From positions 90,001 through 122,000 of the forward strand of contig CAURWT010000003.1 in NCBI GenBank assembly GCA_963528875.1: DNA of 32,000 nucleotides, in the 5' to 3' direction. Under the pieces are notes generated by a model, which was not told where the DNA came from, searched no databases, and saw only the letters and a list, made by a program, of their open reading frames with translations. Shown here piece after piece: positions 1 to 32,000 of the stretch (positions are counted from its first letter, which is position 1; each line of letters starts with the position of its first letter). The position numbers and the translations under genes are program-made. This stretch comes from an uncultured Candidatus Saccharimonas sp. (GTDB lineage Bacteria > Patescibacteriota > Saccharimonadia > Saccharimonadales > Saccharimonadaceae).

Positions 1-402
1 ATCGAGCTTACAAAAGAAAAGAAAATTAAAAAAGGTGGTCGTGTTCATGTTGGTTCAATTCTTTATGATAACACTGGAAATACGGTTCATGATGCTGTTG
101 TGAAAGACCGCTTGCATATTTCAACTGAAGGTATTTTCATTATCGTGCTGACAATTAGCAAGAAAACTGGCCGACTTCTTAAAACGCCGGATGTAATTTC
201 GCGTGGATTTGTCTATCTAAAAGATAGTGAAGAATTGATTGGTAAAATTCGTCATTATTTGCGAATTAAAATCGACCGCGAAGTTGAACGAAAAGTTGAA
301 ATTGCTGACATGAAACAAGAAATCAAAGATGATATTTCTCACCTATTGTTTGATTCGACTGGTCATACGCCAATTGTTATTCCTGTTGTAAATAAAGTTT
401 AA
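1..402 (+). CDS. rnj: Ribonuclease J, C-terminal part (5' end lies outside the window)
   Basis: The frame is open from base 1 to the stop at 400-402. The translation (...GRVHVGSILYDNTGNTVHDAVVKDRLHISTEGIFIIVLTI...RGFVYLKDSEELI) matches my memory of the RNase J C-terminal region. The GTG at 100 in the ORF track is internal. Confidence 0.7.
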   Translation: MELTKEKKIKKGGRVHVGSILYDNTGNTVHDAVVKDRLHISTEGIFIIVLTISKKTGRLLKTPDVISRGFVYLKDSEELIGKIRHYLRIKIDREVERKVEIADMKQEIKDDISHLLFDSTGHTPIVIPVVNKV

Positions 403-412
403 TCTGTTTCGA

Positions 413-438
413 AAATCGCTCAAAACGGGCGATTTTTT
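413..438 (+). terminator. Rho-independent terminator after rnj
   Basis: Stem AAATCGCTC (413-421) pairs with GGGCGATTT (427-435) with one G-U pair. The loop is AAAAC and a T-run follows. Confidence 0.6.
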
Positions 439-452
439 ATTATTAACAAAAA

Positions 453-481
453 TTGAAAAAAACTCCAAAAGATGCTAAAAT
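453..481 (+). promoter_or_regulatory. Sigma-70-type promoter of recG (extended -10)
   Basis: TTGAAA (453-458), 17 nt spacer, TGcTAAAAT (473-481). The ATG at 488 sits 7 nt after the -10, so the mRNA is probably leaderless. Confidence 0.5.
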
Positions 482-487
482 TTAGTA

Positions 488-2539
488 ATGAATTTAAATT
501 CTTCGTTAGGTTTAGTAAAGGGCGTTGGTGAAAAAACGCTCGAGAAACTCGAAAGTGTTAATTTGCGAACTGTTGGTGATATTTTGGAGTTTTTTCCGCG
601 AAAATATGAGGATTTCGCAAGCTTAACCAGTCTGAGCGAAATTAAGCCGGGGAAGGTTCTTTTTAAAGCTTATGCCGAAAAAGTTTCGATGCGTCGAGTT
701 CGGCGTGGAATGACAATAACCGAGGCGATTTTAACTGATGGAAAAGAGAAAATTAAAGCAATTTGGTTTAACCAGCCGTATCGCGTAAAACAGCTTCAGG
801 ATGAAGAAGAATTTTTCTTTTCGGGAAAATATGAATTTAACTATAATCGTTATCAAATTACGAATCCGAGTTTAATGAAGCGTGAAGAATTGCCAAAAAA
901 TCAAAATTTTTCAGGTAAAGATGGCGAAATTGTACCGATTTATCCGCAAAAAAAAGGTTTAAAAACTGAAACAATTCGAAAGATTTTAACAGAATTAAAA
1001 CCAATGATGAAGATTCTGCCTGAAACTTTGCCTGAAATTATTGTTCGAAAAGAAAAACTGATTTCACACGCACAAGCAATTGAATGGGCACATTTTCCTG
1101 GTTCGCCAGAAGAATTTAATTTGGCACTTGAACGGCTTGCTTTTGATGAAATTTTTGAATTAATTTTGGCCGCAAAATTAAATAAAATTGAGAATGAGCA
1201 ACTTCGTGGATACAATATCGAGCCAAAAATTCAAGATGTGAGGCAATTTGTTGAAAAGCTACCTTTTAATTTGACGCAATCGCAAAGGCTTGCTTCTTGG
1301 GAGATTATGCAAAATATGAGTCAGGATTTTCCGATGAATCGACTTTTGCAGGGCGATGTTGGCTCTGGAAAGACGACCGTGGCGGCAATTGCGGCATTGA
1401 ATGCGGTAAAAAATGGTTATCAAGTGGCAGTTTTTGCGCCAACTGAAATTCTTGCACAGCAATTGGCTGAGAATTTTTCAAAAACTTTGGCTTGGAGCGA
1501 TATTTCGATTGGCTTTCTTTCAGGAAAGGTAAAAGGAAAGGCTCGTAAAACACTTTTCGAAAATCTAAAAAATGGTAATCTTGATATTTTGGTCGGTACG
1601 AGTGCGATTATTCAAGAAAAAGTGGAATTTTCGAATCTTGGTTTAGTGATTATTGATGAACAGCATCGTTTCGGTGTTGCTCAAAGGCAAAAAATTCTTG
1701 AAAAATCTCACCAAAAAATGCCACATTTACTTGCAATGACTGCTACGCCAATTCCAAGGTCGTTGCAATTAACACTTTTTGGTGATTTGAGTATTTCAAT
1801 ATTGAAAGAAAAGCCTGAAGGGAGAAGGCCAGTTCAGACTGAAATCATTTCACCAGCTTCTCGTGCACCGATGAACGCAAGGATTAAAACTGAAATTTCG
1901 AATGGACGGCAAGTTTTTGTAATTGTTCCGGCAATTCAAGAAGGAAAAAACGAGGAAATTAAAAGTGTTGAGGCGGAATTTAAACGATTGAAACGTGATT
2001 TTAAGGAATTTAGAATTTTACAGCTTCATGGTAAAATGAAGTCGGAAGAAAAAGAACAAATAATGGCAGATTTTTTGGCAAAAAAAGCTGATCTTCTGCT
2101 TTCAACTACCGTTATTGAAGTTGGAATTAACGTTCCAAATGCTAGTGTAATTGTGATCGAAAATGCTGATCGTTTTGGTTTAGCGCAGCTTCATCAGCTT
2201 CGTGGGCGAGTTGGTCGTGGTGGTGATGATGCTTTTTGTTATCTTGTAATGAGCTCAAATGCAAAACCGCCACAGAGGCTCCAAGAAATTTCGAAAACTG
2301 ATGATGGATTTATTTTGGCGGAAAAGGATTTAGAGCTTCGTGGTGCTGGTGAAATTTATGGCAAGTCTCAATCTGGTGAAATTAATTTAGAATTTGCAAG
2401 TATCGGTGACACAAAAATGATTTCGCGAGCACAATCTGCGGTGGATTTTTTGTTCGAAAACCAAAAAGATTGGCAAGAATATTTGAGAGAAAAGCCAAAA
2501 TCACTTGAAAAATACCAAAGATTAACTTTATTAAATTAG
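488..2539 (+). CDS. recG: ATP-dependent DNA helicase RecG
   Basis: 683 aa. It has an N-terminal wedge/OB region, Walker A GDVGSGKT, DEQHRFG, TATPIPRS and QLRGRVGRG, which is the classic RecG motif set. Confidence 0.9.
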   Translation: MNLNSSLGLVKGVGEKTLEKLESVNLRTVGDILEFFPRKYEDFASLTSLSEIKPGKVLFKAYAEKVSMRRVRRGMTITEAILTDGKEKIKAIWFNQPYRVKQLQDEEEFFFSGKYEFNYNRYQITNPSLMKREELPKNQNFSGKDGEIVPIYPQKKGLKTETIRKILTELKPMMKILPETLPEIIVRKEKLISHAQAIEWAHFPGSPEEFNLALERLAFDEIFELILAAKLNKIENEQLRGYNIEPKIQDVRQFVEKLPFNLTQSQRLASWEIMQNMSQDFPMNRLLQGDVGSGKTTVAAIAALNAVKNGYQVAVFAPTEILAQQLAENFSKTLAWSDISIGFLSGKVKGKARKTLFENLKNGNLDILVGTSAIIQEKVEFSNLGLVIIDEQHRFGVAQRQKILEKSHQKMPHLLAMTATPIPRSLQLTLFGDLSISILKEKPEGRRPVQTEIISPASRAPMNARIKTEISNGRQVFVIVPAIQEGKNEEIKSVEAEFKRLKRDFKEFRILQLHGKMKSEEKEQIMADFLAKKADLLLSTTVIEVGINVPNASVIVIENADRFGLAQLHQLRGRVGRGGDDAFCYLVMSSNAKPPQRLQEISKTDDGFILAEKDLELRGAGEIYGKSQSGEINLEFASIGDTKMISRAQSAVDFLFENQKDWQEYLREKPKSLEKYQRLTLLN

Positions 2540-2543
2540 AAGC

Positions 2544-2572
2544 TTGACGAAAAAAATAAATTGTGCTAAAAT
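2544..2572 (+). promoter_or_regulatory. Promoter of nusA
   Basis: TTGACG (2544-2549), 17 nt spacer, TGcTAAAAT (2564-2572). A ~60 nt leader follows. Confidence 0.5.
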
Positions 2573-2632
2573 TGAAAGGTAGTCGGCCAGCAGGTCGGCA
2601 TTTTTCATAAGAAATTATTTCGAAAGGATAAA

Positions 2633-3829
2633 ATGGAAGATTTAAATATTAAACAAATGATGTTGGCGGCAAAAACAATTGCAGCTGAAAAAAATTTACC
2701 AGAAGAAAAAGTTTTAGAAGTTATTGAAATGGCGATTGCGGCTGCTTGGCGACGCGAGAACGGAAATCGTGACCAAAATGTTCGAGCAGAGCTAAATACT
2801 CAAACTGGTGATGCTGAAGTTTTTGTCCAATATGAAGTTGTTGACGGCGAAGAAGCTTATAATATTAATAACGAGATTTCTCTTGAAGATGCAAAAAAAC
2901 TTGATGCGAATGCTGAAATTGGCGAAATTGTTGAAGAGAAATTTCCGGTTGAAACTTTTGGTCGTGTGGCTGCTCAAACTGCTAAGCAAGTTGTTTTGCA
3001 GCGACTTCGCGAAGCTGAGCGTGAGATTATTCTTGAAGAATTCGAAGATAAAGTTGGCACTATCGTAAGTGGTTCAGTTTCTAAGATTGACCAACGATTT
3101 GTGAGAATCGATTTAGGAAAAGCAAATGGAGTTATGCCGCTCCGCGAACAAATTAATGGTGAATATTTTAGTGTTGGCCAGCGGATTAAAGTTCTCGTTA
3201 AAGAAATTGAACGAGATGGTCGTGCGCCAGAATTAATTCTTTCACGCGCTGATGCTAAATTTGTTGAAATTCTTTTCGAACAAGAAGTGCCAGAACTAGA
3301 AACTGGAATGGTTGAAATTGTGGCGATTGCTCGTGAGGCTGGTCGCCGAACTAAGATGGCAGTTCGTTCAATGATGAATGGTGTTGATCCAGTTGGAACT
3401 TTCGTTGGTAGTCGCGGCGTGCGAGTTCAATCAGTTATGAATGAAATTGGTGAACGCGAAAAAATTGATATTGTAACTTGGAGCGAAAACCCAAGCGAAT
3501 TTATCCGTGAAGCGTTAAGTCCTGCAGAAGTTGTTGAAGTTCAAATTAAAGAGACTGGTGAAAATGAACGAAAACGAGCAACTGTGCTTGTGAGTGAAGA
3601 TCAGCAAAGCGTTGCGATTGGCCGCGCTGGGCAGAATGTTCGCCTTGCGAGTCGATTAACTGGTTTTGAACTCGATATCGAACTTGCTAAATCTACCGAA
3701 AAAAAACCACGCGGAAATGTTGAAGATGGCTTGTTTAGCGCTTTAAATGAAGCAACTGAAAGCGAAGTTGTTGAAAATCTTGACGGTGATGAGAATGATC
3801 GAGAAAAATTCGGTGGAGAAGAACAATAA
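2633..3829 (+). CDS. nusA: Transcription termination/antitermination factor NusA
   Basis: 398 aa with an N-terminal domain, an S1 domain (GTIVSGSVSKIDQRFVRIDLGK), two KH domains (...VGTFVGSRGVRVQSV..., ...AIGRAGQNVRLASRLTG) and an acidic tail. No rimP or infB flank it. Confidence 0.9.
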   Translation: MEDLNIKQMMLAAKTIAAEKNLPEEKVLEVIEMAIAAAWRRENGNRDQNVRAELNTQTGDAEVFVQYEVVDGEEAYNINNEISLEDAKKLDANAEIGEIVEEKFPVETFGRVAAQTAKQVVLQRLREAEREIILEEFEDKVGTIVSGSVSKIDQRFVRIDLGKANGVMPLREQINGEYFSVGQRIKVLVKEIERDGRAPELILSRADAKFVEILFEQEVPELETGMVEIVAIAREAGRRTKMAVRSMMNGVDPVGTFVGSRGVRVQSVMNEIGEREKIDIVTWSENPSEFIREALSPAEVVEVQIKETGENERKRATVLVSEDQQSVAIGRAGQNVRLASRLTGFELDIELAKSTEKKPRGNVEDGLFSALNEATESEVVENLDGDENDREKFGGEEQ

Positions 3830-3840
3830 ACACTTTAAGA

Positions 3841-3868
3841 GCTAGCAGAGTTGACTGCTGGCTTTTCT
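3841..3868 (+). terminator. Rho-independent terminator after nusA
   Basis: GCTAGCAG (3841-3848) pairs with CTGCTGGC (3855-3862) with one G-U pair. TTTTCT follows. Confidence 0.6.
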
Positions 3869-3879
3869 CGTGTTATAAT
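3851..3879 (+). promoter_or_regulatory. Promoter of the GalU-like gene
   Basis: TTGACT (3851-3856), 17 nt spacer, TATAAT (3874-3879). It overlaps the nusA terminator. Confidence 0.55.
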
Positions 3880-3889
3880 TATTGCATTG

Positions 3890-3911
3890 GCTTTGGGCAA
3901 CCAAAGTACTT
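3890..3911 (+). promoter_or_regulatory. 5'-leader motif copy 1 (GCTTTGGGCAAccAAAGTACTT)
   Basis: It starts about 10 nt after the -10 hexamer. It contains the hairpin CTTTGG-GCAA-CCAAAG and the palindrome AAGTACTT. It is near-identical to 9410-9429. Confidence 0.4.
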
Positions 3912-3931
3912 AAAAAAAGGAGGGCATTTTT

Positions 3932-4894
3932 ATGTCAAATGAGATCGAAAATATGAAGGTTATATTCCCTGCAGCCGGGCTGGGCACTCGTGTACTTCCA
4001 GCAGCTAAGGCTTTTTCGAAGGAGCTAATTCCTTTGCCGTTTAAAGGTTATCTACAAAATATCATCTGTATTCAGATTGAAAAGTTATTGGAAATTGGTA
4101 TTTTGGCGGAAAATATCGCGATTGTGATTAGCCCTGAAAAAAACGATATCAGGCAGGTTTTCAAAATTAAGCGAAAACTTGCAGATTCACTTCGAAAAAA
4201 AGGAAAAGCTCAATTTGCTGAAAAAATTGAGCGGCTTGAAATCCTTTCGCCAAAGAATTTCATTTTGCAAAATTGCGTGGCTTATGGAAATCAAGCACCA
4301 CTTTCGACGCCAGAAGTTATTGAGTTTATCGGTAAAGATGATTTCTGGTATGTTTTGCCGGATGATATTTTCGCAATTAAGAATGGCTGGAAGAACGAAT
4401 TTTTACAGATGTTCGAAACCTATCAGAAGTTTGATGGAAGTGTTATGGCGGCGAAGGAAGTTTTCAATGATACTGAATTTGATAAATACGGCATCGTGGC
4501 AGGTTTGATTGTGTCACGCGAAAAAGGTTCTAGCGGGAATTTGGTCGTTGATGTTGAGCGGATTGATGAAAAACCAGGTGTTGAGAACGCGAAAAGTAAT
4601 ATTGCTAGCGTTTGTGCGTGGATTTTCAAAAATAACTTTCTTAAGTCGTTAGCGTGGAATTTAGCTGAATGGCAGAAAAATCCCAATGGCGAACTGATGC
4701 TCCAATTAGCAATTCAGCACTCTATTGATAATGGTGAAAAATTCTACGCTGTTCAAATTAGAGATGGCTGGTATTGCGATAGCGGGAATAATTTCGATTA
4801 TTCATTATCTGTCCCAGCGATGATGTTGGCGGAAGATGAATCTGGCGAATATCTTGAAGAACTTCACAAGATTATAAAGTTTTTCGAAAAATAG
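3932..4894 (+). CDS. Sugar-1-phosphate nucleotidyltransferase, GalU-like (UTP--glucose-1-phosphate uridylyltransferase family)
   Basis: 320 aa. The N-terminal sequence FPAAGLGTRVLPAAKAFSKELIPL matches the GalU signature AAGxGTRxLPxTKxxPKE. A strong SD (AAGGAGGG) lies upstream. Confidence 0.7.
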   Translation: MSNEIENMKVIFPAAGLGTRVLPAAKAFSKELIPLPFKGYLQNIICIQIEKLLEIGILAENIAIVISPEKNDIRQVFKIKRKLADSLRKKGKAQFAEKIERLEILSPKNFILQNCVAYGNQAPLSTPEVIEFIGKDDFWYVLPDDIFAIKNGWKNEFLQMFETYQKFDGSVMAAKEVFNDTEFDKYGIVAGLIVSREKGSSGNLVVDVERIDEKPGVENAKSNIASVCAWIFKNNFLKSLAWNLAEWQKNPNGELMLQLAIQHSIDNGEKFYAVQIRDGWYCDSGNNFDYSLSVPAMMLAEDESGEYLEELHKIIKFFEK

Positions 4895-4901
4895 CCTCCA
4901 A

Positions 4902-4925
4902 AAAAGCACTCGCGTGAGTGCTTTT
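4902..4925. terminator. Bidirectional terminator between the convergent GalU-like gene and ogt
   Basis: Perfect 10-bp stem AAAAGCACTC (4902-4911) / GAGTGCTTTT (4916-4925) with loop GCGT. A/T runs lie on both sides. Confidence 0.75.
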
Positions 4926-4933
4926 AAATTTGT

Positions 4934-5440
4934 TTAAATTCCCTCGTGCTGAAGAAGCCAGCTTTTACGGTTTTGACCTCCGTTATAACCGCCAAAATCC
5001 ATATCTTTCGTAAGAACTCGATGGCACGGAACAATTATGGAAAGCTTATTCGCGTTTAAAGCGTTGCCAACCGCACGAACGGCATTAGGATTTTCAATTT
5101 TTTCGGCAATTTCAGAATATGTTGAGGTTGAGCCGGAGCGAATATTCTGAAGCTCCTCCCAAACCTGTTTTTGAAAATCTGTTCCAATCATTTCGATTGG
5201 TGTTTTAAAACCTGCAAAAGGGTGTTTAAAATAATCTTCAAGTTCAATGCGTATCTGTTTAATTGGTAGATTTTCGCCTTCTTCAATATTTTCAACTTCA
5301 AAAAACTCTTTAATTTGAGCTAAATCTTTTTCAAAATTTTCATTATCTTGAAATTCCAAAAAAACTAAAGCATCGTCATGAGCGATTGCCGTCATTTCGC
5401 CAAGTGGCGTTTGAATTTTAGAAAGTTTTAGTTCACGCAT
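4934..5440 (-). CDS. ogt: Methylated-DNA--protein-cysteine methyltransferase
   Basis: 168 aa. It carries the active-site motif IIVPCHRV and the preceding TSTYSEIA...AVRAVGNALNAN helix-turn-helix typical of Ogt/Ada-C. Confidence 0.85.
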   Translation of the reverse strand: MRELKLSKIQTPLGEMTAIAHDDALVFLEFQDNENFEKDLAQIKEFFEVENIEEGENLPIKQIRIELEDYFKHPFAGFKTPIEMIGTDFQKQVWEELQNIRSGSTSTYSEIAEKIENPNAVRAVGNALNANKLSIIVPCHRVLTKDMDFGGYNGGQNRKSWLLQHEGI

Positions 5441-5497
5441 TTTAATATGATAATTATATATAAAAAAGCCTAAAAAGTCAAATAAAATAAGAAATTA

Positions 5498-5524
5498 TTA
5501 GCACTCATATTGTAAGAGTGCTAA
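5498..5524 (+). promoter_or_regulatory. CIRCE operator (HrcA binding site), perfect consensus
   Basis: TTAGCACTC (5498-5506), N9, GAGTGCTAA (5516-5524). This is identical to the textbook CIRCE consensus TTAGCACTC-N9-GAGTGCTAA and it overlaps the -35 of the clpC promoter. Confidence 0.8.
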
Positions 5525-5538
5525 AAGTATGATAGAAT
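5510..5538 (+). promoter_or_regulatory. Promoter of clpC-clpP
   Basis: TTGTAA (5510-5515), 17 nt spacer, TGaTAGAAT (5530-5538). The ATG at 5545 is 7 nt after the -10 and no SD is present. Confidence 0.55.
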
Positions 5539-5544
5539 AGAGTT

Positions 5545-8031
5545 ATGATACCTGAAGACTTTCAAGAAATTATTTCGCGAATGAGCGAAAATTCACACAA
5601 AAGTTTGGAGCGAGCAGAATTTTTCTCTCGTAAATTTAAAACTGGCTACATTGGAATTGAACATATTTTGTTAGGAATTTTAGCAAATCGCGAATCTTCG
5701 GCAGCAACTTTAGCATATGAATACGGCTTAAAGTTTGAAGATTTATATGATTTTTTTGTTGAAAATCCGCCAGTTTCGAAAAGTTTACCAGATTTTGCAG
5801 ATCCAAATGTGCGAGCCTTAACCGACCGCGCAGTTTTTGCATTAAAAATGGCGAGTTTAATTTCTGGTGACGATAATGAAATTAGCACAAAAAACCTGCT
5901 TTTCTCAATTTTAAAGCAAAAAGATTTAAAATTGCAGGTTGTACTTCGGCAAACCGGGGCTGATATTGAGGGGCTAGTGAATGCTTTTGATATTTTGTTT
6001 TCGAACGAAAATTCAGCTGAGGGAATTGATGAGATTGAACAAAAAAGCTTTCGAAAGAATTCAGAGAAGCAGCAATCAAGCCGTGAAATTGCAATTTTGA
6101 AGAAATTTGGCGAAGATTTGACAGAAAAAGCCAAAAATGGCGAACTCGATCCAGTAATTGGGCGTGAAACTGAAGTTCAGAGATTGATTACGGTTTTGCT
6201 TCGTCGCACGAAATCGAATCCAGTTTTGATTGGTGAAGCTGGAGTTGGAAAAACCGCTGTAGTTGAGCTTCTTGCTCAAAAAATTTCGAAAGAACAAGTC
6301 CCATCACAACTAATTGGAAAGCGAATTTTTGAAATTGATTTGGCTGGAATGTTGGCTGGTACGAAATTTCGTGGTCAGTTTGAAGAGCGATTAAAAAATG
6401 TAATTAAAGCGCTTGAAAAACATCAAGAGATTATTGCATTTATTGATGAAATTCATCTTTTAGCAGGAACTGGCTCGGCGGAAGGCGCAATGGATGCGGC
6501 AAATATTTTAAAGCCAGCGCTCGCTCGTGGAAAAATTAAACTAATCGGTGCCACAACTTTTGACGAATTTAAAAAATCGATTGAAAAAGATTCTGCATTG
6601 AATCGGCGTTTTCAATCTGTTCAGGTTGAAGAACCAAGCTTAAATGAAACGATTGATATTTTAAAAGGTTTGCGAGAAAAATATGAAAAATATCATAATA
6701 TTGAAGTTTCTGATGAAGTTTTGGGTGAAATTGTTGATATGAGCGCGAGGTATATTTTTGACCGTCAAATGCCAGATAAAGCTATTGATATTTTAGATGA
6801 AGCTGGTGCATTAGCTGTGAGCGAGAAGGTGTCGAAACCGAATAAAATTTTAGAATTCTCGCGCGAGATTGAAAAATTAAATGAAAAGCAAATTCGAGCG
6901 GCAGAAAATGAAGATTTTGAAGGAGCGGCTCTTTATAAAACGCGAATTTCGCAACTTAGAAAAAAACTTAGTGAAGAAGAGCAAAAAGCAAAAAGTTCGA
7001 AAAAAATTAATTTAACGAGCGATTATGTGGCGCGAGCGATTTCTTTAAAAACGAATATTCCGGTTCAAAAAATTTCAAAAAATCAGGCAAAAATTCTACA
7101 AAATCTTGAAAAACATCTTTCGAAAAAGGTGATTGGTCAAAGTGAGGCGATTGAGAAAATTTCGAAAGCGATCCGCCGTAATAAATCTGGGATTTCAGAC
7201 GAAAATCGTCCAATTGGTTCGTTTATTTTTCTTGGCCCGACTGGAGTTGGAAAAACCGAACTTTCACGCCAGCTTGCAAACGAGGTCTTTGGCGGTTCGA
7301 AATCTTTAATTAAAATTGATATGAGCGAATTTGGCGAAAAGCATAAAACTTCGCAACTTCTGGGTGCGCCAGCTGGTTATGTTGGCTATGGTGAGGGCGG
7401 AACTTTAACAGAGAAGATTCGCCGCCAGCCATATTCCGTAGTGCTTTTTGATGAAATTGAAAAAGCTCACCCAGATACTTTCAATCTACTTTTACAACTT
7501 TTAGAAGATGGTGAATTAACGGATTCTGAAGGGCGAAAAGTTTCGTTTAAAAACACTGTTGTAATTTTAACAAGTAATCTTGGCGCAAGTGAAATGATGA
7601 ATGAAAAATCGCTCGGGTTTGAGGCAGAAAGTTCTTCAAAAAAGAATCACTCAAAAAATGAAAAATTTGCTCGAAGGGCTCTTGAAAAAGTTCTAAAACC
7701 TGAACTTTTAAATCGATTCGATGGAATTATTACATTTCAGTCTCTTTCAAAAACTGAAATTGGCAAGATTTTTGATATTCTTTTAGCTGATTTAAATAAT
7801 CGATTACTTCGAAAAGGTTTGAATTTGAAAGTTCGAAAATCAGCGAAAGATTTTATTATTGGAAAGGGCTATGATGCTAAAAATGGAGCAAGGCCGCTTA
7901 GGCGCGCAATTGAGGACTTGCTTGAACACAAATTAGCCGAGGAAATTCTGGCAAAAAATCCGCCAAAAGGGACGCAATTTGTGGCGAGTGCAAAAAATGG
8001 TGAAATTATAATTGAAGTTTCGAAAGATTAA
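5545..8031 (+). CDS. clpC: ATP-dependent Clp protease ATP-binding subunit ClpC
   Basis: 828 aa. It has Clp_N repeats and two AAA+ modules (GEAGVGKT and GPTGVGKT). The short middle domain carries a UVR-like motif ([20 protein letters not shown]), which makes it ClpC-type rather than ClpB-type. The LGF loop (EKSLGFEAE) would dock ClpP. Confidence 0.85.
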
Positions 8032-8040
8032 GGAGAGAAA

Positions 8041-8631
8041 ATGCGAAAAACGGAGAATTATTTAGTTCCAACGGTTGTTGAAGAGACTAATAGGGGCGAG
8101 CGAGCGTTTGATATTTATTCGCGTCTTTTAAAAGAACGAGTTATTTTTTTGGGTGAAGATGTGAATTCACATACGGCGAATGTCGTGGTGGCGCAACTTC
8201 TTCATTTGGCTTTCGAAAATCCAGATGAAGATATCAAACTTTACATTAATAGTCCTGGCGGAAGTGTTTATGATGGTTTGGCGATTTATGACACGATTAA
8301 ATTTATCAAACCAGATGTACAAACAATTGGGATTGGTTTGCAAGCTTCGATGGGGGCGTTTTTGCTGGCAGCTGGAACGAAAGGTAAGCGTGCGATTTTA
8401 CCGAATTCTCGAGTAATGATTCATCAGCCATCAAGCGGTACGCGCGGAAAAGTTACAGACCAAGAAATTGACCTAAAAGAAAGCTTATTGCTTAAAGAAA
8501 AACTTGCACAAATTTTGGCCGAAAATAGTGGTCAGGATTTAGAAAAGCTCAAAAATGATATGGAGCGAGATTATTGGATGAGTGCCGAAGAAGCTGTAAA
8601 ATATGGCTTAGTTGATAAAATAATCCAGTAA
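8041..8631 (+). CDS. clpP: ATP-dependent Clp protease proteolytic subunit ClpP
   Basis: 196 aa with [19 protein letters not shown], the catalytic Ser context GLQASMGAF, and MIHQP. The SD AAGGAG lies 9 nt after the clpC stop. Confidence 0.95.
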
Positions 8632-8657
8632 TAAAAATAGCCTTGTGAACAAGACTA

Positions 8658-9266
8658 TTAGTAATTATATCCGTCTATTGGAGTGACTTTTTCGCCAATG
8701 GCGGATTTTTTTAATGCTTTAAGTCGCTTAAATTCACTTTGAGAGACTGGAATTGGCCAAATCTCTCCTGAATTCATTCCGCCTTCTGGAATTCGAACGG
8801 CCAAAACATAAAAATTATCGTTTGGCAATAATAAATTATCACCAGAAGCGAAATTTGTTTTAGCACGAGTAAAACCAATTGTATCGACAAAAAGGAATTG
8901 AGAATCTCTTCCATGTGCTACCCAAGAGGAAACTCTAATTTTTCGACCATCTTCATTTACAATATTAATTGAAGGGTTGATTCGGAATTTTGAGGATATT
9001 GAGAAGTAAGCTCTATTTATTTTATTACCGTCCTCGTCTATAAAAGTTATTCCTTTTGCCTCGATCGGCTTGGCGAAATAATCATCTCTAATGGTTTGAA
9101 AATTTTCCCATTTATCTTTCGAAAACTCTTTCCCTTTTTGGAAATAGTCTTTAAATCCGACTTGAGTGATGTTGCCTTTGCTCTCTTGTGCAAAAACCTC
9201 TGTCTTTGACGTAAAAATAAAAAGTGAAGCGATAAAAATCGCAGTAGCAATGAAGATTTTCTTCAT
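8658..9266 (-). CDS. Secreted hypothetical protein
   Basis: 202 aa. It has an N-terminal signal peptide (MKKIFIATAIFIASLFIFTSKTEVFAQE) and the SD AAGGAG upstream on the - strand. I recognise no family. Confidence 0.6.
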   Translation of the reverse strand: MKKIFIATAIFIASLFIFTSKTEVFAQESKGNITQVGFKDYFQKGKEFSKDKWENFQTIRDDYFAKPIEAKGITFIDEDGNKINRAYFSISSKFRINPSINIVNEDGRKIRVSSWVAHGRDSQFLFVDTIGFTRAKTNFASGDNLLLPNDNFYVLAVRIPEGGMNSGEIWPIPVSQSEFKRLKALKKSAIGEKVTPIDGYNY

Positions 9267-9374
9267 TTTAAACTCCTTCTAACGCACTCAATAAAACATT
9301 AAAATAGTTTTGAAAGGTGCGTAAATAATTTTAATAGCCACATAATAGCATAAAAACAATAAAAAATCAAGGGG

Positions 9375-9403
9375 TTGATCTTTTCTATGAAAGGGTGTAA
9401 AAT
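9375..9403 (+). promoter_or_regulatory. Promoter of the 46-aa small ORF
   Basis: TTGATC (9375-9380), 17 nt spacer, TAAAAT (9398-9403). Confidence 0.45.
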
Positions 9404-9409
9404 ATACAA

Positions 9410-9429
9410 GCCTTGGGCAAAAAGTACTT
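9410..9429 (+). promoter_or_regulatory. 5'-leader motif copy 2 (GCCTTGGGCAAAAAGTACTT)
   Basis: It matches 3890-3911 at 19 of 20 aligned positions with one 2-nt gap. It overlaps the perfect 16-nt palindrome CAAAAAGTACTTTTTG (9417-9432), which lies just before the SD. Confidence 0.4.
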
Positions 9430-9446
9430 TTTGGAGGTAATAAATT

Positions 9447-9587
9447 ATGAGTGCGAAAGAAACAATCGAAAAAGTTTTTCATATTCATCATGATGAACGA
9501 GCCATTAGTGAGGAGGATAATAGAGCTATTCTAGCTGCTAGGGAGGCTAATTTGAGTATAAAATCATATGTATTGATAATGCACTAA
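9447..9587 (+). CDS. Small hypothetical protein (46 aa), absent from the ORF track
   Basis: The ATG at 9447 is preceded by GGAGG (9433-9437). Translation: MSAKETIEKVFHIHHDERAISEEDNRAILAAREANLSIKSYVLIMH, stop TAA 9585-9587. The unit has its own promoter and terminator. Confidence 0.45.
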   Translation: MSAKETIEKVFHIHHDERAISEEDNRAILAAREANLSIKSYVLIMH

Positions 9588-9594
9588 TAATTTT

Positions 9595-9618
9595 AACCGT
9601 CTTTTAGGGCGGTTTTTT
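9595..9618 (+). terminator. Rho-independent terminator of the small ORF
   Basis: AACCGTC (9595-9601) pairs with GGCGGTT (9608-9614) with one G-U pair. The loop is TTTTAG and TTTT follows. Confidence 0.65.
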
Positions 9619-9619
9619 A

Positions 9620-9648
9620 TTGATTTTTTTTGAAAAATATGTTAAAAT
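9620..9648 (+). promoter_or_regulatory. Promoter of rpoB-rpoC
   Basis: TTGATT (9620-9625), 17 nt spacer, TGtTAAAAT (9640-9648). The ~115 nt leader contains a direct repeat GCGGAGAAT (about 9672 and 9718) and several small hairpins. Confidence 0.5.
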
Positions 9649-9770
9649 GAACGATAAGAAGTAGTGTGCTTGCGGAGAATTTTACTTCGAAATTGATGGC
9701 AAAATTTCGAAAGTCGCAGGCGGAGAATCTTCGGGCCGATTCTAATAACACTTTAAATGCGAGGAGAAAA

Positions 9771-12700
9771 ATGGCAAAAAAGCACTTTAATGCTGCAGGA
9801 CGAGCGTTCTTTTCGAAAGAAGACGCTCTTCTTAAAACCCCAGATTTAATCGCTCACCAAAAAGAATCTTGGAAAGATTTTGTTGATAATGGTTTGAGTG
9901 AAATTTTCGAAGAGATTAATCCAATTGACGACTATACTGGTCAAAAATTAGCTCTGCGATTTAAGAGCTATGAATTTCAAGCTCCAAAAACAACAAAAGA
10001 TTTTGCGAAAGAAAATAATTTAACTTTTGAAGCTCCGCTACATGTTCAAGTTGAGCTTACGAATAAAGTTACTGGTGAAGTTAAAGAGCAAGAAATTTAC
10101 CTTGGTGACTACCCTTGGATGACAAACCAAGGAACTTTCATTATTAACGGAACCGAACGTGTTATTGTTTCGCAGTTGATTCGTTCTGAAGGTGTTTATT
10201 TTAATACCGAAACCGGAAGTGACGGAAAAAAATATTATGGCGCAAAGTTGATTCCAGTTCGTGGTGCTTGGTTAGAATTTGAGACTGACCCTAAAACTGG
10301 TGTGATTTATGTGAAAATTGACCGCCGTCGAAAACTTCCAGTAACAACTTTCTTGCGTGCACTTGGTCGAATGACTAACGCTGAAATGCGAGAGATTTTT
10401 GCTGATGTTGATAACGGAGATGTTAAATTTATTCAGTCAACCCTTGAAAAAGATCAATCAGCTGGCCCAAATGAAGCTTTGATTGAGGTTTATCGCCGTC
10501 TTCGCCCAGGAGATTTGGCGACTATTGAAAATGCTCGAAATATGATTGAGCGAATGTTCTTCGACTTTAAGAGATTTGACTATGGTCGCGTTGGTCGATA
10601 TAAAATTAACAAACGCTTAAAACTTGAAACACCAAACACAACTGAAAATCGTTCTTTCCAAATGGAAGATCTTTTCGAAATTATTAAAGAAGTTATTCGC
10701 TTGAATAATTCGCAGGGTGAAGTTGATGATATCGATAGTCTTGATAATCGACGAGTTAAATTGGTTGGTGAGCTTGTTGCGCGACAATTCCGCGTTGGTA
10801 TGCTTCGAATGCAACGAAATGCAATGGACCGAATGTCGATGACTGATATCGAAACTGTAACTCCTGGACAATTAGTGAATGCTCGCCCAGTTGTTGCTGC
10901 AGTGCGTGAATTTTTTGCTGGATCACAGCTTGCTCAGGTTATGGATGAAACTAATCCACTTTCAGAACTTTCTCACAAGCGCCGTTTGAGCTCAATGGGT
11001 CCTGGAGGTGTTACTCGCGATCGTGCTGGTCTTGAAGTTCGTGACAGCCACCCAACTCACTATGGCCGAATTTGTCTTGTTGAGACTCCAGAAGGTGGAA
11101 ACGTTGGGCTTGTAACAAACCTCGCAACTTTCGCTCGGATTAATGAATATGGCTTTATTGAAGCTCCATATCTTCGGGTTAAAGATGGAAGAGTTACTGA
11201 CGAAGTTGTTTATCTTGACGCTGATCATGAGATGCACGAAATTATTGCTGATGCTGGTTCAAAATTAAACGAAGATGGAAGCTTTGTTGAATCTCAGGTT
11301 TCTGCTCGAAAGAACTTGATACCTTCACAGGTGAGTTCAAGTGAGGTAACATTTATGGACGCTGTCCACAGGCAGGTTCTTGGTGCGGCGGCATCGCTTA
11401 TTCCTTTTGCCGAACGTGACCGAATTGACCGTGCTTTAACTGGTTCAGCCATGCAGAAGCAAGCTGTTCCACTTCTTTGGAATGAAGCCCCAACTGTTGG
11501 GACTGGTGTTGAAGCTGATATTGCACGAAACTTAAGCCAAATTATTGTTGCTGAAGATGATGGTGAAGTTATTCGTGCTGATTCTGTTGCTGTTGAGGTT
11601 AAATATGCATCTGGTACAGCAAAATATAAACTAAAACATTTCGAAAAAACTGCCGACGACCGATGTTACAATCAAAAAGTTGTGGTTTCTCGTGGTCAAA
11701 AAGTTAAAAAAGGTGATATTTTAGCAGAAGGTGCAAGTATTAAGGATGGAGAAATTGCTCTTGGCCGTGACCTCCGTGTGGCATTTATGTCTTGGGGTGG
11801 ATTCAACATGGACGACGCTGTGATTATTTCCGACCGTCTTGTTAAGACTGATATGCTAACGAATATCAATATTAAAGATTATATGGTTGAAGTTCGTGAA
11901 ACTAAGCTTGGGCCAGAAGTTGTTACTCGTGATATTCCAAACGCTAGCGAATACAGTTTGCGACATTTGGATGAAGATGGAATTGTTCAAATTGGTTCAG
12001 AGGTAAAACCTGGCGATGTGCTTGTTGGAAAAATTACTCCAAAAGGTGAACAAGAGCTTTCGAGCGAAGAACGACTTTTGCGTGCAATCTTTGGTGAAAA
12101 AGCGAAAGATGTTCGTGATACTTCTCAAAGAATGAAAAATACTGGTTCTGGAAAAGTTATTGGTGTGAAAATCTTTTCGAAAGAAAATGGTCATGAAATG
12201 CGTGCTGGCGTACTTAAACAAATTCAGATTTTTGTGGCTGAAGCTCGCAAAATTATGGTTGGAGACAAAATGGCTGGACGACACGGAAATAAAGGTGTTG
12301 TTGCAAAAATTTTGCCAGAAGCTGATATGCCATTTATGGAAGATGGAACTCCGATTGATGTAATTCTTTCGCCGCTTGGTGTGCCTTCACGTATGAACCT
12401 TGGTCAGCTTTTCGAAGTTCACCTTGGAATGGCTGCGAAAACTCAAGGATACCGAGTTGCAACTCCTTCATATGATGGTGTTGATGCTAAAACTTTGAGT
12501 GATGAGCTTGAAGCTGCAGGCGTACCTCGAGATGGAAAAGTTCAATTATTTGATGGCCAAACTGGCGAACCATTTGAACAGCGCACAACAGTTGGATTTA
12601 TGCATATGATTAAGCTTCACCACTTGGTCGCTGATAAGATCCACGCTCGTTCAACTGGTCCTTACACAATGGTTACTCAACAGCCTTTGGGCGGTAAAGC

Positions 12701-13118
12701 TCAAAATGGTGGTCAGCGATTTGGAGAAATGGAAGTTTGGGCTTTGGAAGCTTACGGTGCTGCTAACATGCTTCAAGAAATGCTCACAATTAAGTCTGAC
12801 GACGTTGTTGGCCGTTCGAAAGCTTACGAAAGCATCATTAAAAATAGTGAAATTGTTGGTCCAAAATTACCAGAATCATTCAATGTGCTTGTGAAGGAAT
12901 TACAAGGTCTTGGTTTGCGCGTTGATCTGCTTGATCAACATGCTTCAAGCATTGACGCTGATGAACTTCTTGCGGAACGAAATAAAGATGCGGAGAGCTC
13001 AATAATCGAAGAAGATGAAAATTTCGAAACTGTTCGAGATGAATCTGACGGTGAATTTGAAGACAATATGAACATTCAAGATATTGATGAAATTGAAGAA
13101 AATAAGGAGGAAGCGTAA
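9771..13118 (+). CDS. rpoB: DNA-directed RNA polymerase subunit beta
   Basis: The ORF is open from the GTG at 9666. The ATG at 9771 follows the SD GAGGAG and gives the canonical N-terminus (MAKKHFNAAGRAFFSK...LIAHQKESW). Conserved blocks include GRHGNKGV and SRMNLGQ. The C-terminal tail is acidic. Confidence 0.95.
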   Translation: MAKKHFNAAGRAFFSKEDALLKTPDLIAHQKESWKDFVDNGLSEIFEEINPIDDYTGQKLALRFKSYEFQAPKTTKDFAKENNLTFEAPLHVQVELTNKVTGEVKEQEIYLGDYPWMTNQGTFIINGTERVIVSQLIRSEGVYFNTETGSDGKKYYGAKLIPVRGAWLEFETDPKTGVIYVKIDRRRKLPVTTFLRALGRMTNAEMREIFADVDNGDVKFIQSTLEKDQSAGPNEALIEVYRRLRPGDLATIENARNMIERMFFDFKRFDYGRVGRYKINKRLKLETPNTTENRSFQMEDLFEIIKEVIRLNNSQGEVDDIDSLDNRRVKLVGELVARQFRVGMLRMQRNAMDRMSMTDIETVTPGQLVNARPVVAAVREFFAGSQLAQVMDETNPLSELSHKRRLSSMGPGGVTRDRAGLEVRDSHPTHYGRICLVETPEGGNVGLVTNLATFARINEYGFIEAPYLRVKDGRVTDEVVYLDADHEMHEIIADAGSKLNEDGSFVESQVSARKNLIPSQVSSSEVTFMDAVHRQVLGAAASLIPFAERDRIDRALTGSAMQKQAVPLLWNEAPTVGTGVEADIARNLSQIIVAEDDGEVIRADSVAVEVKYASGTAKYKLKHFEKTADDRCYNQKVVVSRGQKVKKGDILAEGASIKDGEIALGRDLRVAFMSWGGFNMDDAVIISDRLVKTDMLTNINIKDYMVEVRETKLGPEVVTRDIPNASEYSLRHLDEDGIVQIGSEVKPGDVLVGKITPKGEQELSSEERLLRAIFGEKAKDVRDTSQRMKNTGSGKVIGVKIFSKENGHEMRAGVLKQIQIFVAEARKIMVGDKMAGRHGNKGVVAKILPEADMPFMEDGTPIDVILSPLGVPSRMNLGQLFEVHLGMAAKTQGYRVATPSYDGVDAKTLSDELEAAGVPRDGKVQLFDGQTGEPFEQRTTVGFMHMIKLHHLVADKIHARSTGPYTMVTQQPLGGKAQNGGQRFGEMEVWALEAYGAANMLQEMLTIKSDDVVGRSKAYESIIKNSEIVGPKLPESFNVLVKELQGLGLRVDLLDQHASSIDADELLAERNKDAESSIIEEDENFETVRDESDGEFEDNMNIQDIDEIEENKEEA

Positions 13119-16100
13119 ATGGCGAAAGTGGTGAATTCAAACCAGATTGCTGATTTCGATGCAGTTCGCCTCGCGGTTGCTAGCCCAGAAGATATTTTGA
13201 GCTGGTCTTACGGCGAAGTAACTAAGCCAGAAACTATTAACTATCGAACTCAAAAACCTGAGCGTGATGGTTTGTTTTGTGAAAAAATCTTTGGACCAAC
13301 TAAAGATATCAACCCTTACGATAATAAACTAAAGGGTGTTCGTTCTCGTGAAGCTGCCGTTGATAAAAATGGTGAGTTAGTAACAAAATCAATCGTTCGC
13401 CGTGAACGAATGGGCCATATTTCTTTAGCAGCTCCAATCGCGCATATTTGGTTTATGCGTGGAGCTCCAAGTGCAATGAGTCTTCTTCTTGGAATGACGG
13501 TTAAAAATATCGAACGTGTTGTTTATTTTGCAAGTTATGTAATTCTTAATGTTGATGAAGAAAAACGCGATCAAATGATTGCCGACCTTGAAGCTGAAGA
13601 CAAAGCTGCTCGAATGGCAATTAAAATTCGTTACGAAAAAGCTGCTGAAGAAGCTGGCGCTGATATTAAAGCATTGGCTGAAGCACAAACCAAAGAAATC
13701 GAAGAGCTTAACGCAAATTATGTTTCGAAAAAGAATCAACTTGACAGTTTTGTGAAAGGCTCGCTAATGAGCGAAACTGATTTTCGAAATCTTCCTGAAG
13801 AATATGAAGATATTATTGAAGTTGGAATGGGTGGTGAAGCAATTAAAACTTTGCTTGACGAAATTGACATTGATGAGCTTATCGAAAGTTTGAAAGAAGA
13901 ATCTGAAAAAGCAAGAGGTCAGCGAGAGAAGAAAATTCTTAAACGACTAAAAACAATTGAAGGAATGAAAGCTGCTGGAATTAAGCCGGGAAGTTTATGT
14001 TTAACTGTTCTTCCTGTGATTCCTCCAGATTTGCGACCTATGGTTCAATTAACTGGTGGTCGATTTGCAACATCAGATTTAAACGATTTGTATCGTCGAG
14101 TAATTAATCGAAACAATCGTTTGAAGAAATTGATCGAACTCAATGCCCCAATGGTAATTAAGCGTAATGAAATGCGAATGCTTCAAGAAGCTGTTGATTC
14201 GCTAATTGACAATAATGCATCACGAAGTGGCCGCTCAGTTAATACGGCCGGTGGTCGCCGAAAGCTTAAATCTTTGAGCGATATGCTAAAAGGTAAGCAG
14301 GGTCGTTTCCGCCAAAACTTGCTTGGAAAACGTGTTGACTACTCTGGTCGTTCAGTGATTGTGGTTGGCCCAACTTTGAAAGCTCACCAATGTGGTTTGC
14401 CAACACAAATGGCTCTTGAACTCTTTAAACCATTTGTAATTTCTTGGTTGATTGAAAAAGAATATGCACATAATATTCGTTCGGCAACTCGTTTGATTGA
14501 TGCTCGTGAGGCAGAAGTGTGGGATGCTTTGGATGCCGTAGTTGAAGGAAAATATATTCTTTTGAACCGTGCTCCATCTTTGCACAGACTTTCGATTCAG
14601 GCCTTCCAGCCAAAACTTGTTGAAGGTAAAGCTATTCAGCTTCACCCACTTGTAGCGAACGGATTTAACGCCGACTACGACGGTGACCAGATGGCGGTTC
14701 ACCTACCACTTTCTGATGCTGCTCAGGCAGAAGCTCGTGATCTAATGAGTATTTCTCACAACTTGCTAAAACCGGCAGATGGTCAACCTGTACTTTCTGT
14801 TGATCAGGATGTTGTTTACGGAAATTACTACATTACTTACGATAAGCATTCCGAAATGAACAAAAAACCGCATCCTTTCGCTAATGTTTTTGAAGCTGAA
14901 ATGGCTTATGATAAAGGTGAAATTGCGCTTCAAACACCAATTCGTGTGTTCGTAAAAGGCGAGATTCGAAATACGACTCTTGGTCGTGTGTTATTTAACG
15001 AATTACTACCAGAAGATTATCCGTTCGACAATAACCCACAAACTAAGAAGCAAATTAACAAAATTTTGGCCGATATGTTTGCGCATTATGGTGCTGAAAT
15101 GACTGTGAAAATTGCTGACAAAATTAAAGGTTTGTCATTCCGATTTGTTACGAAATCTGGTTTGTCGATCGGTAAGGAAGATTACACGGTTTACGAAAGC
15201 AAAAAAATTCCTCAGATCATTGCTAGCGGTGACGCTAAAACAACTTTGATTCAGGAACAATATGACCAAGGTCTTTTGACTGATCAAGAACGCTATAACT
15301 TAATTATTGATAACTGGCACAAGGTTATTGATGAAGTTTCTGATGAAATCTCTGAGCGTGTAGCTCATGAAGGTGCAGATTCACCTGTTGGATTGATGGC
15401 TGTTTCTGGTTCGCGTGGTAATGCAACAAATATTCGCCTTGCTTCCGGTTTGACTGGAATTATGGTGGATGCAACTAACCGTGAAATTGAGCTTCCAATT
15501 CGCTCAAACTACACTCACGGAATGAGCTCACTTGAAGCTTTCGTGGCAACTCGTGGTGCGCGTCAAGGTTTGATTTCGACTGCCCTTAAAACTGCCGATT
15601 CTGGTTACCTAACTCGCCGTCTTGTTGATGTGGCTCAAGATGTATTTTCTGTTGAAGATAGAGCTGACGAAGTTGACCCAGGATTTGCGATTTATCGTTC
15701 GGAAAGCGAAGAGACAATGATTCCATTTGGTGATAGACTCTATGGTCGATTTACGGCTGAAGCTATCCCTGGATACATTGAGGCTAACCAGCTAATTACT
15801 CGAGAAATCGCTGATGCAATTGAAAAAGATGAAAACATTACGGAAGTTAAAATTCAAAGTGTTCTTTCAACTCCAGACCTTGCAGGAATTCCTCAAAAGT
15901 CTTACGGAATTGATATGGCGACTGGACTTCTTGTTGATCCAGCTGAACCAGTTGGTGTGATTGCTGCTCAATCTGTTGGTGAACCTGGAACCCAGCTAAC
16001 TTTGAATACATTCCATAGCTCAGGTGTTGCTGGTTCTGGTGCAATTTCACAAGGTCTGCCACGTGTTGAAGAACTTCTTGAAGCTCGTTCACCAAAGGGA

Positions 16101-16826
16101 CAGGCTTATATGACTGAAGTTTCTGGTGTGGTTGATATCTGGGAAGATGGCAATATGAATATTGTTCAAATTACGCCACAACAAACTGAAGATGGCGAAA
16201 ATGTAAACCCAGTTCGCTACGAAATTCCAAATGTTGCGGCTCTAGCTGTTTCGAAAAACGATGTTGTGCAGGCTGGTGACCGTTTAACTGTTGGTTCGCT
16301 CAATCTTCGTGATTTAATGGAATTTAAGGGTGTTGAAGAAACTCAACGCTACATTATGAACGAAATCTTGCGAATTTATGCCGCTCAAGGTCAAGATATT
16401 GCTTCAAAGCACCTTGAAATCATCGTTCGCCAAATGTTCAGCCGAGTTCAAATTGAAGATGCTGGAGATTCATCGTTTATCATTGGCGATGTCGTTTCGA
16501 AAGCTGCCGTTGTTGAAGAAAATAAACTTCTTGAAGCTGAAGGCAAAAAACCTGCTGAATTCAAACAACAACTTCTTGGAATCACAAAAGTTTCAATTTT
16601 CAGTGACAGTTTCTTGTCTGCTGCATCGTTCCAAAACACAACAAGTGTTTTGATTAACGCAGCAACTTCTGGCCGAATTGATAAGCTTCGCGGATTAAAA
16701 GAAAATGTGATTATCGGACGCAAAATTCCTGTTGGAACTGGCGCTCGGGTTAACGCAAAATCTAAACCTGTTGAAACTAAAGAAGAATTTGAAAACGAAA
16801 CTAACGATTCGACAGTAGAAGAATAA
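13119..16826 (+). CDS. rpoC: DNA-directed RNA polymerase subunit beta'
   Basis: 1235 aa. It has the catalytic NADYDGDQM motif, [10 protein letters not shown] and [13 protein letters not shown]. The ATG immediately follows the rpoB stop (TAAATG). Confidence 0.97.
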
Positions 16827-16833
16827 AAAACTT

Positions 16834-16862
16834 AAAACACTGGCTTTGCTGCCGGTGTTTTA
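16834..16862 (+). terminator. Rho-independent terminator after rpoC
   Basis: AAAACACTGGC (16834-16844) pairs with GCCGGTGTTTT (16851-16861) with one G-U pair. Confidence 0.7.
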
Positions 16863-16864
16863 AT

Positions 16865-16893
16865 TTGCGTTAAAGAACGAAAAATGATACAAT
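16865..16893 (+). promoter_or_regulatory. Promoter of the DUF3592-rnhA pair
   Basis: TTGCGT (16865-16870), 17 nt spacer, TGaTACAAT (16885-16893). Confidence 0.45.
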
Positions 16894-16920
16894 ATTAGCA
16901 TAAACAAAATAGGAGAATAT

Positions 16921-17457
16921 ATGAGTTCTAATGAAACTAAAAAAGTTGGCGTAAAAGCTTTTCGAAATCGTGGAATTATTTTTGCAATTTTAGCAATTGT
17001 TTTAATTGTTGCTGGCTCAATTTGGATTGCAAAACCTTTTAATGATTTTCTAAAAAGACAAACTTGGAAACAAACTGAAGGGCAGATTTATGGTTTCGAA
17101 AAGAAAATTATAAATGAAAAAACTGGTGAACATAAATATACGGCAGTTGTAGATTTTTCAGTGAAAGAGAACGAAATAATCGAATTTCACTCAGAGCTAA
17201 AGAATGAAAAACCAGTTATCGGCGAAAAAGTAAAAGTTTTTTATGATGAAAAAGATCCAAATTCCGCTGTTGAGGGTGATTTTGAAATTACTAAAATAGT
17301 TGCTCCGAGTGGACTGCTGATTGTTGGAATTATTAGTGCGGTTTTAGCAATGATTTCTTTTGAAAGAATGAAAAAAGCTAAAAAGATGCAAAATCAAGCA
17401 AATACCTCAGCCTTTGTACAGAATTTTATTCCGCAAAATAATCAGGAAAGTAAGTAA
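16921..17457 (+). CDS. DUF3592-like membrane protein
   Basis: 178 aa. An N-terminal TM helix and a C-terminal TM helix flank a beta-rich domain (EGQIYGFEKK...YTAVVDFSV...GEKVKVFYDEKDPNSA), the pattern I associate with DUF3592. Confidence 0.55.
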   Translation: MSSNETKKVGVKAFRNRGIIFAILAIVLIVAGSIWIAKPFNDFLKRQTWKQTEGQIYGFEKKIINEKTGEHKYTAVVDFSVKENEIIEFHSELKNEKPVIGEKVKVFYDEKDPNSAVEGDFEITKIVAPSGLLIVGIISAVLAMISFERMKKAKKMQNQANTSAFVQNFIPQNNQESK

Positions 17458-17873
17458 TGCGAACGATTTTTACAGATGGAAGTGCTTCACCGAATCCTGG
17501 CCCTGGTGGTTTTGCTGTGATTGAAAACGGCAAACCGATTGCTTTGGGGGCTGAAAATCCAAGCACGAATATTCGAATGGAAGGATTAGCTTTGAAAAAA
17601 GCTTTCGAAATTTTAGACGGTGAAGAAGCTGAAATTTTAACAGATAGCGAATTTTGGGTTAATGTTTTAGTGAAATGGGCGCCAGCTTGGGAGAAAAATG
17701 GCTGGAAGAAAAAAAATGGTGAAATTAAGAATCTTGATATTGTGAAGCCGCTTTTTGAGCTTTATAGAAATTCGAACGTAGAGTTAAAATGGCTAAAGGG
17801 ACACGCTGGTCATGAGTTTAACGAAATGGCTGATGAATGGGCTAATCGGGCAAGAAACGGGGAAAAGCTTTAA
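17457..17873 (+). CDS. rnhA: Ribonuclease HI
   Basis: 138 aa with FTDGSASPNPGPGGFAVI, TNIRMEGLAL, TDSEFWVN and KGHAGHEFNEMADEWA. The start overlaps the upstream stop (TAATG). Confidence 0.85.
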   Translation: MRTIFTDGSASPNPGPGGFAVIENGKPIALGAENPSTNIRMEGLALKKAFEILDGEEAEILTDSEFWVNVLVKWAPAWEKNGWKKKNGEIKNLDIVKPLFELYRNSNVELKWLKGHAGHEFNEMADEWANRARNGEKL

Positions 17874-17881
17874 TTCTATTA

Positions 17882-17910
17882 TTGACTTTCTTCTAAGGCT
17901 GTGATAAAAT
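17882..17910 (+). promoter_or_regulatory. Promoter of the small membrane-protein gene
   Basis: TTGACT (17882-17887), 17 nt spacer, TGaTAAAAT (17902-17910). Confidence 0.5.
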
Positions 17911-17962
17911 AAGAGTTCCGCTCAAAAGTGGAAAATAAAAATTTGGAGGAAATTATCCTTTT

Positions 17963-18160
17963 ATGAAAAAAGCATTAAACGAGGCTAAAGAGCCTCTATT
18001 AGTTTCCTTGTTCTTTATCGTAGTCTGCGGCGTGTCATTATTTTTAACGATTTTGACACACTGGAACTTTGGTGTGTTCTTTTTTAGTATTGTTATGATA
18101 ACATTAGTAATTGCTGCTAAAAGGATCGATGAAAAGATGCCTGAAAAAGTTCGAAGATAA
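17963..18160 (+). CDS. Small membrane protein (65 aa, two predicted TM helices)
   Basis: A GGAGG SD lies upstream. There are two hydrophobic segments (LLVSLFFIVVCGVSLFLTIL and FGVFFFSIVMITLVIAA). The unit has its own consensus promoter and terminator. Confidence 0.5.
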   Translation: MKKALNEAKEPLLVSLFFIVVCGVSLFLTILTHWNFGVFFFSIVMITLVIAAKRIDEKMPEKVRR

Positions 18161-18171
18161 AAAAAATTTTT

Positions 18172-18198
18172 AAGCCAGAGAAACTGGCTTTTTCTTTT
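18172..18198 (+). terminator. Rho-independent terminator
   Basis: AAGCCAG (18172-18178) / CTGGCTT (18184-18190), loop AGAAA, then TTTCTTTT. Confidence 0.7.
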
Positions 18199-18210
18199 GA
18201 TTATTTTTAC

Positions 18211-18239
18211 TTTACAGATTTTAAAAAATATGATAAAAT
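18211..18239 (+). promoter_or_regulatory. Promoter of fusA (monocistronic)
   Basis: TTTACA (18211-18216), 17 nt spacer, TGaTAAAAT (18231-18239). A ~85 nt leader follows, with the stem GCTGTTT (18252-18258) / AAACAGC (18295-18301). Confidence 0.5.
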
Positions 18240-18330
18240 TGTTAGCGAAGCGCTGTTTTTGTGCTGGTTTCGAAAAAACAACAAAACTAGCGTGAAACAG
18301 CAATAAAATAATAAATTTAAGAGGAATCAA

Positions 18331-20421
18331 ATGAATAAAAATACTCCATTGGAAAATTTCCGAAATGTTGGTATTATTGCGCACATTGACGCCGGTAAAA
18401 CTACAACAACAGAAGGTATTCTTTACCGAACTGGTTTGACACACAAAATTGGTGTTGTTCGTGGTGAAGGCGATGGTGCAACAACCGACTGGATGGCTCA
18501 AGAGAAAGAGCGAGGTATTACAATTACTTCTGCTGCTGTTACTTGTTTCTGGAAAGACCACAAAATTAATATTATTGACACCCCAGGACACATCGACTTT
18601 ACTGCTGAAGTGGAGCGTTCACTTCGCGTTCTTGACGGTGCTGTGACTGTTTTTGACGGTAAAATGGGTGTGGAAGCTCAGTCTGAAACTGTTTGGCGAC
18701 AGGCTGACAAATACGGTGTGCCACGCGTTTGTTTTATTAATAAAATTAACCAAACTGGTGGTGACTTCTATAAATCAATTAAATCAATTCACGATCGTTT
18801 AAGCAAGCAGGCTTTCCCAATTCACTTGCCAATTGGTTTCGAACAAGAAATTAATGGTGTTGTCGACCTTATTGACATGAAAGCTTACACTTATGATAAC
18901 TATGCTGACCATGAGTTGAAAGTTGGTGAAATTCCAGCAGACATGCTTGAAAAAGCTAAAAACGCACGCTCATTACTTGTTGAAAATGCGGTTGAGGCTG
19001 ACGATGAATTAATGATGCGATTCTTCGAAGAAGGTGAGGAATCAATTACAATTCCTGAACTTAAAGCTGCGCTTCGAAAACGAGTTCTTGCTGGCGATTT
19101 CTTCTTGGTAACTGGTGGTGATGGCCGTGGTGTGATCGTGGAAAAGGTTCTTGATCTTATTAATGATTATCTTCCAAGCCCACTTGATATTGCTTCGATT
19201 AAAGGAACTGATGCAAAAACTGGTGAAGCTATTGAGCGCAAACCGTCTGTAGATGAACCAACTTCTGCGCTAGCATTTAAGATTGCAACCGACCCATTTG
19301 TTGGAAAACTCGTATTCGTGCGTGTTTATAGCGGTAAAATTACTGCTGGATCATATGTTCTTAATACAATGACTGGTAAAAAAGAACGAATTGGGCGAAT
19401 CGTTCGAATGCATGCTGATAAGCGTGAAGAAATTTCAGAAGTTACTGCTGGCGACATTGCTGCTGTTGTTGGCTTGAAAGATGTTACAACTGGTGCAACT
19501 CTTTGTGATTTGAACCATGGTGTGATTCTTGAAGGTATTGAGTTCGCCGAACCTCCAGTTTCGATTGCGGTTGAGCCAAAAACCAAAGCCGACCAAGAAA
19601 AAATGGGAATTGCTCTTCAACGACTTGCTGAAGAAGACCCAACTTTCCGAGTTCACACAGATGAAGAAACTGGTCAAACAATTATGTCAGGAATGGGTGA
19701 GCTTCACCTTGATATCTTGATCGACCGAATGAAGCGTGAATTTAACGTTGAAGCTAATGTTGGTGAGCCACAAGTTGCTTTCCGTGAAACTATTCGTGGA
19801 ACTGCTGAAGCTCAAGGTAAACACGCAAAACAGTCTGGTGGTCGTGGTCAATATGGTGATGTTTGGATTCGTTTTGAGCCAAATGAACCAGGAAAAGGCT
19901 TTGAATTCTTTGATGAAATTAAAGGTGGTGTTGTGCCACAAGAATATCGCAAACCAGTTGAACAAGGTGTGCTTGAAACGCTTGAAGGCGGTGTGATTGC
20001 TGGTTACCCAGTAGTTGACGTTAAAGCTACACTTTATGATGGTTCTTACCACGATGTCGACTCAAGCGAATTAGCCTTTAAATTGGCCGGTGCGCTTTCA
20101 ACTCGTGAAGGTATTAAGAAGGCAAATCCAGTTCTTCTTGAACCTGTGATGAAAGTTGAAATTACAACTCCTGAAGAATTTATGGGTGATGTAATTGGAG
20201 ACTTGAACTCACGACGCGGTCGAATCGATGCTATGGAAGATCTAATGGGTGGAACAAAGCTCGTTAAAGGTTTCGTTCCTCTTGCAAATATGTTTGGTTA
20301 CACTTCAGACCTACGCTCAATGAGTAAAGGTCGTGCAGCTTCAACGATGGAGCTTGCGCAATACGAAGAAGTTCCACCTAACGTTGCACAAGAAATTATC
20401 GAAAAGCGAAACGCTAAATAA
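18331..20421 (+). CDS. fusA: Translation elongation factor G
   Basis: 696 aa with [20 protein letters not shown] and NKIN GTPase motifs plus EF-G domains II-V. No rpsL or rpsG lie upstream. Confidence 0.97.
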
Positions 20422-20442
20422 TAATTTCAAAAAATTTAAAAA

Positions 20443-20468
20443 CTACCTCTTTCGGGAGGTGGTTTTTT
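20443..20468 (+). terminator. Rho-independent terminator after fusA
   Basis: CTACCTCT (20443-20450) pairs with GGAGGTGG (20455-20462) with two G-U pairs. The loop is a UUCG tetraloop and a T6 run follows. Confidence 0.75.
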
Positions 20469-20480
20469 ATATTTAATGTA

Positions 20481-20505
20481 TGATATAATAGTATGGAATT
20501 ATAAT
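20481..20505 (+). promoter_or_regulatory. Candidate promoter(s) of the island operon
   Basis: Extended -10 TGaTATAAT (20481-20489) and a second TATAAT (20500-20505). No good -35 is present. Confidence 0.4.
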
Positions 20506-20526
20506 AAAAAAAGGGAGCTTTTAAAT

Positions 20527-20751
20527 ATGGCGAGAACAAGTATTCAATCAGTTGAGCCAATGGTAGCAGATTTAGTTAATGGCTGGTTGAAGTCATATGG
20601 TTTGGATTATAAATTAGAACAAGAAACTTTAAATTCTGAGATTGATAACGCATTGTCAGAATACTATTCCAAGCGAGGAGGGGCTGGAGGAAATCGCCCC
20701 GATACTAATTTATTTAGAAAAATAAATTGTAGGAAGGAGGGGCAATTTTGA
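20527..20751 (+). pseudogene. 74-aa mini-ORF, probably the N-terminal remnant of an HsdR-N/Mrr-like PD-(D/E)xK nuclease domain
   Basis: The ATG at 20527 follows a GGGAG SD. Translation: MARTSIQSVEPMVADLVNGWLKSYGLDYKLEQETLNSEIDNALSEYYSKRGGAGGNRPDTNLFRKINCRKEGQF. The sequence reaches an RPD motif (20695-20703) but ends before any ExK. Its last codons are the SD of the next gene, and the TGA overlaps the next start (TTGA, 20748-20751). Confidence 0.35.
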
Positions 20752-21677
20752 AAGTAATTGATTTTGAAGAATTTAAGATTTATAATGAGGAGAACAAATA
20801 TAGTTTTTTATATGCGGATTTTGATGATGAAAATAAATTCTTGAAAGGATTAGTTTCGTATATTTTTGATGAGAAAAATTTGCTCCTTTATTCTGAACTA
20901 AATACAGGAATAGAATTTACTCCAGGCAAAAAAGAATATGTAAAGCTTTATAAAAATATTCAATATTTCTTAGATGAGGAGTTAATGAAAATACCAATAG
21001 TTGATTTAGATGATGAGTTGGAAAAGATATTGGGCGAAGAATATGAATGTTTTAGAGATTCCGATGGTAAGTTCTTAATAAGAAAAGATAAAATAGGAAA
21101 AATTGGGGAATATATTTTTCATTTAATATTAACAAGATATTTTGGGTACAAATGTATAATTCCAAAATTCCGTATTACAACAGATAGAAATATGAGTGCA
21201 TTTGGTATTGATACATTATTTTATGATGATGAAAAAAGTGAAATTCTATTTGGAGAAGCAAAATTTTCAAAGGAACTAAAAAATGGAGTTTCCTTGGTTA
21301 ATCGATCTTTGAAAGATTATGAGCAAAATATAAAAGAAGAATATTTATTGGTTCTATCAAATGAAATCTTTAACTTAAATTCAAGCTTTTTGAATAAGTA
21401 TAAAGATACAATTGAAGTCTGTAGAACCTTCGAAGATTTTATTGATGAATCAAATATAAGTAGTATTATAATACCTATTTTTATTGCTCACGGTGATGGT
21501 AATAAAGAAAAAATAGAAAAGTTTTTAGATAGATTAAGTAGCATTAATTCTAATGAAATGTTAGGGTTAGAGACAAAATATTTGTTAATCTCTTTACCAG
21601 TAATTGATAAGGAAAAATTTGTTGATTTTGCAATCAGAATGGCGGCGAAAAAAGTTCATGAATACGAATGTAAATAA
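20748..21677 (+). CDS. DUF1837/HamA-like PD-(D/E)xK nuclease-fold protein (Hachiman-like effector)
   Basis: 309 aa. The TTG start lies 7 nt after AAGGAGG (20734-20740). The core KIGEYIFHLIL...FGIDTLFYDDEKSEILFGEAKFSK gives GE...D(21210-21212)...ExK(21255-21263), the arrangement I recall for DUF1837/Cap4-type nucleases. It is very AT-rich. Confidence 0.6.
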   Translation: MKVIDFEEFKIYNEENKYSFLYADFDDENKFLKGLVSYIFDEKNLLLYSELNTGIEFTPGKKEYVKLYKNIQYFLDEELMKIPIVDLDDELEKILGEEYECFRDSDGKFLIRKDKIGKIGEYIFHLILTRYFGYKCIIPKFRITTDRNMSAFGIDTLFYDDEKSEILFGEAKFSKELKNGVSLVNRSLKDYEQNIKEEYLLVLSNEIFNLNSSFLNKYKDTIEVCRTFEDFIDESNISSIIIPIFIAHGDGNKEKIEKFLDRLSSINSNEMLGLETKYLLISLPVIDKEKFVDFAIRMAAKKVHEYECK

Positions 21678-23715
21678 TGCACAGGTGTATAGGGAAAATT
21701 ACATACTTGCGTTAAACAATGTAGATAATAAAACGGAATATGAAAAATTTCATGCAGATTCTCTATTTAATCTGGGATTAACAATGTATTCAAGAGGATA
21801 TTCATTTAAGTCAGCTATTTATAATGGATTTGCTTGTAGTCATATTGATAGTAATTTATCATTACATCCAGAGCAAATGCGAGTTTTAAATCTAATTAAA
21901 GGTAATAATGGTCTCATCTTTAGTGCGCCAACAAGTTTTGGAAAGACGTTTGTTGTATTTGAATATATAGCAAGAGAGCAGCCTAAAAATGTTGTTTTGA
22001 TTGTACCTACATTAGCACTAGTTGATGAGTATAAACAAAAAATACTCAAAAAATATAGAAACTCGTTTTTGGATTATAAGATTTATACGAGCATTGATAT
22101 AGAAAAAGAATATGATTTTGAACACAAAAACTTATTTATTTTAACTCATGATAGAGTGGTTAATGAAGACGTAATTTCGATTTTTTCAGAAATAGATTTT
22201 TTGGTTATTGATGAGGTCTATAAGCTTAAGACTGATTTTAATAATGATAGAGTATTGATACTGAACTTGGCATATAAATTTCTAATGGAAAAATCAAGAA
22301 AGTATTTATTACTAGCTCCTTTCTTAAAAGAAGTCAGAAATATTGATAAAATAGAAAATAAACCGCTATTTTTTTCAAGCAACTTTTCACCTGTTGTAAA
22401 TAAGGTTATAGAGCGAAGAATTGTTGATGAAAAAGATAGATATTTAGAAACTGTAAAAATTGTAAATGAACTGGAGAATACCAAGCGACTGGTTTATTTC
22501 CACACAGTGTATTCGCTCAATAAATTTTTATCTGAAAAATTTGAATTTAATATTAAAATTGGTAAAAGTAGGATTTTAGATGAATTTATAGAATGGGCTT
22601 CAAAAGAAATACATGAGGAATGGTCGGTCTTAAGGGCATTAAATAAAGGTATTTTAGTGCATCACGGTCAGTTACCTTTAGGGATAAGGATGCTACAATT
22701 AGAACTATTTGATGATATAGACAGTGGATATAATATAATGCTATGTACATCCACATTGTTGGAAGGTGTTAATACTGCGTGTGAAAATATTATTATAACA
22801 AAGCCTGCAAGAAATAAAACTAAATTTGATGCATTTGATTTTTTTAATCTTATAGGGAGAACGGGAAGACTTTGCCAATATTATTTAGGGACTGCATATT
22901 ATATACGTGGTACTAACGACAGAAAGTATTGTAAGGAAGAAGCTTTAAAGTCTATTGAATTTGAGTTAACCGACAATAGTATTGATATGGATATTAATTC
23001 CGATAGATATAATGAACATCCTGAATTTTTGAGTTTATTGCAAGAAATGGGAATCACATATGATGACTATATAAAGCATTTTGCAACACAATTTAGATTT
23101 TCAACAGTAAGTGCGATGTATAATAGATTCAAACAAAATAAAAACTTATTATACAAGGCGATCAATGATATGCTTATAAGTGATCAACCATCAAAACTAA
23201 ATACTGTTAGGGAGATATATAAAATTATTGAAAGTAATTTTAATAATTATAAGCTTAAAACATTTATTATTAATGCTTTGACATATAAGAGCGTAAATAG
23301 TGTTAGGGCGACTATTGAACGGGTTCGTGGAGCATTCGTTGAGTTAGATTTAGATTCTATAATAAGTGAAGTTTTAAAATTGAAAAATAGTTATATAGAA
23401 TATGATTTCTATAAGAAAACGGAAGCTATTTTATATTTTATGGAGTTAGATAATGTATCAGAGAATATAAAAAAGCCTATTGAGGAGGAAATACTAAGAG
23501 TAATAGAGAATAAGTATTTTATGCATTCTCCAGGTAAAAAAATATTAAAAGATATGGGGATTTATGATAAGGATATAAATAATATTTCTAAAATTATTGG
23601 TGAAGATATAAGTTCTGTTGATGAATTACAAAGTAAAATACAGGAAAATTACGAAAAAGTTATTTCTAAAATAAGTGTTATATCAAGGTTTATTGTTGAA
23701 AAAATGATAAGATGA
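21658..23715 (+). CDS. Ski2/Hel308-like SF2 helicase (HamB-like)
   Basis: The ORF is open from the TTG at 21604. The ATG at 21658 is preferred and overlaps the upstream gene by 20 nt. Motifs: Walker A APTSFGKT (21925-21948), motif II DEVY (22210-22221), HHGQLPLGIR, TSTLLEGVN (22747-22773) and IGRTGR (22852-22869). The ~250-aa C-terminal region has no motif I recognise. Confidence 0.65.
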   Translation: MNTNVNNAQVYRENYILALNNVDNKTEYEKFHADSLFNLGLTMYSRGYSFKSAIYNGFACSHIDSNLSLHPEQMRVLNLIKGNNGLIFSAPTSFGKTFVVFEYIAREQPKNVVLIVPTLALVDEYKQKILKKYRNSFLDYKIYTSIDIEKEYDFEHKNLFILTHDRVVNEDVISIFSEIDFLVIDEVYKLKTDFNNDRVLILNLAYKFLMEKSRKYLLLAPFLKEVRNIDKIENKPLFFSSNFSPVVNKVIERRIVDEKDRYLETVKIVNELENTKRLVYFHTVYSLNKFLSEKFEFNIKIGKSRILDEFIEWASKEIHEEWSVLRALNKGILVHHGQLPLGIRMLQLELFDDIDSGYNIMLCTSTLLEGVNTACENIIITKPARNKTKFDAFDFFNLIGRTGRLCQYYLGTAYYIRGTNDRKYCKEEALKSIEFELTDNSIDMDINSDRYNEHPEFLSLLQEMGITYDDYIKHFATQFRFSTVSAMYNRFKQNKNLLYKAINDMLISDQPSKLNTVREIYKIIESNFNNYKLKTFIINALTYKSVNSVRATIERVRGAFVELDLDSIISEVLKLKNSYIEYDFYKKTEAILYFMELDNVSENIKKPIEEEILRVIENKYFMHSPGKKILKDMGIYDKDINNISKIIGEDISSVDELQSKIQENYEKVISKISVISRFIVEKMIR

Positions 23716-23719
23716 GAAA

Positions 23720-24180
23720 GCTACCTATCTATCTCCTTGTCCATATATTTCTCATAATTTTTTCTGATTTAATATAATTCTTTCATATCAGATTTTGTAG
23801 AAGAATACTCTTGCATTAGAGTATTCTTTTTCTTGTAATTTATCAAGTTTATCTAAAATATCCTTGGAATTTGGAAGTTTTGAGCAATATTTTTTAGGTC
23901 TAAAAGGGCATTTTTATAGAGTGTTATTTCTGATTTGTGTTCTTCAAAAAAGCTTCATCAGATGGATCTTTCTTATATTCCAGATATATTTGGCGATACG
24001 ATTTTATGATATGAACTTATTCTATAGTATTTGACATAGCTGAAATTTTCTTATCAATAACAAATTCTTTTCAGCCATTACGAAGTTAGCAATTAAAGAT
24101 GTTGTTAAATATGCAGATAAAAGGATTGTTGCGACTAAAAAAATTGTAAATAAGTAATAAAAGCTTATATTACGCTTGCG
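23720..24180 (-). pseudogene. Decayed gene remnant (multiple frameshifts and stops)
   Basis: The - strand gives protein-like stretches spread over all three frames: ISFYYLFTIFLVATILLSAYLTTSLIANFV; KEFVIDKKISAMSNTIE; HIIKSYRQIYLEYKKDPSDEAFLKN; FFEEHKSEITLYKNALLDLKNIAQNFQIP; SKDILDKLDKLQEKEYSNARVFFYKI. No intact ORF of 60 aa or more exists on either strand across about 690 bp. Confidence 0.3.
23801..23834 (+). terminator. Rho-independent terminator of the island operon
   Basis: Perfect 11-bp stem AAGAATACTCT (23801-23811) / AGAGTATTCTT (23818-23828), loop TGCATT, then TTTCTT. Confidence 0.7.
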
Positions 24181-24205
24181 CTTAGCCCGCTCAAAGTGCT
24201 ATAAT
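24176..24205 (+). promoter_or_regulatory. Candidate promoter of the HU-like gene
   Basis: TTGCGC (24176-24181), 18 nt spacer, TATAAT (24200-24205). It is bracketed by the inverted repeat AAAGTGCT (24193-24200) / AGCACTTT (24221-24228). Confidence 0.4.
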
Positions 24206-24220
24206 TAAGGCAGGAAATCA

Positions 24221-24376
24221 AGCACTTTTAAGGAAATAACTTGGTGATTTTGGCAAGGTGAAAGGAGGAATCTTTAAACCCTTATAGCAAACCAACAAAA
24301 GTGCTACATCACTTTTTAAAATTTGCTAAGCACATTTAAGAATCATCTATAGCATTTTTAATTAACTGCTATAGCA
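24221..24376 (+). promoter_or_regulatory. Structured, repeat-rich 5' leader upstream of the HU-like gene
   Basis: AGCACTTTT (24221-24229) is complementary to AAAAGTGCT (24297-24305). A competing hairpin AAAAGTG (24297-24303) / CACTTTT (24310-24316) is followed by a T-run. There is a 19-nt near-palindrome at 24319-24337, three TATAGCA copies (24283, 24348, 24370) and the perfect palindrome TGCTATAGCA (24367-24376). Confidence 0.4.
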
Positions 24377-24407
24377 AAACAAATCAAAATCCTTTTAAGG
24401 AGGAAGA

Positions 24408-24845
24408 ATGAGTCTTAAATATAAAGTTGTTCAACTTGTAAACCCTGCAAAACGAGATGAGCCAAAAAAGTTTTACGCTCAACTGGCTGAATCTGGCCGT
24501 GTTGATCTAGATGAAATCGCTAATAGTATTTCAGAAACCTCAACCACGGTGAGCCATATTGATGTGCATGCAGTTTTGCTAGCACTAACAGATGAGCTTT
24601 TGAAACGATTAGAGCGAGGCGAAAGTGTTCATCTTGGAAAACTTGGTTATTTTCATACAACTATTCAATCTAAAGGTCAAGCTAAAGAGTCTGATGTAAC
24701 AGCAAGCTCGATTGAGGGTGTGAAAGTTCGTTTTGTGGCGGGTGATGCCTTAAAAGATAAGCTGAAGCCAGCACACTTTGAGAAGGTTGAAAAGGCTAAA
24801 ACTACCGAGCCAAAACCAACCGAAAACAAGCCGGCGGGTGCTTAA
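24408..24845 (+). CDS. HU-like DNA-binding protein (long, Bacteroidota-style HU family)
   Basis: 145 aa. MSLKYKVVQLVNPAKRDEPKKFYAQLAESGRVDLDEIANSISETSTTVSHIDVHAVLLALTDELLKRLERGESVHLGKLGYF... matches my memory of the YKVV...KFYA...G.V.L.E....I...ST....D..AVL HU-like family. It has a Pro/Lys-rich tail and a strong SD (AAGGAGG). Confidence 0.65.
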   Translation: MSLKYKVVQLVNPAKRDEPKKFYAQLAESGRVDLDEIANSISETSTTVSHIDVHAVLLALTDELLKRLERGESVHLGKLGYFHTTIQSKGQAKESDVTASSIEGVKVRFVAGDALKDKLKPAHFEKVEKAKTTEPKPTENKPAGA

Positions 24846-24863
24846 AATTAACTAAAGAAAAAA

Positions 24864-24914
24864 TTTTAAAACCAGCTTCGAGTGGCAAAAAGAGCTATCG
24901 GGCTGGTTTTAAAA
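24864..24914 (+). terminator. Long inverted repeat / probable terminator after the HU-like gene
   Basis: Perfect 13-bp arms TTTTAAAACCAGC (24864-24876) / GCTGGTTTTAAAA (24902-24914) with a 25-nt loop. A T-rich tract follows. Confidence 0.5.
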
Positions 24915-24926
24915 TTGGTTTTTTTG

Positions 24927-24935
24927 TGTTAAAAT
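24927..24935 (+). promoter_or_regulatory. Extended -10 element upstream of the FemAB-family gene
   Basis: TGtTAAAAT (24927-24935). The ATG at 24945 is only 9 nt downstream. Confidence 0.35.
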
Positions 24936-24944
24936 AGAGGATAT

Positions 24945-25955
24945 ATGAAAAGCCTTGTAGAGATTTTAAAAGAAGAATATCAAAACTATTGCCAAGATAA
25001 AAATATTGACTGGTTGCAAAGTGTAGAATTTGCCGAAATGCGCAAAAAACGTGGCGCGGAATGCTATTTTGTAGCGTTAAAAAATGGTGAAAATATCGAA
25101 GTTGCTGGGTTAATTTCTAGCAAAAATAAGCGTTTCGATTTGGTGATGGTTGAACAAAACGGCGCTTCGCAAGCAGATTTTGTGGATTTTTTAGTGAAGA
25201 GTGAAGAATTTGCACGCAAGCATGGAGCAATCTCATATCGGATTTTGCCAAAAGTTGTGCGTGCGCTTCGCAATGATAAACTTGAAATTATTGAAAGTAA
25301 CAATCTCGAATGGCTGAATGAACCGCTATTAAAAGCTGGTTTTAAATATCATTCTGGCTTCAAGCACGAGTTTGATATGGATGTAAACATGCATGTTTAT
25401 TTGAAAGATCTAACAGAATTAAGTGAAGATGACATGGCGGCGACTTATAACCAAACTACTCGCCGAAATCTGCGCGCAGCAATGAGAAAAGGCGTGAATA
25501 TTCGCAAGGTTGAGGAGAGCGAATTTGCTGATTTTGTGGCGATTTTAAAGAGTTCGAACCAGAAAAATGGCGTTGGCACGCGGGATGAAGAATATTACCA
25601 CAATTTAAAAACTTGTTTTGGTGAGCAAGCGCATTTTATGGGCGTAGAATTTGAAGGAAAGCTAATTTCTGCTGGCGTATTTATCTTTTCGAAAAATGAA
25701 GTTGTTTATTTTGAAGGTGGTTCTTTGCAGGAATATCGCAAAATTCCAGCTTCAACATTTTTGCAAGATTATATGATTAAAGAGGCAATTCGCGCAGGAG
25801 CTTCGAAATATAATTTTTATGGTATTACGGCAGAACCAAAGGCGAGTTTGTTGCGTTTTAAGGCTGGTTTTCGTGGTGTGGCGGTTGAGTATGCTGGTGA
25901 ATACCGTAAAAGATATTTGTTACGCACAATTTTTAGTAAAATCTTTCGAAAATAG
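24945..25955 (+). CDS. FemAB-family peptidoglycan interpeptide-bridge aminoacyltransferase
   Basis: 336 aa with DWLQSVEFAEMRKKRG, NQTTRRNLRAAMRKGVNIRKV and YFEGGSLQEYRKIPASTFLQDYMIKEAIRAGASKYNFYGI. This is the Fem/MurM-type pattern. Confidence 0.75.
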   Translation: MKSLVEILKEEYQNYCQDKNIDWLQSVEFAEMRKKRGAECYFVALKNGENIEVAGLISSKNKRFDLVMVEQNGASQADFVDFLVKSEEFARKHGAISYRILPKVVRALRNDKLEIIESNNLEWLNEPLLKAGFKYHSGFKHEFDMDVNMHVYLKDLTELSEDDMAATYNQTTRRNLRAAMRKGVNIRKVEESEFADFVAILKSSNQKNGVGTRDEEYYHNLKTCFGEQAHFMGVEFEGKLISAGVFIFSKNEVVYFEGGSLQEYRKIPASTFLQDYMIKEAIRAGASKYNFYGITAEPKASLLRFKAGFRGVAVEYAGEYRKRYLLRTIFSKIFRK

Positions 25956-26033
25956 TTTAATATTTTGAATTTTAGGCATTAGAATAAAGATACGAGGTTT
26001 TACCTTAGTAATTTTGAAAGCAGGTGCAAAGCC

Positions 26034-26429
26034 ATGGCTGGATTTAACATTTCTATGGAGCGAATTAACAATGATTATTCGAGAGTTGTTGATATTGGTA
26101 ACGAGATTAAGATGCTTAAAAGCAAACTTTATGATGCATACGAATTACAAAAAAGTATTTGCGAAGATTTGAGACTTGCGGGTGAAGCTTTAGGTTATGC
26201 AAGAAAGGAGTGTCGATGGGCGAAAAGATTATGCAAGCATGGAGAAACAGATGAGGGTAAACATTCAGAATATGACAGAAACTTGAAATATTGGAAAGAT
26301 TCGGTCAGGATGCTCACTAAAGAAAAAAGAAAGACCAGTCAAACAATTAGCGACCTGAGAGGCGCAATAGAAAGTGGCAAAAAACTTTTAACAGCACGAG
26401 TTGATGCTCGCCATGATTGGGAAACCTAA
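26034..26429 (+). CDS. Hypothetical helical protein (131 aa)
   Basis: The ATG follows an AGGTG SD. The protein is basic and looks coiled-coil-like, with a Cys/His cluster (KECRWAKRLCKHG). I recognise no family. Confidence 0.5.
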   Translation: MAGFNISMERINNDYSRVVDIGNEIKMLKSKLYDAYELQKSICEDLRLAGEALGYARKECRWAKRLCKHGETDEGKHSEYDRNLKYWKDSVRMLTKEKRKTSQTISDLRGAIESGKKLLTARVDARHDWET

Positions 26430-26433
26430 CTTT

Positions 26434-26455
26434 AACCACCGAAAGGTGGTTTTTA
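26434..26455 (+). terminator. Rho-independent terminator
   Basis: AACCACC (26434-26440) / GGTGGTT (26445-26451), GAAA tetraloop, then a T-run. Confidence 0.75.
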
Positions 26456-26484
26456 TTGACAAAAAATATGATCTATGGTAAAAT
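26456..26484 (+). promoter_or_regulatory. Consensus promoter of the 148-aa orphan gene
   Basis: TTGACA (26456-26461), 17 nt spacer, TGgTAAAAT (26476-26484). Confidence 0.6.
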
Positions 26485-26544
26485 TATAACCTATCTAAAA
26501 CAAAAGAGTTCTAGATAAGATTTATTTAAAGGAGGTTGTCGCTT

Positions 26545-26991
26545 ATGGCAACTCGTAATTTTAAACAAATAGCAAACCTTGGCCGTACGAGAGGTTATGA
26601 GAACGCAGTTAAGGTTTTTGAGTCTAGCTTTCTAAGTGAAACGATCGAAGACCGTGAGGAATCGCTCAACTCAGCTTGGAAAATAAGGGGAGAGCTTTTA
26701 GATACGATCGGTGAGTTATCGAACAAATTAGAGAATTCGGTAAATCCATCGCAAGATGACTATAAGTTATTGGAGTTATTCCAAAAATGTCTAAGTCGTA
26801 TTGATAAAAAAATAATTCCTAGATTAAATAGGACGACTCAGGATTTAAAGGGAACTGAAGCTAGAGGTATTCAAAAAGATAAAGTAGTGAAAAGCTCAAA
26901 CTATAAAGATAAGAAACATGGTTTTCATACTAAATGTGTTCCAGATAAAAAAGGAATACAAGCGCGATTACAACATTGCACGAACAAATAA
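26545..26991 (+). CDS. Hypothetical protein (148 aa)
   Basis: The ATG at 26545 lies 9 nt after GGAGG (26531-26535). The TTG at 26536 in the ORF track abuts the SD and is unlikely. The body is helical and the tail is very basic with HGFHTKC...LQHC. Confidence 0.5.
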   Translation: MATRNFKQIANLGRTRGYENAVKVFESSFLSETIEDREESLNSAWKIRGELLDTIGELSNKLENSVNPSQDDYKLLELFQKCLSRIDKKIIPRLNRTTQDLKGTEARGIQKDKVVKSSNYKDKKHGFHTKCVPDKKGIQARLQHCTNK

Positions 26992-27039
26992 ACAAAAACG
27001 GTAATGGCTTGCTAGCTAAAAATGTTTCAAAAAACATCC

Positions 27040-27066
27040 AACCGCTCAAAATGAGCGGTTTTTTCT
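27040..27066 (+). terminator. Rho-independent terminator
   Basis: AACCGCTC (27040-27047) / GAGCGGTT (27053-27060), loop AAAAT, then TTTT. Confidence 0.75.
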
Positions 27067-27094
27067 TTACGCCTATGTTTTTTTATGTTAAAAT
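27066..27094 (+). promoter_or_regulatory. Promoter of the aminotransferase / DsbA-like pair
   Basis: TTTACG (27066-27071), 17 nt spacer, TGtTAAAAT (27086-27094). Confidence 0.5.
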
Positions 27095-27123
27095 GGTAAA
27101 AGTTAAAGAAGGAGGTTTGAGTT

Positions 27124-28269
27124 TTGGACGATTTTAAATATTTGCCAGAAAATGCTCATTATTTTGATTCGGCGTGCCAATCTTTGCGACCGCAACCAGT
27201 TTTAGACGCTTTAAATGATTACTATTTAAATTTTAACTCTTGTGGAGAGCGTGTAAAATATGCTTGGGGTAGAAAAGCCGATAAAAAGGTTGAAGAAACT
27301 CGCGAGGCGGTTTTAGATTTGTTAAAGCTAAAAGAAAAAGATTATTTTGTGAGCTTTACGCTTAACACAACCTATGGTTTAAATTTGTTGCTCTCGCAGC
27401 TTGAATTACCCGTTTCGAAAGTGATAACTAGTGAGATTGAACATAATTCGGTTTTTCTTTCAACGATTGAATTCGCTAAAAAACACCAAATTGAACGAAT
27501 CGTGCTTGAGCGTGAAGAAGATGGATCGATTTCACTCGAAAATGATTTTTCGAAAGCCTTGGTTGTGGTTAATGCGGCTTCAAATATTGATGGAAGGCGA
27601 CTTGAAAACATTAAAGATTTGGTAAAGAAAATTAAAAAACAAGGCGGATTTGTAATTATTGATGCCGCACAAGCGTTAGGTTCAAGCTACGAATTACTCC
27701 AAAAAGTTCCAGCCGATGCAATCATTTCAAGCGCGCACAAGATGTATTCGGCAAGCCTTGGAATTATGGTTGTGCGAAAAGATTTTGCAAAATTTATAAA
27801 AACTTCTTTTGTTGGTGGTGGAATGGTTTCGGGCGTTTCGAAAGAATCTTATGAAGTATTAGACGGCGAGCATATTCATACGCTTTTCGAGCCAGGGCTT
27901 CAAGCTTGGGGTGAAATTATTGCTTTAAAAACAGCAATTGATTGGTTGAAAAAACAAAAGAAAACTTCACGAGTTGATGAGTTTTCAAAAGATATTTTTG
28001 AGTTTTTAAAAAACCAAAATGGCGTTAATATTTTAAATAAAAAGCCGGCTCCTGTGATTAGTTTTTACCACGACAAGCTTGATGCGCACTTGATTGCACA
28101 AGCTTTGAGCGATGAAGGAATTATGGTGCGAAGTGGTTATTTTTGTGCGCATTATTATTTAAAAGAAGTTCGAAAACTGCCACATTTAGTACGAATTTCA
28201 ATTGGCTTACATAATACTGAAGCTGATGTTGTGAAATTAAAAGAAGTTTTGGAAAGGATTTTTAGCTAA
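27124..28269 (+). CDS. Class V aminotransferase / cysteine desulfurase-like protein
   Basis: 381 aa. The TTG start lies 8 nt after GGAGG. It has the PLP-lysine context SSAHKMYS and the C-terminal catalytic-Cys context VRSGYFCAHY (compare RxGxHCA in SufS/NifS). Confidence 0.75.
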   Translation: MDDFKYLPENAHYFDSACQSLRPQPVLDALNDYYLNFNSCGERVKYAWGRKADKKVEETREAVLDLLKLKEKDYFVSFTLNTTYGLNLLLSQLELPVSKVITSEIEHNSVFLSTIEFAKKHQIERIVLEREEDGSISLENDFSKALVVVNAASNIDGRRLENIKDLVKKIKKQGGFVIIDAAQALGSSYELLQKVPADAIISSAHKMYSASLGIMVVRKDFAKFIKTSFVGGGMVSGVSKESYEVLDGEHIHTLFEPGLQAWGEIIALKTAIDWLKKQKKTSRVDEFSKDIFEFLKNQNGVNILNKKPAPVISFYHDKLDAHLIAQALSDEGIMVRSGYFCAHYYLKEVRKLPHLVRISIGLHNTEADVVKLKEVLERIFS

Positions 28270-29348
28270 TGATTTGTATTGCTGCGTTTATAGTTTTGCT
28301 AATTATTTGGTTATTTACACCCGCTTTAAAGATTTTTGGCTTTAAAAAACAAGCGAAATCAATTAATCAAATATTTAAAAAATCAATGCATTGTTTCTCG
28401 CGAAGAGTAACTTTGCGCGCTTGTGATTCGAATTTTAAAGATGAAATTAAAAATTCAATTCTTCGAAAAATAATCGTAAAGCACAAAAAATGGGTAAAAC
28501 CAGTTTCTTGGGCGATTGAGGCAGTGGCCGGCTTGATTGTTCTAATTACAATTTGGTCTGTTCTAACAGTAATTAAATCAGCTTTAGCACTATTTGTTTT
28601 TGGAACTTGTGATATTCAACGGCCGGCTTCTTGTGCACTAAATTCAACCGAGGCTTGCTCAATTGATGGCGGAAATACTGAAAATCCAATAGTTTCATGG
28701 TTTACGGATTGGGGGCAAATCTTTAATGCGATGCCTGCAAAATTTCGAAATTGGAATGCTCAAGATTATGTTGTAAAAAATTCAACTTATCGTGGTGAGT
28801 TCTCTAATGAAGTTTCGAAAGATGCGAGCGTGGCGATTGATATTTTTGACCCTGGTTGTATTGTTTGTCGGCGCTCATTTATAAATCAGAAAAATAGCGG
28901 ATTCTTTAAAAATCATAAAACCCATCTCTTACCATATCCGATTGATGGAAAGTTTAAAAATTCTGAGTTGATTTCGAAATATCTTGAAGCTGTTCGAGGA
29001 ATTCAACCTGAAAATGGTAAGAAGATTTCGGCTGAATGGATGATTATTGAGAAGATTTTTACTGAAAAGGATGGAAAAGGAGCTTTATTCCAAGAGAAGT
29101 TTAATGGCGAAAATCAAACTTCAACAACGGCGGAGGAAACTGAGAAGATTTTGCAAAGCTGGCTGAAAGATGCGGGTTATTCAGATATGCAAGTTGAGGA
29201 AATTTCGAAAAAAGCTAAAAGTGATGAAATCCAGAAGCGTATTAAAGAGAATATTCGAGTTGTAAATGAAGAAATTAAGACGAAGAGCATTCCGACTTTG
29301 ATTTATGAAAACCAGAGACACGAGGGTTTATATAAAGTTTCGAAATAA
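28269..29348 (+). CDS. Membrane-anchored thioredoxin-fold (DsbA-like) protein
   Basis: 359 aa. Two N-terminal TM helices are followed by a Cys-rich loop (GTCDIQRPASCALNSTEAC). The thioredoxin-type domain has CxxC (DPGCIVCRR) and a cis-Pro-like IPTLIY near the C-terminus. The start overlaps the upstream stop (TAATG). Confidence 0.5.
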   Translation: MICIAAFIVLLIIWLFTPALKIFGFKKQAKSINQIFKKSMHCFSRRVTLRACDSNFKDEIKNSILRKIIVKHKKWVKPVSWAIEAVAGLIVLITIWSVLTVIKSALALFVFGTCDIQRPASCALNSTEACSIDGGNTENPIVSWFTDWGQIFNAMPAKFRNWNAQDYVVKNSTYRGEFSNEVSKDASVAIDIFDPGCIVCRRSFINQKNSGFFKNHKTHLLPYPIDGKFKNSELISKYLEAVRGIQPENGKKISAEWMIIEKIFTEKDGKGALFQEKFNGENQTSTTAEETEKILQSWLKDAGYSDMQVEEISKKAKSDEIQKRIKENIRVVNEEIKTKSIPTLIYENQRHEGLYKVSK

Positions 29349-29363
29349 TTTTTATAAAACCTC

Positions 29364-29392
29364 TTTACAAAATATTGAAGATTAGGTATAAT
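29364..29392 (+). promoter_or_regulatory. Promoter of tuf (monocistronic)
   Basis: TTTACA (29364-29369), 17 nt spacer, TATAAT (29387-29392). Confidence 0.55.
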
Positions 29393-29400
29393 TATAGGTA

Positions 29401-29444
29401 GCGTCGCGTCGTGTGTTTTGCTAAAACAGTGACTCGTGCGACGC
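29401..29444 (+). promoter_or_regulatory. GC-rich 5'-terminal leader hairpin of tuf
   Basis: The outer stem is GCGTCGC (29401-29407) / GCGACGC (29438-29444). The inner stem is TGTTTT (29414-29419) / AAAACA (29423-29428). It starts within a few nt of the predicted TSS. Confidence 0.45.
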
Positions 29445-29480
29445 GCATAATATTATTAATAAAAGGAGAAATTCTAAAAA

Positions 29481-30664
29481 TGGCAGAATTTGACCGCTCA
29501 AAGCCACACGTAAACGTTGGTACAATGGGACACGTTGACCACGGTAAAACAACTCTTACTGCGGCTATCACAGCAGTTCTTGCAAAACGACTTCCATCGG
29601 AAGTTAACAAACCAATCGCGTACGATCAAATCGACAACGCACCAGAAGAAAAAGCTCGTGGTATTACGATTGCTTCTTCTCACCAAGAATATGAATCAAA
29701 AAACCGACACTATGCTCACGTTGACATGCCTGGACACGCAGACTATGTTAAAAACATGATTACTGGTGCCGCTCAGGTTGATGGTGCTGTTCTTGTGATT
29801 GCAGCTACAGATGGTCCTATGCCACAAACTCGTGAACACGTTCTTTTGGCAAAACAAGTTGGTGTGCCTAAGATTGTTGTTTTCTTGAACAAAATGGATA
29901 TGGCTGACGAAGAACTTGTTGAATTGATTGAAATGGATGTTCGTGAACTTCTTTCAGCTAATGGATTTGACGGCGACAACGCTCCAATCATCAAAGGTTC
30001 AGCTCTTAAAGCTCTTGAAGGTGATGAAAAATACGAAGACGCTATTATGGAATTGGTTGATGCTATGGATACATACATCGAAGAACCAGTTCGTGATATG
30101 GACAAACCATTCTTGATGCCTATCGAAGACGTTTTCTCAATCAAAGGTCGTGGTACAGTTGCTACAGGACGAATCGAACAAGGTGTTGTTAAACTTAACG
30201 ACGAAGTTGAAATTGTTGGTTTGAAAGATTCACAAAAAACTGTTGTTACAGGTATTGAAGCTTTCAAAAAATCTCTTGATCAAGGTCAAGCAGGTGACAA
30301 CGCTGGTCTTCTTCTTCGAGGTATTGATCGAGATCAAATCGAACGTGGACAGGTTATTGCTGCTCCTGGCACAATTACTCCACACACAGAATTTGAAGCT
30401 GAAGTTTACATCTTGAAGAAAGATGAAGGTGGACGACACACTCCATTCTCAAAGGGTTATAAACCACAATTCTACTTCCGAACAACTGACGTTACTGGTG
30501 AAGTTGAACTTCCAGCTGATAAAGAAATGGTTATGCCTGGTGACAATGTAACTTTCAAAGTTAAATTGCAAGCACCTATTGCTATGGAACAAGGTTTGAA
30601 CTTTGCTATCCGTGAAGGTGGACGAACTGTTGGTGCTGGTGTTGTTACAAACATCATCAAATAA
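29481..30664 (+). CDS. tuf: Translation elongation factor Tu
   Basis: The ATG at 29481 follows [33 protein letters not shown] is the canonical EF-Tu N-terminus. DMPGHADY and NKMD are present. The GTG at 29411 in the ORF track would add a non-homologous extension that covers the leader hairpin. Confidence 0.97.
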
Positions 30665-30680
30665 TAGTTTATGGTTCATG

Positions 30681-30712
30681 AAAACACTCCGATAAGGAGT
30701 GTTTTTATTTTG
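30681..30712 (+). terminator. Rho-independent terminator after tuf
   Basis: Perfect 10-bp stem AAAACACTCC (30681-30690) / GGAGTGTTTT (30696-30705), loop GATAA, then a T-rich tail. Confidence 0.8.
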
Positions 30713-30752
30713 GTTAAAATAATTAAATTTGTTGTTATTTTAACCGAAAGCA

Positions 30753-30761
30753 TGATATAAT
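30753..30761 (+). promoter_or_regulatory. Extended -10 element of uppP
   Basis: TGaTATAAT (30753-30761) with a possible -35 TTGTTA (30732-30737). The ATG at 30771 is 9 nt downstream and has no SD. Confidence 0.4.
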
Positions 30762-30770
30762 ATTAGAGTT

Positions 30771-31598
30771 ATGGATATTTTGGAACTGTTTAAAATTGTT
30801 ATAGTTAGTATAATTGAAGGTGTTACCGAATGGCTGCCTATTTCAAGTACTGGCCACATACTACTATTTGACGAATTTGCCAAGCTTAATTTTTCAAGTG
30901 AGTTTAAGTCTGTATTTATGGTTGTCATCCAGCTTGGAGCTATAATGGCAGTTATTTTTACTTATTGGTCTAATTTAAATCCTTTTGATAAACATAAGAA
31001 TCGTCGTGAAAAAAAGAATACAATTGAATTATGGAAAAAAATATTAATTGGTGCAGTTCCTGCGGGAGTTATGGGAATACTATTTAATAATTTTATAGAA
31101 AAATATTTCGAAAATATGTGGGTTATTTCGGCAATGCTGATTGTTTATGGCATTTTGTTCATTATTATAGAACAGTTTCGAAAAAATAAAAATATAAAGA
31201 CAAAAATTGAAAGCTTTGAAGAAATGACTTATTTAGATGCACTTAAAATTGGTGGATACCAAATTTTAGCACTCATCCCTGGAACTTCTCGAAGCGGATC
31301 AACAATAATTGGTGGGTTATTGACGGGGGTTTCGAGAAAAATTGCGGTAGAATTTTCATTTTTTATGGGCATTCCTATTATGTTAGGGTCGAGTGCTCTT
31401 AAGATTATTAAACATGGCTTTAAATATTCTAATACTGAGATTTTCTACCTATCAGTTGCCTTAATTTTAACGTTTATCGTTTCAATGTTTGTTATAAAGT
31501 CTCTGGTTAACTATCTTAAGGATAATGATTTTCGAATGTTTGGTTGGTATAGAATTTTATTAGCAATATTAATAGTTGGGTATTTTTTAATTAAATAG
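30771..31598 (+). CDS. uppP: Undecaprenyl-diphosphate phosphatase
   Basis: 275 aa polytopic membrane protein with EGVTEWLPISSTGH and PGTSRSGSTI, the BacA/UppP signature motifs. Confidence 0.9.
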   Translation: MDILELFKIVIVSIIEGVTEWLPISSTGHILLFDEFAKLNFSSEFKSVFMVVIQLGAIMAVIFTYWSNLNPFDKHKNRREKKNTIELWKKILIGAVPAGVMGILFNNFIEKYFENMWVISAMLIVYGILFIIIEQFRKNKNIKTKIESFEEMTYLDALKIGGYQILALIPGTSRSGSTIIGGLLTGVSRKIAVEFSFFMGIPIMLGSSALKIIKHGFKYSNTEIFYLSVALILTFIVSMFVIKSLVNYLKDNDFRMFGWYRILLAILIVGYFLIK

Positions 31599-31628
31599 GA
31601 ATTGAATCTTTAAATAAGATTGAAAGTA

Positions 31629-31637
31629 TGGTAAAAT
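31629..31637 (+). promoter_or_regulatory. Extended -10 element of secY
   Basis: TGgTAAAAT (31629-31637). The ATG at 31645 is 8 nt after the -10 and has no SD. Confidence 0.4.
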
Positions 31638-31644
31638 AGTTATT

Positions 31645-32000
31645 ATGAATTGGAAAATAATAGTTAAATCGATGAAAAATAAAGATATGCAAAAGCGTGT
31701 CTTTGGAGTGGTTGGTCTTTTAATAATTTTTAGATTCTTGGCGCATGTGCCAATTCCTCTTGCTAATGCGGGAAACTTGAAAGAGGTTGTTGAATCTGCC
31801 ATTAAGAGCACTGATTTAGGAGGATTTATTAATCTGCTAACTGGTGGTGCTTTGACAAGCTTTTCAATTATGCTTGTTGGTCTAAGCCCATTTATTACTG
31901 CCTCAATTATTACTCAGTTAATGACAAAAGCTATCCCATCACTAGAAGAATTAAATAATGATGGCGAGTCTGGTCGACGAAAGATTAATCAATGGACGCG
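31645..32000 (+). CDS. secY: Preprotein translocase subunit SecY (5' part; continues beyond the window)
   Basis: It is not in the ORF track because no stop falls in the window. Translation: MNWKIIVKSMKNKDMQKRVFGVVGLLIIFRFLAHVPIPLANAG...GGALTSFSIMLVGLSPFITASIITQLMT...GESGRRKINQWT, the canonical SecY N-terminus. Confidence 0.9.
   Translation, partial: MNWKIIVKSMKNKDMQKRVFGVVGLLIIFRFLAHVPIPLANAGNLKEVVESAIKSTDLGGFINLLTGGALTSFSIMLVGLSPFITASIITQLMTKAIPSLEELNNDGESGRRKINQWT

What the first reader, a model, noticed from the sequence alone, without database searches (positions are those of the whole stretch)
20470..24170. AT-rich island with a Hachiman-like nuclease-helicase operon inserted directly after fusA
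**Seen in the sequence**
- Immediately after the fusA terminator, composition drops sharply. Spot counts of single 60-nt lines give about 13-32% G+C inside the helicase gene, against about 40-47% in fusA.
- The change reverses near 24170.
- The stretch holds a compact operon with its own promoter (20481-20505) and a strong terminator (23801-23834).
- The operon is a mini-ORF, then a 309-aa protein with a GE...D...ExK core, then a 685-aa Ski2/Hel308-type SF2 helicase.
- All three are translationally coupled (a TTGA overlap and a 20-nt overlap).

**Established knowledge**
- DUF1837 (HamA) followed by a helicase (HamB) defines the Hachiman anti-phage system.
- fusA and tuf are normally adjacent in the str operon.

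**Inference**
- This is a horizontally acquired, divergent Hachiman-like defence module in a defence-turnover hot spot.
- No integrase, transposase or methyltransferase accompanies it, so how it arrived is unclear.
- If the host really is a CPR-type episymbiont with few known defences, this would be notable.
Basis: partly seen in the sequence, partly recalled or inferred. Interest (0 to 1): 0.78.

Follow-up and report, generated by a model that had tools for sequence, protein, structure and literature searches.

The report
Hachiman defence cassette in Saccharibacteria hotspot
The AT-rich stretch after fusA is an intact, ordinary Hachiman (HamA nuclease plus HamB helicase) anti-phage system. 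It sits in a strain-variable defence slot of a human-associated Saccharibacterium (CPR), and almost the same cassette occurs in Streptococcus, Mogibacterium and Leptotrichiaceae.

Summary
Window 20468-24172 has 27.2% G+C against 37.6% elsewhere, and comparison with related contigs places the variable segment at exactly those coordinates. It encodes HamA (20748-21677; Pfam HamA 53 bits against a cut-off of 25; E121/D155/E170/K172 invariant) and HamB (21658-23715; PADLOC HamB, E=2.5e-100, full length). So this is a standard Hachiman system, not a divergent one.

The "mini-ORF" and the promoter did not arrive with the cassette. They are the 5' remnant of a type IIG restriction-modification gene that is still intact at this locus in sister lineages.

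The host is a Candidatus Saccharibacteria lineage. Between the fusA terminator and the HU gene, related lineages (EF-G 98-100% identical) carry at least ten different cargos: two unrelated Hachimans, type II, IIG and III R-M, CBASS, an OLD-like ATPase, PDC-S46, and a DUF6731 pair of unknown function.

The HamAB cassette is 90-92% identical in DNA to copies in Streptococcus suis, Mogibacterium diversum and a Leptotrichiaceae bacterium, and dN/dS is 0.14-0.29. One contig carries the island at 99.6% identity inside flanks that are only 90-96% identical, which is a homologous-recombination import.

Verdict: new member of a known kind, in a core-gene-flanked defence hotspot that I found undescribed for CPR. 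Interest is moderate.

The parts
20438..20467 (+). fusA intrinsic terminator. This is the left edge of the variable slot.
   Evidence: Terminator scan: 13-pair stem followed by a T run. Most alternative-cargo contigs lose homology to the window exactly at 20467.
20468..20706 (+). Resident leader: the 5' remnant of a type IIG R-M locus. It carries -10-like boxes (TGATATAAT 20481-20489, TATAAT 20500-20505), a Shine-Dalgarno sequence AAAGGGAG (20510-20517) and the ATG at 20527.
   Evidence: Contigs with an intact IIG gene (L109, L120, L126, L114) are 89-92% identical in DNA to the window up to 20714-20726. PADLOC REase_MTase_IIG matches profile positions 4-72, E=9e-11. G+C is 33.9%, intermediate. 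Promoter activity is inferred, not shown.
20527..20751 (+). 74-aa chimeric leader ORF. Its first 60 codons are the type IIG N-terminus. The remaining codons read into the imported cassette and across the HamA ribosome-binding site. Its stop overlaps the HamA start (TTGA).
   Evidence: BLASTP: 59/65 identical to residues 12-76 of the intact 694-aa IIG enzyme of L109. Junction alignment. Sequence read directly.
20707..23884 (+). Imported HamAB cassette, defined by DNA homology to copies in other phyla. It includes the HamA ribosome-binding site GGAAGGAGGGG (20732-20742) and the terminator.
   Evidence: blastn gives 91.9% identity to L101/L102 (Leptotrichiaceae) over 20707-23884. It gives 90-91% identity to L104 (Mogibacterium), L105 and L106 (S. 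suis) over roughly 20719/20744 to 23512-23719. Hosts were identified. G+C is 26.8%.
20748..21677 (+). hamA: the HamA/DUF1837 PD-(D/E)xK effector nuclease, 309 aa, TTG start.
   Evidence: Pfam PF08878 HamA: 53 bits against a cut-off of 25, E=5.7e-14. Fifteen PADLOC HamA profiles match. E121, D155, E170 and K172 are invariant in a 35-sequence alignment. The AF2 model has pLDDT 86, and its top Foldseek PDB hit is 8zue_A, E. coli Hachiman HamA, probability 0.99. dN/dS is 0.14-0.28.
21658..23715 (+). hamB: the SF2 (Ski2/Hel308-like) sensor helicase, 685 aa. It overlaps hamA by 20 nt.
   Evidence: PADLOC HamB1 PDLC00180: E=2.5e-100, residues 7-684 against profile positions 35-706 of 709. Pfam DEAD, ResIII and Helicase_C all pass their cut-offs. 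PDB 8zue_B (E. coli Hachiman/AbpB): E=5.4e-38. Motifs GKT95, DEVY185, TST364 and GRTGR400 are present, and dN/dS is 0.16-0.29.
23799..23836 (+). Intrinsic terminator of the operon.
   Evidence: Terminator scan. Fold of -16.8 kcal/mol, z = -3.5. The segment 23716-23884 is 82% identical to the sequence downstream of hamB in L101/L102.
23885..24068 (.). Trailer segment of unknown origin. No intact gene; a 56-aa ORF (23864-24034) is probably spurious.
   Evidence: It is shared at about 92% identity with the Hachiman-B and type III R-M variants. It is absent from the IIG, C and other variants and from L101. No Pfam, PADLOC or Rfam hit.
24069..24172 (.). 3' remnant that is shared with contigs carrying the intact type IIG system, and also with the PDC-S46 contigs.
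   Evidence: Homology of L109, L120, L126, L114, L122, L119 and L127 to the window resumes at 24069.
24173..24845 (+). Right edge of the slot: the conserved HU upstream region (TATAAT at 24200-24205) and the HU-HIG gene (24408-24845).
   Evidence: Homology of most variants to the window resumes at 24165-24173. Pfam HU-HIG: 118 bits.

Best explanation
Window 20468-24172 is the variable cargo of a defence hotspot flanked by core genes. It lies between the fusA terminator and the promoter region of an HU-family gene, in a human-associated Candidatus Saccharibacteria lineage.

The cargo here is a complete, canonical two-gene Hachiman system: HamA, a DUF1837 PD-(D/E)xK nuclease, followed by HamB, an SF2 helicase.

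History (inferred). A promoter-less HamAB cassette of about 3.2 kb (20707-23884, 27% G+C) replaced most of a resident type IIG restriction-modification system. The closest flanking match of the cassette is in a Leptotrichiaceae (Fusobacteriota) genome. The replacement left the IIG promoter, ribosome-binding site and first 60 codons in place, plus about 100 bp at the far end. HamAB is therefore most likely transcribed from the old IIG promoter. It would be translated downstream of a 74-aa chimeric leader ORF whose stop overlaps the HamA start. Once inside the Saccharibacteria complex, the island moves between lineages by homologous recombination in the conserved flanks. Natural transformation is the likely entry route.

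Mechanism (inferred from experimentally studied E. coli HamAB, not tested here). HamA and HamB form a heterodimer in which HamB restrains HamA on intact dsDNA. When phage infection produces damaged DNA or 3' single-stranded ends, ATP-driven HamB unwinding activates HamA. HamA then degrades phage and host DNA alike, which is abortive infection.
For: Identity of the genes:
- Pfam HamA scores above its curated cut-off. DEAD, ResIII and Helicase_C also pass.
- PADLOC matches HamA (15 profiles) and HamB over its full length, E=2.5e-100.
- PDB: 8zue_B at E=5.4e-38. 8vx9_A/8vxy_A align across the catalytic stretch, with the query's E170/K172 opposite the E138A/K140A mutant positions.
- The Foldseek top hit is 8zue_A.
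- The catalytic residues E121/D155/E170/K172 are invariant, and the helicase motifs are intact.

Selection: dN/dS is 0.14-0.29 against three other copies. HamB is 100% identical in 17 independent contigs.

Host: the five best EF-G matches (79-86% identity) are all labelled Saccharibacteria or Saccharimonadales.

Hotspot:
- Contigs with identical or 98-99% identical EF-G carry many different cargos at the same site. These are Hachiman-A, Hachiman-B (HamA 22% and HamB 29% identical to A), two kinds of type IIG system with a specificity subunit, a methyltransferase with a ~1400-aa IIG-like protein with or without CBASS or an OLD-like ATPase, PDC-S46, type III R-M, type II R-M, a DUF6731 protein with a membrane protein, and a deletion.
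- The breakpoints are common to most variants: 20467 on the left and 24173 on the right.

IIG remnant.

Foreign origin:
- G+C is about 6 sd below the local mean.
- The cassette is 90-92% identical in DNA to copies in S. suis, Mogibacterium diversum and a Leptotrichiaceae bacterium.
- Only the Leptotrichiaceae copy also shares the 41 bp upstream and 170 bp downstream.

Recombination import: L110 matches the window at 99.6% over 20554-24451 (15 mismatches), while both flanks are 90-96% identical.

Competence: natural competence of Saccharibacteria is reported in PMC10633639 / PMC10187176.

Mechanism literature: PMC12278908, PMC11914072 and PMC10732053.
Against: - There are no expression or phage-challenge data.
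- The promoter is inferred from -10-like boxes and from conservation with the IIG locus. The consensus scan did not flag it, and such boxes are at chance frequency in this AT-rich DNA.
- HamA is only weakly similar in direct pairwise terms to the solved HamA proteins. phmmer gives E=0.16 against 8vx9_A. The Foldseek TM-score is 0.36 against 8zue_A, a much larger 531-aa protein.
- The direction of inter-phylum transfer, and Leptotrichiaceae as donor, rest on G+C match and shared flanks only.
- The organism labels for L101-L106 come from cluster-mates at 90% identity or more (exact matches for S. suis), not from a phylogeny.
- Lineages with other cargos differ from the window by 5-9% in flanking DNA. 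Part of the variation is therefore between sister lineages or species, not between strains of one clone.
- No phage of this host is known, so the selective agent is presumed.
Confidence: 0.85

Rival explanations
1. The module is a decaying, non-functional remnant on its way to being replaced, like the restriction-enzyme fragments next to it.
For: The locus is littered with gene remnants. These include the IIG 5' end in the window and a type II REase C-terminal fragment fused to it in variant B. In some Hachiman-B contigs HamA is split or N-terminally shortened (L003, L002, L009). HamA uses a TTG start.
Against: Both window ORFs are full length, with all catalytic and helicase motifs present. 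dN/dS is 0.14-0.29 against copies in three other hosts. HamB is identical in 17 contigs from independent samples. A strong ribosome-binding site precedes hamA and a strong terminator follows hamB.
Confidence: 0.07
2. The island is the cargo of an integrative mobile element (prophage satellite, ICE, transposon or integron cassette) and not a passive, recombination-driven slot.
For: The same cassette occurs in four distantly related hosts. A ~160-nt terminator-containing segment (23707-23884) follows different cargos: Hachiman-A, Hachiman-B, type III R-M, and PDC-S46 at 78% identity. It also follows hamB in Leptotrichiaceae. A Y1 transposase fragment lies about 1.7 kb downstream of the cassette in L102.
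Against: The island and its neighbourhood contain no integrase, transposase or recombinase. There is no tRNA. No direct or inverted repeats sit at the boundaries. HamB has no relatives in IMG/VR viral contigs. The L110 mosaic shows crossovers inside homologous flanks, not at fixed ends. Left breakpoints differ between cargos, from 20467 to 20726.
Confidence: 0.05
3. HamAB here serves a housekeeping DNA-repair or recombination role in a reduced genome, not phage defence.
For: HamB is related to Hel308/PolQ-type repair helicases (PMC12278908). Saccharibacteria have reduced gene sets.
Against: The genes are dispensable. Sister lineages carry R-M, CBASS or other systems, or a deletion, at this position instead. 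Composition marks the genes as foreign. Copies in other hosts sit among R-M, AbiH and McrBC genes.
Confidence: 0.02
4. The juxtaposition is an assembly chimera between a Saccharibacteria contig and a low-G+C Firmicute or Fusobacterium contig.
For: Nearly the same cassette exists in co-occurring oral or animal-associated bacteria.
Against: The same junctions recur in 17 or more contigs from different studies and assemblers (SPAdes NODE, MEGAHIT k141, Logan), up to 375 kb long. The left junction lies inside an ORF that is continuous with Saccharibacteria sequence.
Confidence: 0.01

Closest known systems
Hachiman type I (HamA/HamB), as characterised in E. coli ECOR31 (PDB 8VX9; PMC12278908) and the E. 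coli HamAB/AbpAB complex (PDB 8ZUE; PMC11914072, PMC10732053)
   Same: The architecture is the same: a two-gene operon with the DUF1837 nuclease first and the SF2 helicase second. The PD-(D/E)xK residues correspond to those whose mutation (E138A/K140A) was used in 8VXY. The helicase core is 30-40% similar to 8ZUE_B (E=5e-38). Profile matches run end to end.
   Different: HamB is short: 685 aa, against 729 (8ZUE_B) and 1174 (8VX9_B). HamA is 309 aa, against 259 and 531. HamA starts with TTG and is coupled to a leader ORF left over from a restriction gene. The host is a CPR epibiont. Nothing was tested experimentally here.
The same HamAB subfamily in Streptococcus suis, Mogibacterium diversum, Streptobacillus/Pseudostreptobacillus (NCBI-annotated 'Hachiman antiphage defense system protein HamA')
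   Same: HamA is 77-92% identical at the protein level. The cassette is 90-92% identical in DNA, with the same 20-nt hamA/hamB overlap.
   Different: The genomic contexts differ: next to LlaJI-type R-M, next to AbiH/McrBC/type I R-M, or next to rpiA-deoB. The window copy is the one found in a Patescibacteria genome.
Core defence hotspots (cDHS) of Pseudomonas aeruginosa (PMC10250203) and E. coli/Acinetobacter defence hotspots (PMC10121019, PMC11723918)
   Same: It is a fixed slot between conserved core genes, filled with different defence systems in different isolates. No mobility genes are present, so turnover is presumably by flanking homologous recombination.
   Different: This slot is only 1.5-7 kb (one or two systems). 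It lies in a very small genome of an obligate epibiont, immediately after a translation-factor gene. It retains nested remnants that record the order of replacements. The literature searches here found no such hotspot described for CPR bacteria.
Type IIG restriction-modification enzyme with separate specificity subunit (PADLOC REase_MTase_IIG PDLC03616 + Specificity_II)
   Same: The first 60 codons of the window's leader ORF are 91% identical to this enzyme as found intact in L109, L120 and L126.
   Different: Only the N-terminal stub survives in the window. The nuclease motif is cut right after 'GGNRPD', and there is no methyltransferase or specificity gene.

Membership tests
Hachiman (HamAB) | HamA carries the DUF1837/HamA domain | tested here: met
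   Pfam PF08878: 53 bits against a curated cut-off of 25, residues 89-291 against profile positions 19-218 of 230. Fifteen PADLOC HamA profiles match, best E=8.6e-13.
Hachiman (HamAB) | PD-(D/E)xK catalytic residues of HamA (E...D...ExK) are present | tested here: met
   E121, D155, E170 and K172 are invariant across 35 homologues that are 45-92% identical. In the phmmer alignment to 8vxy_A, E170/K172 lie opposite the E138A/K140A positions.
Hachiman (HamAB) | HamB is an SF2 helicase of the HamB clade with intact ATPase motifs | tested here: met
   PADLOC HamB1 PDLC00180: E=2.5e-100, full length. DEAD, ResIII and Helicase_C score above their cut-offs. 8zue_B: E=5.4e-38. Motifs I (GKT95), II (DEVY185), III (TST364) and VI (GRTGR400) are present.
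Hachiman (HamAB) | hamA lies immediately upstream of hamB in one operon | tested here: met
   The genes are on the same strand with a 20-nt overlap. There is one terminator after hamB.
Hachiman (HamAB) | The HamA fold resembles solved HamA structures | tested here: met
Hachiman (HamAB) | HamA-HamB form a heterodimer, with nuclease activation that depends on ATP and DNA damage | not testable with these tools
   No multimer prediction or biochemistry is available here. The property is inferred from PMC12278908 and PMC11914072.
Hachiman (HamAB) | Confers phage resistance (abortive infection) | not testable with these tools
   This requires cloning and phage challenge.
Core-gene-flanked defence hotspot | The same conserved flanking genes enclose different cargos in related genomes | tested here: met
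   At least 10 cargo types lie between fusA (98-100% aa identity) and HU (94-100%). Breakpoints are common at 20467 and 24173.
Core-gene-flanked defence hotspot | Cargo is dominated by defence systems | tested here: met
   PADLOC hits cover Hachiman (two kinds), type II, IIG and III R-M, a CBASS cyclase with a 2TM effector, an OLD/Gabija-like ATPase and PDC-S46. One cargo (DUF6731 plus a membrane protein) has no assignment.
Core-gene-flanked defence hotspot | Exchange occurs by homologous recombination in the flanks, with no mobility genes | tested here: met
   L110 shows 15 mismatches over 20554-24451, against dense mismatches on both sides. There is no integrase, transposase, tRNA or terminal repeat. 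The other cargos were not screened exhaustively for mobility genes.
Integrative mobile element (prophage, ICE, transposon, integron cassette) | A recombinase gene and defined terminal repeats or an att site | tested here: not met
   No recombinase appears among the ORFs or Pfam hits. There are no boundary repeats and no tRNA. HamB has no viral-contig relatives.
Type IIG restriction-modification enzyme (for the 74-aa leader ORF) | A full-length fused endonuclease-methyltransferase | tested here: not met
   Only residues equivalent to 12-71 of the 694-aa enzyme remain.

The most novel reading that the evidence does not exclude
The fusA-HU intergenic slot may be a dedicated, recombination-driven 'defence socket' of oral or host-associated Saccharibacteria. 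Under this reading, whole defence cassettes are taken up through it from unrelated phyla (Fusobacteriota, Bacillota) that share the habitat. They would be expressed from a resident promoter left by an earlier occupant, and then shuffled among lineages by natural transformation. If so, the unassigned cargos at the same socket would be previously unrecognised CPR defence systems. These are the 300-aa DUF6731 protein with a 156-aa membrane protein, and the 118-aa and 79-aa pair in L121. The socket would also be a ready-made neutral insertion and expression site for genetic work in Saccharibacteria.
Probability: 0.45. Interest if true: 0.65.

Novelty: new member of a known kind. Interest (0 to 1): 0.5.

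Why it matters
Hachiman itself is well understood, so the genes alone are ordinary. The value lies in the context.

1. Recent literature states that very few defence systems have been identified in Patescibacteria, and suggests low inter-phylum gene flow for these bacteria (PMC12366544). Here, a roughly 1-Mb-class epibiont lineage keeps a slot that holds at least ten alternative defence systems. One of them is 90-92% identical in DNA to copies in three non-CPR hosts. This argues for active phage pressure and for recent cross-phylum exchange.

2. The nested remnants and the L110 mosaic give an unusually explicit record of how a defence system is replaced without any mobile-element machinery.

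3. The slot points to candidate unknown systems. It also points to a tolerated insertion site with a native promoter and terminator, which could help the new genetic tools for Saccharibacteria (PMC10633639).

Tried and rejected
- Rfam on the whole window at gathering thresholds, and on 20400-24420 at E<=1, found no credible RNA family. The only matches were chance snoRNA and miRNA hits.
- The tRNA scan found none.
- The repeat search at the island ends returned only short AT-rich chance pairs. None sat at 20467 or 24173.
- The viral-contig scan with HamB found no relatives, so prophage or satellite carriage is not supported.
- NCBIfam gave no hit for HamA or HamB. This reflects what that library copy matched here. 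NCBI records do name close homologues HamA.
- The sigma-70 consensus scan was uninformative in this AT-rich DNA.
- The exact-sequence cluster look-up of the window's own proteins returned no organism names. The host was identified from EF-G relatives instead.
Those tblastn 'mini' hits are valid only as DNA-homology proxies. The correct frame, starting at ATG 20527, was used for the protein comparison.
- I asked whether the trailer (23885-24172) holds a recognisable gene fragment. Nothing was found.
- In other Saccharibacteria species the fusA-tuf interval holds membrane proteins, HtpX-like proteins and other non-defence genes. Some have nearly adjacent fusA and tuf. The defence slot is therefore specific to this lineage complex, not phylum-wide.

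Full report

Yes. Sliding composition shows 25-30% G+C for every 500-nt window between 20501 and 24000. fusA has 39-43% and the downstream genes 36-39%. Taken as one block, 20468-24172 has 27.2% G+C against 37.6% for the rest of the window. No same-size window elsewhere falls below 35.0% (mean 37.9, sd 1.7).

- a small ORF from ATG 20527 to TGA 20751;
- a 309-aa ORF at 20748-21677, whose TTG start overlaps the upstream stop as TTGA;
- a 685-aa ORF at 21658-23715, which overlaps the previous gene by 20 nt.

Both terminators are found by the scan: 20438-20467 after fusA, and 23799-23830 after the helicase. The second forms a perfect 13-bp stem (-16.8 kcal/mol, z = -3.5).

The proposed promoter (TGATATAAT at 20481-20489, TATAAT at 20500-20505) is present in the sequence. 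It cannot be distinguished from chance by the consensus scan in such AT-rich DNA (27 sites found, 27.9 expected).

**2. What are the genes?**

The 309-aa protein passes Pfam's curated threshold for HamA/DUF1837 (53 bits against 25) and matches 15 PADLOC HamA profiles.

The 685-aa protein matches PADLOC HamB1 PDLC00180 from end to end (E=2.5e-100). It passes the DEAD, ResIII and Helicase_C cut-offs. It also hits the helicase chain of the solved E. coli Hachiman complex, 8zue_B, at E=5.4e-38.

In a 35-sequence alignment of homologues that are 45-92% identical, E121, D155, E170 and K172 of HamA are invariant. The phmmer alignment to 8vxy_A places E170/K172 opposite the E138A/K140A substitutions of that nuclease-dead construct. 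HamB keeps motifs I, II, III and VI.

An AlphaFold2 model of HamA (pLDDT 86, pTM 0.87) finds the HamA chain of 8ZUE as its best PDB match. Probability is 0.99 and E=5e-4, but TM is only 0.36 against a protein nearly twice as long. A classical PD-(D/E)xK restriction endonuclease follows.

The module is a regular Hachiman system, not a divergent look-alike. HamA proteins that are 77-80% identical are already annotated as Hachiman HamA in Mogibacterium diversum and Streptobacillus moniliformis. Partial S. suis entries at 87-89% identity are annotated as HamA or DUF1837.

**3. Who is the host?**

The best EF-G relatives among one-genome-per-species representatives are 79-86% identical. All of the top five are labelled Candidatus Saccharibacteria or Saccharimonadales. 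The CPR attribution is therefore supported.

Exact-sequence look-ups show that the window's EF-G and HamB occur on many metagenome contigs from several studies and assemblers, up to 375 kb long. This rules out a chimeric assembly.

**4. The locus is a defence hotspot.**

Contigs encoding the identical EF-G protein carry three different cargos between fusA and the HU gene:
- the window's HamAB;
- a second Hachiman, with HamA of 305 aa and HamB of about 870 aa. It is only 22% (HamA) and 29% (HamB) identical to the first;
- a pair of unknown genes.

A scan of a second metagenome collection with the HU protein added more contigs, with EF-G 98-99% identical. PADLOC assigns their cargos as follows:
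- an intact type IIG R-M enzyme (694-704 aa) with a specificity subunit (L109, L120, L126);
- a different IIG/methyltransferase with a specificity subunit (L112);
- a methyltransferase with a ~1400-aa IIG-like protein, alone (L113, L121), with a CBASS cyclase and 2TM effector (L116), or with an OLD/Gabija-like ATPase (L129);
- PDC-S46 (L119, L127);
- type III R-M (L123);
- a type II R-M with two methyltransferases (L125).

One contig has the slot deleted, together with the first 60 codons of HU (L132).

Homology to the window is lost at 20467 and regained at 24173 in most variants. Others break at nested positions: 20484-20726 on the left and 23711-24169 on the right. The slot therefore runs from the last base of the fusA terminator to just upstream of the HU promoter region.

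The lineages with other cargos differ from the window by 5-7% in fusA DNA and 7-9% in HU-FemAB DNA. This is a complex of sister lineages around the species boundary, not one clone.

**5. History written in the remnants.**

The 'mini-ORF' is not a Hachiman component. Its first 60 residues are 91% identical to the N-terminus of the intact type IIG enzyme at the same place in L109 (PADLOC IIG profile E=9e-11). DNA homology to the IIG-bearing contigs runs from fusA through to 20714-20726.

Homology to HamAB cassettes in other organisms begins at 20707. The HamA ribosome-binding site GGAAGGAGGGG (20732-20742) belongs to that imported piece. The junction shows a short stretch of partial similarity between the two parents.

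At the other end, 23716-23884, including the terminator, is 82% identical to the sequence downstream of hamB in L101/L102. The segment 24069-24172 is shared with the IIG-bearing contigs, and also with the PDC-S46 contigs. The origin of 23885-24068 is unknown.

The simplest reading, which is an inference, is that a promoter-less HamAB cassette replaced the body of a resident IIG system. It is now driven by the IIG promoter and translated downstream of a 74-aa chimeric leader.

Variant B keeps the same leader up to 20652 and the same trailer from 23731. In between, it carries a fragment of a type II restriction enzyme (profile positions 287-409 of 430, E=6e-49) followed by its own HamAB. This suggests a further replacement inside the same frame.

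**6. Where did the cassette come from, and how does it move?**

HamA homologues at 81-92% identity lie on contigs from other bacteria. Identical or at least 90%-identical housekeeping proteins on those contigs are labelled as follows:
- L106: Streptococcus suis;
- L104: Mogibacterium diversum;
- L101-L103: Pseudostreptobacillus (Leptotrichiaceae).

The cassette DNA is 90-92% identical across all four hosts. The phyla themselves are very distant, so the transfers must be recent. dN/dS of 0.14-0.29 shows that both genes stayed under purifying selection.

The cassette's 27% G+C matches the Leptotrichiaceae contig (28%). It does not match Mogibacterium (39.5%), S. suis (37.5%) or the Saccharibacterium (37.6%). 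Only the Leptotrichiaceae copy shares the extra 41 bp upstream and 170 bp downstream. A Leptotrichiaceae-like donor is therefore plausible but unproven.

In the other hosts the cassette also sits among defence genes: LlaJI-type R-M in one, and AbiH, McrBC and type I R-M in another.

Within the Saccharibacteria complex, contig L110 carries the island with 15 mismatches over 20554-24451 (99.6% identity). Mismatches are dense on both sides, where flanks are 90-96% identical. This is the signature of a homologous-recombination import, with crossovers in the leader and at the start of HU.

No integrase, transposase, tRNA or boundary repeat is present. HamB has no relatives in viral contigs. Saccharibacteria are reported to be naturally competent (PMC10633639 and PMC10187176). 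That provides a plausible entry route, again by inference.

**7. How it most likely works.**

This part is by homology with experimentally studied systems and was not tested here. HamA and HamB form a complex in which the helicase holds the nuclease inactive on intact dsDNA. DNA damage or 3' single-stranded ends generated during infection trigger ATP-dependent HamB activity. [quoted passage not shown]

**8. Novelty.**

The system is a new member of a known kind.
- Full-text searches found no paper connecting Hachiman with Saccharibacteria.
- An oral genome catalogue preprint reports, in bulk, that mammal-associated Patescibacteria have relatively diverse DefenseFinder systems.
- A 2025 functional-selection paper states that very few defence systems have been identified in Patescibacteria, and suggests low inter-phylum gene flow.
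- The slot resembles the mobility-gene-free 'core defence hotspots' described for Pseudomonas (PMC10250203). My searches did not find such a slot described for a CPR bacterium.

I score interest at 0.5. The genes are ordinary, while the context is a useful and somewhat unexpected observation: a multi-allelic socket, cross-phylum near-identical cassettes, and a visible recombination import.

Noticed in passing
L007:12137-13621; L118:1-1532; L128:8215-10000: One alternative cargo of the same slot is a 300-aa DUF6731 protein followed by a 156-aa multi-pass membrane protein. In L007 the DUF6731 gene is split into 210-aa and 79-aa ORFs. There is no PADLOC or NCBIfam hit, and only 7 homologue clusters exist in 5.8 billion proteins. 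Given its position, it is a candidate uncharacterised defence pair.
   Followed up: partly
window 26034-26991 (131-aa and 151-aa ORFs between FemAB and the class-V aminotransferase): This is a second hypervariable spot. In sister lineages these two coiled-coil-like proteins are unrecognisable or only 27-34% identical. The flanking FemAB and aminotransferase proteins are 93-96% identical. L110 shows no DNA homology over 26250-27000. Function is unknown, and there is no Pfam family above threshold.
   Followed up: no
window 20422-30664: fusA and tuf are 9 kb apart here. The interval holds the defence slot, then HU-HIG, FemAB, two small ORFs, an Aminotran_5 gene and a 359-aa ORF. In other Saccharibacteria species the fusA-tuf gap ranges from 143 bp to 4.5 kb and has unrelated content. 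fusA is preceded by rpoB-rpoC, a 178-aa ORF and RNase H, not by rpsL-rpsG.
   Followed up: partly
L132:1-546: In this contig the fusA terminator is joined directly to codon 61 of the HU gene. The slot, the HU promoter and the HU N-terminus are all deleted, so HU may be dispensable or the contig may represent a defective variant.
   Followed up: no
L003:12743-13659; L002 and L009:12822-13661: In some Hachiman-B lineages hamA is split (136 aa and 99 aa) or N-terminally shortened (278-279 aa against 305 aa). This suggests ongoing inactivation of that system.
   Followed up: no
window 23707-23884 (also L119:8034-8189, L127:9437-9592, L101:9131-9304): A ~160-nt segment containing the terminator hairpin follows four different cargos in the Saccharibacteria slot: Hachiman-A, Hachiman-B, type III R-M, and PDC-S46 at 78-79% identity. 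It also follows hamB in Leptotrichiaceae at 82% identity. It may simply be inherited in place. The diverged copy after PDC-S46 is not explained. There is no Rfam match.
   Followed up: partly
window 27000-28750 against L018 and L016: Contigs otherwise 100% identical to the window drop to 90-96% identity over part of the aminotransferase and 359-aa genes, then return to 100%. These mosaic tracts indicate frequent homologous recombination in this population.
   Followed up: no
window 24173-24407: A 235-bp upstream region of the HU gene is conserved in all variants. It has a TATAAT at 24200-24205, which implies a 5' leader of about 200 nt. No Rfam family matches it.
   Followed up: no
L116:8258-9755; L129:8330-9760; L121:9124-9722: These are secondary cargos stacked behind the ~1400-aa IIG-like system in the same slot: a CBASS cyclase with a 2TM effector (L116), an OLD/Gabija-like ATPase of 476 aa (L129), and an unassigned 118-aa and 79-aa pair (L121).
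   Followed up: partly
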